A DNA stretch of 64,000 nucleotides, taken from Kiritimatiellia bacterium. Its GTDB lineage: Bacteria; Verrucomicrobiota; Kiritimatiellia; JAQICX01. The stretch covers positions 273-64,272 of the forward strand of contig JAQICX010000182.1 in NCBI GenBank assembly GCA_027858345.1, given 5' to 3'. A program made the position numbers and the translations under genes. Of this stretch, positions 1 through 64,000 are shown in pieces. Below the pieces are notes generated by a model. That model was given only the letters and a program-made list of their open reading frames with translations. It was not told the origin of the DNA and ran no database searches. Numbering within the stretch: position 1 is the stretch's first letter; each line of letters begins with the position of its first letter.

Positions 1-2289
1 TGCAGACAACTCAGCTATTACAAACAGACCATATATCAAATAGAATGCATAAAAATAGTTCATAAAGAACATATGCCTGAAATCAGCATTACCCCACTGA
101 AGGTATAGAACCATATGCAATGCGGTGCAGAAAAAGATTGCACGCCCACCAAAGTTGCGGAAGAAAGCGACGACAACACCAATAGCAGCAATGACAAGTA
201 ACGGAAAAGAGAAAAACTTAATGTTTTTATATAGACCAATATAATTGCGAATTGTATCGTGAGAGTTACCTGGATTCATTCCCTGACCATAGCCCTCTTT
301 TGAAAACTCAGCTGTTGCTCTTATTGTTTGTAAGCTTACAAATGGATTTCCAGTGCCTTGAAAATTTTGAATCAACAAAGGTGCAACACCAACTAAAAAT
401 GAAATTATAGCAAGAGAAACAACCATAAGCTTATCTTTTCTATGCCAAAACTTCTTTTCAATGATAACAGCAAAACCAATTGCCAGTGAATATACAATAT
501 TTGCCTCTTTAACAGAACATGAATAGCCTAGCAGGAAACCTGCTAAAATGACCCAAAAGATTTTACCACCATTAATCAGCTTAATAACCGCAAAAAGTCC
601 AAAAAGAATTAATGTGTAAAAGAGAGCCTCTCGCCATGGATAAGAAAACTGATTGAATGTATCGGGATTTAATAGAACAACAAAAAGAGTCGATAATCCC
701 GCGAAAATTGAGCCGTTAACTCCATTTTTGTATATTTCTTTTATACATAAAAAACAGGCAACCAGCGAGGCATATAGAAGCAACAGATTGGCGTGTAACA
801 TCAAACATGTCCCTCCCAAAATGAACATCAAAGCAAGAAAAAGTGGATAGCCACAAGCAACAGTGCATGCAATTGTTCCATCCTTGAGAATATGAGTATT
901 CCACACAATGCCGGGATGCACTTCTCCTGTAACACTATTCGCCCCAATAAAATCCCACATGGCACCTCTAAAATTAAAATTTCCGTCAGCAATTGATCTT
1001 GCAAAAGTTGTGTATGTATATGAGTCAGCGTTAATGGTTCCATAGTGGTTCACCCACAGTGGATATGCAATTTTTAAGGCTCCGGCAATCAGCAAAATGC
1101 CAATCAGAGTTTTGAACAAAAAATTAAACGGTTTTTTTTGTTTATCGGATGATTTTAGCGATTCGAACATAGATGTTTCGTATTCCTTGGTAATAACAGA
1201 CCACGATAGTTCATCTTTCGCTCTTTGTGCTCCAGCACCGGCAAGAGAACAACGCAGCTCATCATCCTTAAGCAATTTTTCTGCAGCATCAATCATTGCA
1301 GGATAGTCTTCAACATCAACTAGCAATCCTGTTTTTCCATCTAATACAGCTTCTGGAATTCCACCAATCTTTGTTGCCAGAGAGGCAGCCCCTCCAAGAG
1401 CTGCTTCAGAAAAAACAATGCCGAACCCCTCCACATCGCCAGGAACATCTAGACAAGGCAGTGTAAATATATCACAATGATAATATAGTTTAGTCAAATC
1501 ATTGTTGGAAACTTTGCCGAGAAGGAACACGTTGTTGTTGAGATTTAACTCATCAATCTTAGCCTGTATCTTATCCTTAAGACGATCTTTGTGTGCCAGT
1601 GACTTTGTTGCATCCTCGCCCACCACCAAATATGCCACATCTGGATAGCGTTTGACAAGCTCAGGCATAACATTCTCAACAAATTCAAGAACACCTTTGC
1701 GTTTAATCAATCTTCCAACAGAAAGTATAATTTTTTTACCTTTAACCTGCTTGAAAATTTCTTCACACCCAGTCGGAGGTTCTTCTTCATATAATTCAGA
1801 ACAAACTCCTGGATAAATGACATCAATACGAGACTCTTTACACCCAGCTGCAATAAGAAGCCTTTTTGTGTTTTCACTGTTAGCAGCAAGACGAGATGCA
1901 TGTTTGACTAAAAACCTTACACAAAACTGGTATAATTTGCCTCCATATAATATATCACTACCATGCATTAGTAAAAGATATGGAATTCGAAAAATAAGCG
2001 AAGAGACAAAAGCAGCCGGTGCGGTAACAATACTACCACATAAGATTACATCAGGACGTTCTTTTAGGCAAAACTTGAATGATGCAAAAAAGGAATATAT
2101 CACATAAGACTTCAACCCGGCCTTTTTACATCTATATACGTTGCTGTCTTCTTCAACGTCATCACAGTGTGATGTAATTGCAGAAACACTATGACCAAGT
2201 TTCTTTAAACCCTTGTAAAGATGCTCAACAACATATTCTATACCTCCTAAAACAGGAGGGAAATTCCAAGAAAGAAACAAAACTTTCAT
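1..2289 (-). CDS. Glycosyltransferase family 4 (GT-B fold) N-terminal domain fused in frame to a C-terminal polytopic membrane domain (ArnT/PMT- or O-antigen-ligase-like); C-terminus runs off the window start
   Basis: Manual minus-strand translation from ATG at 2289: MKVLFLSWNFPPVLGGIEYVVEHL...EGFGIVFSEAALGG... (GT4 motifs), continuing without a stop through ...EYETSMFESLKSSDKQKKPFNFLFKTLIGILLIAG... into many hydrophobic segments down to position 1. Absent from ORF track because it touches the window edge. Start adjacent to the upstream GT2 stop (operon). Confidence 0.6.
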   Translation of the reverse strand, partial: MKVLFLSWNFPPVLGGIEYVVEHLYKGLKKLGHSVSAITSHCDDVEEDSNVYRCKKAGLKSYVIYSFFASFKFCLKERPDVILCGSIVTAPAAFVSSLIFRIPYLLLMHGSDILYGGKLYQFCVRFLVKHASRLAANSENTKRLLIAAGCKESRIDVIYPGVCSELYEEEPPTGCEEIFKQVKGKKIILSVGRLIKRKGVLEFVENVMPELVKRYPDVAYLVVGEDATKSLAHKDRLKDKIQAKIDELNLNNNVFLLGKVSNNDLTKLYYHCDIFTLPCLDVPGDVEGFGIVFSEAALGGAASLATKIGGIPEAVLDGKTGLLVDVEDYPAMIDAAEKLLKDDELRCSLAGAGAQRAKDELSWSVITKEYETSMFESLKSSDKQKKPFNFLFKTLIGILLIAGALKIAYPLWVNHYGTINADSYTYTTFARSIADGNFNFRGAMWDFIGANSVTGEVHPGIVWNTHILKDGTIACTVACGYPLFLALMFILGGTCLMLHANLLLLYASLVACFLCIKEIYKNGVNGSIFAGLSTLFVVLLNPDTFNQFSYPWREALFYTLILFGLFAVIKLINGGKIFWVILAGFLLGYSCSVKEANIVYSLAIGFAVIIEKKFWHRKDKLMVVSLAIISFLVGVAPLLIQNFQGTGNPFVSLQTIRATAEFSKEGYGQGMNPGNSHDTIRNYIGLYKNIKFFSFPLLVIAAIGVVVAFFRNFGGRAIFFCTALHMVLYLQWGNADFRHMFFMNYFYAFYLIYGLFVIAELSA

Positions 2290-2300
2290 ATACCCTAAAC

Positions 2301-3266
2301 CTAGCTGTTTTTATTAAGCGAATACTCTATTTTTTTTACTCTAAAAAGAGTTTCATCCTGTGCTACTCTAATTCTATCAAGCATATCGGCAACCATACCA
2401 ATAAAGAATAGAGAAAATGCACCAATCAAAAATAGTAAACCAGTAACTCCAGACCACTTGTGAGGAGTGAACATACCTGTAGTTACCTTAACAAACATTA
2501 GAAAACTAAAAAATCCTACTGCTAATACAAATGATATAAAAGATAGTATACCAAAGAATTTTAAAGGTTTATAATCTCGGTATGTCTTCAATATTATTGT
2601 TGCAGCTCTCCAACCATAGTTGAATAGGTTTGATGCAACGCGTGACTTACCGTGTTCACGAACCCCACGAATTTTCACAGGAACTTCTTCAATTCGAAGT
2701 CTATTAAAAGCCAGTGTTAAAAAAGTTTCATGCGTATAAGTGAAGTCTCCTAACAGCAGCAGTCTTAAATATGCATCGCGCGAGTAAGCTCTAAAACCAC
2801 AGGACACATCAAAAAATTTCTTTTTAATCATAGAACTGAGCCAGTGAGCAATCATATCGTTACCAAAGCGTTTTGCTTTCGGCATGACCGGAGCCAATTC
2901 ATTGTCCATAAATCTGGATGCAGTAACAAAGTCTGCATTTCCGTCTATGATGGGTGCAATGACTTTTGAGATGTCATTTGGATCAAACTGACCATCTGCA
3001 TCAATTGTCACAATAATATCCGCATTTAGTTTACTGGACTCTGACACCCCTGTTCTAAATGCAAAACCAACACCTTTGCAAGTTTCATGTGAAACAACAA
3101 TAGCACCAGCTTCTCTAGCCAACTCAGCAGTTCTATCTGTAGAACCATCATCGACAACCAAAACCTGTACTTCTGTAATACCCGCAAAATCCTTTGGAAT
3201 TCTACTTATAACATCTGCAATTGTAATCTCTTCATTAAGAGCAGGGATCTGAACAACCAACTTCAT
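2301..3266 (-). CDS. Glycosyltransferase family 2 (Dpm1/ArnC-like polyprenyl-phosphate sugar transferase) with C-terminal TM helices
   Basis: 321 aa ORF; N-terminal GT-A signature (VVQIPALNEE..., VLVVDDGSTDRT, DADGQ) and two C-terminal hydrophobic helices typical of ArnC/DPM1-like enzymes. Confidence 0.85.
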   Translation of the reverse strand: MKLVVQIPALNEEITIADVISRIPKDFAGITEVQVLVVDDGSTDRTAELAREAGAIVVSHETCKGVGFAFRTGVSESSKLNADIIVTIDADGQFDPNDISKVIAPIIDGNADFVTASRFMDNELAPVMPKAKRFGNDMIAHWLSSMIKKKFFDVSCGFRAYSRDAYLRLLLLGDFTYTHETFLTLAFNRLRIEEVPVKIRGVREHGKSRVASNLFNYGWRAATIILKTYRDYKPLKFFGILSFISFVLAVGFFSFLMFVKVTTGMFTPHKWSGVTGLLFLIGAFSLFFIGMVADMLDRIRVAQDETLFRVKKIEYSLNKNS

Positions 3267-3273
3267 TCTATAT

Positions 3274-3636
3274 TTATTCCTCTAACCATTCCCAAGCTTC
3301 ATCAAGTTCATCTGCATCAAAACACTTGATTTCAAATGTTAAAAACATCGAGAACATCTTTACTCCCGCAGTCACATATGCCGGACCTCCAACAAGAGCA
3401 ATTTTTTCAAAGGATTTACAATGCTTAAAGCCGAACTTTGCATCATCAACAATAGCTTGTGTTTCCCAGCCTTTAAACTCATCATCCATATAAAGCAAGG
3501 CAGAAACTTTACCATATTCACTAATAAGCTTATCTAATGCAGGCACCCAGATTTCTTCATAATCTTTTGCCGTTAACTTTCCAGATGCCTCAACACCTAG
3601 AACACTATCATGACTTTTTTCTAATATATTAATCAT
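3274..3636 (-). CDS. SpoIIAA-like / STAS-fold small protein (DUF3478-type)
   Basis: 120 aa; pattern ...SGKLTAKDYEE...KFGFKHCKSFEKIALVGGPAYV...AWEWL resembles PF11964 family; recognised by memory only. Confidence 0.45.
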   Translation of the reverse strand: MINILEKSHDSVLGVEASGKLTAKDYEEIWVPALDKLISEYGKVSALLYMDDEFKGWETQAIVDDAKFGFKHCKSFEKIALVGGPAYVTAGVKMFSMFLTFEIKCFDADELDEAWEWLEE

Positions 3637-3800
3637 TTTACTAACCTTTCTTTTTATAATCCAACACTTTTAACAAGGATTTTCACATTAAAACCTTGTA
3701 AGATATGCCACAAATCAGCTAAACACTTTTAAACAATAATATTAAAACACAAACAAATCAAGCAAAAGAACAGAAAAATAGTTATATATTTGTCAACAAC

Positions 3801-4676
3801 TTAAAACAGCAATAATTCTGGTTGCTTTAACTCTTTCACAAACCCATGAAATTCATATGTTTCATAGAACTGAACTAACTCATTAAAACCAGGATGCCTT
3901 ATTTTAAAATCAGAAGCAGAAATCTCACCAATATCAACTAAATAATCTAAGCTGACAAGTTTTATATTTCTGCTTATAATTTCCTCAGCGCTCTGGATTT
4001 TCTCTTGCAATTTTGGGTTTTCAATCTTTGCCAAGCAATCTTCAAAAGGTTCAAGACTGCCCACATCATTAAGAACTTTTGTTGCTGTTTTGTGTCCAAC
4101 ACCTTGAACACCTGCAATGTTATCTGCATTATCTCCAATTAATGCAAGCCAGTCCACAACCTGCTCTGGATAAACCCCCGTCTTGTCTTTAACCTCTTGA
4201 GCCCCCATCTTTATTGGAAGACCTGCAACAGAAACCATTTTGATGTTATCAGATATCATCTGCATCATATCTTTATCACCCGTGGCAACCAAAATTTCAT
4301 CGTACTCGTTCTTTAAACGTTTTCCAAGGGTTGCAATCACATCATCAGCTTCCTGCATATCAATTTTCATAGTGCATATATTTGAAACTTTTAGAAATTC
4401 ATTAAGTGGTTCAAACTGCGCTCTTAACTCATCAGGCATTGGAGGTCTTTGGGCTTTATACTCAGGTAAAAGCTCCATTCTTTTCTTCGGTAGGCCACCA
4501 TCAAACACAACAATTAAGTCACTTGGTTGCCAATCCTTAATAGAACGGTTTAGCATCTTAATAAAACCATATAAAGCATTCGTAGCTAAACCATCGCTCC
4601 GCTTTATATTTTTAATTGCATAAAACGCTCTATAAAAATATGCCATTCCATCTATGATTAAAAGTTTTCCTGCCAT
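3801..4676 (-). CDS. 5'-3' exonuclease (FEN family, Pol I N-terminal-domain homolog; ExoIX/YpcP-like stand-alone flap endonuclease)
   Basis: 291 aa; LLIIDGMAYFYRAFYA...TNALYGF...DLIVVFDGG...GDKDMMQ...IPGV.GVG.KTA motifs of 5'-3' exonuclease domain; no polymerase domain follows. Confidence 0.8.
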   Translation of the reverse strand: MAGKLLIIDGMAYFYRAFYAIKNIKRSDGLATNALYGFIKMLNRSIKDWQPSDLIVVFDGGLPKKRMELLPEYKAQRPPMPDELRAQFEPLNEFLKVSNICTMKIDMQEADDVIATLGKRLKNEYDEILVATGDKDMMQMISDNIKMVSVAGLPIKMGAQEVKDKTGVYPEQVVDWLALIGDNADNIAGVQGVGHKTATKVLNDVGSLEPFEDCLAKIENPKLQEKIQSAEEIISRNIKLVSLDYLVDIGEISASDFKIRHPGFNELVQFYETYEFHGFVKELKQPELLLF

Positions 4677-4754
4677 CTTGTCTCCTTCTTAAATCTTATG
4701 GGCATAAAAAAAGTACGACAACAATGCCGTGCTCTTTTTAAATAAGAATATCAA

Positions 4755-7520
4755 TTATTGATTAGCCTGATCTGCTTCTTCCTGAAGCTTATCAGCAATC
4801 AAATCTGCACTTGAATCTTCAACTGGACGACCAGCTGGGTCAACAAGTCTTGCTGTAACAAAAATCAACAAGTTACGTTTTTCACTTTGGCTTGTTTTGC
4901 TCTGAAAGAATTTTCCAATAATAGGTATATCACCTAAAAGAGGAATCTTATCAATTGTGTCAACACGCTTTTCTGTAATCATACCACCCATTACAACAGT
5001 TGCACCATTATAAATTGAAATACTTGTCTGAACTAGTCTTGTGTGGAAGAAAGGTTGCTCCATATTAAGCTGTTGGACATTTCCTTCCTGATCTGTATAT
5101 GTAGTACCATAGTTTTTCCAATCAGGCTCTGTAACAACTTCTGGAGTCATATTTAGAGTAATCATTTGACCTTCAGGACTAACGTCTGGTTGAACAGTAA
5201 GAATCACACCAACTTCACGCATTTGAAAATCCTGAGGTTCAACGATACCACCAATGATAACCGCAGTATCATTAATAGCAGTCTGCCCTGTAACAGGAGT
5301 AACCGTATATGCAGTTGGATAAATATATTCTGTGACAACTTTAATTGTTGCTTCTTGACCTGTCTGAGTTGTAACCTTTGGAGATGACAGCAAATCAGCA
5401 TGACCTTTTTGCTCCAATGCATGAATAACAAGTCCAAGTTCCGGGTTTGTAAGAATACCAGCAATTGAAAGAACAGAGTCAGCAACGTTTGCAGCATCTG
5501 CAGTAACAACGTCAGACATAAATCTGTTACCAGTTGTAAAACCACCTGATGCACTATTAGCAGCAATATCTACTCTTGGCGCAGCTCCTGGAGCATAATT
5601 GCCATTCTTTGATGCAAGAGTGAAGTCATCATTAAGGAACCATTCAAATCCTAGAGAGTTCATATCCTTTTCATTTACTTCAACAAAACGAGCTTCAATT
5701 TCAATCTGGTTAGGGACAACATTTAGTTCATTAAGAATTCCTTCAAAATCTATTAAGTTATCTTCTGTGTTTGCAACAACAATTTTACCAATTGATCTGA
5801 TGTATTGAATTTGAGAACCAACAGGCCATTTAACTCCCATCTTCGTGAAAAACTCTTTCCAAGGAACAGCAGTTGCCTCCGTACCACCTGCATCACCAAA
5901 ACCAAAACCATCCCCAACTCCACCTGCATTCATTGACAACTCATTGCCAACTGATGGAATTTTATCTTCAACAGATGGTAGAACATCATATGTCTTAACA
6001 ATAATCTTGCCATCAGGAGCATCCGCTGGAACAATCATAACAACAGAACCATCAATTCTGTATTTCAATTTAGAAATTTCTGTAACAATATTTAAAGCCT
6101 CTAGCAATGATATGTATCTTGAACTAAATGTAATAGATTGTTGACCACTTGAATCTGCAACCGCTGTGGTTGGAATTGAGAACGGATCTGGCTCACTTGT
6201 CGTTGCAACAGGCTCGGCATCAGCACCAAGATTAAGAATTATATTTACACCTTTTTCTTCTTGAGGAGAATCTGATGTGTCATAGTCAATAGATGCTCGT
6301 TGTAAAAAGTCAATAACATCAACAATATTTGCCTGACGGAAATTTAACTCAGGTATAATAATGCTTTTCATTTTTTCTGCAATACGAACCTTTTTGTCGT
6401 CTGATATTAATATAGGCTTAGTATTCCGCATTTTATCGGTAGCGCCCTTGTTTACAGCAACATAGCTATCAGGACTCCATTTGTCTCTAACTTCAGCCAT
6501 CATATTAGCACGAGTTGCTTCTGCTTCTTTTGTATTAATTGTGTACTTGTTTCTACCACAAGTTTCTAATAATTTGATTGCATCACGATTATATGGTTCA
6601 AGAGCTAAAACACCCTCAAGCATTAGAACTGCTTCATCGTAATTACCAACAGCCATATACTGTTTTGCTTTCACAAGAAATAGATTTACATCTGTTTGAA
6701 GATCTTTGTAACTATTCTTCTGCCATTCAAGATTTGAATCTTTTTGTTCGACAACAGGAGGTGATTCTTGATACTCAACACATTTTTTTACAAGAGCAGG
6801 AGCTTTGCGGTAACCATACTGAGCTGATTCACGAGCATTGTTTTCTGCAATCTGATAATCACCCTGCTCCATAAGAATAAGTGCTCTCGCATAATATGTT
6901 TCGCCAAGCCTATTTGGAATCTGGTCTTTATAAACTCTAGCTTCTGTACTATTGTTCAAATATTTATTAGCTTCTTTATAAAGACGAATTGCTTGTGCAT
7001 ATCTTTCATTCTTATATGACTCTTCGGCTTCTTTAAAAGTTTTGATACCAAATAATGTTTCAGCCTCTTTTTTGTTGATTTCAAGCTGAATCATTGTGTT
7101 GATATCTGTTTCATCATTTGCAACAGTTGATACAACAGGCTTAACAGGCTCAGCTGTTACATCTGTAGCAAGATCACCAAAGCTGTTCATTGCTGCTAAC
7201 TCCTCTTCAGGTTCAACAGCAACTTCATCAGCAGTGGTTTCCGGCATGGTTTCTGCTTCATCAATATCCATTGTGACTTCTGGTTCGTCAAGATCAAGAA
7301 GATCGCTCACATCAGAAGAGCCGCCGGATCCAGGACTGTTAACTGTGACATCAACACTTGCATTCGTATCCGCTTTGTTCTCAACAGCAACAGGGCTGAC
7401 AGGTTCATCAAGCAACAAGTCTTCATCAAGCAAGAACTCATCATCTTGTGCAACAAGACCTTGAAAAGTTAATGCCGAACATACAACAGCTGTCAACATA
7501 AATATATTTTTCTTTGTCAT
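4755..7520 (-). CDS. Secretin (GspD/PilQ family outer-membrane channel) with signal peptide, long acidic N-terminal region and TPR-like segment
   Basis: 921 aa; signal peptide MTKKNIFMLTAVVCSALTFQGLVAQ; C-terminal secretin signature ...KIPLLGDIPIIGKFFQSKTSQSEKRNLLIFVTARLV. Confidence 0.8.
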   Translation of the reverse strand: MTKKNIFMLTAVVCSALTFQGLVAQDDEFLLDEDLLLDEPVSPVAVENKADTNASVDVTVNSPGSGGSSDVSDLLDLDEPEVTMDIDEAETMPETTADEVAVEPEEELAAMNSFGDLATDVTAEPVKPVVSTVANDETDINTMIQLEINKKEAETLFGIKTFKEAEESYKNERYAQAIRLYKEANKYLNNSTEARVYKDQIPNRLGETYYARALILMEQGDYQIAENNARESAQYGYRKAPALVKKCVEYQESPPVVEQKDSNLEWQKNSYKDLQTDVNLFLVKAKQYMAVGNYDEAVLMLEGVLALEPYNRDAIKLLETCGRNKYTINTKEAEATRANMMAEVRDKWSPDSYVAVNKGATDKMRNTKPILISDDKKVRIAEKMKSIIIPELNFRQANIVDVIDFLQRASIDYDTSDSPQEEKGVNIILNLGADAEPVATTSEPDPFSIPTTAVADSSGQQSITFSSRYISLLEALNIVTEISKLKYRIDGSVVMIVPADAPDGKIIVKTYDVLPSVEDKIPSVGNELSMNAGGVGDGFGFGDAGGTEATAVPWKEFFTKMGVKWPVGSQIQYIRSIGKIVVANTEDNLIDFEGILNELNVVPNQIEIEARFVEVNEKDMNSLGFEWFLNDDFTLASKNGNYAPGAAPRVDIAANSASGGFTTGNRFMSDVVTADAANVADSVLSIAGILTNPELGLVIHALEQKGHADLLSSPKVTTQTGQEATIKVVTEYIYPTAYTVTPVTGQTAINDTAVIIGGIVEPQDFQMREVGVILTVQPDVSPEGQMITLNMTPEVVTEPDWKNYGTTYTDQEGNVQQLNMEQPFFHTRLVQTSISIYNGATVVMGGMITEKRVDTIDKIPLLGDIPIIGKFFQSKTSQSEKRNLLIFVTARLVDPAGRPVEDSSADLIADKLQEEADQANQ

Positions 7521-7686
7521 AAAGATATAATCTCCATTTCTTCATTCTTTATTAAATGGGCAATGTTTCAAATCAAAACAAAATAACCCTATAACCTGTC
7601 ATTACAACAGGTGTTCAATCATAACTAACTGTTTATTATCAAGGACTTACAAATATTCCAAGATAAAAATCCTCTAAAAACTCTAT

Positions 7687-8703
7687 TTATTTCCCTTCAA
7701 AAACAAGGACTTCATCGTCATCAATGCGCTTTATTACTATATTTTGACCCGAGTTGTCAACATGAATAAACTGATATGGCTTATTTTTTAGCTTAAATGT
7801 ATCACCAGCACGTAATTTGAATTCTTCACCTGTGATGTTAAACTTAAGGGTTACAGTGTATTCTTTATACGCAGTACCTTTACCTTCGATAAGATCAATT
7901 TTTTTCCCGGAAGGAGATATCAAACGCAAAACATCTTTATCTCGCTCTCCCTCATTCTGAGCTTTTGCAGCACCTTTTCCAAAATTTGACAGTGTGAACC
8001 CTTCAACCTTTTCCCCGAGTTTCTTAAAATGAGTTCTATCACCATTCTTTAGATTTATCTGGAACATTCTAGATTTATCTGGTAGCAACGATGAACCTTT
8101 AAACAATAGATTAAATGGGTCAGCAACCACTGAAACAACTTTCAATTCTGTGTCTGGTGGTGGATAACTATTTGGATCCGATAGACTCGTATTTGACTTA
8201 AACTCAACAATGTTTGAGAATCCATCACCATCTGCATCAGCCATTGAATCATCAAGACGATGGTTTAAACCATGCTCTTTTTCATACATATCAGGTATTC
8301 CATCCTTGTCTCCATCATATTTTTCGTCAAGTGATCTAAGTGGTGGCTGTACTGTTTGACAAAAAGGACATTTCTTTGCAAAGTATGCTATTGGTATTTT
8401 GCAGTCAATACAAACAACTCTTGACTCTGGAACAAACATAGCAACATTTGTCCAACCTGGATCAGCTAAATTTAACTGATACGGATTTGTAATCTCTGCT
8501 ATTGTGTCCTCGTACTGAGAAACATCTAAAACAGATGCATTAGGGTTAGCCTTGGTGTAAGAAACAATCTCGTTTTCAACTTCAGCCATATCTTTAACAC
8601 CCTGCCCAACATTTATATATAGGTAGGCAGCTGTTGCCAACAAAGCAATAACCACCAATATTAAAATAATTTTATCATAAGAACTTTTTATCATAGAAAT
8701 CAT
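7687..8703 (-). CDS. Membrane-anchored hypothetical protein with CxxC...CxxC zinc ribbon and thrombospondin-type-3-like Ca-binding repeats (DGDKDGIPD, DADGDGFSN); pilus/secretion-cluster associated
   Basis: 338 aa; N-terminal TM helix; CIDCKIPIAYFAKKCPFC; acidic D-x-D-G-D repeats; sits between secretin and PilMN genes. Confidence 0.6.
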   Translation of the reverse strand: MISMIKSSYDKIILILVVIALLATAAYLYINVGQGVKDMAEVENEIVSYTKANPNASVLDVSQYEDTIAEITNPYQLNLADPGWTNVAMFVPESRVVCIDCKIPIAYFAKKCPFCQTVQPPLRSLDEKYDGDKDGIPDMYEKEHGLNHRLDDSMADADGDGFSNIVEFKSNTSLSDPNSYPPPDTELKVVSVVADPFNLLFKGSSLLPDKSRMFQINLKNGDRTHFKKLGEKVEGFTLSNFGKGAAKAQNEGERDKDVLRLISPSGKKIDLIEGKGTAYKEYTVTLKFNITGEEFKLRAGDTFKLKNKPYQFIHVDNSGQNIVIKRIDDDEVLVFEGK

Positions 8704-8714
8704 AATGCAGCACT

Positions 8715-9722
8715 CTACTTATCTTCTTGGTTATATGTTTTATCAAATCTGTAAACTTCAATACCAATTGTTACTTCCATTGGCACCTCCAACTCTAAAC
8801 CAGAAACTAATCTTTCTGGACGGGATAGCTCCTTCAGTGTAACACCATCAGCCAAGGCCTTTGCTTCAATCGTTGATGAAGGTAAGATTCCATTGTTAGG
8901 CTTTATAAATTTAACTGTTGAAACTCGAAGGAACATCTTTTCCTTTGAAATATTGTTCAAAATTTCTAAAGCACTCTGCATCTTTGCCTTAATCACGAAT
9001 TCAAAGTACATTTTTCCAAAAATTTCATTTCGAACAATCCTGCCTGTTTCAGGGTTTGTCATCCCCTGAACACTGTTAGCTTTTGGAGTAGGCTCACCTC
9101 CACGACTATTTCTTCCACGACGGCTGCTACGAGATCTACTGTCTGTTTCTTCCTCTTCAGTATCTGAAGTGCTGTTAACTTGAGACCCCTCAAAGAGCTC
9201 TCTTTTAATTGCTATAATCTCTTGTGGCTTAGCCTCACAAAATATAGTAACCAATCGTTCCACAAGAAACAGTTGCTGACCAAGTCTTCCAACATCTCTA
9301 GGTGCAGGAAGAGCATTGGCCTCAAAATACTTTTTGAAACCAAGATCAAACTCAGCTGGCATCTTAACATTATTCTCTCTTATAAGAGCAAACATCTCTG
9401 TTCTTTTCTCACCTAAAGTGGACATAAATGCTGATGGACTCTTCTGTACCGGCTCAACTTGTTGAGCAGCCAAGTTATTTAAAATGTCGTCAAACCATTT
9501 CTGAAGTTCTACATCATGTTCCTTGTATACATCAATATTCTCTTCTGTTGGAAACGGGTTGCTATCTTCATAAATTCTTTTGATTGAATCTTTAGCCCCG
9601 GTCATCTCCGACATTGCTTCATTGTAACCTAAAAAACCTAAAACAAGCATTGTGCCTGATCCAATAAGCATTAATGCACCAACCGCTATGGCGACCCACA
9701 AAACTATTTTTCCTGATTTCAT
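8715..9722 (-). CDS. Membrane-anchored hypothetical protein of the T4P-like cluster; positional and size equivalent of Akkermansia Amuc_1100-type pili-like protein
   Basis: 335 aa; N-terminal TM; charged low-complexity middle; gene order secretin-X-Y-PilM-Z matches Amuc_1098-1102 locus (recalled from literature, not verified by alignment). Confidence 0.55.
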   Translation of the reverse strand: MKSGKIVLWVAIAVGALMLIGSGTMLVLGFLGYNEAMSEMTGAKDSIKRIYEDSNPFPTEENIDVYKEHDVELQKWFDDILNNLAAQQVEPVQKSPSAFMSTLGEKRTEMFALIRENNVKMPAEFDLGFKKYFEANALPAPRDVGRLGQQLFLVERLVTIFCEAKPQEIIAIKRELFEGSQVNSTSDTEEEETDSRSRSSRRGRNSRGGEPTPKANSVQGMTNPETGRIVRNEIFGKMYFEFVIKAKMQSALEILNNISKEKMFLRVSTVKFIKPNNGILPSSTIEAKALADGVTLKELSRPERLVSGLELEVPMEVTIGIEVYRFDKTYNQEDK

Positions 9723-9735
9723 AATAAATCCTACC

Positions 9736-11403
9736 TTATCTGATTCTTATAGGGGTTTGCAAAGCAACATATATCTTAAATTTATGAGTGTAATCACCAG
9801 CAACAAGAGGTGGTTGCTCTTTTATTGCCGTGCCATCCGTAAATCCAGGAAACTCTTTTAGACGAGTTGTAAAAACCTCTAAAACAGTCGTATCACCTTT
9901 TACGATTGCCCTTGCTTTATCTTCAAAAATCTCACCCTCTATCTCAACACCGGCAGCCATTCCATTATTTACTACAGGCTTAAAGGATGTTAACCACATA
10001 CCTTCCAGCATAGCATTATGAACCCCGTCAAGAACCAATAACCATGATGTCTTTGATGCAACGAGATCTACAAGCTTTCCTACCTCTTTTTCCTCTGCTT
10101 TCTGAGCTCTCACAGCATCTCTAAGCTTCTTATCCAAACTCTCCAACCGTAACTTTTCATTCTCGATATTGATTGTGTTATCTTTTGCAAGAACTGTCAT
10201 ATGATGAAAATACCAAGCCCAGCAACTCATGGCAACAGCGGCAAGTACAACTGAAGCAACAAAGAATGGCCTACGCTTGCGCATTATTTTTTGTGCAACA
10301 ATTGATGCCGGCATCAAATTAATCTCAATAGGACATCCTCCTGCATACCTTACACCAAGACCAACAACCTCTCCAAGTACTGTAACATCAGCATTAAGCT
10401 GGTCGACAGAAATATTTGGTGATATACTTATACTTTTAAAAGGATTTAAATACTCAACATCAACACGAAGTTTTTCATTAAAAAAAGTATTTAAATGAGG
10501 AATAATCGAACTACCACCTGCAAGAAGAATTGATGTAGGAGCACTTCCTGACTGCTGACTTCTATAAAAATTTATAGATCTGTTAACTTCCGCATGTAAA
10601 CGTGTTAACACATTTCTTACTATCTTTGAAATTTTTTCTGTGTCAGGATCTTCTGACATAGAATAAACACCACCAAGTGCAACAACTGCTTTTTCTTTTT
10701 TGAGTTTTTCTGCCTCTTCAAAGGTCAAATTGAACTCTTTCATAATCTCTTGGGAGATTGTATTGCCAGCAACTGTAATACTACGACTAAAAACTTTGTT
10801 TCCTTCAACAAAAACAAGGTTAGTTGAACGCGCACCAATATCAAGAACCATTGTACAAGCATCTGTTGTTATTTCCGGATAACTCATTCTTACAAGATTA
10901 TAAAGTGCTAAAGGAGCCGTATCAATTATTTCAGGCTCAAGACCTAAAGTCTGAACACAGTCTGTCAGAGCTGTAACATTCTCTGTCTTAACAGCAACAA
11001 GCATAACCTTCTTTTCATCATCAAGACCATCATCAAGTAACTGATAATCCCAAACAACTTCGTCAATCGGAAATGGGACATTTTGTTGTGCTTCGTACTC
11101 AACAATTTGTTGAATCTTATCACCTTCAACAGGCGGCAACTTAACATAGCGCGGAAAAACTGCCTGGCCAGAAATAGACATGTATAACTGAACGCCAGAT
11201 CTTATACCACGCTCTTTCATTAGATCTCTTAAAGCTGATACTATATATGCAGATGAATCAACATTGCTTTCAGGTAAAACACCCAAATCTGCAACTCCAT
11301 AATTGATAAGTTCTGGCACACCATTCTTACGTGTCACAAACTCAGCAACTACAATTTTACTGGCACCAATATCAAGTGCAATCATTCTATCTGGACTAAA
11401 CAC
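9736..11403 (-). CDS. pilM: Type IV pilus assembly protein PilM (actin-like ATPase fold) fused to PilN-like C-terminal TM/coiled-coil domain
   Basis: 555 aa; N-terminal IALDIGASKIVVAEF... acetate/sugar-kinase/FtsA-like fold; after ~aa 365 a TM helix (FFVASVVLAAVAMSCWAWYF) and coiled coil typical of PilN. Confidence 0.75.
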   Translation of the reverse strand: MFSPDRMIALDIGASKIVVAEFVTRKNGVPELINYGVADLGVLPESNVDSSAYIVSALRDLMKERGIRSGVQLYMSISGQAVFPRYVKLPPVEGDKIQQIVEYEAQQNVPFPIDEVVWDYQLLDDGLDDEKKVMLVAVKTENVTALTDCVQTLGLEPEIIDTAPLALYNLVRMSYPEITTDACTMVLDIGARSTNLVFVEGNKVFSRSITVAGNTISQEIMKEFNLTFEEAEKLKKEKAVVALGGVYSMSEDPDTEKISKIVRNVLTRLHAEVNRSINFYRSQQSGSAPTSILLAGGSSIIPHLNTFFNEKLRVDVEYLNPFKSISISPNISVDQLNADVTVLGEVVGLGVRYAGGCPIEINLMPASIVAQKIMRKRRPFFVASVVLAAVAMSCWAWYFHHMTVLAKDNTINIENEKLRLESLDKKLRDAVRAQKAEEKEVGKLVDLVASKTSWLLVLDGVHNAMLEGMWLTSFKPVVNNGMAAGVEIEGEIFEDKARAIVKGDTTVLEVFTTRLKEFPGFTDGTAIKEQPPLVAGDYTHKFKIYVALQTPIRIR

Positions 11404-12056
11404 TATTTTATTACCTCATAACTATCAATATTCATAAATACAAAAGGTGACTCTTTTTTATTCAAAAGATACCCGGAACGAGGAATCAAAACATTACTCT
11501 CCATTATGCGAGGGTTGTTCCACCAATTATCTCCAAAAATTTGTCTCACAGAGTTAGCAACTTCTCCCGTAGCTTCAATCACTACACCATCAACACTTAA
11601 AATAACTGCCGCAGCAACCGCCTTACCATATCTCTTTTCTGCGTTAGGATGCAAAAATGCTGATGCAAAATGCTGTCTACCTTGCTCTACATCAATATAT
11701 GTAACGCTTTTCTTATATACACTGTATCTCTGAACATTCTTACCATCCTCACGTTCAACTTTCAAGGTAACAACAATATATTCAATCTTTAGTTCATCAA
11801 TCCACTCTGGTATTGTCTGATACTCAACATTCAAACGACGCCACTCGGGGGCTCTCCCTGACTTTGAAATTCCTGGCTCATCCTGTATACCATAACTAGG
11901 AGTTTTCACAAGGTTCTTGGAGTCGCTCAACGCACTAAAGCTTTTCAACTTCAACGGTGGTGGTTGTTGTTGATTTTGCTGAGCAAGTGCAACAGAACAA
12001 ACACTTACCAACATAACTACTGTCATAAAACTTCTTAAAACTCTAATATTCATCAT
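11403..12056 (-). CDS. Secreted hypothetical protein, first gene of the T4P-like cluster
   Basis: 217 aa; signal peptide MMNIRVLRSFMTVVMLVSVCSVALAQ followed by Q/P-rich stretch; start overlaps PilMN stop (11403). Confidence 0.55.
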   Translation of the reverse strand: MMNIRVLRSFMTVVMLVSVCSVALAQQNQQQPPPLKLKSFSALSDSKNLVKTPSYGIQDEPGISKSGRAPEWRRLNVEYQTIPEWIDELKIEYIVVTLKVEREDGKNVQRYSVYKKSVTYIDVEQGRQHFASAFLHPNAEKRYGKAVAAAVILSVDGVVIEATGEVANSVRQIFGDNWWNNPRIMESNVLIPRSGYLLNKKESPFVFMNIDSYEVIK

Positions 12057-12385
12057 CTTGCCCCTCTTCTGGTTGTTTATCGTAAATCGTTAAACACAAA
12101 GCACTTACGCATAAGCGACAGATTGCTTTGTAAAACCCGACCTTATTTAACAAAAAAATTTCTATAACCATACACCAATATGCCATAAAAATCAATGAAA
12201 AAAAATGGTTTGAAATAACTTTTTTTAATTTATGCTCTAATTTTATTAGTATTCTCTTAGTTTAAACAACTCAACTAGAGCATTTCGCTCATGAAACGCA
12301 GTACATATTTGTCCTGCGACTTCTGTTGAATCTTTCAAAAAAATAGGCAATTATAACCTCATATCTCACCAAAGTTTTCAATAGC

Positions 12386-12418
12386 AAAAAAAAGCGGAAT
12401 TCAAAAACAAATTCCGCT
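12386..12418 (-). terminator. Rho-independent terminator downstream of the RRM-protein gene
   Basis: Minus-strand reading: perfect 8-bp stem GCGGAATT / AATTCCGC (12394-12418) followed by U8 (plus-strand A8 at 12386-12393). Confidence 0.8.
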
Positions 12419-12472
12419 AATATACTTAAAGTCGTCTACATATGATCTCGTACAACCACATACAGTAAAATA

Positions 12473-12859
12473 TTATCTAGCCTTGGATTTGGCTTCATTT
12501 ACAACAAGCTTGCGACCTTTAATGTCCTTGTCATCAAGGTTTTCAATAGCACGCTGTGCTTCTCCTCGGTTCGGCATTTCAACAAAACCAAAACCTTTTG
12601 ATTTTCCGTTTTGTAAGTTCGTAATAATTCGAACATTCTGAACTGCACCATATTTTTTGAAAATTTTACGCAAATCACCTTCTCTTACATTGTAAGAGAG
12701 ATTACCTACATAAATCTCAACACATCTATTTTTACTTTTTGCTTTGGCCGGCTTACTCTTAGCATTCTTGCCCAAAATAATACCAACTAAACAAAATACT
12801 GCAGCCACAACAACATTAATTAAAATATTTGCAGCATCAACATCTTCTAATCCTAACAT
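12473..12859 (-). CDS. RRM-type RNA-binding protein with an N-terminal hydrophobic (TM-like) segment
   Basis: 128 aa; C-terminal RRM with RNP2 IYVGNL and RNP1 KGFGFVEM; N-terminal ILINVVVAAVFCLVGIILG hydrophobic helix; only in-frame ATG is at 12859 with AGGA RBS upstream. Confidence 0.75.
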   Translation of the reverse strand: MLGLEDVDAANILINVVVAAVFCLVGIILGKNAKSKPAKAKSKNRCVEIYVGNLSYNVREGDLRKIFKKYGAVQNVRIITNLQNGKSKGFGFVEMPNRGEAQRAIENLDDKDIKGRKLVVNEAKSKAR

Positions 12860-12888
12860 ATCATATTCCTTTCACGGTTCCTAAAATC

Positions 12889-14931
12889 CTATTTGGATTC
12901 CAAAAAACCTTCCAGCTTCTTTAGTCGCGTCGGATGACGTAACTTTCGCAAAGCCTTTGCTTCTATTTGTCTGATTCTTTCTCGAGTTACATCAAATTTT
13001 TTACCAACCTCTTCTAACGTCCTAGAGTAACCATCTGTTAATCCAAATCGATAATCCAAAACAGACTGTTCTCTTTCCGTTAATGTTGATAAAACTATCT
13101 TTAAACGATCTCTAAGTATACTGTATGCAGTCATTTCCGATGGATTATCTGCTGTTTTATCTTCAATAAAATCACCAAAATAAGCATCGTCTCCATCACC
13201 TACCGGAGCCTGAAGCGATATAGGTTGTTGTGCCATTTTATAAACAGCCCTAACGCGTTCAACCGGCATATCCATCTCTTCTGCAGCTTCTTCAGGAGTA
13301 GGCTCTCTACCAAGCTCTTGAACAAGTTTTTTCTGAACCCTCAGCAATTTGTTGATTGTCTCAATCATATGCACAGGGATTCTAATAGTTCTCGCCTGGT
13401 CTGCAATCGCACGAGTTGCAGCCTGACGAATCCACCAGGTTGCATAGGTGCTAAATTTATAACCTCGGCGATATTCAAATTTCTCAACTGCCTTCATCAG
13501 ACCAGTGTTACCTTCTTGAATAAGATCAAGAAATGACAAACCTCTGTTCATATATTTCTTAACAATACTTATAACAAGCCTAAGGTTAGCTTCAACCATT
13601 TCTGTTCGAGCCCTCTGACCTCTTTTCATCCACTTGGACAACTCCTTAAGGCTAACAACCAAGTCATCAACCGGCATGAGAAATTCTAATTCATATTCAT
13701 TTAACTTGTTTTGAAGCTCAATAACACCTGAATCTCTTTTTTTGCTCTTTCTTTTTTCTTCAAGTTTTTTGATTGAGTTTATAATATCATAAACAGACTT
13801 ATATTTAAGACCTGCCTCTGCTGCCATAATCTCAATAACCTTTTGCTTGAAATGCAAAGATGCATAAACATCCACAGCTTTATCTCGCCGTTTCTCAAAA
13901 ACCTTCTGTTTCTTCTTGAAATCAGCTGCACTTAACGAGTGGTTTGACGGCACGTAAGCAGAATGCAAAGATTCTTCAGCTCCAAGTACAGCTTTTTTCA
14001 AGCCAACCATTTGCTCAATATACTTATCCCTACTATCAACAACTTTATCAATCACAACTCTGTCAAAACGCTCTTCTGAATTTTCAAGCTGAGCCAAAAC
14101 ATCCATATACATCTTAGGGGCAAAACCAAATTTGTTAAATATAGTTCTAACATTAAACTCTGCCTCTTCAATTCTTTTGCAAATCTCTACCTCTTTTTCT
14201 CGCGTTAAAAGAGGAACTTGTCCCATCTGGTGCAAATACATTCTTATAGGGTCGTCAATATCAACTCTAGATGTCTTGCTACCAGCTTTTTTCTTGTCAA
14301 ATTTCTTGTACTTATCACCCTCTGTAGACTCAAAAACTTCAATCTCCATGGATTTTAAAATACGCAAACAGGCTTCGATTCCCTCTGCATTAATCATCTC
14401 CGGAGAAAGATATTTGTTGATATCGTCAAAAGTTAAATAACCTTGATTTCCCGCCAACCCAATAAGAGTTTTTAAACTCTCTGCTTTGGTTGTTGCTTTG
14501 GTAGCTTCCTCCAGTTGAGCAAAATCAGGCTCAACATCTCTTAAACCTTCAGGAATAACTGTTTCGTCCAGTAATGCTTTCTTATGAGTCTCTTTTTTAG
14601 GAGCTTTTTTCGTACTTTTCTTAGGAGCAACCTTAGCTTTAGGCTCTTTCTTCACAGGAATTGATTTGGCTTCGCTTGTTAATACCTTCTCCAAAGCTGG
14701 AGAAGTAGTTTTTGTGGCATTTTTTACCGCAGGAGCTTTAGCTCCAGCAGCATTTTTAGTCGTAGCTTTTTTTGTTGATTTTGCGACCGATTTACTCTGG
14801 GAAGGCTTAGCCTTTGAAGAAGTCTGCTTCGCGACCTGGCTTTTTCTGGCCAGTTTTTTAGCAGCTGTTGCTTTAGTTGTCTTCTTTCCTACAACTTTAT
14901 CTTTTTTCTCTTCTGGTTTACCTTTTGGCAT
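12889..14931 (-). CDS. rpoD: RNA polymerase primary sigma factor RpoD (sigma-70) with ~150-aa Lys/Ala-rich histone-H1-like N-terminal extension
   Basis: Regions 1.2-4.2 clearly present (…[54 protein letters not shown]…, …[28 protein letters not shown]). Likely start [10 protein letters not shown] at 14931 (SD AGAGGG upstream); ORF-track start 15015 adds 28 dubious residues. Confidence 0.9.
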
Positions 14932-15302
14932 AAATAATTCACCCTCTTTTGCTTGTTGATTTCCAATAAACCTATATATTATACCAACAATACATAAATT
15001 TAGTCTCTTTTGCAACTGTTTTTTTTCATTTTTCAGTTTTTTTCACAATATATGACACGCATTTGCCATTTTTTTCCCTTTTTCAATAAAGAATTGCAGT
15101 TACAGTGCACATTAATAACCATAGAGTGGTTAATAATTATATGAGCCTAATATCAATAAGGATATAATTACAAAAAAAATTATCCCGCATATTTTATGAG
15201 ATTACTTTTTGCATTGTTTTCAAGCGTTTGTCAAATCTTTTCAATTTTTATTTTTGTTATCGCATTTCTTAAGTATCAAACAACACTTCCAAAACAAAAT
15301 AT

Positions 15303-15318
15303 ATCACGATTTCGTGAT
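15303..15318. promoter_or_regulatory. Perfect 7-3-7 palindrome ATCACGAtttCGTGAT in the divergent rpoD / 15541 intergenic region; candidate transcription-factor operator
   Basis: Read directly at 15303-15318 in an AT-rich 520-bp divergent promoter region. Confidence 0.35.
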
Positions 15319-15540
15319 GAAGAAGAAAATCTTTTACCAGATTTCATTTTTTTACACATTAATTTTGCATAAAATTCCAAATTTTCCACATAAACAACCA
15401 TTTTTTACATCATCTTGTACAAATAACGATGGAAATCGAGAAAATAACCACAATCTTTCCAAATTTCCTTGACTAAAACATAAAATTCTAATAGTATGTG
15501 GGTGATTTAATGTAAAAATATAAACATGAGGTAAAATATA

Positions 15541-16392
15541 ATGAGTAATAAATTTTTGTTCTGCGTAATAACACTTTCTTCTTTTGTTGTTGCATCATCG
15601 GCTTTCGAGCCAGCATTTAAACTTGTCCAGCCAGAAGGTAAAGTCAAGATTCAAACACCAGCTTCAAAACGTTCTGAAACACCGAGAGTGGATCAGGCTT
15701 ATGCTTATGGAAGCACAATAACAATTGAAAAAGGTTCATCTGTTAACGTAATATTGGGCAATGGTAGCTCTGTTAAACTTACAGGTGCTGCAGTTGTAGG
15801 CATGAAAGAAGACGGTGACGAAAAAATTATTGATCTAAAATCAGGTAAAGCTGAATTCAATCTTGCAAAAGATAGTGGGAAACTCAAAGTTCAATCAAAA
15901 GGAATTGAAATTTCACCTGTCTCTGCTGGTACTTTTACTGTAGATGCAAGAAGATCATATTCCTTCAACTCTGTAGGAATAGTTTCTGACACTGCACAAG
16001 TCGCTGTTAAAGGCGATCAATTCGATATTAAAAAGTTTGGACCTAAATCAGAACTATCAATTTCATCAGCTTCTGATGGTTCTTACTCAAAAATTCAGGT
16101 TCCAAAAGGTAACCTAAACCTTACATTTGATACCGACGATGGTGATAAGAATGTTAAAGTTGAAAAAGGCGAAACAGTTGCAATATATCGCAAAGTTTCA
16201 AACCTTGGAATCACAGTTGTTTCAACTGTTATAATAACAGGTGCTGACTCAACAGTTAAACAACAGTTTTCATTCTCTAAAAAACTAAAAAAACGAATTC
16301 CAATTAATCCAGCGTCTACTACTACGACTACTACAACTACTACTACAAGTTCTACAACTGTAAAGTCGCCTACACCAGTTGGTGAAAGATAA
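15541..16392 (+). CDS. Secreted hypothetical protein (FecR-like beta-rich periplasmic domain?) with C-terminal poly-Thr/Ser tail
   Basis: 283 aa; signal peptide MSNKFLFCVITLSSFVVASSA; ends PASTTTTTTTTTTSSTTVKSPTPVGER. Confidence 0.6.
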   Translation: MSNKFLFCVITLSSFVVASSAFEPAFKLVQPEGKVKIQTPASKRSETPRVDQAYAYGSTITIEKGSSVNVILGNGSSVKLTGAAVVGMKEDGDEKIIDLKSGKAEFNLAKDSGKLKVQSKGIEISPVSAGTFTVDARRSYSFNSVGIVSDTAQVAVKGDQFDIKKFGPKSELSISSASDGSYSKIQVPKGNLNLTFDTDDGDKNVKVEKGETVAIYRKVSNLGITVVSTVIITGADSTVKQQFSFSKKLKKRIPINPASTTTTTTTTTTSSTTVKSPTPVGER

Positions 16393-16502
16393 GAAAACAG
16401 TCTTAATAGTGAACTCAATTTATAATGCATTTCTTCTTAAATAAAAATCTAGGGAGAAATGCATTTTCTTTTTAAAATGTAATCAAAAACAAGGAAAATA
16501 TA

Positions 16503-18185
16503 GTGTTAATTTCAAAATTTCATAAAATAATAGGAAACAAATGGCTTTGGGCAGCATTTGCAATATTAATGAGTTTAGTATTGGTAGGTCTTTTTACTCC
16601 AGGCATGAATAGCGGTCAAGAAGAACGTGTACTTGCAGCTGGAAAACTATACGGGCTCGATATTGCAAAATCAGAATATAACATCGCTGAATATTTCGAA
16701 AAAGGACTCGTCAGTGACAAAACATACGACCAGGAAGAATATAAACAACTTCAAAAACAAACATGGCAAAGATTAGCTGCTCTTAAAACTGCTCCAAGAA
16801 TGGGAATCATTGTAACAGAGCAGGAAGTCCTTGATGCAATCAAAAACGATCGTACATTTGCCAACAGTGCTGGTCAATTTGATAAAACAATCTTTAATCA
16901 GATTATGATGCAAATAAGACTAAGCCCTGAAATCTACACAGAATATGTTAAACAACAATTAATTATTTACAAAGTAAAAAAACAACTTGAATCAGAAGTA
17001 TGGCTACCACCAACATTGATTGAAGAAAAGCTTTCAGACTTGACCGACCTAATCACAGTAAAAGCCGGACTTGTCAGCAACGTGAATTTTACAAACAACG
17101 TAAAAGTTACAGATGAATTGATTTCAGCATACTATGATGAAAACAAAGAGATCTTTGAAACACCAGAAAAAATATCTGTTAAATACATAAAGTGGTCAAA
17201 CGACGATGTCGCAAAAACAATTGAAATCACACAAGAACAAACTGCCAACTATTACACAAACTATATTGATGACTTCTCTGTTGCAGACACAAACAACAAC
17301 CTAGTCCCTATGCCTTTGAAGGACGTACAAGATAAAATTGTTGCAATGCTGAAAAATAGAGCAGCTCAAAATCAGTTAATTGATACCGCAAGTTATTTCA
17401 CAAGAAAATTGGAACCTGTTGCAGGAAAATCAGAACCTTTTGAAACAGTTGTTGCAAAAGAGACAGATCTTTCAGTATCAACAAGCGGTCTGTTTTCAGC
17501 ACAAAGCAAGATCGCAGGACTAAGCGATGTTGAACCAAATGATGTGCAAATGCTATTTGCTCTTGACCAAAATGACCCATGGCGTTGCTTCAGCGACCCT
17601 GTTGTAACAGAAAAAGACGTATACATCTTTGCTGCAAATGAAAAAATCGCTCCGAAAATTCCAGAACTTGCAGAACTTAAAGAGACTATTTCTTTCTATG
17701 TAAAACAAGATGAACTTGGCAAGCTTACAAAAGAAAAAGCTGAAGAATTCATTGCAGAAATTGAAAAAGAAGTTGCGGCGGGCAAATCCTTTGAACAAGC
17801 AGCTAAAGCTCTAGATATTGAGACATTCAATGCAGGAACATTCATGTCATACCAAGGTATCACAAACAATGTACCATATGCAGATACGATCTCTCGTTTA
17901 GCAATCTCAGTTGAAGCTGGTAAAGCTTCTGAACCGGTTGAAATTCCAAGTGGTGCAATCTTCGCATTCGTTGAGAAACGTACAGAAGGCGAACCAATTG
18001 AAAAAGAATTGGTAAGACCTCAACTTCTATCATCTCTAACAAAATATAGAGCCGATATCACTTATCCAGCTTGGGGCCAAAGTATATTGGATAGTAAAGA
18101 AGCTGACTTCCAAAACTTCATGGATCAACCAGAAGAAAATGAAGCCGCTGAAAAAGAACTTGTTGAAGAAGAAACCGGCATTTAA
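16503..18185 (+). CDS. ppiD: PpiD/SurA-like periplasmic chaperone (peptidyl-prolyl isomerase family) with N-terminal TM anchor; GTG start
   Basis: 560 aa; N-terminal TM WLWAAFAILMSLVLVGLF; overall PpiD-like architecture; SD AAGGA 7 nt upstream of GTG 16503. Confidence 0.6.
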   Translation: MLISKFHKIIGNKWLWAAFAILMSLVLVGLFTPGMNSGQEERVLAAGKLYGLDIAKSEYNIAEYFEKGLVSDKTYDQEEYKQLQKQTWQRLAALKTAPRMGIIVTEQEVLDAIKNDRTFANSAGQFDKTIFNQIMMQIRLSPEIYTEYVKQQLIIYKVKKQLESEVWLPPTLIEEKLSDLTDLITVKAGLVSNVNFTNNVKVTDELISAYYDENKEIFETPEKISVKYIKWSNDDVAKTIEITQEQTANYYTNYIDDFSVADTNNNLVPMPLKDVQDKIVAMLKNRAAQNQLIDTASYFTRKLEPVAGKSEPFETVVAKETDLSVSTSGLFSAQSKIAGLSDVEPNDVQMLFALDQNDPWRCFSDPVVTEKDVYIFAANEKIAPKIPELAELKETISFYVKQDELGKLTKEKAEEFIAEIEKEVAAGKSFEQAAKALDIETFNAGTFMSYQGITNNVPYADTISRLAISVEAGKASEPVEIPSGAIFAFVEKRTEGEPIEKELVRPQLLSSLTKYRADITYPAWGQSILDSKEADFQNFMDQPEENEAAEKELVEEETGI

Positions 18186-18382
18186 AACATAATACCAAAA
18201 ATGGCTTTTAAAATTGAGCTAAAAAAAATCCGAGCCAACTGGAGGCAGCTACAATATGTGAAACATGGAAAAACTCTAATGGCATTCACAACACCTGTAG
18301 CCGAGTCGCTCCGGCTCTGGAAAATAAAATTTTCATGACTTTAAGACAGACACAGACCTGTAAAAAAATAGTTTGATAATAA

Positions 18383-18901
18383 ATGAAAAAAATAACAACA
18401 ATTTTTCTTTGCATACTAACAGCATTGATAATGTTTTCGTGTAAAACTGTCGAACACGAATTTGAAACCAACCAAACACAACACATTGGTTGGTGGCGTT
18501 CACAGCTGTTTGAATATTATCCTGACAACCCATATACCAATCATCCTTCAGAATCAATTGAGGCAGTTGTCCTAATTGGTGATGGCTTTGACGCAGGTAA
18601 ACCATGGGTAATTGTTAACCCTGAATACAAGTACAAACAACGTCCATCAACAAGACCAATTGAAGTTATATGCTACTCAAAAAAAGCAATTGAGTTTCTT
18701 TGCAACGCTCCTGCAGTAGACTTTGAAGCACGGGGTGCATGGCACGCAATCTTTTGTGGAACAGACGGAAAACTTGCAGGCATAAAAACAATCAGCTCAT
18801 ATAGCTTTAATTTAATGCCGGACAAAGATAAATCAAAAACACAATCAATAAAGGACGACCAAATTTCACCTGATGCCGTCAGACAGCTATACAACTTCTA
18901 A
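18383..18901 (+). CDS. Lipoprotein, hypothetical
   Basis: 172 aa; lipoprotein signal MKKITTIFLCILTALIMFSC. Confidence 0.6.
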   Translation: MKKITTIFLCILTALIMFSCKTVEHEFETNQTQHIGWWRSQLFEYYPDNPYTNHPSESIEAVVLIGDGFDAGKPWVIVNPEYKYKQRPSTRPIEVICYSKKAIEFLCNAPAVDFEARGAWHAIFCGTDGKLAGIKTISSYSFNLMPDKDKSKTQSIKDDQISPDAVRQLYNF

Positions 18902-18911
18902 CCCTTAAGCA

Positions 18912-18947
18912 AATCTCAACCTTAATCTCAACCTTAATCTTAACCTT
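18912..18947. repeat. Three tandem 12-bp units (AATCTYAACCTT)x3 immediately after the stop codon; hexamer-period CTTAAY family also at 19796-19822 and 43304-43328
   Basis: Read directly: aatctcaacctt aatctcaacctt aatcttaacctt. Confidence 0.7.
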
Positions 18948-18958
18948 TATACAACACC

Positions 18959-19726
18959 ATGGCACTTATACATTTAAACTTTTTTTCAGAATCACTCGGA
19001 GTATCAACATCAATTGACATTATCATGCCGCAGAAAACCTCTGGACAGGAAATTGGTCTGGAAACCAACGCATCAGAAGATCTTCCTCCTTGCTTATACC
19101 TTCTACACGGTCTATCCGATGATCATACAATATGGCAACGCAGAACATCAATCGAAAGATATGCTGCTTCAAAAGGCATCGCAGTAATAATGCCTTGCGT
19201 AAATAGAAGCTTTTATACCGATATGGCATACGGACCAAACTACTGGACATACATCAGCGAAGAACTCCCCAAAATAGTACACTCAATGTTTAAAATATCT
19301 CAAGATCCAAAGAAAACATTTGTTGCAGGTCTGTCAATGGGTGGATATGGAGCAATGAAAATGGGACTTAGAAATCCCGATCGTTTTGCTGCAATTGCTT
19401 CACTATCCGGTGTTATGCAGCTCAAAGCCTTTGGTGATCCCAAAAAGAATGCCGAAGCAAAATTAATCTTTGGTGACACTCCTCCAATAAATAACGAAAA
19501 CGATATGTTCTACCTGATAAAGCAACTCAAAGAAAATGGAACCAAAATTCCAGAAATATATATTGTATGCGGAACAGAAGACTTTCTTTATGAAGAGAAC
19601 CAAACCTTCAAGAAACATTTGGAAGAACTAAACATCAAGCACACATATCAGGAAGCATCAGGAGCACACGAATGGGGATTCTGGGACAAGCACATCCAAG
19701 ACGTCCTCGACTGGATCCCACTATAG
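18959..19726 (+). CDS. Esterase (esterase D / S-formylglutathione hydrolase-like, PF00756 family)
   Basis: 255 aa; GLSMGGYGA nucleophile elbow, HEWGFW C-terminal motif. Confidence 0.75.
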   Translation: MALIHLNFFSESLGVSTSIDIIMPQKTSGQEIGLETNASEDLPPCLYLLHGLSDDHTIWQRRTSIERYAASKGIAVIMPCVNRSFYTDMAYGPNYWTYISEELPKIVHSMFKISQDPKKTFVAGLSMGGYGAMKMGLRNPDRFAAIASLSGVMQLKAFGDPKKNAEAKLIFGDTPPINNENDMFYLIKQLKENGTKIPEIYIVCGTEDFLYEENQTFKKHLEELNIKHTYQEASGAHEWGFWDKHIQDVLDWIPL

Positions 19727-19838
19727 AATCTTTTTATTCAAAATTGGATGTTGAACGTTCGATGTTCGACGTTCTCCCCCGCGAGCAAAGCGAGCTCTTA
19801 ATCTTTACCTAAATCTTAATCTGCTGGAGAATCCAGCA

Positions 19839-20921
19839 TTATTTACCTGGTTCCCAGTTATATAAAAATGGACTCGCACTATTTCTTACACCCAAAAGAT
19901 TTGAGAGATCCAAGCCATTTGACACACCAAACATTGTTCGCCAATTAAATGCTTCCTCATATCTATAGACTTTTATATCTTCAACACCTAAAAGTTCGGC
20001 ACAAACATCTTGAGCATCTTCATAATAGCCAATTTGATCAATGAGTTCTAAATCCTTTGCCTGAGCTGCCGTAAAGATTCTTCCATCAGCAATAGCTGTA
20101 ACTTCTTCAAGAGTTAATCCCCTACCAGTCATAATTACTTCAACAAATCTTGTATGCATCTGTTCAATTACTACTTGCAATAAAGCCTGTTGTTCAGGAT
20201 TTACCTGTTTTAAAGGATTCATCATATCTTTATTATCACCTGAAGTAATTGTTACATCCTGTATGCCAACTTTCTGAGCAAGTTCATACATGTTAATTGA
20301 TTGCATAATAACAGAAAGAGAACCAGTCACCGAGGTTGGACGAGCAACAATATAATCCGCTGCCGTTGCAATATAATAAGCACCTGATGCAGCAACATCA
20401 CCAAAAATTGCAACAACCTTTCTGTCAGGATCGTTCTCCTTAAATTTCATCAGAGCATGATAAACAATATCACTTGCTGTTATTCCACCACCACCACTAT
20501 TCACATCCAGAATAATTGCCTTTACATCATAATCCAATGTTGCTCTTTTGATAGCAGAAAGGGCCGCAGAAGTAGGACTCACTGTTTTGCCAAAAATGCT
20601 ATCACTCGAACTTAATGTAATAAATCCGTTAATAGGAACCCTGACAACCTTCGTCATAGAAGATCCTGAACCAGAACTCCAGACCTCTGTCAATGCAGGA
20701 TACTCATCCCTGCCATAGACAGAATCGTCTTCCAATTCATCAAACGCAGCCGACTGAACTGCCTTTGAGAATCCTGCTGCTGCAATGGCTCCAACAGCAA
20801 AAAGAACCAAAACAAACATTACAGCAAATTGTACCGCTATAACTGTCCATAAACATCCCTTTCCTCCAGAACCTGACTGTTGAATAATTATACGATCACT
20901 CTTCAAATTTGACTCTTCCAT
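19839..20921 (-). CDS. sppA: Signal peptide peptidase SppA (S49 family, 36K type)
   Basis: 360 aa; N-terminal TM; S49 ClpP-fold motifs (…GDVAASGAYYIATAADYIVARPTSVTGS…). Confidence 0.8.
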   Translation of the reverse strand: MEESNLKSDRIIIQQSGSGGKGCLWTVIAVQFAVMFVLVLFAVGAIAAAGFSKAVQSAAFDELEDDSVYGRDEYPALTEVWSSGSGSSMTKVVRVPINGFITLSSSDSIFGKTVSPTSAALSAIKRATLDYDVKAIILDVNSGGGGITASDIVYHALMKFKENDPDRKVVAIFGDVAASGAYYIATAADYIVARPTSVTGSLSVIMQSINMYELAQKVGIQDVTITSGDNKDMMNPLKQVNPEQQALLQVVIEQMHTRFVEVIMTGRGLTLEEVTAIADGRIFTAAQAKDLELIDQIGYYEDAQDVCAELLGVEDIKVYRYEEAFNWRTMFGVSNGLDLSNLLGVRNSASPFLYNWEPGK

Positions 20922-21074
20922 CTTATATGCCCTTTCTATTATTCTGGTTCTACCAGAAATTTTACACTCTTTTCAAACCTATTATCAATGTGATAAAAAA
21001 CTGTTTTGTCTTATGCAATCTCTTCTCGTCTGTCATCGTCCGATGCTACAGACATTGTGTCTACAAAACAAACC

Positions 21075-21175
21075 CCTGTTCGCCAAAACTCCTCCCCGGC
21101 TAGCTTGCTAGTCCCGCTCTGCGGGAGGAGGTCACCTCGCGTGCGAGGTGGGAGGGTACTTACTTCTTCCTTAGA
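21075..21175. repeat. Stacked-hairpin GC-rich intergenic repeat (family 2: CTCCTCCC...GGGAGGAGG + CACCTCGC-gtg-CGAGGTG + GGGAGGGTACTTACTTCTTCC)
   Basis: Copies at 21075-21175, 22598-22672, 31385-31495, 31836-31960 and inverted at 50640-50745. Confidence 0.8.
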
Positions 21176-21421
21176 TATTTTGTTGCCACTCCTTAAAGTC
21201 GTTGCTTTAGCTTCGCCAAGGCCTGTCTTCGCTTCGCTACGGATGTTGATTATTAGATATTCAGTTTCCCTATGTTTTATAAAATTTTTGACAGTACCTA
21301 TATTATTCTATAACTTTAAAATCTCACTAACTCCATTTACCACGCTCCCAAAGAAAAACAGCTATCTACACCTTGAGCAGGCTTTAAAATTACGCAAACC
21401 GTTAGTTGTATTGCACAACGT

Positions 21422-21455
21422 CTGTAGCCGAGGTCCGCAGACCTCGGGAAAACAA
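21422..21455. repeat. CTGTAGCCGA + 8-bp-stem hairpin (GGTCcgcaGACC) + GGGAAAA module (family 1)
   Basis: Same module at 18295-18330, 43670-43700, 50851-50880 with different but self-complementary stems. Confidence 0.75.
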
Positions 21456-21480
21456 AGGTTAACAACCTCGCCCCTCAATC

Positions 21481-22398
21481 TTAATTTTCAAGATATTTCT
21501 GAGCATCAAGAGCAGCCATACACCCTGTGCCAGCAGCTACAATAGCCTGCTTATACACAGGATCAATAACATCTCCACAAGCAAATATACCAGGAATATT
21601 TGTCTTTGTTGTGCCAACCTCTATCTTTAGTAGTCCCCCTTCATTAACCTCAACCAAATCTTTAAAAGCCTCTATCTGAGGATCATGCCCTATTGCAGCA
21701 AAAATACCCTCACATTCAACCTCTAACTCTTCTCCCGTTTCAAGATTTTTTAAAACAGCACCAGCAACCATACCATTATCATCACCTTTTATTTTTGTAA
21801 TCACATAAGGAATAAGCCACTTAATCTTTTCCTGTGCTTTAGCCTTTTCAACCTCAATTGGATCTGCTCTCAAATACTCCCTGCGATGAACAATTGTTAC
21901 TTCATCAGCAAACCGTGTCAAAAACAAAGCATCCTCAATAGCTGTGTTTCCTCCACCAACAACTAAAACCTTACAATTTCTGTAAAACGCTCCATCGCAT
22001 GTTGCACATCCAGAAACACCTTTGCCATAAAACTCAGGCTCATTCTCAACAGGTAGACGCCTTGCAATAGCACCTGAGGCAACAATCAAACTCTTGGTCT
22101 CAATTTCTCGACCATCATCAGTCTTTACAACAATTATATCACCCTTTTTTGATACTCCAGAAACAGAAGCACTATCAAACCGTGCACCAAACTTCTCTGC
22201 CTGTGTTTTGAATTTATCAAGCAATTCAAATCCCGAAATCATATCAAATCCAGGATAATTTTCAACCTCTTGAGATACTACAAGCTGACCACCTGGTGAT
22301 GGTCCCTCAAAAATCAATGGACTCAACATCGCTCTAGCTGCATATATTGCCGCTGTTGCCCCCGCTGGTCCTGAACCAGCAATAATTAAATTCTCCAT
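21481..22398 (-). CDS. trxB: Thioredoxin-disulfide reductase
   Basis: 305 aa; FAD motif GSGPAGATAAIYAARA, redox-active CATCDG, NADPH motif VVGGGNTAIEDALFL. Confidence 0.9.
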   Translation of the reverse strand: MENLIIAGSGPAGATAAIYAARAMLSPLIFEGPSPGGQLVVSQEVENYPGFDMISGFELLDKFKTQAEKFGARFDSASVSGVSKKGDIIVVKTDDGREIETKSLIVASGAIARRLPVENEPEFYGKGVSGCATCDGAFYRNCKVLVVGGGNTAIEDALFLTRFADEVTIVHRREYLRADPIEVEKAKAQEKIKWLIPYVITKIKGDDNGMVAGAVLKNLETGEELEVECEGIFAAIGHDPQIEAFKDLVEVNEGGLLKIEVGTTKTNIPGIFACGDVIDPVYKQAIVAAGTGCMAALDAQKYLEN

Positions 22399-22597
22399 TT
22401 TATCGTCCTTTCTCTATAATTCATTCCGTTAAAAACTTTACTCTTTTAAAAACATATTTTGTTATAAATCAACGAGATACAGCAACTTTTGCTCTATTCC
22501 TATTTTTTTCGTCAGTCAACTGTGTCCTGCGAAGCTTGCAAAGCGAAGAATGATCTCGCCTTGCTTGACTACAGCCATCGTATCTAAAAACTACCCC

Positions 22598-22672
22598 TAG
22601 TATGCAAAAACTCCTCCCGCTTTTAGGGGAGGTCACCTCGCCTGCGAGGTGGGAGGGGTACTTACTTCTTCC
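22598..22672. repeat. Stacked-hairpin repeat family 2 copy (CCTCCCgcttttaGGGGAGG + CACCTCGCctgCGAGGTG + GGGAGGGGTACTTACTTCTTCC)
   Basis: Read directly; near-identical 3' half to 21127-21170. Confidence 0.8.
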
Positions 22673-22765
22673 TTGGACATTCCCTGTTGGATGTTGGATA
22701 TTCAATTTGTATATATTAAGTTTTCATCTTTTTAATATAATTTTAAAAGGGCCCTATAATCCATT

Positions 22766-23794
22766 TTAAACAAGTGTAACCACCTTCTCGCCTTCAACAA
22801 CCTTGCCAATAACAGTTGGTCTTTCTCCCGCTTCAGTCAAAATTTCCAATGCTTTGATAACATCATCTTCAGAAACAATCATAACAAACCCAATACCCAT
22901 GTTGAATACACGATACATCTCTTCACAATCAACATTACCCTCAATCCTAATAAAATTATAGATCTCTGGAACCTTCCAAGTTGATTTATCAACCTCAATT
23001 CCAACACCATCAGGTAAAATTCTTGGAATATTATCACAAAAACCACCACCTGTAATATGTGCCATACCAGCAACAGTTATCTCTTCCATAACAGCCATTG
23101 CGGGCTTCAAATAACTTTTATGCACAGCAAGAAGAATGTCAGCAACTGTCCTATCTGTACCCGGCAGAACATCATTCACACCAAGTCCAGCATCCTCAAA
23201 AATCACCTTTCTTGCAAGAGAATAACCATTAGTATGCAGCCCCGAAGATGGCAAACCTATAAGCACATCACCCTCTTCAATGTTTTCACCTGTAACAATC
23301 TTATCCTTATCAACAACGCCAACAATTGTTCCAACCAAATCATATTCACCCTCAGGGTAAAGCCCAGGCATCTCTGCCGTCTCGCCACCAAGCAGTGTAC
23401 AACCATTCTCAATACATGCAGTACAAAGTCCCTTCACAACATCCTTAAACACTTCACCCTTAAGCTTGGCTGTACCCAGATAATCCATAAAAAATAGTGG
23501 TTTTGCACCCTGAACAAGAATATCATTAACACAATGATTAATCAAATCCTGACCAACAGTGTCATGAATACCTGCCATAGAAGCAACCTTCAACTTTGTT
23601 CCCACACCATCTGCACTTGAAACCAAAATACTGTCAGCTCCTGGAGACTTAAACAGCCCGCCAAAAGAACCAATACTACTCAAAACACCATCCGTATTTG
23701 TCTGTTTAACCATCTCTTTCACAGAAGTCAAAGAAGACATCATCTCATCAATGTCTACTCCCGCTGCTGCATATGCCGATTTTTTCTCTTTCAT
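22766..23794 (-). CDS. purM: Phosphoribosylformylglycinamidine cyclo-ligase (AIR synthetase)
   Basis: 342 aa; PurM N- and C-domain motifs (…SADGVGTKLK…, …HITGGG…). Confidence 0.9.
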   Translation of the reverse strand: MKEKKSAYAAAGVDIDEMMSSLTSVKEMVKQTNTDGVLSSIGSFGGLFKSPGADSILVSSADGVGTKLKVASMAGIHDTVGQDLINHCVNDILVQGAKPLFFMDYLGTAKLKGEVFKDVVKGLCTACIENGCTLLGGETAEMPGLYPEGEYDLVGTIVGVVDKDKIVTGENIEEGDVLIGLPSSGLHTNGYSLARKVIFEDAGLGVNDVLPGTDRTVADILLAVHKSYLKPAMAVMEEITVAGMAHITGGGFCDNIPRILPDGVGIEVDKSTWKVPEIYNFIRIEGNVDCEEMYRVFNMGIGFVMIVSEDDVIKALEILTEAGERPTVIGKVVEGEKVVTLV

Positions 23795-23929
23795 AACTAC
23801 ATCCCTTCGTAAAATTCAATTAATAATTCACAATAAACCATATTCAAAAAATCATAGTTACAATATACAGTATTCCCATCATAAACTAAAGCATTTTTTC
23901 CTCCCTCCCTCATTTTCCTAAACAAAACC

Positions 23930-23958
23930 TTGCAGATATTCAGAAAAAACAATATTAT
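23930..23958 (+). promoter_or_regulatory. Sigma-70-type promoter (TTGCAG-17-TATTAT) driving the 24165 gene with a ~200-nt leader
   Basis: -35 23930-23935, 17-bp spacer, -10 23953-23958. Confidence 0.5.
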
Positions 23959-24164
23959 ATTTGTAAAACAAAGATTTGCTAAATCCAAAAAAGGAAGACA
24001 ACGAACATAATTTCATGAAACAAAAACACAACCGATCAATAACTTTTTCCACTATTACAAACCCTGAGCGAGGAGTACCCTATTGTTGAAAACTCAGCAA
24101 CAGGAACGCAGGTAACCTTTAAAAAACAGGAAAAAGGACTCGATATCGTAAACACCACAAAGAG

Positions 24165-24746
24165 ATGTCAAAATTAACCCAAAAGGCACCATTAACCACT
24201 CCCGAAAAAGATATCTGTGCCAGAGCAATTTTCTGGAATGATCCTATACTGCAAATCTACCGCAAGAACCAATTGCAATATGATGACCAATGGAGCTCTA
24301 AGGTGATTAGCCGATACAAAAATATATTAAAAAGTATTGCAGATGTGCCCAAAAGCGATGAAGCATCTTTTGAATATGGAAAAACTCTCCTAAACATCTT
24401 GATTCATAAGCTTGAACTGATGGATAAACTCGATTGTGCATATGCAGAAAAAAACACGCAGAAACTCACAGCCATATCGCAGCTTGCATCTGAAATCATT
24501 AGCGAACTTGAAGAATTTTCAACATCTTTCAGAGAATATCAGTATGAAAGATACAACCCGCAAGGGTTCGAAATTCTTCAAATTCGCATTGGGGGACTCA
24601 AAGAAAGGTTCAAAGAAGTTTCGCTACGAGTTGAGGAATTGCTTCATGGCAAAATTGACTCAATCCCAGAGCTACACGAAAAGGCAAGCTACAGGCTGGT
24701 CAACAAGCACTACCACGACCTGGCAACCGCCTCATATTTTGTTTGA
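24165..24746 (+). CDS. Hypothetical cytoplasmic helical protein
   Basis: 193 aa ORF, no recognisable motifs. Confidence 0.5.
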   Translation: MSKLTQKAPLTTPEKDICARAIFWNDPILQIYRKNQLQYDDQWSSKVISRYKNILKSIADVPKSDEASFEYGKTLLNILIHKLELMDKLDCAYAEKNTQKLTAISQLASEIISELEEFSTSFREYQYERYNPQGFEILQIRIGGLKERFKEVSLRVEELLHGKIDSIPELHEKASYRLVNKHYHDLATASYFV

Positions 24747-24949
24747 CAATCATGATATAGACGCCTAGGACGGCATCTCGATAGGTCGGCTCACAGCAGG
24801 TACAAGCTTCCGTGCGTCGCTCTGCGATCTATGTGACGCTGTTGCTTGTTTATTTAACTTAGCGTTATTAGTTAAGCATCGTTTGCCGTTCTGGGAGCGA
24901 CAACGTCCTCGTTGTCATATAATAAATACCTGCGGAGCTATTCCAATGT

Positions 24950-26314
24950 TCAATGCTCTAGAATTTTTCCTGTGGATGCATTGAGGTTTTCTATTGCAAG
25001 AATTCTAGACAATCGTTCTCTTGCCAAAGCTGACTCTGCTGCAACAGCGTCTGTTTGCACTTGATTCAACCGAGTCACAGAAACAAGACTGGCGTTATAC
25101 TCTTCCGTGACAACATTCTCTATCTCATCTGCCAACCTATATATTTCATCACTCTTCTGCAACGACAAATTCTGAATTTCAAGATTATCACTTGCTACTC
25201 TGACATCTGCAACAACATCAATCTGAGTTTTTCTGTACAAATCAGAAGCAGCTGAAGCATCTGCTTTTGTTGCTCGAACTTTCCCGTGTCTCATACCACC
25301 ATCAAAAAGATCCCATGATGCCACCACACCAACAAATGCTTCTGTATTTTCATCTTTGTTTAGGGCGTCAGTATCATCAACACCATTATATCCATAACGA
25401 CCTGTTGCAACTACAGTAGGCATATAACTACCTTTTTCTGCAGATACAGCTGCTTCAGCTTGATCCAATTCAAGCTCTTTCTGCAAAAGATCAGGACGAT
25501 GATCCACCGCATATAATATTTCTTTATCAAAATCCACTAAAAATTCTTTATACTCCTGCTCAAGATTTGAAACTGATTGAACATCGTTTGTAACAGTTCC
25601 ATCGTCAACCCCCATGAGTCTAGCCAAAGCAATTCTGGCTTGACGTTTAGACAATTCTGCAGCCAGTGCCTGGTTTTCAGAAGCAATTTTACGCATTTTA
25701 AAATTCATCACATCAGATCTTGATGCGGCACCTGCAAGATTTCTATCGCGAGTTTCTTTATAAAGCACCTCGTTCAACTTTGCAGTTTCAATTGCAATTC
25801 TCTGTTGTTCTCCGGCAAACAATACAGCCAAGTATGCTTGAGAAACTCCTTGAAGAAGAAGTCGCTGTGCATCAAGAGTAGAGTTTTCGCTTATTTCTTC
25901 TCCATATTTCGCAGCCATTATCCTATATTTACGGGATAAGCCATCAAATAGCAGCCATGAAACATCGACTCCTGCCTTATAATTGTCGTGAGAGCCTAAA
26001 GCTCCTTGGGAGCCGGGCACTTCTTCCATTCTGTAGGCTGAGCCATAGGCACTAACGGTAGGTAACCAAGCAGATTTTGCCTGTTGAGCAATCGCAGATG
26101 CAGCCTCAATACGTGTCATTGCTGCTTGCAGTCCAGGATTTCCGGACAAGGCAATTTCTTTTGCCTGTTTCAGTGTGAGAAGTCCATTAACAACCTCCCC
26201 TTTTTCTACAAAACTATCAGGTATACTTGCTGAGTCTTGAGCCGAAAGATTACTCACTGTCATAGGCAATGACAACCCAATTAAAATTATTATTATAGAT
26301 ATTTTATCTTTCAT
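24950..26314 (-). CDS. Outer-membrane efflux factor (TolC/OprM family) with its own signal peptide, currently in frame with the upstream RND gene
   Basis: C-terminal 454 aa of the 1476-aa ORF; begins MKDKISIIIILIGLSLPMTVSNLSAQ (signal peptide) and shows OMF coiled-coil/barrel repeats (…LFDGLSRKYRIMAAKY…, …LFDGGMRHGKVRATKADASAASDLY…). Confidence 0.75.
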   Translation of the reverse strand: MKDKISIIIILIGLSLPMTVSNLSAQDSASIPDSFVEKGEVVNGLLTLKQAKEIALSGNPGLQAAMTRIEAASAIAQQAKSAWLPTVSAYGSAYRMEEVPGSQGALGSHDNYKAGVDVSWLLFDGLSRKYRIMAAKYGEEISENSTLDAQRLLLQGVSQAYLAVLFAGEQQRIAIETAKLNEVLYKETRDRNLAGAASRSDVMNFKMRKIASENQALAAELSKRQARIALARLMGVDDGTVTNDVQSVSNLEQEYKEFLVDFDKEILYAVDHRPDLLQKELELDQAEAAVSAEKGSYMPTVVATGRYGYNGVDDTDALNKDENTEAFVGVVASWDLFDGGMRHGKVRATKADASAASDLYRKTQIDVVADVRVASDNLEIQNLSLQKSDEIYRLADEIENVVTEEYNASLVSVTRLNQVQTDAVAAESALARERLSRILAIENLNASTGKILEH

Positions 26315-29300
26315 AATTTTCTTTTTTCCTCTTCGTGTTCCAAAATCATAAAGTATAGGGACAACAAACAGTGTCAATATACCCGAAATCAAAATGCCAC
26401 CAGCGGAAGCAATACCAACACCATTTCTGGCTTCAGCGCCTATTCCTTGAGCCAAGCCCATTGGCAGCATGCCAAAGAAACCGGCAAATGTAATCATAAT
26501 AATTGGTCTCATCTGATCTCCAGCAGCAGTAATCATTGCTTTATGTACAGGCATTCCTTCTCTAAGATGTACATTGAGTTGTTCCATAATCAAAATTGCA
26601 TTGTTCACCACAATCCCAATAAGCATAACTATGCCCATAATCACAAACACAGATATACTCTCATTCATCAATAATAACGCCCAGAACACACCAATCAATC
26701 CAAGTGGAAGTGTAACTAAAATTAATGCTGGTTGTTTCCACGACTCCATAATCGCAGCCAGTGTCAAAATAACCAAAATGATAGCTAACAAACCTGCTTC
26801 ACCAAGACTTGCCTGGCTCTCTGCCATGTTTTCTGCATCGCCAGAAAAAATAATTTCATACCCAGGTGGTAAAAGCTGCTCTTTGTCAACATATGAAGCA
26901 ATAACCCCAATAGCTATTCCAAGAGGAAAATCAGGATTCAAATTACTTGTTAATTTTGTGACTCGCCTTTTGTCTCTACGAAGAATCTGCACAGGAGTGT
27001 TGACTTCCTCAAAATTCACAAACGATTCAACCGAAACTGGTTTGCCAGGAAGTCCCGGAACAGAGAATGATTTAACTTGATCTTTGCCTTGTATTTCTTC
27101 ATATTTAACAACAATATCATAATTTCTGTCACCTTGTTTAAATGTGCCAATCTCAATACCTTCAAGATTACCTCTCAATGACATTCCAAATGTAGTTGCA
27201 GAAATACCAAGATCACTGAAAATTGCTCTCTTAGGAAACATTTTGAGCTTATTCTTGCCCAGACGTACTGATGTGTCAACGTCGCTAAAGCCTGGATAAT
27301 TTTCACAATACTGCTTAATATTTAAAGATAAAGCATTAAGAACATCCAACTCATCACCAACAATATAAGCCTCAACAGGTGTGCTGATGCCTCCAATTAA
27401 CGATGGGATAAACGCCCCGGTTAAACAATCGGTTATACCCGTCAATCTGTTTCGAACAATCTCAAGCAAATCATAAATAGTTGCATCTCGTTCATCCCTT
27501 TCCAAAAATTTCAATTGAACTTGCCCAAGATATACACCTTCCGATGCCTGACCGGCAATACCTTGAATTTTGCCAACAGTCACTAGACTACTTGTAAGTC
27601 CTGGCAAATCATCAAACAGTTTTGCAATTTCCAGAACACGTCCAACGCTGTTGTCCAATGAATATGAGGTAGGAAACTCTAAACGAACTGTAATTGAACC
27701 CTTATCCAGATCAGGAAAGAAACTGCCACCAACAGCCTTTGCCGACTTCAAGGCAGACATAAACATTAAAACTACCGCAATAATAAAAAGTATTGCAAAA
27801 ATCTTTCTTTTTTCAAACAAACGCAATAGTTTTCTATATGCGCTGATAACCTTGTCAAGTCCGGCATTGAACTTGTTTTCAAAAAATGCAAGAACACCCT
27901 TGTTTTTTCGACTTGTTAAAAGCTTTGCACATAACATTGGTGTTAATGTGAAAGATATAAAGAGTGATACAAGAGTCATAATAAGCATTGTCAAAACCAA
28001 TGGTTTAAGAAACATTGCAACCATACCGCCCATCATAGCAATAGGAAGAAGCACAACACAATTTGTTCCAGCTGACGCTAAAACAGGAAGCCAGGAATCT
28101 GAGGCTCCAAGTCTCGCTGCCTCTTTTGGATCTTTACCCTGCGAAATGTGCTTGCTTATTGCCTCCATAACCACAATGGAATTGGTTACAAGAATACCCA
28201 CACTCATACCAATTGATATCAATGTTGACATATTCAATGTATAATTCATTAGCCCCATAAAGAAAAGACCAATAACAATCGTAAGTGGCATTGTTATACA
28301 TACAACAAACGTTGTTCTAATATTATAAAGAAACAAAAATAGAATCAATCCCGTGAGCACAACACCCATTGCAACATTTTCCCAAGCACTATCTACAGAT
28401 GCCTTGATAAACTTTCCCTCATCATTAACCCACTTAAGATCCATTCCTCCTGGTAATTGCTCCTTCAATTTTGAAAACTCTGACCGAACAGAATCAACAA
28501 CTTCAACAGCATTTGCATCCGCAAGCTTAACAATTTCAATTGCTATGCAAGATGCACCATCGAGAAAAGCCTTTTGCCTAATCTCTTCAGTTGTCATGAC
28601 AGCCTTGCCAACATCTTTCAAATATACCCGCTTACCATCAACATTTGCAACTTCCAGTTCATTAAAGTCTACAACTTCCAAAGGGTCAGCATCAAATTCA
28701 ACAGTATATTCAAAACCATTATCTTTGACTCTACCTGATGGAATCAAACCAATTGCTGAATTAATATTTTGAGCTACTATTCCAGAGGTCAGCCCTCTTG
28801 CAGCAAGTTTATCTCTATCTATAAGAATATGAACTTCACGCTTAGCACCACCAATCAGCGTACACTCTGCAACACCTGCAATGGACGACAACCGGTCTTT
28901 TAAAGTATTATCAGCATAATCATACAGATCGGCAATGGGCAAATCACCAGTCAATGCAAGCTTCACAACAGGAACGGCATTAACATCAAATTTTTCCACG
29001 ATAGGATCTTCAACCCCTGCAGGGAAATCACCAGCAATTAAACCAATTTTTTCTCGCACATCCATCGCTGCAATATCAATATCTGTACCATATTCAAACT
29101 CAAGAAACGTAAAGCACACATTTTCCATAGCTGTTGACTCAACATGTTTAATGCCATTGAGAGTCATCACTTTATCTTCAATTCTCTTTGCAACATCAGT
29201 CTCTATCTGTTCAGGACTTGCTCCGGGAAAAATTGTTTTAATCGTAATGATCGGTGCATCGATACTCGGAAGCATCTCCAAACCCATCTTACGATAAGTA

Positions 29301-29380
29301 TTGAACCCTAGTAAAACCAGGGCAATCAACAAACAAGACATCGCAATAGGACGCCTAATTGACGCATTTGATAAAAACAT
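26315..29380 (-). CDS. RND multidrug efflux transporter (AcrB/HAE1 family); lacks a stop codon and reads through an A6 tract into the OMF gene
   Basis: N-terminal 1022 aa of the 1476-aa ORF; 12-TM RND architecture, MFLSNASIRRPIAMSCLLIALVLLGF..., ends ...FGTRRGKKKI then MKDK. Confidence 0.85.
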
Positions 29381-29392
29381 AATTATAACTCC

Positions 29393-30550
29393 CTATTTAC
29401 GAACATTTATGCCTGTGTCATCATTAAGCAGAAATTGTCCTTCAACAATAACCAAATCACCAGTCTTAATAGATTCGTCAACGACTTCTGTCCAACCATT
29501 AAACTCCAAACCAGTTTTAATTGGTACAAGCTTTGCAACTTCACCATCTGCAACAAAAACTACATCACCTGTTTGTTTCTTAATGATTGCCTTAGTTGGA
29601 ACCCCAATACCCTTGGATTTACCAAGTTGAATAACACCACTAATCAAACTTCCTGGGGCAACCAGTTCGCTATTTACCAAATCTGCTTTAACTTCAAAAA
29701 CCCTTAACATATTATCAATTGACGGAGCTTTATAGCTAAGCACATAGTCTCCCTCCTGCTTCTCATTTGAAAAAATCATTAACTTTGTTGTTCCTGCATT
29801 AATATCTGAATAATACTGAGATGGAATATAGAAAGATGCTTCAAGCTTGTTTACACTCTCAATTTTGAACACAGCCTTACCTGTCGTGCCCATATCTCCA
29901 ACATAATAAAATGTTTCAGACACAACTCCGCTGATTGGTGCCTTCACAACAGTATCGGACAAGTTCTTTTTTGCAATTTCCAGTGCGGCTGCTGCCTGAG
30001 AAACTTGCTCTTTTGAGAGCTGAATCAATGTATCTGCATGTTTTACAGATGCTTTGGCCTGCAGCATACCTGATTCCAACTTTTCAATTGTATCCAAGGT
30101 TCCAACCTGCTTTTCATCATACAATTTTTTTTGTCGTTTGTAATCAATTTCAGCTTTATTTAAAACAGCTTCAGCCTGTTCTTTTAAAGCCTCTTTTTCA
30201 TTCACAGCACATTTTGCAACCGCAAGTTCCTGTTTAGCAAGAATCATAGCCTGCTCAGTTTTTATTGCATCAACTGCAAACAACTTAGTTTTATCTTTTT
30301 CAACAGCATCGCCCTCGTTCACAAAAAGCTCTGTAATCGTTCCGGATATACGTGGCGTAACCATCGCAACATCTTTGGCCTCAACCGAACCTTCAACACT
30401 AATGTTATCCTCAAAATCCATGATTTCTCCATTCGCAACAATAACAGGAATTGACTTCTTCTCAACTTCTTTAGCCACTTCTTTTTTTCCGCACCCAACA
30501 AATGCCAATAAAACTGCCAATAACAAAAATTTAATTATTTTACTCATCAT
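29393..30550 (-). CDS. RND efflux membrane fusion protein (periplasmic adaptor, HlyD/AcrA family), lipoprotein
   Basis: 385 aa; lipobox LAFVGCG; coiled-coil hairpin and beta-barrel domains. Confidence 0.85.
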   Translation of the reverse strand: MMSKIIKFLLLAVLLAFVGCGKKEVAKEVEKKSIPVIVANGEIMDFEDNISVEGSVEAKDVAMVTPRISGTITELFVNEGDAVEKDKTKLFAVDAIKTEQAMILAKQELAVAKCAVNEKEALKEQAEAVLNKAEIDYKRQKKLYDEKQVGTLDTIEKLESGMLQAKASVKHADTLIQLSKEQVSQAAAALEIAKKNLSDTVVKAPISGVVSETFYYVGDMGTTGKAVFKIESVNKLEASFYIPSQYYSDINAGTTKLMIFSNEKQEGDYVLSYKAPSIDNMLRVFEVKADLVNSELVAPGSLISGVIQLGKSKGIGVPTKAIIKKQTGDVVFVADGEVAKLVPIKTGLEFNGWTEVVDESIKTGDLVIVEGQFLLNDDTGINVRK

Positions 30551-30563
30551 TCTTATCTCTCTT

Positions 30564-31175
30564 TTAATTATTATCTTTTATTCCTAAATTAATACTATTT
30601 ACTAAAACATCTATAACCTCATCTGAACCAGGACTATTCTCAGGATTACAAATTAACTCCATAATCAATTCCATAATAATCAGACCAATCATCCATGCAC
30701 GAGTTTCAGGGTTGTCCACAATCCACCCCTCTTTCTCTATACCATCTTTAAAAAGTGACAAAAATACCGCTCGCTTTCGATCAATATGCTGTTTGCGTTG
30801 CTCTGATAAAACAGGAAACTCCTTTTCAGCCCCAACAAATAACAACAACCAGCTCCTGTGAGTCTCTGCAAATTCAAAATGAGCTCGAAGATATTTGATC
30901 AACCTTTCCCTTGCCGACAAACTGGCATCTTCAAGAATAGGATCAAAAAATGCACTCGCCCTTTTGTTTATATCTTCAATTATAGTTAAAACCAAATCTT
31001 CCTTAGATGAAAAATAGTTATATAAAGTTCCCTTGGAAACCCCCGCTTCTTCTGCAATATCAGACATTTTCATCTCATATAATGTAGTCCCCGAAATCAG
31101 CCGGCATGTCGCAGCACAAATCTCGCTGCGCATCATCTCTTCAACTTTGCTCTTCTTCTTGTCTATTAAATTCAT
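30564..31175 (-). CDS. TetR/AcrR-family transcriptional regulator (likely efflux-operon repressor)
   Basis: 203 aa; N-terminal HTH (…MSDIAEEAGVSKGTLYNYFSSKEDL…). Confidence 0.85.
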   Translation of the reverse strand: MNLIDKKKSKVEEMMRSEICAATCRLISGTTLYEMKMSDIAEEAGVSKGTLYNYFSSKEDLVLTIIEDINKRASAFFDPILEDASLSARERLIKYLRAHFEFAETHRSWLLLFVGAEKEFPVLSEQRKQHIDRKRAVFLSLFKDGIEKEGWIVDNPETRAWMIGLIIMELIMELICNPENSPGSDEVIDVLVNSINLGIKDNN

Positions 31176-31384
31176 ATCATTATTCCTTTATTTATCCTTC
31201 GGTTCTGTCAAAAGTTTGCAGGCTTCCGCCTTCGCAAAGCGAAGAATGACGCCCCTGGCGCTATCAGCCGTCATTCCTTCCAGCCTTCGCCGTCCATGCG
31301 TCGCTCTGCGAGCTATGCAGGAGGCGCTTGGGCTACGGCTGACAGGCCTTTGCGACATACAGGTGTTGTGTTTGCAAGTCAACT

Positions 31385-31495
31385 CTAGTCCGCAAAAGCT
31401 CCTCCCGCTTTTAGGGGAGGTGGCGATCCAGCTACTACTTTGCTTTAAGTCAAAAGCAAAGTAGTAGCTGGAGAGACGGAGGGGTACTGCCTTCA
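31385..31495. repeat. Stacked-hairpin repeat family 2 copy containing a perfect 19-bp-stem hairpin CCAGCTACTACTTTGCTTT-aagtca-AAAGCAAAGTAGTAGCTGG
   Basis: Read directly at 31412-31456; flanked by CCTCCCgcttttaGGGGAGG and GGAGGGGTACTGCC. Confidence 0.8.
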
Positions 31496-31835
31496 TCACT
31501 GAATATTCGAAGTCGGACACTTTCTTGTATTCTTACTATTAAAGCTTTCTTACAAAAACCAAAGATACATTTTTCTGACTTGCGGGTCATTTTCGCAAAC
31601 ACACGGTCATAATGCAAGAACTTTTTTTCAAAAAATTAAGAAAAACTGCTTTTTTGTCGATTATCTTGTTAAATACTAGGATGCTAGTTGATTTTCTTAC
31701 GTCAATATCTATTTATCACAGGCAAACACGGACTAACACACACAAGCGAATATCCAGCTTGGGTGTCGAGACATGGTCTCGCAAAGTGAAGGCTGAAAAC
31801 CTCGAGAAACTTGCAAATAAATTTGAGTCCGCCAA

Positions 31836-31960
31836 AGCTCCTCCCCGGCTAGCTTGCTAGTCCCGCAAAGCGGGAGAAGGTGGCAATCCCGCTACTACTT
31901 TGCCTTTTTTAAAAGCAAAGTGGAAGCGGGAGAGACGGAGGGGTATTCATTTTATTGGAT
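31836..31960. repeat. Stacked-hairpin repeat family 2 copy (extended CTCCTCCCCGGCTAGCTTGCTAGTCCCGCAAAGCGGGAGAAGG + degenerate long hairpin + GGAGGGGTA)
   Basis: Near-identical 5' half to 21084-21130 and to the reverse complement of 50690-50745. Confidence 0.8.
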
Positions 31961-32116
31961 ATTCTTCTTTTCAGACCTTTTTTATGTGATTTTTGCAAAT
32001 AGTGTTTATTGTGTAAAAAACTCCTCCTTATTTTTTCAAAAAATCAGAGTAAAAACTGCGTAAATTATTAAGAGTCAATGCTTTTTAAAAAGTCTAGAAA
32101 AATCCATATTTTGTGG

Positions 32117-32145
32117 TTGACAAAAAACAAACCACAAGATATAGT
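32117..32145 (+). promoter_or_regulatory. Consensus sigma-70 promoter TTGACA-17-TATAGT for nrdJ; spacer/-10 overlaps an imperfect palindrome ACCACaagatatagTGGTG (NrdR-box-like)
   Basis: -35 32117-32122, -10 32140-32145; palindrome 32131-32149. Confidence 0.55.
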
Positions 32146-32336
32146 GGTGCTTCAAAATTGACACCTCTCCGTGCTTATTGTTTTATTTGTAACTTTGGCA
32201 TTAATAATGTGTTAAGATTATGCAACAAATAAAAGCAACGTCTGGGAGGTCTTTTTTGAACAAAAAGAAACATGAATGTGAGAATCTTTCAGGTATAGAA
32301 TATTTTTTAATTTAAACAGCTCAAAACAGGAGACAA

Positions 32337-34604
32337 ATGAAAACTATAAGTGAAGAAATATGGGAGCGGAAGTATCGATACGATGGACTAGGAGATGCGC
32401 CAGAAGACACATGTTACGAAGATACATGGAAAAGAATTGCCGGAGCGGCAGCCTCAAAGGAGAAAGATTCAAAGTTTTGGGAAGATGAATTTTATAGTAT
32501 TTTAAAAAATTTCAGATTTTTACCAGCTGGTAGAATTATTGCAAATGCAGGAACAATGCGTGAAGAAGTTACCATGTTCAACTGCTATGTAATGAATAGT
32601 ATCGAGGACTCAATCGAAGGCATTTTTGACACAGTTAAAGACTCTGCTCTAACACAAAAACAGGGTGGTGGTGTTGGATTTGACTTCTCAACAATTCGTC
32701 CAAAAGGTTCAATGATAAAAGGATGTGAATCGAATGCATCTGGTCCAATCAGCTTTATGCAGGTTCTTGACTCCACATGTCGCACAATCATGAGCGCAGG
32801 GCAGCGTCGTGGAGCTCAAATGGGTGTGATGCGATGCGACCATCCTGATATTGAAGAATTTATTACTGCAAAACGTAATAATGATCAATTAAAGATGTTC
32901 AACCTTTCAGTGGGTATTACCGATGGCTTTATGCAGGCAGTGAAAGATGATGCAGACTGGGATCTTGTATTTAAAGGCAAAGTGCATAAAACAATAAAAG
33001 CATCTGAGCTTTGGGACTCTATTATGAGTTCAACATATGACTACGCTGAACCTGGATTCATTCTGATTGACAAGATTAATAAAATGAACAATCTGTCATA
33101 TTGTGAAGAAATTTGTGCAACCAACCCTTGTGGAGAGCAGCCATTGCCTCCCTTTGGAGCTTGTCTACTTGGTTCACTAAACCTAACTCGTTTTGTTAAC
33201 CACCCGTTTACAGAAAAGGCTAATGTAGATTTCAAAGAATTGGCCAAAGTTACAAAGGTTGCAGTCAGACTTCTTGACAACGTGATTGACCTCAGCAACT
33301 ACCCGCTTGACCAACAACGTAAAGAAGCTGAAGCAAAAAGAAGAATGGGCATTGGCATCACTGGTCTTGCAGATCTGTTTATATTCATGCAACTTCGATA
33401 TGGTACGAATGAATCTGCTGACTTAGCAGAAAAGATTATGCAGACAATTACATACTCTGCATATGAAGCAAGCGTAGAACTTGGAAAAGAAAAGGGCGTA
33501 TTCAAAAAATTTGATGCCAAGAAATATTGCCAGGGTGCATTTATCAAATCACTACCTGCTGACTTGCAGAAGAAAATTGAAGAAAATGGTTTAAGAAATT
33601 CACATTTAACATCTGTTGCTCCAACAGGAACAATTAGTCTATTTGCTGAAAATGTTTCAAGTGGTCTGGAACCTGTATTTGCATATATGTATACAAGAAA
33701 AGTTCGTAACACAGACGAAAATGATGTTACAGAAATGCGTGTCACTGATTATGCATTCAAAACATACAGCGAATTTATTCACAAACCGAACCTTGAAGTT
33801 AGTGAGTTGCCGGAATACTTTGTATCATCATCTGACATTGCTCCGTCAGAACATATTAAAATTCAGGCATCTCTTCAAAAGTATGTTGATAGTTCAATAT
33901 CAAAAACAATCAATATACCTGCTGACTACCCATTTGAAGACTTTAAACATGTTTATATTGAAGCTTACGAAAAAGGTTTAAAGGGCTGTACAACATTCAG
34001 ACCTTCTGATTACATCACGGGTGTTCTTGTTAAGGACGAAGACAAGAAAAAAGAAGAAGAGACAGTTAAGCCAAAAACTTTTGTTCCAAGACCTCAAATT
34101 TTAGAAGGTACAACCTACAAAATCAAAACACCATTGTCAACTGATGCTCTATACATCACAATTAACGATTTGGTTAAGGAAAATGGAACTAGGCGCCCGT
34201 ACGAATTGTTTATTAACACAAAGAACCTACAACACTTTAGCTGGATTGTTGCGATGACGCGTCTAATATCTGCGGTCTTCAGACACGATGCAGCACCAAT
34301 ATTCCTTGTTCAGGAATTGAAAAGCATCTATGATCCAAATGGTGGATATTTTGTAGATGGCGGCTATGTTCCTTCTCTTGCAGCCGATATTGGTCGTATA
34401 ATTGAAAAACATCTGACCAAGATTGGCATTATTGCCGAGACAAACAAAAAAACAATGAGCAAACCTGCTAAAGAGGCAAAAAAAGGTGCTCAACAACTAA
34501 ACAACGACAATTTTATGTTCTGCCCAAGCTGCAACGAAAAAGCATTGGTTTCACAAGAAAACTGTCTAAAGTGCCTAAGCTGTAACTACAGCAAGTGCGG
34601 ATAA
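32337..34604 (+). CDS. nrdJ: Ribonucleotide reductase class II, adenosylcobalamin-dependent, with C-terminal Cys4 zinc ribbon
   Basis: 755 aa; …NPCGEQPLPPFGACLLGSLNL…, …SSISKTINIP…, C-terminal FCPSCNEKALVSQENCLKCLSCNY. Confidence 0.9.
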   Translation: MKTISEEIWERKYRYDGLGDAPEDTCYEDTWKRIAGAAASKEKDSKFWEDEFYSILKNFRFLPAGRIIANAGTMREEVTMFNCYVMNSIEDSIEGIFDTVKDSALTQKQGGGVGFDFSTIRPKGSMIKGCESNASGPISFMQVLDSTCRTIMSAGQRRGAQMGVMRCDHPDIEEFITAKRNNDQLKMFNLSVGITDGFMQAVKDDADWDLVFKGKVHKTIKASELWDSIMSSTYDYAEPGFILIDKINKMNNLSYCEEICATNPCGEQPLPPFGACLLGSLNLTRFVNHPFTEKANVDFKELAKVTKVAVRLLDNVIDLSNYPLDQQRKEAEAKRRMGIGITGLADLFIFMQLRYGTNESADLAEKIMQTITYSAYEASVELGKEKGVFKKFDAKKYCQGAFIKSLPADLQKKIEENGLRNSHLTSVAPTGTISLFAENVSSGLEPVFAYMYTRKVRNTDENDVTEMRVTDYAFKTYSEFIHKPNLEVSELPEYFVSSSDIAPSEHIKIQASLQKYVDSSISKTINIPADYPFEDFKHVYIEAYEKGLKGCTTFRPSDYITGVLVKDEDKKKEEETVKPKTFVPRPQILEGTTYKIKTPLSTDALYITINDLVKENGTRRPYELFINTKNLQHFSWIVAMTRLISAVFRHDAAPIFLVQELKSIYDPNGGYFVDGGYVPSLAADIGRIIEKHLTKIGIIAETNKKTMSKPAKEAKKGAQQLNNDNFMFCPSCNEKALVSQENCLKCLSCNYSKCG

Positions 34605-34650
34605 AAAAACTCACCAAAATTTATATATAAATACGTAAATTCATCATTAA

Positions 34651-34682
34651 GATGCTGCATCCGCAGCATCTTTTTTTTTTGA
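34651..34682 (+). terminator. Rho-independent terminator after nrdJ
   Basis: GATGCTGCAT-CC-GCAGCATC stem (34651-34670) followed by T12. Confidence 0.85.
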
Positions 34683-34741
34683 TATTGCTTTTTTAACACA
34701 TAAAATATATACTCAGACAAAATTTCGGGGGATTAACAATA

Positions 34742-37459
34742 ATGATATCTAAAAAAACAACAATCTTTTTTGCACTTTGTATGATAATTTTAGGTATTAC
34801 TCAAGCGTTTAGCAGTAGCAAAGAAAAGACCGTCCAATTAACTGCTGAAGAAAGATCATGGCTTGAAGCCCATCCTGTCATTAGACTGGCACCCGACCCT
34901 GAATTTCAACCAATTGAGTTTTTCGATGAGGAAGGCAAATATTCAGGAATTGGCGCAGACTACGCAAAATTAATTTCTGAAAAACTTGGTATAAAGTTTG
35001 AAATTGTTCAATGTGCCAATTGGAACGAAGTCGTTGAAAAAGCAAAAAACCGTAAAATTGATGTTTTAAACGCTGTCGTTAAAACTCCTCAACGTGAAAA
35101 ATATTTAATTTTTCCACCTCCTTACTTAAAAACTTCATCTGTCATAATAGTTCGAAAAGGTGTCTCCGATAAATTAACTTTAGAAATGCTGGAAGACATG
35201 CATGTTGTTATGGTATCAGAATATGGATATGTGGATCTAATTCGTAACAAACACCCCGAAATCAAAATTGATTTAGTCATCAGCCAAAAAACCGCTCTCC
35301 GAAAAGTGTCATTTGGTATGGCCGATGCATTTGTTGGCGACTTGTTAACTGCCAGCTTCTATATTGAACAAGAGGGCATAACAAACCTAAAATTAGGGAA
35401 GGAACTACAACCACCAAATACATCTGGATTTGCAGTGCGTTCTGATTGGCCGGTATTAAGCCAAATCCTTGAAAAAGGTGTTAATATGCTAACCGAGGAT
35501 GAAAAAAATAGTATTTATTCAAAATGGATACATCTGCAAACAGCCCCGGGATTAACGACCCAAGAGGTTAAAAAGTTAAGTACAATCATACTAACATGTG
35601 TATTCCTGATTATATTGGGGTTTTTACTTTGGAATCGTTCTCTAAACCATAACGTACAACAGCGTACAAAAGACCTTAAAAAAGAGGTGGATGAAAGAAA
35701 AAAAGCAGAATATGCTTTAAAAGAAGCCCATTCTGAATTAGAGAAAAGAGTGGAAAGACGAACAAAAGACCTTAGTGAAGAAATTAAAAATAGAGAAATT
35801 CTAGAAGATGAACTTGCAAAAGAAAAAACATTTTTAGAAGTTGTCCTTCAGAACATTCAGGAGGGAGTTATAGTATGCGATAAAAATGGTATTTTAACAT
35901 TGTTCAATAGGGCTTCACGCGAAATACACGGCCTACCAGAATTGTCAGTTACACCAGACCAGTGGGCAGACCATTATCTTGCTGATGGTATTACTAAAAT
36001 GCACAAGAGTGACATCCCATTATTTAGGGCTCTACAAGGAGAAAGTATCAAAAACTTTGAAATAACCGTAATTCCTAAATCAAAACCCCCAGCTTCATAT
36101 ATAAGTTCCAGTCAACCATTGAGGGACGAAAACAATGTCATAATAGGAGCTGTAGCAACTATGCATGATATTACAGAAGAAAAAAGAGCTGAAATCATAC
36201 TACGAGATGCCCATATTGAATTAGAGAAAAAAGTAAAAGAACGTACAAACGAACTGCAACTATCTCTCAAAAAACTGGAAGAAGAGACTGCGGAAAGAAA
36301 AAAGATGGAAATGGCTCTGATGCAATCTCACAAAATGGAGGCCATCGGAACTCTTGCAGGAGGCATTGCCCATGATTTCAACAACATTTTAGCTGCTATT
36401 ATTGGCTATGCCGATATGGCAATTGACTACATCCCTGAAAATAGTCCAGCAAAACATCAGATAGAACAGGTGTTAAAAGCAGGAGATCGAGCAAAAGACC
36501 TCATTCAACATATATTAACATTTAGTCGCAACGAATCTCAAATCCGAGTTCCTACGGAAATCTATGCTACGGTTAAAGAGGCCACAAAGTTTTTACGCGC
36601 TTCAACCCCGACTACAATTGAGATAAAGGAAAACGTTGATGAAAAAAGTGGAACCATTCTGGCAGATGAGACTCAGATAAATCAAGTCGTTGTTAATCTT
36701 TGCACCAATGCTGCACACGCTATGGAAGAAGATGGAGGCGTCCTTGAAATCTCATTGGCTCCATATGAGCACTCTAAAGACGGAGAATACAAAAACATTA
36801 ATTTAAAACAAGGCTCTTACATTATGCTTTCAGTCAAAGATAATGGACCCGGTGTTGACCCGGAAATCATTGATAAAATTTTTGATCCATACTTTACCAC
36901 AAAAGGTATTGGCAAAGGTTCAGGCATGGGACTAGCAGTTGTACAAGGAATCGTAAAGAATCATGATGGCTTCATAACCGTAGACAGCTCGTCCAGCGGA
37001 ACAACATTCACGGCATTCTTTCCGAAAATTCAAAAAAGTAGTTCAAAAAAGAAAAAAACGAATGAATTAATTCCAACAGGAACAGAAAAGATACTAATTG
37101 TTGATGATGAAGAGATAATAGCCAGAATGACAAAAAGAATTGTAGAAAGCTTGGGCTACAAAGCAACATCAACAACAAACAGCTTAGAAGCATTAACAAT
37201 ATTCAAAGCCAATCCCGATGATTTCGATCTGGTGATTAGCGATCAGACAATGCCTGATTTAACAGGAGACAAGCTATCCAAAAAAATATTGAACATCAGA
37301 AAAGATATACCTATCATTATATGCTCTGGCTATAACTCCAAAATAGATGAGTTAAGAAACGATGCCATTGGAATTGCCAAGTTTATAATGAAACCCGTTC
37401 GCAAACAGGAACTCGCCAAAACAATCCGAGAAGTTCTGGATAATCGACAACCGAAGTAA
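34742..37459 (+). CDS. Hybrid sensor histidine kinase: signal peptide + periplasmic solute-binding (SBP_bac_3-like) domain + TM + coiled coil/PAS + HisKA/HATPase + C-terminal receiver
   Basis: 905 aa; H-box …GGIAHDFNNILAAIIGYADMA…, N/G boxes, receiver with …ILIVDDEE…DLVISDQTMPDLTG…. Confidence 0.85.
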   Translation: MISKKTTIFFALCMIILGITQAFSSSKEKTVQLTAEERSWLEAHPVIRLAPDPEFQPIEFFDEEGKYSGIGADYAKLISEKLGIKFEIVQCANWNEVVEKAKNRKIDVLNAVVKTPQREKYLIFPPPYLKTSSVIIVRKGVSDKLTLEMLEDMHVVMVSEYGYVDLIRNKHPEIKIDLVISQKTALRKVSFGMADAFVGDLLTASFYIEQEGITNLKLGKELQPPNTSGFAVRSDWPVLSQILEKGVNMLTEDEKNSIYSKWIHLQTAPGLTTQEVKKLSTIILTCVFLIILGFLLWNRSLNHNVQQRTKDLKKEVDERKKAEYALKEAHSELEKRVERRTKDLSEEIKNREILEDELAKEKTFLEVVLQNIQEGVIVCDKNGILTLFNRASREIHGLPELSVTPDQWADHYLADGITKMHKSDIPLFRALQGESIKNFEITVIPKSKPPASYISSSQPLRDENNVIIGAVATMHDITEEKRAEIILRDAHIELEKKVKERTNELQLSLKKLEEETAERKKMEMALMQSHKMEAIGTLAGGIAHDFNNILAAIIGYADMAIDYIPENSPAKHQIEQVLKAGDRAKDLIQHILTFSRNESQIRVPTEIYATVKEATKFLRASTPTTIEIKENVDEKSGTILADETQINQVVVNLCTNAAHAMEEDGGVLEISLAPYEHSKDGEYKNINLKQGSYIMLSVKDNGPGVDPEIIDKIFDPYFTTKGIGKGSGMGLAVVQGIVKNHDGFITVDSSSSGTTFTAFFPKIQKSSSKKKKTNELIPTGTEKILIVDDEEIIARMTKRIVESLGYKATSTTNSLEALTIFKANPDDFDLVISDQTMPDLTGDKLSKKILNIRKDIPIIICSGYNSKIDELRNDAIGIAKFIMKPVRKQELAKTIREVLDNRQPK

Positions 37460-37519
37460 AAAGGAAAGGACAGAGCGTTACGCACACCCACCCGGTTCTC
37501 TATTTACCATTTAAGCGGA

Positions 37520-38719
37520 CTATTTACTGCGAGCAACGCACGCTTGCACAATATCGAGCGCCTTATCCATGTCTGCTTTTGAGACATTCAATGGTGGGAT
37601 AAACCTCAAAACATTTGGTCCTGCGGGAACAGTAAGTAAACCCTTTTCAGTTAGTTTCTGAAAATATGGCTTAACCTCGTTCTTGCACACAAGCCCAAGC
37701 AGTAAACCTTTACCCCTGACTGTTGTGAATTCATCATTGTTTTCAATGATTTCCAATAAGCCATCAGTAAAGTACTTACCTGATTCAACAGCTTTGTCAA
37801 CCAAACCTTCATCCTTGCAAACTTTTAATACAGCAAGAGCTGCCGAGCATGCAAGAGGTGTACCGCCAAAAGTTGTGGCATGCTTGCCCACTTGCAGTAC
37901 GTCTGAGTATTTTGGAGAAGCAGTAATGCCACCTATTGGATAGCCATTTCCCAAAGCCTTTGCAAATGATATGACGTCGGGCTCAACGCTGTAATGCTGA
38001 TATCCAAACCATTTTCCTGTCCTTCCAATTCCGCATTGAACTTCATCGCAAAGCATAAGCAGATTCTTTTCGTCGCAAAGAGCCCTGACACCCTCAACAA
38101 ATTCAGGTGTAACAGGCAGAACGCCCCCTTCTCCCTGAATTGCTTCAAACATCACAGCCACTGTCTTCTCGTTGATAAGCTCTTTTACAGACTCCAAGTT
38201 ATTAAACTCTGCATATACAAAACCTGTAGGCATTGGTTCAAATCCTTTTTGAATTTTATCCTGCCCTGTTGCAGATGCTGTTGCAAGCGTCCTGCCATGA
38301 AACGAATTCTTCATAGTTATGATTTCATACCTGCCTTTATCATGTCCCCATAACCTTGCAAGCTTAATCATTCCCTCGTTTGCCTCTGCTCCTGAGTTGG
38401 CAAAAAAACATTTGCCTCCAAGTGAAATTTCAGAAATTTCCCTTGCCAACTGAGCTTGCGGCTCTGTGTAGAAAAGATTTGACACATGCACAAGCTTTGA
38501 CAGCTGCTTTTGAATTGCTTCAATATACACTGGATGCGAATGCCCAATGTTTGTTACAGCAATGCCACTTGTAAAGTCTAAATATTCTTTTCCGTCTTTA
38601 TCCCACACATATGAACCTTTTCCTTCTACTAAGGCAATCTCAGGCGCATATGTCGGCATAACATAATTACTATATAATTCTTTGATTTTTTCCATCTTCA
38701 ATAATCTCCGTTCCAACAC
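37520..38719 (-). CDS. argD: Acetylornithine aminotransferase (class III PLP aminotransferase)
   Basis: 399 aa; …LLMLCDEVQCGIGRTGKWFGYQHY…SFAKALGNG…; true start probably MEKIKELYSNYVMPTY at 38695 (overlaps argB 3' end by 26 nt). Confidence 0.9.
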   Translation of the reverse strand: MLERRLLKMEKIKELYSNYVMPTYAPEIALVEGKGSYVWDKDGKEYLDFTSGIAVTNIGHSHPVYIEAIQKQLSKLVHVSNLFYTEPQAQLAREISEISLGGKCFFANSGAEANEGMIKLARLWGHDKGRYEIITMKNSFHGRTLATASATGQDKIQKGFEPMPTGFVYAEFNNLESVKELINEKTVAVMFEAIQGEGGVLPVTPEFVEGVRALCDEKNLLMLCDEVQCGIGRTGKWFGYQHYSVEPDVISFAKALGNGYPIGGITASPKYSDVLQVGKHATTFGGTPLACSAALAVLKVCKDEGLVDKAVESGKYFTDGLLEIIENNDEFTTVRGKGLLLGLVCKNEVKPYFQKLTEKGLLTVPAGPNVLRFIPPLNVSKADMDKALDIVQACVARSK

Positions 38720-39575
38720 CTTGTGTTGTAAATAATTCTAATAATAGGGAGTGCTGCATTCTTCCATCAACCATATGTATTTTATGCACTCCACTTTTTA
38801 ATGCTTTGATACCACTATTAATTTTGGGCAACATGCCTCCACTGATAATCCCGCGTTCAATCAACTTTTCAACGTCATGCACATAAAGCGTTGAAATCAA
38901 TGTATCGTTGTTTTCTATATCTATCATCAGGCCAGGAACATCAGACAAAAACACAAGTTTTCGTGCTTTTAAAGCCGCTGCAATTGCTGCAGCTGCAACA
39001 TCTGCGTTGATGTTATACAGATTACCTTCGGCATCTTTTCCAAGTGGTGTTATAACCGGTATCTGTCGTCGTCGTAAAGCTTCAAAAATTGGTTCAGGAT
39101 TAACACTAACAGGATTTCCCACAAATCCCCATTCAATTGTACTGCCATCTTTAGCTGTTTCAACCATCTTTTCTGCAACAATGATGTCCTCACCTTTAAT
39201 CTGTACGACCTCTGCTCCATAATTTGCCAAAATTTTAATAATGCTTTGGTTAACCTCATTGGTCAACACATCGTGAACAATATGTATTGCATCCTCATCT
39301 GTCACCCGTAACCCATGCAAAAACCGAGACTTTACCTTTTTCTTTTCCATGCCCCTTGAAATTGCTTTACCCCCACCATGAACAATAACAGATTTCATGC
39401 CAACACACTCCATAAATGTCGTGTCCTGCAAAATTCTTTTTTTATGCTCCTCAACCTCCATGGCACTTCCGCCAAACTTCACAACAACAGTTGCGTCCCT
39501 AAATTTTTGTATGTATGGCAATGCTTCAATTAGAACGGCTGCCTTTTCAATATATTTATTCATCTTATTCATCAT
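38670..39575 (-). CDS. argB: Acetylglutamate kinase
   Basis: 301 aa; …VVVKFGGSAME…, …IVHGGG… amino-acid kinase family motifs. Confidence 0.9.
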   Translation of the reverse strand: MMNKMNKYIEKAAVLIEALPYIQKFRDATVVVKFGGSAMEVEEHKKRILQDTTFMECVGMKSVIVHGGGKAISRGMEKKKVKSRFLHGLRVTDEDAIHIVHDVLTNEVNQSIIKILANYGAEVVQIKGEDIIVAEKMVETAKDGSTIEWGFVGNPVSVNPEPIFEALRRRQIPVITPLGKDAEGNLYNINADVAAAAIAAALKARKLVFLSDVPGLMIDIENNDTLISTLYVHDVEKLIERGIISGGMLPKINSGIKALKSGVHKIHMVDGRMQHSLLLELFTTQGVGTEIIEDGKNQRII

Positions 39576-39689
39576 TTCTGTATCTTAAATTCAATCTTTA
39601 TCGAAATCTGCCCGTACGGGCAGGCCTCGTGTCTGCCCCTGCTGGCGGAGCCAGCCCTTCCCACTTCCTACTTATCACTTCCCACTTCT

Positions 39690-40946
39690 TTACGTGGTAT
39701 ACTCAGCATTAATCTTCACATACTCATATGAACAATCACAAGTATACAGATTATACTCACCATCACTAATGTTCAAATCAATAGTGATTACAAACTCATC
39801 CTGCCTCATTATTGCCTCAAGCTCTGCAAGCTTACCCGCAACAACCATTCCACCCTTAACGCACTCAATCGAGCCATAGAAGATGTCTACCTTTTCTTCA
39901 ACCAACTCAGCACCGGAATACCCAGCTGCATCAATAATTCGTCCCCAGTTCGGATCGTTACCAAACCATGAAGTCTTAACTAACAACGAGTTGCCGATCG
40001 CCCGTGCGACCAACCCTGCATCAGCATTGCTCTCAGCGCCCTTAACAACAATCTCAACAAACTTTGTTACGCCTTCACCATCCCGCACAAGTTCCTTTGC
40101 AAGATACAAAGCCGTTTCATGTATGGCATCAACAAAAATCTGCCAATCCTTATGCTGAAGATTTAATTCCTTATTACCCGCAAGTCCATTTGCCATAATA
40201 AAAAACGAATCATTACAACTCTGATCTCCATCAACACTAATCCTGTTAAATGTCTTTGCAGTCACATCTTCTATGCAGTCCTGCAGAGCAGCTCTGTCAA
40301 CATTTGCATCTGTTGTGATATAAGCAAGCATGGTTGCCATATTTGGTTCAATCATACCAACACCCTTGACCATAGCACCAATCTTAACACGCTTGCCATC
40401 AATCACAACTGTTTTTGTAAACTCTTTTGGACGAGTGTCAGTTGTCATAATAGCCTTTGCAGCAATTGCACCGCAATCCTCACACTCGAAGATCTCTCGG
40501 GTAATGCTCTTAATGCCTCTTTCAACCTTGTCCATTGGCAAAGGAACACCAATAACACCAGTTGAACAAACATATACAGAAGTATCCGGAACTCTTAAAC
40601 ACTCCGCTGTAAACTCTGCCATTCTTTTTGCATCGCTATTCCCCTGTTCTCCATTACACGCATTTGCATTCTTGCTGTTAATGATTATAGCTCTTGCTGT
40701 TTCACCACGTTCAAGTAAAGACATACAATATTTTACTGGAGCACCCTTTATTTTGTTTGTCGTAAAAACAGCCGCAATACTTGCTTCAACTTCAGAATAT
40801 ATCAATGCCATATCTAAAGCATCATTTTTTATTCCTGCATTTATTCCTAATGCCCCAAAACCTCGAGGTGTACTTATTCCACTCATGGTAAATTCTCTTC
40901 CGTTCATAATTAAAATTGCACAGAGTTGAACTATATAACAATACAA
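39690..40946 (-). CDS. argJ: Bifunctional glutamate N-acetyltransferase / amino-acid acetyltransferase ArgJ
   Basis: 418 aa; …ATMLAYITTDANV… autoproteolysis Thr region; start likely at internal MSGISTPRGF (40886). Confidence 0.85.
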   Translation of the reverse strand: MYCYIVQLCAILIMNGREFTMSGISTPRGFGALGINAGIKNDALDMALIYSEVEASIAAVFTTNKIKGAPVKYCMSLLERGETARAIIINSKNANACNGEQGNSDAKRMAEFTAECLRVPDTSVYVCSTGVIGVPLPMDKVERGIKSITREIFECEDCGAIAAKAIMTTDTRPKEFTKTVVIDGKRVKIGAMVKGVGMIEPNMATMLAYITTDANVDRAALQDCIEDVTAKTFNRISVDGDQSCNDSFFIMANGLAGNKELNLQHKDWQIFVDAIHETALYLAKELVRDGEGVTKFVEIVVKGAESNADAGLVARAIGNSLLVKTSWFGNDPNWGRIIDAAGYSGAELVEEKVDIFYGSIECVKGGMVVAGKLAELEAIMRQDEFVITIDLNISDGEYNLYTCDCSYEYVKINAEYTT

Positions 40947-41272
40947 CAGGCAAATGCAACCTTAAAAATCATAGAAAATATACTTTCCTCACTTTTTTGG
41001 TTACCCCACCATTGTCACTCCCGTTTTTTCAAGACAACGGTTATTTGTATGCCGGGAGCGACACTCGAGCCTGCGAGAGAGGCTGCTTTCCCTAATGAGA
41101 AAAGTAGAAAGGAGCAATGAGCGTAGCGAATGGCCTACATTCGTCCTCGTTGTCACAACTATGTTCAACCTTAAAATTCAGGGAAAACAACCTTAATTTT
41201 TAGTTTAGGATCAGAAACATGTCTTTCAATTAGTAAAATTAGCAAAAAACACATTGTTTTATCACCAAACTG

Positions 41273-41505
41273 ATGATAAATATGAAAAATAATTTTTTAA
41301 AGGCGGGGTCATCAGTCTTCGCCCAGCTATTAACAATATAATAAATCTTGTTAGTAGCTGGGCTACGCCAGACGCAGCGTACTTTGAAGGTAAACCCTAC
41401 AAAATACTTGCAAATCAAGGATTTAGCTTTGGTTGCAGCATCCGTAACTGTAGGGTCGGGGTCCGTGACCCCGCCAAAAAGGGTGTTCAACCGAAAAATC
41501 AAGGA
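41273..41505 (+). ncRNA. Copy 1 of a paired ~200-bp structured repeat (candidate small RNA gene or MITE) with TGATAAAT promoter-like box, nested hairpins and 10-bp terminal inverted repeat GGCGGGGTCA / TGACCCCGCC
   Basis: First 102 nt (41301-41402) identical to 59161-59262; 3' hairpin GGGGTC-cgt-GACCCC vs GGGGTG-ctt-CACCCC in copy 2 (compensatory). Overlapping ORFs 41239..41502(-) and 41348..41536(+) are judged spurious. Confidence 0.45.
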
Positions 41506-41961
41506 TACTCACCCTAGTTTTTCGGTTGGAGTCTGAAACATGCGTTTCAGCTAATAAAATAAGCTATTGATTTTTCCTTTTATGCCTTTTTGGGTGATAA
41601 ATTAATGTTTTTTATAAGGGGCTGTTAGCAAGTGTCTTATGGTAAAAATACGCTTTGCGCATTGCATCCCGCTTTGCGGAACCAGCAAAGCTGGCATAAA
41701 TCATAATAGGCGAAGCGACTTCCTAACCTCGTAGAGAACTATTTACTATTTACTATCAACTATAAACTATTTGAAAGAATGGCTTTCCAAAATTTCAATA
41801 AAAAAATGAATCAACATAAAAATTTAGGAAAAACAACCTCTTTTTACAAAATTACTTGATATATATATACACCTTTGATAAAATTAAGGGTAAATTTAAA
41901 ACAAATAAGATTTTTGATTTTACATTTAAAGCAAATCTCTTAAAATAGAAAGGCTAAAACA

Positions 41962-42132
41962 ATGGCAGCAGTAGTAGATAAAGATCTTTGCACAGGATGT
42001 AGTGCATGTGTGGGTTCTTGCCCAGTAGAAGCAATTACAATGGATGGCGATAAAGCAGTTATCGACGCAGACGCATGTGTTGATTGCGGTGCTTGCGTAG
42101 GCGAATGCCCAGTAGAAGCTATCAGTTTGTAA
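41962..42132 (+). CDS. fdx: 2x[4Fe-4S] ferredoxin (56 aa; below ORF-track size cut-off)
   Basis: Manual translation MAAVVDKDLCTGCSACVGSCPVEAITMDGDKAVIDADACVDCGACVGECPVEAISL; two CxxCxxCxxxCP motifs. Confidence 0.85.
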   Translation: MAAVVDKDLCTGCSACVGSCPVEAITMDGDKAVIDADACVDCGACVGECPVEAISL

Positions 42133-42161
42133 GCTTTATGCAGATTGCATAAACAGAGGAT

Positions 42162-42205
42162 AGATGTGTATAGATTATTATTTTCTGTGCACATCTTTTT
42201 TTTTA
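42162..42205 (+). terminator. Possible terminator after ferredoxin gene (AGATGTG...CACATCT stem, large AT loop, T9)
   Basis: Stem 42162-42168/42190-42196 followed by T-run 42197-42205; loop is long so weak. Confidence 0.35.
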
Positions 42206-42227
42206 TTATTATTATCCAAATTGGCTT

Positions 42228-42620
42228 ATGCCAAACGTTAATAGTAAAGATAATATATTAAAGGAGTTATTTATGAATATATATATGTTTAAATCCAAAA
42301 TTCATAGAGCAACTTTAACGGGAACCCACCTTGATTATGAAGGTAGTATATCCATTGATACTGATTTACTTAAAGCTTCAGGAATCTTACCTGGAGAACA
42401 AGTACATGTTGTAAACCTTAACAATGGCTCTCGTTTAGTTACATATGTGATTGAAGACGAAAAAGGTTCTGGAAGCATTATGTTAAATGGACCAGCCGCT
42501 CGTTTGGGGTTAAAGGGTGACAAGATTGTCATCATTGCTTACTGCCAAATGGATGAAGAGGAAGCAAAAACTTTTAAACCGACGGTTGTAACGGTTGACG
42601 AGAAAAATAGACAAATATAA
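42228..42620 (+). CDS. panD: Aspartate 1-decarboxylase (pyruvoyl-dependent)
   Basis: MFKSKIHRATLTGTHLDYEGSISID… with G-S self-cleavage site; real start probably 42273 or 42285. Confidence 0.9.
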   Translation: MPNVNSKDNILKELFMNIYMFKSKIHRATLTGTHLDYEGSISIDTDLLKASGILPGEQVHVVNLNNGSRLVTYVIEDEKGSGSIMLNGPAARLGLKGDKIVIIAYCQMDEEEAKTFKPTVVTVDEKNRQI

Positions 42621-43293
42621 GGGGTTTACTTTGCAAAAATATGGATGCATTTTTTGTAATGGTGAATACATTAACACCAATCAGGAAGTTGAAGAGCTTC
42701 TTGAAAATGCAGACTTTATTATTGCCGCAGATGGTGGACTAAAACACCTAAACTCCTTAAATCTCTCTCCAAACGCAATCATTGGCGACATGGATTCTAC
42801 TAGTCCGGAACTATTAAAGAAATATTCCGCCGAAATCATGAAGTTCCCTGCGAAAAAATCGCAAACCGATACCGAACTCGCCGTTGAGCACCTAATATCA
42901 CTTGGGTACCAAACTATTTTTCTGATTGGTGCAACAGGCAAGCGACTAGATCATGAACTGGGAAACATCTCACTCATGGCAAACAAACCAGGCGTCCTGT
43001 TTATTGTTGACAAAGACTCTCTCTCGTTTGCTCTCGGCAAAGACAGCACCAGTACAACTTTTCAGCGCCCCAAAGAATCAATTGTTTCAATAATTCCATT
43101 TAGCCAGCAGTTCCCATGTTTGACCACATCCGGACTTGAATACCCCTTAAACAACCAATCTTTAGAAAATCCATGCCATGGCATCAGCAATCTTGTAAAC
43201 AGCGAAACAACACAAATAACCCTAAACAACGACTCAACAGCAATAATATCAATTGAAGGAATTCTTCCGTTACCAGTAGTGCACCACCAGTAA
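42595..43293 (+). CDS. Thiamine pyrophosphokinase
   Basis: 232 aa ORF; …IIAADGGLKHL…GDMDS… TPK catalytic motifs; probable TTG start at 42632 with AAGGGG SD. Confidence 0.7.
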   Translation: MTRKIDKYKGFTLQKYGCIFCNGEYINTNQEVEELLENADFIIAADGGLKHLNSLNLSPNAIIGDMDSTSPELLKKYSAEIMKFPAKKSQTDTELAVEHLISLGYQTIFLIGATGKRLDHELGNISLMANKPGVLFIVDKDSLSFALGKDSTSTTFQRPKESIVSIIPFSQQFPCLTTSGLEYPLNNQSLENPCHGISNLVNSETTQITLNNDSTAIISIEGILPLPVVHHQ

Positions 43294-43618
43294 TAAGTCA
43301 GCAGGTTAAGATTAAGGTTAAGGTTAAGGGCTGAATACCTCCCCGGCGGAATTATAGAAAAATTGAAAAAACAGGAATATTCTTCATGTAACACGGAGAA
43401 AATAGGCAGGGAATTGCAAAATCAGTTTTGCGGGTTTAAGTCCTTGGTCGAAAGTCTTTAGTCTTTCTTTTTGGTTGCGAAGGCAACCCGCGAGTTTTGG
43501 TCATTTTTGTCCTTTAGGTCGTTTTATACATTCACCGACCTCTGAGGATATCAGCTAAAACTAGGAAACGGCAGAGGACTGATTGCACTTCCACACCTGT
43601 CTTGTCGCGCCGGAGTGA

Positions 43619-43787
43619 CACGGCTACAGAGTGAACTTTGTAAATTGACGGTTAAACTGTAGTTTCACTCTGTAGCCGACCTCAGCAGAGGTCGGGAACA
43701 CGGTTGAATCGAGGAATTAACGCTTAGCAACTTTTAGTCGAGAGTCCTGAGTCGTGAGTCAAATTGACATATAACATAACAGTTATG
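43619..43787. repeat. ~165-bp composite hairpin repeat (family 1 long form): 15-bp perfect inverted repeat CGGCTACAGAGTGAA/TTCACTCTGTAGCCG, CCGACCTC-agca-GAGGTCGG hairpin, GGGAA, then GAATTAACGCTTAGCAACTTTTAGTCGAGAGTCCTGAGTCGTGAGTCAAATTGACATATAACATA
   Basis: About 88% identical to 50808-50957. Confidence 0.8.
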
Positions 43788-43835
43788 AAAAAACATTAAA
43801 CTTGTGGAATAACCAAAAAAATAAAGGAAAACAAG

Positions 43836-44225
43836 ATGTCAAACGTTGCAGACAGATTACATAATGACAGATTAGTCGAACTACTAGGAATTGAAATACT
43901 TGATGAAAACGAACAATTTCCATCATGCCAGCTCAAAGTATGCAAGAAACACCTCAACGGTGTAGACTACACACAGGGTGGTGCAATTTTCACACTTGCG
44001 GACTACGCATTCGCAATTGCATCCAACACAGACCAACGCCTATCCCTCGGCATAAGCACAACAATGAATTTCTTCAAAGCAACCAAAGAAGGCGATATCC
44101 TCTACACAAAAACTCGCGAACTAAGCCGCACAAAAAAACTTTCAATCTACGAAGTTGAGATATACTGCGAAGATGCACTTATAGCAACCTTCACAGGCAC
44201 CGCATATAAAGTCGCCGATTGCTAG
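43836..44225 (+). CDS. PaaI/YbgC-type hotdog-fold thioesterase
   Basis: 129 aa; …GGAIFTLADYAFAIASN… hotdog thioesterase signature. Confidence 0.8.
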   Translation: MSNVADRLHNDRLVELLGIEILDENEQFPSCQLKVCKKHLNGVDYTQGGAIFTLADYAFAIASNTDQRLSLGISTTMNFFKATKEGDILYTKTRELSRTKKLSIYEVEIYCEDALIATFTGTAYKVADC

Positions 44226-44685
44226 AGAAGGGTAACGTAACGATCTTTCCCGCCTTACGGGACTAGCAGAGCCAGCACGCAAGTGTGAAGGTTTTCATTT
44301 GGTTTGCAACAAGATCCATCATCTTAGCTTATTTTTAATACGACCACAATGTGGAAATCCACCCTTTTCCGTACAGGTTAAACGTCCGCAGGGTAAGAGG
44401 CTTTAGTTTATCTAAAGCAACAGAGCATAGCGAAGTGACAATTTGGCAGTTCTATACCATTTTTATTTGGTCGACAACAGGTAGTCCTTTTACTTTCAAA
44501 AAGTGTAAAACTATCACAGGACAAGACGAGTTCTGCGTCCTAGTTTGTCATTGGCGTAATTGTACTGCGACATGGTTGCATTGTCAAATTGATTTTTGAC
44601 TTCTGTGACTAAATCTCGGTTTGGCTCGTAACTTCTCGTTACTTCAAAGTTGTTCGGGGCAGCTTCACTCCTTTTTCCCACTTTC

Positions 44686-44710
44686 CCTTTTAAGTTTTAA
44701 CTTTCATCAC
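44686..44710 (+). repeat. Left copy of 23-25-bp direct repeat CCTTT(T/G)AAGTTTTAACTTTCATC bounding the DUF2442/DUF4160 cassette
   Basis: Matches 45888-45910 at 22/23; partner motif GAGTTCTGCGTCC.A.TTTGTCATT at 44530 and 44720. Confidence 0.7.
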
Positions 44711-44775
44711 GTCTATCCGTTGAGTTCTGCGTCCGATTTTGTCATTTATTGGGCTTAAACACAAGAGACATCCAT

Positions 44776-45015
44776 TTATGTACACAAATCATATAGTGTT
44801 TCTGGAGCAATATCAAAGCCACATGACCAACAAAGAGTAGGCCATGAATCTAAAGAAAAATTTGCAAATTCATTTAATTCTCGAAGAGATTTTGCATCAT
44901 CATACTTAAAGATTATATCCTGCAAATTTACTTCACCTGATTTACCTGTGTTAAATTTTATAAAAACCTTGTAGTTATAAATATAATAAGCATCTTCAAT
45001 ATATACACATTCCAT
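44776..45015 (-). CDS. DUF2442-family small protein
   Basis: 79 aa; C-terminal …WPTLCWSCGFDIAPETLYDL resembles DUF2442 …DI.PE.LY. Confidence 0.6.
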   Translation of the reverse strand: MECVYIEDAYYIYNYKVFIKFNTGKSGEVNLQDIIFKYDDAKSLRELNEFANFSLDSWPTLCWSCGFDIAPETLYDLCT

Positions 45016-45053
45016 GATTTTATTCTCCTTATTTACAAAACTAGCAAATAGTT

Positions 45054-45320
45054 TTAAACAGAAGCGAAAGTCTTTTTATTATTTTTAATGGAAATACTCT
45101 TCTTATACAAATACTCAGGGTCTAAATCCAGTTCATTCGCCCACTCAATTGTGTCAAAAGAAATTTTGACTGACTTAAAGAGTTTTTCATCTCGCAATTC
45201 AGAAAATCGCCCAAAATTCAACAAAGGACTCACATCAAACTCTCTTTGCTCTGAGTTCTGAAAAGTTAGTATAAGTTTATAGTCCTCTGTTGGAACTACT
45301 GATATAACGCTTAAATACAT
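45054..45320 (-). CDS. DUF2442-family small protein
   Basis: 88 aa; …ISFDTIEWANELDLDPEYLY… DUF2442 signature. Confidence 0.7.
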   Translation of the reverse strand: MYLSVISVVPTEDYKLILTFQNSEQREFDVSPLLNFGRFSELRDEKLFKSVKISFDTIEWANELDLDPEYLYKKSISIKNNKKTFASV

Positions 45321-45329
45321 AAATACTCC

Positions 45330-45596
45330 CTAAATTAATGGTGCAATTTTATATGGATTTTCTCCACTCATTGCAAGCACCCAATCTGCCTGCAACTCTT
45401 CAATATGTAACTCTGCCCAAGCCTTAATAAGTCTAGTTTGTTTCTTCGGCAAATTTCCATCTAACACTTCTAATGTTTTTATACTAAAAGACGCCTTATA
45501 CTCATTGTAATAAGCATGAAAATGAGGTGGATTATGCTCCCCTGGAGCAAAATACATTCTAATTATAATTCCATAAAACATTGATATCGACGGCAT
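45330..45596 (-). CDS. DUF4160-family small protein (partner of DUF2442)
   Basis: 88 aa; MPSISMFYGIIIRMYFAPGEHNPPHFHAYY hallmark of DUF4160. Confidence 0.75.
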   Translation of the reverse strand: MPSISMFYGIIIRMYFAPGEHNPPHFHAYYNEYKASFSIKTLEVLDGNLPKKQTRLIKAWAELHIEELQADWVLAMSGENPYKIAPLI

Positions 45597-45887
45597 ATAA
45601 CAAACTCCCTATTAATTTATATGCCTTTACTATAAAACAAAACATATAATTTGTCAACAAATTCAGACAATTCTAATCAATTAATTTCTATATAGTCTCG
45701 AGGCTAGACTGCTTAACAGTGGTGTTTCATCGATTACGTTCAACACAGTTCCCTATGTACGCTTACTCTATATTGTTCAATATATAATCTCCGCTATAGA
45801 GCCAACGCTCGGTATGAGCTGATGGCGAATCTTTACTCAGAAAGCATGAAACAATGAGCTTCGCTCTACCTGTATTTTTAACTTTTA

Positions 45888-45910
45888 CCTTTGAAGTTTT
45901 AACTTTCATC
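45888..45910 (+). repeat. Right copy of the direct repeat bounding the DUF2442/DUF4160 cassette
   Basis: cctttgaagttttaactttcatc; see 44686-44710. Confidence 0.7.
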
Positions 45911-45954
45911 TACGGCTTTCCTTGACGCACCCGCTTTTATTTGGCAAACAACAA

Positions 45955-46248
45955 TTATTTTTTATTTTGAGATTTGTGTCCATTTTTCCAACATATAACG
46001 GAAACAATAATTAAATTTATACATACCGACCCCCAAGCATGTATCAATAAAATGTAATGTGGCAAAGTCTGAGTATCAGATTCTATCGGTATTATACTCC
46101 ATGGCATCCCCAGCCCTATCAATATAAGCCATACTCCCGGCAAATTGCCTATAGTAATGATAATTACTATTGACACTCCCACCAAAACATAAAAGATTAA
46201 TTCAAATATATTACAAAAACGAATGTGGTTATTTTTCATTCGCAACAA
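45955..46248 (-). CDS. Small hydrophobic membrane protein, hypothetical
   Basis: 97 aa with three hydrophobic helices; AT-rich context. Confidence 0.45.
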   Translation of the reverse strand: MLRMKNNHIRFCNIFELIFYVLVGVSIVIIITIGNLPGVWLILIGLGMPWSIIPIESDTQTLPHYILLIHAWGSVCINLIIVSVICWKNGHKSQNKK

Positions 46249-46432
46249 CTCTCCTCACATAATAAGACTGCACCCTCATATTCAATTCTCGGTTTTCTTT
46301 CCATGTTTAGAATCATTACACATTATACTCACACACATCATCACTAATGCTAAAACAATAGGACCGATACCTTTTGGATACCTTTCTTTTTTGCCCCTGA
46401 CGTATGATTTTGGTCTAATATGCGTTGGATGC

Positions 46433-47203
46433 CTACTGTAAATACCACACACCATTCGTTTTGATAGCGTACATCATGTAGCTCTCGTACCACTCTTCAT
46501 AAGCAGCTTTTAATTTGATCAAGGGAGTCTCATTATCTCTGCAAATTATAGCAATGTGATCATTATACGGACTAATGCTAGAAACAATGTCGCCTTCACA
46601 TTCTGTCCACTCCAAGCGAGATGTAGGACTCATGGCTATGGAATAGAAAAACATCGTACGCTTCTTTTGGACTGCCACAGAGCAGCCCTTCGCTTCTGCG
46701 AGATCTACCACCTGATAGTTGAGATTTGTTGCAAGAACTGGTTCCAAATTGCCATTTTTGAAAGCAGAAATCACCTCAACCACTAGTTGCGTGAGTGTGC
46801 TTTGATCCTCTTGTGTGATATTTGTTATTGAATCTGATTCCTGCCAACTCCATTGATGGTCAAATGTCGGGAGATAGAAATTTGTGAAAACCACAGAAGG
46901 AACACCGTTAGGAAGTATCCATTCACAAACGTTTGTGCTTGTACCATCGGTTGCAATTCTCTCAATACGTCCGGTAACACCTCCCTGTTGCATGATCACA
47001 ACGGAATTTGAGCCTTCAACCAAGTGAGTTGTAACGATCGGTGGCAGGGCATCCCCTTTGTTGAGATACTTGAAGCCGTTGATATAGACAGCTTCTTCAG
47101 CAGAACCTTCCGCATACAGAATATAGTCTTGCCCCGATGCCCCAATGGCACAAAAGATAAGGGATACAATCGTGATGCAAAAAGTCTGTGTAACGCGTTT
47201 CAT
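46433..47203 (-). CDS. Secreted hypothetical protein; start region contains an in-frame tandem duplication of RBS+ATG
   Basis: Likely start MKRVTQTFCITIVSLIFCAIGASGQ at 47203 (GGGAGG SD); ORF track extends to 47368 through two extra in-frame 45-nt repeat units each carrying SD+ATG. Confidence 0.65.
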   Translation of the reverse strand: MKRVTQTFCITIVSLIFCAIGASGQDYILYAEGSAEEAVYINGFKYLNKGDALPPIVTTHLVEGSNSVVIMQQGGVTGRIERIATDGTSTNVCEWILPNGVPSVVFTNFYLPTFDHQWSWQESDSITNITQEDQSTLTQLVVEVISAFKNGNLEPVLATNLNYQVVDLAEAKGCSVAVQKKRTMFFYSIAMSPTSRLEWTECEGDIVSSISPYNDHIAIICRDNETPLIKLKAAYEEWYESYMMYAIKTNGVWYLQ

Positions 47204-47289
47204 GTTTGATATTTCTCCCTGTTCAAAAGTTCTATGTGATAGTTTCATGTTTGATATTCCTCCCTGTACAAAAGTTCTATGTAATGCGT
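47198..47289 (-). repeat. Two tandem 46-bp units (about 93% identical) each containing SD GGGAGG and an in-frame ATG at the 5' end of the 46433 gene
   Basis: 47198-47243 tttcatgtttgatatttctccctgttcaaaagttctatgtgatag vs 47244-47289 tttcatgtttgatattcctccctgtacaaaagttctatgtaatgc. Confidence 0.85.
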
Positions 47290-47394
47290 GTAATGGTTCC
47301 ATGAATTTAGCATCAAACTTCATGGTTTTGCTCCAGGTAATATCTTTTATATACTTGACCCTTGTCAATTAATAATTAACCATTGATAATTATT

Positions 47395-48840
47395 TCAATA
47401 TCCGCTGCCGCCACGCATTGGACCACGACATGCAAGGGGATTGAGAGAACGCAACTTCTTGCTGTCAAAATCTCCTTCACTGGTAATTAGTTTGCCATCA
47501 GCAACAAGATCACTCTTGTTCTTTTCCAGATATTTAATCAAAGCATCTCTAAGCTCAGTCAATTCATTGGTAAATCGAGGATCACTAACAAGATTATTCA
47601 TATCATCAGGGTCTGCCTGAATGTTAAACAGCTGCTCAACACCACCCTCTTTATAAAAAATGTATTTCAGCTCATCCTTATAAACAGCAGCACTACCTGG
47701 AACTTCACCATAAATGTATCTATCATCTGAAACATCGATTGCTGGATTCATCAAAGGAATCAAACTCTGCCCCTCTGCAGTCTCATCTTGCTCAATGCCA
47801 ATCATATCAAACAGTGTTGGGCATATATCCGCAGTCTGAACAGGTGTACCATCCAGAACCGAACGATCAAAACGAGAATCATTGGCTGGTGGACGGAAAA
47901 TCAACGGCACTCGTGCAGCCGACTCCAAAAAGCTATGTTTTGTGAACAAACCATGATCTCCAAGACACTCTCCATGATCAGATGTAAATATAATTGCCGT
48001 ATCTCTATCAACACCATGAGTCTTAAGAGATCCAAACAGACGCCCCAAATGATAGTCAATTTGACTAATCTGACCATAATAGCGTCGACGTGACTCCCTT
48101 ATAATCTCCGGTGTCAAATCGTCCCAATTATAAATCACCTCACGCTTCTGAAACATTGCAGGCAAATCATCATCAACCCAATCACCCTTGACTGGATCCG
48201 ATATTGTAAAGTTATCATACATGCGATCATATGGTGGAGGTGGATCAAAAGGACTGTGTGGTGCCTCAAAAACAAGATAGAGCATAAATGGCATTTCGGG
48301 GTCTCTTTGATCCAAGAACCTAATTGACTCATCAATTGACCAAGTCGTGTGATAATATTTGTCAGGAGTTATTGCCACACCGGGATAAACCTCATTGCCT
48401 CCAAGTCCTTGACCTCTAAAGGCTCCACCATAACCATGGTCTTCCAGCCACCAGATATAATCATCAGGGTGCAATGTCACATGTTCAAAACCATTACGAG
48501 AACGAGATGGTGCAAAATGCATCTTGCCAATAGCTTTTGTCTGATAGCCAGCTTCACGAACTAATCTTGCAGGCAAAGTGCTTTGTCTATCAAAGTCGGG
48601 AGCATTGTTTTCATTAAAATTGTTTATACAACGCATTTGGGAACCTGTCTTTCCCGTTAACATAGTCACTCGCTGAGGCATACATATTGGACAATCTGCA
48701 TAGGCTTGACTAAACAAAATTCCTTCAGATGCCAGTTGATTCAGATGAGGAGTCATAACAGGATGGTTGTTCTTATAGAGTCCGAGACAATCGCCCCGCC
48801 ATTGATCTGCAACAATATAAATTATATTTGGTTTTTTCAT
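47395..48840 (-). CDS. Sulfatase (formylglycine-dependent arylsulfatase family), no signal peptide
   Basis: 481 aa; N-terminal IIYIVADQWRGD and C-x-P-x-R (CMPQR) motif; …FTSDHGE…. Confidence 0.85.
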   Translation of the reverse strand: MKKPNIIYIVADQWRGDCLGLYKNNHPVMTPHLNQLASEGILFSQAYADCPICMPQRVTMLTGKTGSQMRCINNFNENNAPDFDRQSTLPARLVREAGYQTKAIGKMHFAPSRSRNGFEHVTLHPDDYIWWLEDHGYGGAFRGQGLGGNEVYPGVAITPDKYYHTTWSIDESIRFLDQRDPEMPFMLYLVFEAPHSPFDPPPPYDRMYDNFTISDPVKGDWVDDDLPAMFQKREVIYNWDDLTPEIIRESRRRYYGQISQIDYHLGRLFGSLKTHGVDRDTAIIFTSDHGECLGDHGLFTKHSFLESAARVPLIFRPPANDSRFDRSVLDGTPVQTADICPTLFDMIGIEQDETAEGQSLIPLMNPAIDVSDDRYIYGEVPGSAAVYKDELKYIFYKEGGVEQLFNIQADPDDMNNLVSDPRFTNELTELRDALIKYLEKNKSDLVADGKLITSEGDFDSKKLRSLNPLACRGPMRGGSGY

Positions 48841-48975
48841 TATAAATTCTCTTTTTTTATGGCTATCAATTCTAAAACTCTATCAAGAAAAGTGCAAGTT
48901 GACAAGATTGTTATTGAATATATTTTAAAAATACTATATTTTATCTTCAAATCAACAAATACAGGAGTAAAAACA

Positions 48976-49479
48976 ATGAAAAAATATTTTGCCATAGGTA
49001 TTATGTTTTTAGTGATGGCTTCAACAAGCTTTGCAGGAAAAACTCATCAGTTTGGTCTTGGCGTAAACTTTTGGGATACCACCGATGAGCCAATAGACTA
49101 TGACTCCAGCGGAATGTCATATTTCGGTACATATCGTTACACACCAGGATTATGGGGTATCGAGGCAAACCTTGAATATTATCCGGAAGATAGTGTCTAC
49201 ACAGACAATGATGTAGTTTGGGAACCACAAGCACTTTTCGTTATTGGTTCATGGATATATGGCGCTGCTGGCATCGGTTGGCCAATTGGCGACAGTGAAA
49301 TTGCAAATCAACCAGCGGCATACCTGAAAGCTGGATTGAATCTCTCTATACTACCTCTAGTAAAACTGGATATCAGTGGCAAATACAAGTATCAGAGATT
49401 AAAAGATTTCAGCGATAACAATAAAAAGCATACCGTTGATGGTTTTGTAATAGGGGCATCGATCAACATCGCACTATAA
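48976..49479 (+). CDS. Small outer-membrane beta-barrel protein (OmpW/OmpA-like porin family)
   Basis: True start MKKYFAIGIMFLVMASTSFAGKT (AGGAG SD 9 nt upstream); alternating hydrophobic pattern, C-terminal …GASINIAL; ORF-track start 48706 is an unlikely upstream extension. Confidence 0.65.
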   Translation: MKKYFAIGIMFLVMASTSFAGKTHQFGLGVNFWDTTDEPIDYDSSGMSYFGTYRYTPGLWGIEANLEYYPEDSVYTDNDVVWEPQALFVIGSWIYGAAGIGWPIGDSEIANQPAAYLKAGLNLSILPLVKLDISGKYKYQRLKDFSDNNKKHTVDGFVIGASINIAL

Positions 49480-49500
49480 AAACAATTGTTGTTGATAACA

Positions 49501-49538
49501 AAAAAGACAGTTAGCACTTGCTCAACTGTCTTTTTTTT
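49501..49538 (+). terminator. Rho-independent terminator after the beta-barrel gene
   Basis: AAAAAGACAGTT-agcacttgctc-AACTGTCTTTTTTTT. Confidence 0.85.
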
Positions 49539-49811
49539 GCAAGGTAGCGTAAGCTTCCAGCTTGCATGCGTTGCTACACTTGCAACGAAGATCGTTGCGT
49601 TACATAAAACACATCTACTTGTCAAAGAATTACCCAAATTGTCCCGTATCTTTTCATTCCAGAAAGTGTAAACTTATATAAGGACAAAACAGCTGAAAAC
49701 CTGAAATACATATATTAACTGAAAAAAAGGATAAGTTTAATGCATAATAATACTAGACTTTTTGTTCTGTAATAATATAATACAACTATGAACTAATAAT
49801 AAGGATTTGAA

Positions 49812-50612
49812 ATGAATAGAATAGATAGTAAATTTTCACAACTTAAGCAGGAGAACAAAAAGGCAATAGTTCCATATATTTGCGCGGGTGATCCTAATTT
49901 GGAGACAACAGAGGATATAATTCTTGCTCTTGCGGCTAATGGTGCAGATGTAATCGAGGTTGGAGTACCTTTTTCTGATCCTATGGCAGATGGACCATCG
50001 ATTCAGTATGCATGCAAACGCGCGATTGATGCAGGAACAACTCTCAAAAAGATTTTTGAAATGGTTGTACGAATCAGAAAACAAACCGATGTGCCATTGA
50101 TTCTTTTCAGTTACTACAATGTACTTTTCAACGGTGGATTTGAAAATAATGTTAAGAAAGCCAAAGAAATCGGCATTGATGGAATGCTGATTGTAGATGT
50201 TCCTTATGAAGAGTATGACGAAGTTGAACCAATATTGAAAGCAAACGATGTGCATCTTATCAGGTTAGTTGCTCCAACAACAGACGGAGAACGTCTTGAG
50301 AGAATTCTTAAAGATGCGGCTGGTTTTGTATATTGCATTACCGTTAAAGGAGTTACGGGCGCCAGAGCTGAACTGCCTGCCGATTTACAGGAACGACTTG
50401 AAAAGATTCAAAACTTATCTAAAGCACCAATTGTTGCTGGTTTTGGAATATCTTCAGGCGACATGGCAAAGCCAATTGCTAAGCATTCTGATGGTGTTGT
50501 TGTCGGCAGTGCTTTTGTGAATCGAATTGAGAAGTCTGACACTAAAGAAGAGGCAGTTAGCTCATGTCTGGAGCTTCTAGAAGATTTAAAACGAGGAGTT
50601 TCTCCTGCGTAA
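49812..50612 (+). CDS. trpA: Tryptophan synthase alpha subunit (stand-alone, no trpB adjacent)
   Basis: 266 aa; …IPYICAGDPNLETT…, …GADVIEVGVPFSDPMADGP…, …GFGIS… TrpA motifs. Confidence 0.9.
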   Translation: MNRIDSKFSQLKQENKKAIVPYICAGDPNLETTEDIILALAANGADVIEVGVPFSDPMADGPSIQYACKRAIDAGTTLKKIFEMVVRIRKQTDVPLILFSYYNVLFNGGFENNVKKAKEIGIDGMLIVDVPYEEYDEVEPILKANDVHLIRLVAPTTDGERLERILKDAAGFVYCITVKGVTGARAELPADLQERLEKIQNLSKAPIVAGFGISSGDMAKPIAKHSDGVVVGSAFVNRIEKSDTKEEAVSSCLELLEDLKRGVSPA

Positions 50613-50639
50613 GTGAGGACTGCTAAGAGCAAAAGTGAT

Positions 50640-50745
50640 GGTTTACAAGGAAGTACCCCTCCCACCTCGCAAGCGAGGTGACCTCCTCCCGCCTTGCGGG
50701 ACTAGCAAAGCCAGCCGGGGAGGAGCTTTGGCGGACTAAGGTTGA
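50640..50745. repeat. Inverted-orientation copy of stacked-hairpin repeat family 2
   Basis: Reverse complement reads ttagtccgccaaagCTCCTCCCCGGCTGGCTTTGCTAGTCCCGCAAGGCGGGAGGAGGTCACCTCGCTTGCGAGGTGGGAGGGGTACTTCC. Confidence 0.8.
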
Positions 50746-50807
50746 TTTGCAGTTTCCCGCGCCGAGGCGACGAGGCTATCCCGCCTTACGGGACTAGCAA
50801 AGCTAGC

Positions 50808-50957
50808 TGTGAACTTTGCAGGTTGACGGTTAAACTGTAGTTTCACCCTGTAGCCGAGTACCGTGGGCTCGGGAAAAAAGTTGAATCAGGGAATTAACGC
50901 TTAGCAACTTTTAGTCGTGAGTCCTGAGTCGTGAGTCACATTGACATATAACATAGG
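50808..50957. repeat. Second copy of the ~150-bp composite hairpin repeat (family 1 long form)
   Basis: About 88% identical to 43631-43787; hairpin stem here CCGAG…CTCGG instead of CCGACCTC…GAGGTCGG. Confidence 0.8.
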
Positions 50958-51044
50958 GGGCTAGCGTTGCTATCCCGCAAAGCGGGATCTGAAAAGTGCA
51001 TGAAATTTTTGAGAGAATAGAGATCAAAAATCAAGGAGAAGAAA

Positions 51045-52619
51045 ATGCCAGATAACAAAAGAGAGCATTGGGGAAGCAGTTTAGGGTTTATTCTTGCTGC
51101 AGCCGGATCAGCAGTGGGACTAGGTAACATTTGGAAATTTCCTTATGTTACAGGCGAAAACGGTGGTGGAGCTTTTGTTTTAATATATCTTTTATGCATT
51201 TTGTTGATTGGCTTTCCTCTCATGCTTGCAGAGCTTACTATTGGTAGAAAAACCCAGAAAAATCCTATTGGTGCATTTCGTGATCTCATGCCAAAAAACT
51301 GTATGGTTGCACATCTTATCGGCATTGCTGTTGGTTTTACAGGCTTACTGCTATTTGCTTTTAAGCAATGGGGCTGGGGAACAATCTTCATACTGCTATC
51401 TGTGGCAATCTTCAAGCTTGGCTGGAGTATTGTTGGTTACATGGGAGTTTTTTGCGGTTTTGTTATTCTATCTTTCTACAGTGTTGTTGGAGGATGGGTA
51501 ATTGGGTATATTGTTGAAATCTTAAGAGGTACAATCAACTTTGAAACCACAGCGCAGGCCAAAGATTTTTTTGTTGGCAACATCGGCAATCCTGTCTGGT
51601 CAGTTAGCTATCACATAATTTTTATGATAGCATGTATTGCTCTTGTTATGTCCGGATTAAAAAAGGGTATTGAACTATCTTCTAAAATATTAATGCCAGT
51701 ATTGCTTGGCCTATTAATCATTCTTATTATTCGTGGAATCTCTCTGCCTGGAGCAAAAGCGGGAATTACCTTTTATCTATCACCCGATTTTTCAAAAATA
51801 ACTGGTGAAACTGTTTTAATTGCCTTGGGACATGCATTTTTCTCACTTAGTCTAGGTATGGGGGCAATATTAACATATGGTAGTTATCTTGATAAAAAAC
51901 AGAATCTTTACAAATCTACCCTATCTATTGTTGCTTTAGACACTATTATTGCTCTATTAGCTGGATTAGCAATGTTTCCTGCTGTGTTTGCTTATGGAGG
52001 TTCACCAGAAGCTGGACCAGGCTTAGTCTTTCAAGTTATACCAACTGTTTTTAATAAAATGCCCGCGGGGAGTTTCTGGATATTTGTCTTTTTCTTCCTA
52101 ATTTTCATTGCGGCACTAACCTCTGCAATCAGCTTACTGGAAGTTGTGACATCTGCCATGATGGATGAACTTAAGTTTTCCAGACACTTAGCCACATTGA
52201 CTAGCGGTATTCTAATTATTCTGCTGGGACTGCTCTCTGCAGTCAGCGTTACAGGCTGGGAAAACATTCCTTGGGTAGAGACTGTTATGGTCAAATTGTT
52301 CAACTGCAAGCAAGGCAACTTTTTTGATGTTGCAGATAATCTTGCATCAAACTGGTTATTGCCACTTGGGGGTATGTTTATTTCAATATTCACTGGCTGG
52401 ATTTGGGGAACAACTTATGCCATTAAAGAAATTAGAGAAGGGTCTCCTGAATTTGCAAATGTGAACATTTTTGTACTGCTAGCTGGCTTAAAAGATGATC
52501 CAAAGCACAATCCGGAAAAGGTAACATGGACTCTTGCAACAACATGGGGCATTTTTATTCGGTTCTTGTCGCCAGTTGCTGTAACCATTGCTTTCTTATA
52601 CACAATCGGCTGGATATAA
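51045..52619 (+). CDS. Sodium-dependent transporter, SNF (neurotransmitter:sodium symporter) family
   Basis: 524 aa; hallmark …GLGNIWKFPYVTGENGGGAF… and 11-12 TM helices. Confidence 0.85.
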   Translation: MPDNKREHWGSSLGFILAAAGSAVGLGNIWKFPYVTGENGGGAFVLIYLLCILLIGFPLMLAELTIGRKTQKNPIGAFRDLMPKNCMVAHLIGIAVGFTGLLLFAFKQWGWGTIFILLSVAIFKLGWSIVGYMGVFCGFVILSFYSVVGGWVIGYIVEILRGTINFETTAQAKDFFVGNIGNPVWSVSYHIIFMIACIALVMSGLKKGIELSSKILMPVLLGLLIILIIRGISLPGAKAGITFYLSPDFSKITGETVLIALGHAFFSLSLGMGAILTYGSYLDKKQNLYKSTLSIVALDTIIALLAGLAMFPAVFAYGGSPEAGPGLVFQVIPTVFNKMPAGSFWIFVFFFLIFIAALTSAISLLEVVTSAMMDELKFSRHLATLTSGILIILLGLLSAVSVTGWENIPWVETVMVKLFNCKQGNFFDVADNLASNWLLPLGGMFISIFTGWIWGTTYAIKEIREGSPEFANVNIFVLLAGLKDDPKHNPEKVTWTLATTWGIFIRFLSPVAVTIAFLYTIGWI

Positions 52620-52670
52620 TGAATTGTGAATTGTAAATGCTGAATTATGAATTGAGGAAAATATCTTCAA

Positions 52671-53456
52671 TTAGGCAGTCAAAACGATAACTGCCAGTCC
52701 TGCAAAGATGCAGTATATGCCAAAATACCAAAACTTATTTGCACAAAGTATCTTCACCAGCAATTTTATTGCAAACAATCCAACAACTGCAGAAACAAAA
52801 AAACCAACAAGCATGGCAACTAAACTTACATCCCCTGTTGCCTCTCCACCTATTAAATCTTTAGCTCCAAGAAGTGTTGCAGCCAAAAGAAGCGGGATTG
52901 ACATAAGAAATGAAAACTCTGCTGCTTTTGCCGGCTCAATCTTTAGGTGTCTTGCCATTGTAATTGTGCTGCCGGATCTACTAATACCAGGCAGCATTGC
53001 AAATGATTGAGCTATGCCGATTAACAGAGATTTTGGAATAGTCAAAACTGACTTACCTTTGGGAGCAAGAAGCTGCGAGATAAGAACTAGACCTGTTACG
53101 CAAAGCATAATACCAACCGCACCTGGATTATCAAAAAAGGATTCAATCTTCTCTTCCAGGAAAATAAATGCCAAAAATGCAGGTATCATGGAAACCAATA
53201 CCCAAAGAACATATTTTCGCCCTTCACCTTCACCGCTGATGATCTCTTTTATCAGTGATAATATCTTCTTGTGATAAAAAACAAAAATTGAAAGTAGAGT
53301 TCCGGCGTGTAAGATAAGTTCTAAAAGTACCCCTGGAGAATCTAGATGAAGTACGTTTTTAGCAATAACCAGATGACCTGAACTGCTGATTGGCAAAAAT
53401 TCTGCAACCCCCTGTATGGCTGCTAAAATGATAACTTTTACAAATGATAAATCCAT
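52671..53456 (-). CDS. uppP: Undecaprenyl-diphosphatase
   Basis: 261 aa; BacA motifs …QGVAEFLPISSSGH…, …GISRSGSTI…. Confidence 0.85.
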   Translation of the reverse strand: MDLSFVKVIILAAIQGVAEFLPISSSGHLVIAKNVLHLDSPGVLLELILHAGTLLSIFVFYHKKILSLIKEIISGEGEGRKYVLWVLVSMIPAFLAFIFLEEKIESFFDNPGAVGIMLCVTGLVLISQLLAPKGKSVLTIPKSLLIGIAQSFAMLPGISRSGSTITMARHLKIEPAKAAEFSFLMSIPLLLAATLLGAKDLIGGEATGDVSLVAMLVGFFVSAVVGLFAIKLLVKILCANKFWYFGIYCIFAGLAVIVLTA

Positions 53457-53512
53457 AATGCTTATTCCTTAAAGGCAAAAAAAAGCCTCCCGCTGAAGCA
53501 AGGTTTAAAAAA

Positions 53513-53589
53513 TGGCGGGATCGACGGGACTCGAACCCGCGACATCTAGATCGACAGTCTAGGACTCTAACCAATTGAGCTACGACCCC
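53513..53589 (-). tRNA. tRNA-Asp (anticodon GUC), CCA encoded
   Basis: Reverse complement GGGGTCGTAGCTCAATTGGTTAGAGTCCTAGACTGTCGATCTAGATGTCGCGGGTTCGAGTCCCGTCGATCCCGCCA folds into cloverleaf: acceptor GGGGTCG/CGATCCC, anticodon stem CTAGA/TCTAG, loop CUGUCGA. Confidence 0.9.
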
Positions 53590-53612
53590 ATTTGCCTAAA
53601 AAACAGAGCGGT

Positions 53613-53640
53613 ATAATAGCTTTTCTATTTTATTTTGCAA
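53613..53640 (-). promoter_or_regulatory. Sigma-70-like promoter for tRNA-Asp (TTGCAA-16-TATTAT on minus strand)
   Basis: Minus-strand -35 at 53635-53640, -10 at 53613-53618, about 24 nt upstream of tRNA 5' end. Confidence 0.5.
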
Positions 53641-53772
53641 GACTTTTTTTAGTTTTTTATGTTATTTTTTTTTTATGCTTTATAATTAAGTTTTTTCTGT
53701 CAAAAAATGCACCGATTTGCTATTGTCACTACTAACCAAAATTATTAATTTATTAAAGTATGGATTTTACAA

Positions 53773-55197
53773 ATGAAAAAACAAATTAACTGTTTATTTA
53801 TGACATGTTTGTGCATGTTAATTGCAGGGTGCAGCGGCAGCTACTCTTCGTTGACAGACAATGCTTTACAAAAAATGGAGAAGCAAGAATACAACACAGC
53901 AATCAAAGACTTAATCAAGGCCCAAAAGATTGCTCCAAATTCTGCTGAAGTATACTTGAACTTAGGATTGTGCTATTGGAAACTTGGCGAACCTGAAAAA
54001 GCAAATCAGATGCTTAGTAAAGCCATGGAGCTCAACCAGACAGATAGCCAGGCATATTTGTATTGTGGCATAATATATCTTGAACAAGATCTATTAGTAC
54101 CCGCCATGAGTGCATTTAAAAACGCAAGCAGACTTAAGCCAAACTCACCAGAAATTTTCACATGGCTTGCAATTGTGGAGATGGAAAGCAAGGATCCTAT
54201 TGCCAGCAGTCTATACTTGAAACAGGCACTCTCAATTGATCCAAAATATAAACCTGCAATATACAACCTAGCAGTTGTATACAGCACTTTTGGCGATAAC
54301 CCAAAAGAGGCCGAAAAGTATTGTCAGGAATATCTTCAACTTGCTAATGGCGGAGACGCTCAAAAAGAGTTGAAAATCAGAACTTTCCTGCAGCAGATCA
54401 TCAAAAATAACTCTGCAGAACTCAATACTACACCACAGGAAAAAACTGCAAAGAGAGAAAAGTCAGACAGTTTGATTAGACAGGCAAAGCATGCAACAGA
54501 GAATGCAAACTATGATTCTGCAATTGTCTTGCTTGACCAAGCTGTCAACACTGACCCATCAAATCCAGATGCATTGTGGGAAAAGGCAGCATTCTACAAA
54601 GAAGAACTTGGCGACAATCTTGAATCTGAAAAAATTATGAACCTTTTTTACAGCAAATTTCCTGCAGATAAAAGAACTCCAAAAAATTACAGTGTTAAGA
54701 AGTCGCCACTTGAAAACATTGACTGGCATGAAGATAACAGCAAAAATGCAGAATTGGCATTTTCAAAAGGACTTGAATGCTACAGAAGGGGTCAACTTGA
54801 TGATGCTATTGAATGCTATAAAAAAGCATTGTTCTTCTCCCCTACAGACAAGCTTGCCGCATATAACCTTGGTCTGGCATACAAAAGTAAACTTGATTAT
54901 AACAATGCAGAAAAAGCATTCCAGACAACATTGAAGCTTGACCCAAATATGATTGAAGCAAAAACAATGCTTGCTGTTGTATATCGAATGCAGAAAAAAT
55001 ATCTTAACGCAGAGAAAACACTCAACAAAGTAATTGAACAAAATCCAAATTATGCTAAAGCATATTTATATCTTGGTTATGTTTATCAAGATAAAGGTGA
55101 AGCACAAAAATCTGTTGAATATTTCAAAAAATTTGTTGAGCTTGAACCCAACTCTGCTGCATCCAAGAAAATAAAAGCCTGGCTTGACACACTATGA
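53773..55197 (+). CDS. TPR-repeat lipoprotein
   Basis: 474 aa; lipobox MLIAGCSG; multiple TPR-like 34-aa repeats. Confidence 0.75.
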   Translation: MKKQINCLFMTCLCMLIAGCSGSYSSLTDNALQKMEKQEYNTAIKDLIKAQKIAPNSAEVYLNLGLCYWKLGEPEKANQMLSKAMELNQTDSQAYLYCGIIYLEQDLLVPAMSAFKNASRLKPNSPEIFTWLAIVEMESKDPIASSLYLKQALSIDPKYKPAIYNLAVVYSTFGDNPKEAEKYCQEYLQLANGGDAQKELKIRTFLQQIIKNNSAELNTTPQEKTAKREKSDSLIRQAKHATENANYDSAIVLLDQAVNTDPSNPDALWEKAAFYKEELGDNLESEKIMNLFYSKFPADKRTPKNYSVKKSPLENIDWHEDNSKNAELAFSKGLECYRRGQLDDAIECYKKALFFSPTDKLAAYNLGLAYKSKLDYNNAEKAFQTTLKLDPNMIEAKTMLAVVYRMQKKYLNAEKTLNKVIEQNPNYAKAYLYLGYVYQDKGEAQKSVEYFKKFVELEPNSAASKKIKAWLDTL

Positions 55198-55787
55198 ACC
55201 ACATCTTAGACATGTTTTCTCCAATAGACATATGTTTTTTCATATGTCTTTTGTGTGGTGCATTATGGGGAATGTTCAAAGGTCTAAGTGGCGAACTTGC
55301 TCAATTGATTTCAACAATAATATGTTTCTTTTTATCAATTAAACTAACACCTTATGCGGCAGATATACTGGAAAAGTTCACAAAACTCACTAGAGACAAT
55401 GCTCTCTTGATTGCAATTATTATTGTGGTTTTTTGTTGTTTTCTACTTATGTTTCTTTTAAGAAAACTATTCAAAAAGGTTTTAAAAGTTGTCATTGAGG
55501 TTCGTTATGACAAGTTTTTAGGCTTCATAGCCGGCATTGTGCATTACAGTATAATATTGATTATTCTTATAGTCATCATGGGGCTTATGCCATCAACCAC
55601 AATTCACAGAATCTTTGTAGAGGAATCATTCGTAGGGACAAATGTTATGAAACTGTTTCCAAAGGTTAAAACCGTTATTGAGGAAAGGTCTAATATAACT
55701 CTTCCTGAAGAAAGCATATCAGATGATGACAAACCTACAGATAGAGAAAAGCCCAAGCGAGCTTTCATAAAAAATAGCAATGAGTAA
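55194..55787 (+). CDS. cvpA: CvpA-family membrane protein (colicin V production protein-like)
   Basis: 197 aa, 4 hydrophobic helices, ATGA overlap with upstream gene; family assignment by architecture only. Confidence 0.5.
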   Translation: MNHILDMFSPIDICFFICLLCGALWGMFKGLSGELAQLISTIICFFLSIKLTPYAADILEKFTKLTRDNALLIAIIIVVFCCFLLMFLLRKLFKKVLKVVIEVRYDKFLGFIAGIVHYSIILIILIVIMGLMPSTTIHRIFVEESFVGTNVMKLFPKVKTVIEERSNITLPEESISDDDKPTDREKPKRAFIKNSNE

Positions 55788-55803
55788 TATTGAAAGATAA
55801 ATA

Positions 55804-57645
55804 ATGGCAGGTATAACAGAAGAGTGTATTGCTGAAATACGCAACAGAGCAGACATTGTTGATGTCATAGGCTCATATATTCAGCTCTCAAAAGCAGGCT
55901 CTACATACAAGGCCTGTTGTCCTTTTCATAAAGAAAAAACTCCATCTTTCAATGTTAATCCAAACATGCAGATCTTTAAATGTTTTGGCTGTGGAAAAGC
56001 GGGTAATGTTTTCTCGTTTATTATGGAATATGAGGGACTCGATTTCCTAAGCACAGTAAAAATGCTTGCCGATAAAACAGGTGTTGAGATTAAATACAAC
56101 AAAGGATACAGACCCAAAGGCGAGGGCGAAAAAAGCGATCTATATCAAGTAAATAAAAAAGTTGCCGAGTTTTACTATTCATGTTTGAGCTCTGACAAAG
56201 GGAAACCTGCCGTAGACTACCTAAAAAGCAGGGAAATCACAGGCGAAATGGCAAAGGAATTTACCATTGGCTATGCACCAGAAGGTTGGGACACACTAAT
56301 TAATTGGGCAAAATCACAAAAAATTACTGAACAAGATCTGGATAAATTAGGGCTGCTGTCACAATCTGAAAAGTCAGACCATCAATATGACAGATTCAGA
56401 AACAGACTCATGTTCACCATACACGATGATCAGGGACGTGTTGTGGGATTTAGCGGCAGAATTCTTGAGGGATCAAAAGAAAAGGCAAAATACGTCAACA
56501 CACCTCAAACCCCAATATTTTACAAAAGCAAACTTCTATATGGACTACACAAAGCCAGGAGAGCTATCTTAGACAAACAGGATGCAATCATTTGCGAGGG
56601 GCAAATTGATGTTATTCGCTGTCATAGCGCAGGATTCCAAAATGCAATTGCATCACAAGGAACAGCGTTCACAGAAGAGCATGCAGACAAACTTAAAAGA
56701 TATACAGATGCGGTAACAATTGTATTTGACTCAGATAGTGCCGGCAAACAGGCGACCATAAAGACAGCCAGAATATTTATAAAGGCTGGCATGGCTGTCA
56801 GAGCAGCCATTGTTCCAGAGGGCGAAGATCCAGACTCCTATATCCTAAAAAATGGTCAAGAAGGCTTCCAAAAGCTGCTTGATGAAGCAATGTCAATTGT
56901 CAGCTTTCAATATAACTACTTCAGAACCATTGAAGATATAACAACAGATGTTGGAATGATGCGAGCCTCAAAACAGATTATGGAAACCATAAACATCAGC
57001 ACAAGTGAAATACAAAAAGCAAAAATGAGTCTGGAGGCTGCCGAACTATTGAACATACCACTAAGTGCTCTGCAAAGTGACCTCAAGTTTAGGGTTCAAG
57101 GAACATATACTCCACCTCCAAAAAAACAGGCAAAGAGAGAAACAAGAATCTTAAATCCTCAAACGCTTCAACCTCTTCCATATGACGAAAAATCAATATG
57201 TGAAATCATTGCAAGCAATTTTGACAATGCAGAAGTTCATGCACTGGTGCGTGACTACCTCCCAAATGCAATAATATTATCCCCTGTAACCAAAAAATTC
57301 ATCGATGCGGCACTATGGGCTCATGAAAGTGATGAAGACATTCAGGATCTTTTAGCCGAAGATGCAGACAACCAGCAACTAATGACACATTTTTCTGCAA
57401 CAATGTTTATGGAACCAAACAAGTTTGCAAACACAGAAGCAACTGCTGTCAGTGCAACACAACTGTTAATCATTGCAATCTGGAAAAAGTATTTTCAGCA
57501 TCAGTATGCAACCCTGCAAAACAATTACAGACCTGAAGATGATAAAAAACGCTCCCAATTGACGTATGATAAAAACAATATGACATCATGGGAAACCGCC
57601 GAACCAATAATAAAAATTGCCTTCGAAAAAATCGCACTCGATTGA
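55804..57645 (+). CDS. dnaG: DNA primase
   Basis: 613 aa; zinc-binding CPFHKEKTPSFNVNPNMQIFKCFGCGKAG, TOPRIM …EGQIDVI…. Confidence 0.9.
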   Translation: MAGITEECIAEIRNRADIVDVIGSYIQLSKAGSTYKACCPFHKEKTPSFNVNPNMQIFKCFGCGKAGNVFSFIMEYEGLDFLSTVKMLADKTGVEIKYNKGYRPKGEGEKSDLYQVNKKVAEFYYSCLSSDKGKPAVDYLKSREITGEMAKEFTIGYAPEGWDTLINWAKSQKITEQDLDKLGLLSQSEKSDHQYDRFRNRLMFTIHDDQGRVVGFSGRILEGSKEKAKYVNTPQTPIFYKSKLLYGLHKARRAILDKQDAIICEGQIDVIRCHSAGFQNAIASQGTAFTEEHADKLKRYTDAVTIVFDSDSAGKQATIKTARIFIKAGMAVRAAIVPEGEDPDSYILKNGQEGFQKLLDEAMSIVSFQYNYFRTIEDITTDVGMMRASKQIMETINISTSEIQKAKMSLEAAELLNIPLSALQSDLKFRVQGTYTPPPKKQAKRETRILNPQTLQPLPYDEKSICEIIASNFDNAEVHALVRDYLPNAIILSPVTKKFIDAALWAHESDEDIQDLLAEDADNQQLMTHFSATMFMEPNKFANTEATAVSATQLLIIAIWKKYFQHQYATLQNNYRPEDDKKRSQLTYDKNNMTSWETAEPIIKIAFEKIALD

Positions 57646-57721
57646 AAAAAGCTTAACACAAATGGTCACGAAAGCAGCAAGACCAAGTTCAGGCGACGGG
57701 TTAAAAGGTAGACACAAGGCC

Positions 57722-57750
57722 AAAAAAAAGGGTAGACAAAAGGCCTACCC
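57722..57750 (-). terminator. Rho-independent terminator downstream of asd (probably bidirectional between convergent dnaG and asd)
   Basis: Minus-strand GGGTAGGCC-ttttgt-CTACCC followed by U8 (plus A8 57722-57729). Confidence 0.7.
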
Positions 57751-57765
57751 GTACATACGATATTT

Positions 57766-58782
57766 TTATATGTCGTCTGTTTTAACAAGAACTTCAGCAA
57801 TCTGAACTGCATTAAGGGCTGCACCCTTTTTGATTTGATCGCCAACGCACCAGTATGTCAAGCCATTAGGATTTGATATGTCTTTTCTGATTCGACCAAC
57901 AAAAACATCATCTTCGCTGGCACAGAAAAGTGGCATTGGGTATTGACCCTCGGCAGGATTATCAAGCAAAGTAACACCTTCAGCAGCTTCCATGGCAGCT
58001 TTAACATCACTAATTGAAAGTTCATCTTCTGTTTCAAGCCAAATTGATTCTGAGTGGTTTCTCATCACTGGAATTCTGACACATGTTGCACTAACCTCAA
58101 TATCTGACTCCATGATTTTCTTTGTTTCATGAAACATCTTCATCTCTTCTTTAGTGTAGCCATTATCTGTGAAAACGTCAACCTGTGGAATAATGTTCAT
58201 AGCAAGCTGATGCGAAAACTTTTCAACAGTAGGTTTTTCGCCATTAGCAAGCTGCTTAAATTGATTTTCAAGTTCAGCCATACCCTGAGCACCAGCACCA
58301 CTAGCTGCCTGATAGGTTGCAACATGCACTTTTTTGATGTGTGAAAGCTTTTCAATTGGTTTCAATGTAACAACCATCTGGATTGTTGTGCAATTTGGGT
58401 TTGCTATAATATTGCGAGGACGATTCCTGCAAGCTTCAGGATTTACTTCCGGAACAACAAGCGGTACATCTGCATCCATGCGAAATGCACTTGAGTTGTC
58501 AATCATAACAGCACCATGCTTTGTTATTGTCTCTGCAAAATCTTTTGAAGTTTGACCACCGGCTGATGTCAAAGCAATATCAATTCCTTTGAAATCATCA
58601 TTATGGCATAGTTCTTTTACTGTAATCTCTTTACCCTGAAAAGTATATTTCTTCCCAGCACTACGTGAGCTACCAAATAATACCAATTCTTCAATTGGGA
58701 AATTTCGCTCATCTAATACTTTTAAAAATTCCTGCCCGACAGCTCCGCTGACGCCTACAATTGCTACTCTATATTTTTTCAT
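57766..58782 (-). CDS. asd: Aspartate-semialdehyde dehydrogenase
   Basis: 338 aa; [26 protein letters not shown] motif, active-site …[10 protein letters not shown]…. Confidence 0.9.
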
Positions 58783-59133
58783 TTTAATTCCTTAATAAAT
58801 TATTTGCACCTCTGGCACATCAAACATAAACCGTAAATCTTCTTTTTTGTCATAAAAGGTGTATAAAATAATAACTGATAACGAATTATGCAAGCAAATT
58901 CTTGTTTTTTTTATAAAAAAACATTGATTTAGAAAAAACAAAGATATATAATTTATGTATTGTATACTTCTGTGACAGGTGCAAGACAAGAGGTTTTAAT
59001 AAAAGCTGACGACCTCCCTAAAACTACATCCGACCGAGAATTTGCTAAAGACCTTCGCTTTCGGTGGAGGATGCGAACGTGGATTTGGGTCAACAAAAAC
59101 AGGGAGTGAGATTTCATTTTTTATTTCTTTGAG

Positions 59134-59398
59134 TGATAAATCTGAAATATATGTTTTCAAGGCGGGGTCATCAGTCTTCGCCCAGCTATTAACAATATAA
59201 TAAATCTTGTTAGTAGCTGGGCTACGCCAGACGCAGCGTACTTTGAAGGTAAACCCTACAAACCACCTGCGAAGCAACCTTTTAGCTTTAATTTCAGCAT
59301 CCGTAACTTTCTTGTCACGCCGTAGTCTGGAACAGCGAAGGAGGAAGGGTCGGGGTGCTTCACCCCGCCGAAAAAGGTATTCAACCGAAAAATCAAGG
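59134..59398 (+). ncRNA. Copy 2 of the paired structured repeat (candidate sRNA gene/MITE), with ~35-nt internal insertion relative to copy 1
   Basis: 59161-59262 identical to 41301-41402; conserved upstream TGATAAAT (59134-59141) and downstream GGTATTCAACCGAAAAATCAAGGA; overlapping ORFs 58996..59277(-) and 59207..59428(+) judged spurious. Confidence 0.45.
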
Positions 59399-59414
59399 AA
59401 AGAATCAATTGATG

Positions 59415-59443
59415 TAATTCTCGATTGAACACCACTTTGTTTT
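59415..59443 (+). promoter_or_regulatory. Strong sigma-70 promoter TTGAAC-17-(TGtGc)TATAAT for pyrF
   Basis: -35 59415-59420, extended -10 59433-59443. Confidence 0.6.
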
Positions 59444-59482
59444 GTGCTATAATATACCCAAAATTATAAAGAGGAAATAATT

Positions 59483-60178
59483 ATGAGTTTAATTGTTGCA
59501 CTAGACGTGCCGACATCTTCGGAGATACCAAAAATTGTGGAATCACTACCGGAAGAGATTGATTTTTACAAAGTTGGCTTAGAAATTTTCACAGCCGAAG
59601 GACCAAAAGCGCTGGAATACCTACAAAAGAAAAATAAGAAGATTTTTCTAGATTTAAAGTTACATGACATTCCAAGAACGGTTGCCCATGCGGTGACATC
59701 AGCTGCGAAACACAATGTTGGACTCTTAACAGTTCATGCGTGTGGTGGTCGAGCAATGCTGGAAGCGGCAGCTGAGGCAGCGGCAAAATTTGGAGATAAG
59801 GCGCCAAAGCTACTTGCGATAACAACCCTTACAAGTTTGGATCAAAGTGATTTGACGGATCTTGGAATTCAGAGAAGTGTTGCGGAGCACACTGCTGCAA
59901 TGGGAAAACTGGCAATTGACTGCGGAATTGACGGACTGGTCTGCTCTGCACTTGAAGTGGGTGCCTTTAGAGAAACCCTTGGACCAGAACCAATACTAGT
60001 GACACCTGGCATTCGTCCTTCAGGAGGAAGCGTTGGAGACCAGAAACGTGTTGCAACACCAACATCAGCAATTCAAGATGGTTCAAGCTATCTAGTGGTT
60101 GGTCGCCCAATTGTGAAGGCAGAAAATCCTTTTGAAGCCGCAACTCAAATTCTTGAGGAAATTAAGAACGCCAAATAA
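59483..60178 (+). CDS. pyrF: Orotidine-5'-phosphate decarboxylase
   Basis: 231 aa; …IFLDLKLHDIPRTV…, …VHACGG… motifs. Confidence 0.9.
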   Translation: MSLIVALDVPTSSEIPKIVESLPEEIDFYKVGLEIFTAEGPKALEYLQKKNKKIFLDLKLHDIPRTVAHAVTSAAKHNVGLLTVHACGGRAMLEAAAEAAAKFGDKAPKLLAITTLTSLDQSDLTDLGIQRSVAEHTAAMGKLAIDCGIDGLVCSALEVGAFRETLGPEPILVTPGIRPSGGSVGDQKRVATPTSAIQDGSSYLVVGRPIVKAENPFEAATQILEEIKNAK

Positions 60179-60298
60179 TTTTATGTTATTGGGTTTGTCT
60201 TATCGGTTTTTCTTGCTCTAAAGTGACAAATTTGTTATATTCGTCACCCTTAATAAAGAAAACACAAAGAACACACAACAGATGAAGGAAGTATTATT

Positions 60299-60745
60299 AT
60301 GGAATTAAATGTTACAGAAATTATGGAAAACATTCCACACCGTTACCCATTTTTATTGGTTGACAAGATCACAGAGTTGGATGTAGAGGGACTTAAAATA
60401 GTTGGAATTAAGAATATTACAATGAATGAAGAATTTTTTCAGGGACATTTTCCTGGATACCCAGTGATGCCAGGAGTTTTACAGATTGAAGCAATGGCTC
60501 AGACAGGTGGAGTTCTTCTTCGCAAAGCAATGGCGAGTGACAAGAAAATCCTACCGTTTTTCATGTCTCTTGACAATGTTCGTTTTCGTAGTCAGGTTCA
60601 ACCAGGAGATCAACTTGTTATGACTGTTGAAATCACAAAACTAAAGTCTAAGTTAGCAAAATTTAAGGGTGTTGCAACAGTCAACGGGAAAGTTGCAACG
60701 GAAGCTGAATTCATGTGCATGATCACTGAACCTAAAGAGGACTAA
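60299..60745 (+). CDS. fabZ: 3-hydroxyacyl-ACP dehydratase
   Basis: 148 aa; …HRYPFLLVDKI…, …FFQGHFPGYPVMPGVLQIEAMAQ…. Confidence 0.9.
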   Translation: MELNVTEIMENIPHRYPFLLVDKITELDVEGLKIVGIKNITMNEEFFQGHFPGYPVMPGVLQIEAMAQTGGVLLRKAMASDKKILPFFMSLDNVRFRSQVQPGDQLVMTVEITKLKSKLAKFKGVATVNGKVATEAEFMCMITEPKED

Positions 60746-60750
60746 TATTT

Positions 60751-61527
60751 ATGACAAATATTCATCCAACAGCCATAGTAGAAGATACTACAAAAATTGG
60801 AGAAGGTACAACTATCGGACCATATGCAGTTATTGGACCAGAAGTTGAACTTGGGAAAAATTGTAAAATTCATAGCCAATGCAGCATTGTTGGTAAGACA
60901 AAGCTTGGAGACGGTTGCGAAGTTTTTCCATTTGCAAGTGTTGGTGAGAAATCACAAGATTTGAAATATAAAGAAGGCAACAAGACATATGTCGAAATTG
61001 GCAACAACACTGTTATCAGGGAGAGTGCGACAATTCACTCCGGCACAGCTGATGGTGAAGTTACAAAAATTGGTTCCAACTGTCTGTTAATGGCTTACAC
61101 TCATGTTGCACATGGATGTGTTGTGGGTAACCGTGTAATAATGTCTAACAACGCAGCTCTTGCAGGAGAAGCAACGGTTGATGATGGTGCTATTCTTGGT
61201 GGGTTCGCCGCTGTAAAGCAATTTGGTCGCATTGGTAAAATGGCTTTTGTAACAGGTATGTCTGCTATTAATCAGGACATTGCACCTTTTATGATTGGCT
61301 CAGGTAATTTTGCAAGAACTATTGGTGTTAATTCCGTTGGACTTCAAAGAGCTGGATTTGACACAGCCAAAAGATTACTTATCAAAAAGGTGTATAAAAT
61401 CATCTTCAGAGAAGAATTATCAACAAGTCAAGCCTTAGAGAAGATAAAGGCTGAGATTGAGATAACTGATGAGGTTAAAACTATTATTGATTTTATCGAG
61501 GCATCTAAATTTGGAATTGCCAAATAA
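60751..61527 (+). CDS. lpxA: Acyl-ACP--UDP-N-acetylglucosamine O-acyltransferase
   Basis: 258 aa; left-handed beta-helix hexapeptide repeats, MTNIHPTAIVEDTTKIGEGTTIGPYAVIG…. Confidence 0.85.
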   Translation: MTNIHPTAIVEDTTKIGEGTTIGPYAVIGPEVELGKNCKIHSQCSIVGKTKLGDGCEVFPFASVGEKSQDLKYKEGNKTYVEIGNNTVIRESATIHSGTADGEVTKIGSNCLLMAYTHVAHGCVVGNRVIMSNNAALAGEATVDDGAILGGFAAVKQFGRIGKMAFVTGMSAINQDIAPFMIGSGNFARTIGVNSVGLQRAGFDTAKRLLIKKVYKIIFREELSTSQALEKIKAEIEITDEVKTIIDFIEASKFGIAK

Positions 61528-61548
61528 TGAGCTTCTTCAAACAAAAAC

Positions 61549-61575
61549 GCTAAACTCAGGTTTAGCTTTTTTTTT
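61549..61575 (+). terminator. Rho-independent terminator after lpxA
   Basis: GCTAAAC-tcag-GTTTAGC followed by T9. Confidence 0.85.
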
Positions 61576-61620
61576 GAGTTTAACTTTGTTTTTTTTGTTA
61601 AATGACTATATTTTTTTAGC

Positions 61621-61924
61621 CATCCTCCTTCGCAGACTCTGACTCCGGAGGACAGTCCACACGGGTTAACACAGATTTCATTTGTATAACCCCTTTATAA
61701 ACAGCACTTTACGTTTTTTCGGGATTTAACAACGCAATACAACTACATGACATACTTTCTTAGATATCATCTTCTGGGTGATATTGTTATAAAATAATTT
61801 TATGCAGGCTTAAAGTATTAAACAATTTGCTTGTGGATTTAATTATCAACATATTACATGAATATATTTACCCGTGAAAATCTGTCGGGTCTGTCCACCG
61901 GAGTCAGAGTCTGCGAAGAGGATG
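61621..61924. repeat. ~305-bp element bounded by 34-35-bp imperfect inverted repeats (CATCCTCCTTCGCAGACTCTGACTCCGGAGGACAG / CTGTCCACCGGAGTCAGAGTCTGCGAAGAGGATG); candidate invertible switch or MITE
   Basis: IR arms 61621-61655 and 61891-61924 (1 mismatch + 1 indel); 235-bp AT-rich non-coding core; lies between lpxA terminator and the 62094 gene. Confidence 0.6.
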
Positions 61925-62093
61925 ACGAAGAGAAAAAGGAACCTGCAACCGAAAAATTAAGGTAGTTTAGGTTTTGTGCAAGATTTTTCTTTTATTCTCG
62001 TTGATATTATATTACTATCTGCCCTTGTGTTATCATGTTAACAACATATTTAAAAGCTCTGAAACCTATTTGAGGAAAGCATTAACATAACAG

Positions 62094-63151
62094 ATGAAAA
62101 GATGTTTTATAATTTTCGCATTTCTATTTATTTTAGTTCCATATACCTACTGTAGTTTCTTTGAGTCTATAAAAAAGAGTATTGCAGAGAATACAGAAGC
62201 ACAAAAAAGATTGAACTTAAAAACATCAAAGCGGGGAAAAAGGGAAGCAAACCTGTTAATTCTTCCTATGCAACAAATTGGCTTGACAATTTTCATGACA
62301 GTCTATTCCTGACCATTCAGGGACAAATTACCAGAGCAGACACAATGTTTGTGCAGGATAAAGGTTCGGTTACTACACCACATTCTAGATTTGAACTTTC
62401 ACTGTATACCGAACTTGAACAAGGGAAGGGTAGTGCTAGCTTCGCTATTGACCCAAAATTTGACATTGATTTAGCTGTTCCAAATTTAGAAAGAACGCTT
62501 AAAATTTATGTTAATAACACACCTGTGGGTTCTCTGCCAGGTATTGACCCTGTTGATGAAGACAGAACTTTACATCTCGGTGTTAAATCTACTTTGGAAA
62601 AACCAGAGAGTTGGTTGCCAAAGTTTAGTACCAGCATTGGTGTTGATTGGAACTGGCCACCTGATCCATATGTTGAGCTTAATATCAGCAAATATCTGAA
62701 CTTCGGAAACCTTAGGCTTTATCCAAAGCAGTCATTTTGGTTAAACACAACAGATAGACTAAGTGAACAATCAACATTAAGAACGGAATATTGGCTTTCA
62801 AAGAATATGTTGACAACCCTATGGAGTTCCATAAAATACACACAAGACGATGGCTATTTCAATTGGGAACAATCACAATCTGTCATATATCGTTTAAACG
62901 ACTATGGTTTGGATATGGATACACATAAAATGCATTTTTGCAATTTAAAGTTTTCAATATTTGGGGACAATACGGTCGTTAAAACATATCGTTTGACAAT
63001 GCAGTATAAGTTTCCTATTTACAAAGACTGGATATTTCTGGAACTATCTCCTGAACTAAAATTTGAAAAAGAGACAGACTGGGAAACTATCAGAGTCTTT
63101 AGAGTTGGAATAAGTGCCTTGTTTTGGGGTCTTTACAATATGCCAAAGTAA
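62094..63151 (+). pseudogene. Beta-barrel-like outer-membrane protein gene split by a frameshift (signal peptide in frame 0, 62094-62312; mature domain in frame -1 through 63151); pseudogene, sequencing error or slippage-mediated phase variation
   Basis: Frame 0: MKRCFIIFAFLFILVPYTYCSFFESIKK…; frame -1 is open from 62165 and reads …ATNWLDNFHDSLFLTIQGQITRADTMFVQDKGS… to …FWGLYNMPK; overlap zone contains A6 (62171-62176), A6 (62203-62208) and G4A5G3 (62234-62245) tracts. Confidence 0.55.
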
Positions 63152-63173
63152 ATAACAAAAAAGGACAAATAAC

Positions 63174-64000
63174 ATGTCAGATGAACTGCTTCTTATGCAA
63201 ATAGCATATATTGCCGGTTTTCTACTGCTGTCAGCATTAGCATATATATACCTCAAGAAAATTAAGATTCCATACACTATTGGTCTTGTAGTTATAGGCA
63301 TCATTCTTGGATATGTTGCAAAGCATACCAATTATGTGAACGATATAAAAGGTCTACATCTTACACCAGGCATTATTCTTTACCTAATTGTTCCAGCACT
63401 AATTTTTGATGCTGCTCTTGATATGAAAATCAATCGTTTTATGTCGCGAGTTATCCCAATTTTAATTCTTGCCATACCAGGATTGATTATTGGAACTTTA
63501 CTCACAGGTTATATCGTTGGAAGCTTCACCCCTTTAAGTTTGGCAACAGGCATGATTTTTGGTGCACTTATATCGGCAACCGACCCCGTTGCTGTAGTTG
63601 CAATTTTTAAGGAGCAGAATGCCCCCGAAGACTTGGCGATTCTTGTTGATGGTGAAAGTTTGCTGAACGACGGAACATCAATGGTTATGTTCAGTGTTGT
63701 TTTAACCGCTGTTCTTGCTGCAAAAGCCTTCACTGTTGGAACATTATGCAGTGCAACATTGCAATTTGCATACATCTTCTTTGGTGGAATTGCTACAGGT
63801 GTTATAACAACATTTTTACTTTATCTTATAACCTTTCAAGGCAGAAAGAATCCTACAGTTCAAATTGTAACATCCCTATTGATTGCTTATATATCCTTTA
63901 TTGTTGCCGATAAAATTGGGGTCTCTGGAGTTATGTCAACAGTTGCTGCAGCTGTAGCATATAGATACATATACACTGGTAAAAAAGATGAAGACATTCA
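63174..64000 (+). CDS. Na+/H+ antiporter, CPA1 (NhaP-type), N-terminal part; continues beyond window
   Basis: Manual translation MSDELLLMQIAYIAGFLLLSALAYIYL… with …ATDPVAVVAIFKE… and …ESLLNDGTSMVMF… CPA1 motifs; not in ORF track because it runs off the window end. Confidence 0.75.
   Translation, partial: MSDELLLMQIAYIAGFLLLSALAYIYLKKIKIPYTIGLVVIGIILGYVAKHTNYVNDIKGLHLTPGIILYLIVPALIFDAALDMKINRFMSRVIPILILAIPGLIIGTLLTGYIVGSFTPLSLATGMIFGALISATDPVAVVAIFKEQNAPEDLAILVDGESLLNDGTSMVMFSVVLTAVLAAKAFTVGTLCSATLQFAYIFFGGIATGVITTFLLYLITFQGRKNPTVQIVTSLLIAYISFIVADKIGVSGVMSTVAAAVAYRYIYTGKKDEDI

Follow-up and report, generated by a model that had tools for sequence, protein, structure and literature searches.

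A probable young frameshift pseudogene of a conserved porin-like outer-membrane beta-barrel gene in a Kiritimatiellia bacterium

In Neisseria, Haemophilus, Campylobacter and Helicobacter, contingency tracts, which are hypermutable simple sequences made of a homopolymer or of short repeats, are typically located in the 5' coding regions of outer-membrane protein genes or in promoters, and the homopolymers are usually 7-8 nt or longer. In -1 frameshifting of the dnaX and IS3 type, the signal is composed of an A_AAA_AAG heptamer, a Shine-Dalgarno-like element upstream of it and a stem-loop downstream. With regard to slippage by RNA polymerase, selection against slippage-prone runs is evident at about nine A or T in many genomes, and functional cases of transcriptional slippage were sought where runs reach about 9 nt (Baranov et al. 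2005, PMC1088944). Ordinary frameshift pseudogenes, or 'authentic frameshift' genes, are split by an indel of one base in or beside a short homopolymer; the gene is intact in relatives, a conserved recoding signal is lacking, and the sampled population is fixed for the allele.

The locus described here lies in a window of 64,000 nucleotides, which is the whole stretch of DNA that was analysed, from a Kiritimatiellia bacterium (GenBank assembly GCA_027858345.1, contig JAQICX010000182.1). It is probably a young frameshift pseudogene, in other words a null allele; the affected gene is conserved and encodes a porin-like beta-barrel of the outer membrane. The features of ordinary frameshift pseudogenes listed above are shared by this locus, and nothing material distinguishes it from them; the lesion here appears to be very young, with no further decay. 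The feature is of a known, ordinary kind, and nothing points to a new mechanism.

The preliminary description of the locus had placed the signal peptide and the beta-barrel body of one surface-protein gene in different reading frames, and the layout on which it was based is real. The three plus-strand translations and the ORF list confirm the frame-0 ORF, which runs from the ATG at 62094 to the TGA at 62310-62312, encodes 72 aa and starts with MKRCFIIFAFLFILVPYTYCSFF. Translation also confirms that the -1 frame has no stop between 62165 and the TAA at 63149-63151. According to the ORF list, the 268-aa ORF ending in NMPK begins at the first ATG of the -1 frame, at 62345, and no ATG, GTG or TTG start is present in this frame before that position. 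The two A6 runs are found at 62171-62176 and 62203-62208, as had been reported. The G4A5G3 tract exists as well, but it begins one base to the left of the 62234-62245 originally given. The features are collected in Table 1.

Table 1. Positions of the features of the split gene and its upstream region in the window
Feature	Position	Strand	Basis
Insertion (about 385 bp) specific to this lineage, flanked by the lpxA terminator and the gene's conserved 5' region	61577..61960	.	Absent from L013 and L004-L006
5' flank conserved in relatives, with an AT-rich block (GTTGATATTATATTACTAT, 62000-62018)	61966..62093	+	Aligns with L013
Frame-0 stub ORF, 72 codons	62094..62312	+	ORF list, translation
Predicted Sec signal peptide: MKR, hydrophobic core CFIIFAFLFILV, PYTYC	62094..62153	+	Inspection and ortholog pattern
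A_AAA_AAG heptamer in phase with frame 0, 6 nt past the opening of the -1 frame; candidate adventitious slip site	62171..62177	+	
Second A6 run, the frame-break site	62203..62208	+	Single-gap alignment with L013, HMM junction scan
Remaining coding sequence in the -1 frame, Ile40 (ATT 62210-62212) to TAA (63149-63151)	62210..63151	+	
G4A5G3 tract, GCG GGG AAA AAG GGA AGC = AGKKGS	62233..62244	+	Barrel frame; L013 has GAA GGC AAA GCA GGT AGT
G_GGA_AAA heptamer in phase with frame 0, inside G4A5G3	62234-62240	+	
Annotated 268-aa ORF, P0001, 'hypothetical protein PF692_11445', Kiritimatiellae bacterium MAG	62345..63151	+	ORF list, protein search

The two parts of the stub ORF are of different nature. 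Codons 1-38 are authentic: they encode the signal peptide and the first residues of the mature linker (...NTEAQK), and they align with P0157, the protein of the closest relative, and with the other orthologs. Codons 39-72 are an out-of-frame read-through to the TGA and align with none of the orthologs. By inspection, the signal peptide consists of MKR and a 12-residue hydrophobic core, with small residues at -3 and -1, and cleavage is presumed, from the sequence pattern, to take place after residue 20. In the orthologs, the cleavage region reads AYC, AYG or VFG, followed by N/S-F-F. The cysteine of the signal peptide is not part of a lipobox, because it is replaced by glycine in most orthologs. 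The part of the gene that is read in the -1 frame covers the linker and, after it, a conserved helix (YATNWLDNFHDSLF...) and the barrel, which has about 14 strands. The annotated 268-aa protein has no signal peptide, and its start falls inside the conserved N-terminal helix. Upstream of the gene, the AT-rich block recurs in the loci of more distant orthologs (L004 and L007), and the conserved region in which it lies is presumably the promoter and 5' UTR of the porin-like gene, although a sigma-70 scan of 61966..62093 gave zero matches on the plus strand.

A trial protein of 352 aa, made by joining the two frames, was searched against 5.8 billion protein clusters. The search recovered five intact full-length relatives of 344-357 aa, which cover 95-100% of the joined protein, signal peptide included, at 64-71% identity; the annotated 268-aa ORF was also recovered. 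A sixth intact relative, P0157, comes from an ENA metagenome assembly and is encoded in a single frame of 352 aa. The 90%-identity cluster of the annotated protein has only two members, itself and P0157, and the P0157 locus (L013) is syntenic with the window and is the closest relative, at 85% DNA identity. All six full-length orthologs (344-357 aa) are thus intact single ORFs, as would be expected from the proposal of one gene in two frames, and the N-terminal and C-terminal parts do not occur in them as unrelated separate genes. Since the orthologs are intact in one frame and the loci are syntenic wherever the flanks were assembled, the two frames are halves of a single gene.

The gene order of the window recurs in three ortholog loci (L004-L006), which show pyrF-fabZ-lpxA-[gene]-Na+/H+ exchanger, and two of the three continue to an FAD oxidoreductase. 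In the closest relative, lpxA lies upstream and the exchanger directly downstream of the porin-like gene. Four further contigs (L007-L010) are shorter and begin just upstream of the gene, so that the downstream exchanger is their sole context. The PF00999 Na+/H+ exchanger gene starts 14-69 bp past the stop of the porin-like gene in the window (63175-64000), in L004-L010 and in L013, and the exchanger is likely an operon partner of the porin-like gene. One distant family member (L015) is located beside membrane proteins (DUF308 and the AI-2E transporter family), and another (L016) beside unannotated ORFs and a DUF4136 protein. The linkage appears to be limited to the close orthologs, because neither of these two distant members is next to an Na+/H+ exchanger.

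Two irregularities were noticed among the assemblies of the relatives. A truncated ortholog of 234 aa, P0007, was considered as a second, independent inactivation and was rejected, its premature stop being a palindromic artefact of a contig end: at L017 3640-3724, the stop is created by a palindromic fold-back, ttctggctgaatacta ... tagtattcagccagaa. In three near-identical JGI assemblies of one relative, pyrF is called as 85+145 aa, 222 aa or 236 aa (L004 1593-2314 versus L006 1604-2314), which suggests indels at the assembly level.

No curated family accounts for the protein. Pfam scans of the 268-aa ORF and of the joined protein gave zero matches, none of 76 family members has a Pfam match, no relevant NCBIfam model was matched, and a sequence profile search of the PDB gave zero matches. 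An exhaustive profile search yielded 335 cluster representatives at E<=1e-3, mostly of 320-370 aa, with the conserved region beginning near residue 55-60. The fold was modelled with AlphaFold on an ortholog, P0002. A first model, based on a 7-sequence alignment, was unusable (pLDDT 43.5) and was replaced by a version based on a 76-sequence alignment (pLDDT 87.4, pTM 0.78), which shows a helix at the N-terminus followed by a confidently predicted barrel with about 14 beta strands. In this predicted model, the strands of the ortholog form a closed antiparallel beta-barrel, in support of the beta-barrel body of the preliminary description; its label of 'surface antigen', on the other hand, is only a guess. 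The helix before the barrel is highly conserved, as YATNWLDxFHDSLF, in the family of P0002 and P0157. With the structures of the monomeric and trimeric porins OmpG, CymA, OprP and Omp32, the porin-like protein shares only 6-10% sequence identity, and it has no sequence membership in the curated porin families. This uncharacterised porin-like family, with its 335 cluster representatives and neither a Pfam nor an NCBIfam model, could be proposed as a new curated family.

The site of the frame break can be defined by homology. The DNA alignment of the whole gene between the window and its closest relative (1059 columns) contains exactly one gap, at 62207/62208, where the relative has CAAAAAGAGATTG and the window CAAAAA-AGATTG. 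Since the gap falls there, the base missing from the window is the G of the conserved Glu39 codon (CAAAAAGAGATT -> CAAAAAAGATT). This codon is GAA or GAG in all orthologs; at the break site, three of them (L004, L007 and L010) read CAR AAR GAA ATH, and the closest relative reads CAAAAAGAGATT, in frame. An HMM of the orthologs was used to score all possible junctions between frame 0 and the -1 frame; the maximum (647.5-647.9 bits) was obtained at 62204-62210, and the G4A5G3 tract scored 643.4 bits. Past the gap, the -1 frame reads IELKNIKAGKKGSKPVNSSY, to be compared with IELKNIKEGKAGSEPVNSSY in P0157, and frame 0 gives the unrelated RLNLKTSKRGKREANLL. The break at codon 39 is located in the variable linker that joins the signal peptide to the conserved helix.

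Of the three tracts to which the preliminary description had drawn attention, therefore, the second A6 run is the break site, and the first A6 run and the G4A5G3 tract are not. The in-phase G_GGA_AAA had made G4A5G3 a candidate for the junction, which the HMM junction scan and the single-gap alignment overturned. In the barrel frame this tract is normal coding DNA for AGKKGS; the closest relative encodes EGKAGS at these codons and has no homopolymer. The 1-bp deletion that had been among the proposed causes, at or beside a homopolymer, explains the split.

Under the reading as a pseudogene, codon 39 would have lost one base, the G of the conserved Glu, by a change from CAA AAA GAG ATT to CAA AAA AGA TT. 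A two-step route is also conceivable, in which a Glu-to-Lys change would create A7 and replication slippage would then shorten A7 to A6. Judged from the sequence, the second A6 run may accordingly be either a product of the deletion (A5 + G + A -> A6) or a remnant of an A7 intermediate. Ribosomes starting at 62094 would synthesize the signal peptide and the first 18 residues of the mature protein correctly, and would then translate 34 codons in the wrong frame before stopping at 62312. No exportable barrel would be made, because the barrel frame has neither a start codon before 62345 nor a leader.

The reality of the allele and the possibility of its reversal may be judged by comparison at the level of assembly consensus, in four assemblies including the window. 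Across the frameshift, the other three (JGI 3300051640, JGI 3300051639 and the Logan assembly of SRR22875240) are 100% identical to the window. In JGI 3300051639 and the Logan assembly the identity is 100% over 61936-63200, and in JGI 3300051640 there is one mismatch, far upstream at 61481. JGI 3300051639 represents an independent consensus, since it differs from the window elsewhere by four SNPs. A sequencing or assembly error, in which the real gene is intact and a base was dropped at a homopolymer, would be in keeping with the record being a metagenome-assembled genome, with the position of the lesion next to an A run and with the lack of other damage in the gene. Nevertheless, the same sequence is present in the window contig, in two JGI assemblies of different samples and in a Logan assembly produced with a different assembler, and what is missing, by comparison with the closest homologue, is a G and not an A; on both grounds the error that the preliminary description had listed as an option is highly unlikely. 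Short-read consensus errors at 6-nt runs are rare. At least two samples carry the frameshift allele, a finding that fits neutrality as well as it fits selection for loss or a retained function. The preliminary description had leaned toward a phase-variable locus, in which slipped-strand mispairing between A6 and A7 would toggle the porin OFF and ON and the assemblies would have captured the OFF state. As in the contingency genes for outer-membrane proteins of Neisseria, Haemophilus, Campylobacter and Helicobacter, the break is just past the signal peptide, in the 5' coding region of a gene for a surface-exposed outer-membrane protein, and one additional base in the A run restores the frame; translation with A7 in place of A6 gives a 352-aa ORF (...EAQKKIELKN...). 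Unlike in those genes, the tract is derived and only 6 nt long, a length that no homopolymer in the gene exceeds. Such a run is unremarkable in a window of 38% GC that has 204 A/T runs of at least 6 nt. The tract is not conserved either, the closest relative having A5GAG in frame and the others CAR AAR GAA, and the simplest path to it is the loss of a G, not a change of tract length. Its length is identical in the four assemblies, no ON allele is on record, and the upstream inverted repeat, which is part of an insertion 5' of the conserved region, lends no support to a switch. Phase variation at this locus is unlikely in view of this evidence. Repaired proteins with either E39 or K39 had no match in a collection of 15 billion proteins, and a metagenome pattern scan for the A6, A7 and A5GA versions of the site gave zero matches in a collection that evidently does not include these samples. 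A minority subpopulation with the in-frame A7 may exist.

Expression of the broken gene through slippage is the other way in which a full-length porin could still be produced. In one form, which is improbable, a little of the protein would be rescued by an adventitious, 'savior' -1 slip at A_AAA_AAG, at G_GGA_AAA or at the A6 run, or by RNA polymerase adding an A at the A6 run. In another, which is very unlikely, the frameshifted gene would be expressed at a low, possibly tuned, level by way of three successive slip sites, as a just-broken gene kept under selection. Both heptamers have the X_XXY_YYZ form and are in phase with frame 0 where the -1 frame is already open, and any such slip would give a full-length protein that differs in only about 10 linker residues. 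The predicted junction peptides are SIKKEYCR for a slip at 62171, EAQKKIELK for the A6 run and SKRGKKGSKPVN for a slip at 62234, and the linker in which they fall is poorly conserved in the wider family, where profile matches begin near residue 55-60. The lack of relaxed constraint in the window lineage, described below, is equally what would be expected under continued expression by recoding. Against this, the occurrence of two heptamers is not significant, the chance expectation in this lysine-rich stretch being about 0.3-0.44 from the window-wide frequency; the closest relative carries neither of them (it has ATA AAA GAT at the 62171 site), and all orthologs are single-frame. Folding of the region downstream of the three candidate sites (62178-62330) gave no stimulatory RNA structure (z -0.28 to +0.23 versus shuffles), and no Shine-Dalgarno-like (AGGAGG-like) element was found upstream of the slip sites by inspection. 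With dnaX and IS3-type frameshifting, the locus has in common the in-phase A_AAA_AAG (62171) and G_GGA_AAA (62234) in the frame overlap, but it differs in the absence of stimulatory elements and of conservation and in its single-frame orthologs, and neither heptamer coincides with the transition that homology defines (62207/62208). The programmed -1 slippage that had been suggested for the locus therefore finds no support, in view of the lack of any two-frame ortholog, the lack of downstream structure and a number of heptamers near chance. With the rescue by transcriptional slippage described for IS elements and for genes disrupted at 9A or 9T (PMC1088944), the locus has in common an A run in which one extra A in the mRNA restores the frame, but the run here is only 6 nt and falls short of the long runs (~9 nt) in question. 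Neither evolved phase variation nor recoding is supported.

The young frameshift pseudogene is thus the preferred reading, and its age may be gauged from the substitutions in the remainder of the gene. Changes in the lineages of the window and of its closest relative were polarised with three outgroups. At otherwise conserved sites, four private amino-acid changes were found in each of the two lineages, and the private synonymous changes number 14 in each. Taken at the level of the sequence, this lack of decay in the window lineage would mean either that the lesion is recent or that the gene is still under selection. The allele appears to be non-functional and recent. As regards annotation, the public 268-aa 'hypothetical protein' is the leaderless part of a 352-codon gene for an outer-membrane barrel, disrupted at codon 39, and the public record should carry the mark of a frameshifted pseudogene. 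A mixture of A6 and A7 in the reads, or a full-length protein, would make the locus a modest example of accidental phase variation or of savior frameshifting.

The segment upstream of the gene at 61577-61960 has the appearance of an insertion confined to this lineage, and it may be a solitary MITE-like element. It contains an imperfect inverted repeat, with arms of 45-54 nt (~61619-61672 and ~61874-61927), a spacer of 201 nt and a perfect core of about 21 nt, which folds into a long stem (z -8.3), and a 35-codon ORF (61858-61965). The repeat does not bracket the conserved 5' region of the gene, because the 128 bp at 61966-62093 are conserved with relatives that have no repeat. No inverted orientation of the segment was seen among the assemblies: JGI 3300051640 spans it and JGI 3300051639 covers 61619-61850, both in the same orientation as the window. 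In an invertible promoter of the fimS type, inverted repeats flank a short segment with the promoter of the gene; here the repeat lies 5' of the region that is conserved with relatives. The preliminary description had counted the upstream inverted repeats in favour of a phase-variable locus, a reading to which a repeat inside a lineage-specific insertion, and not seen inverted, lends no support. No genuine second copy of the 20-nt repeat core was found in the window or in the genome, metagenome and viral collections, the only matches being single, unpaired chance matches in unrelated DNA. MITE-like elements are non-autonomous transposons with terminal inverted repeats, multiple genomic copies and a target-site duplication; terminal inverted repeats are present here, and no target-site duplication was seen at the insertion. 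A permissive Rfam search of 61400-62400 gave only sub-threshold chance matches. The insertion has no demonstrated link with the frameshift.

Two independent assemblies break at one and the same point within this segment, at 61849-61935 (L002 2438-2591; L003 position 1). In JGI 3300051639 (L002), an N gap replaces 61851-61935, and the Logan contig (L003) starts at 61849. Plain repeat collapse is not an obvious cause of the breaks, because the repeat is perfect over a core of only about 21 nt; the population may be polymorphic near 61850, by an indel, an inversion or a further insertion. In JGI 3300051640, a 10-N gap and about 70 bp of unrelated sequence are present near the 3' end of lpxA (L001 2049-2131, window ~61481), by which the LpxA call is changed from 258 to 268 aa. 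This insert is probably a scaffolding artefact.
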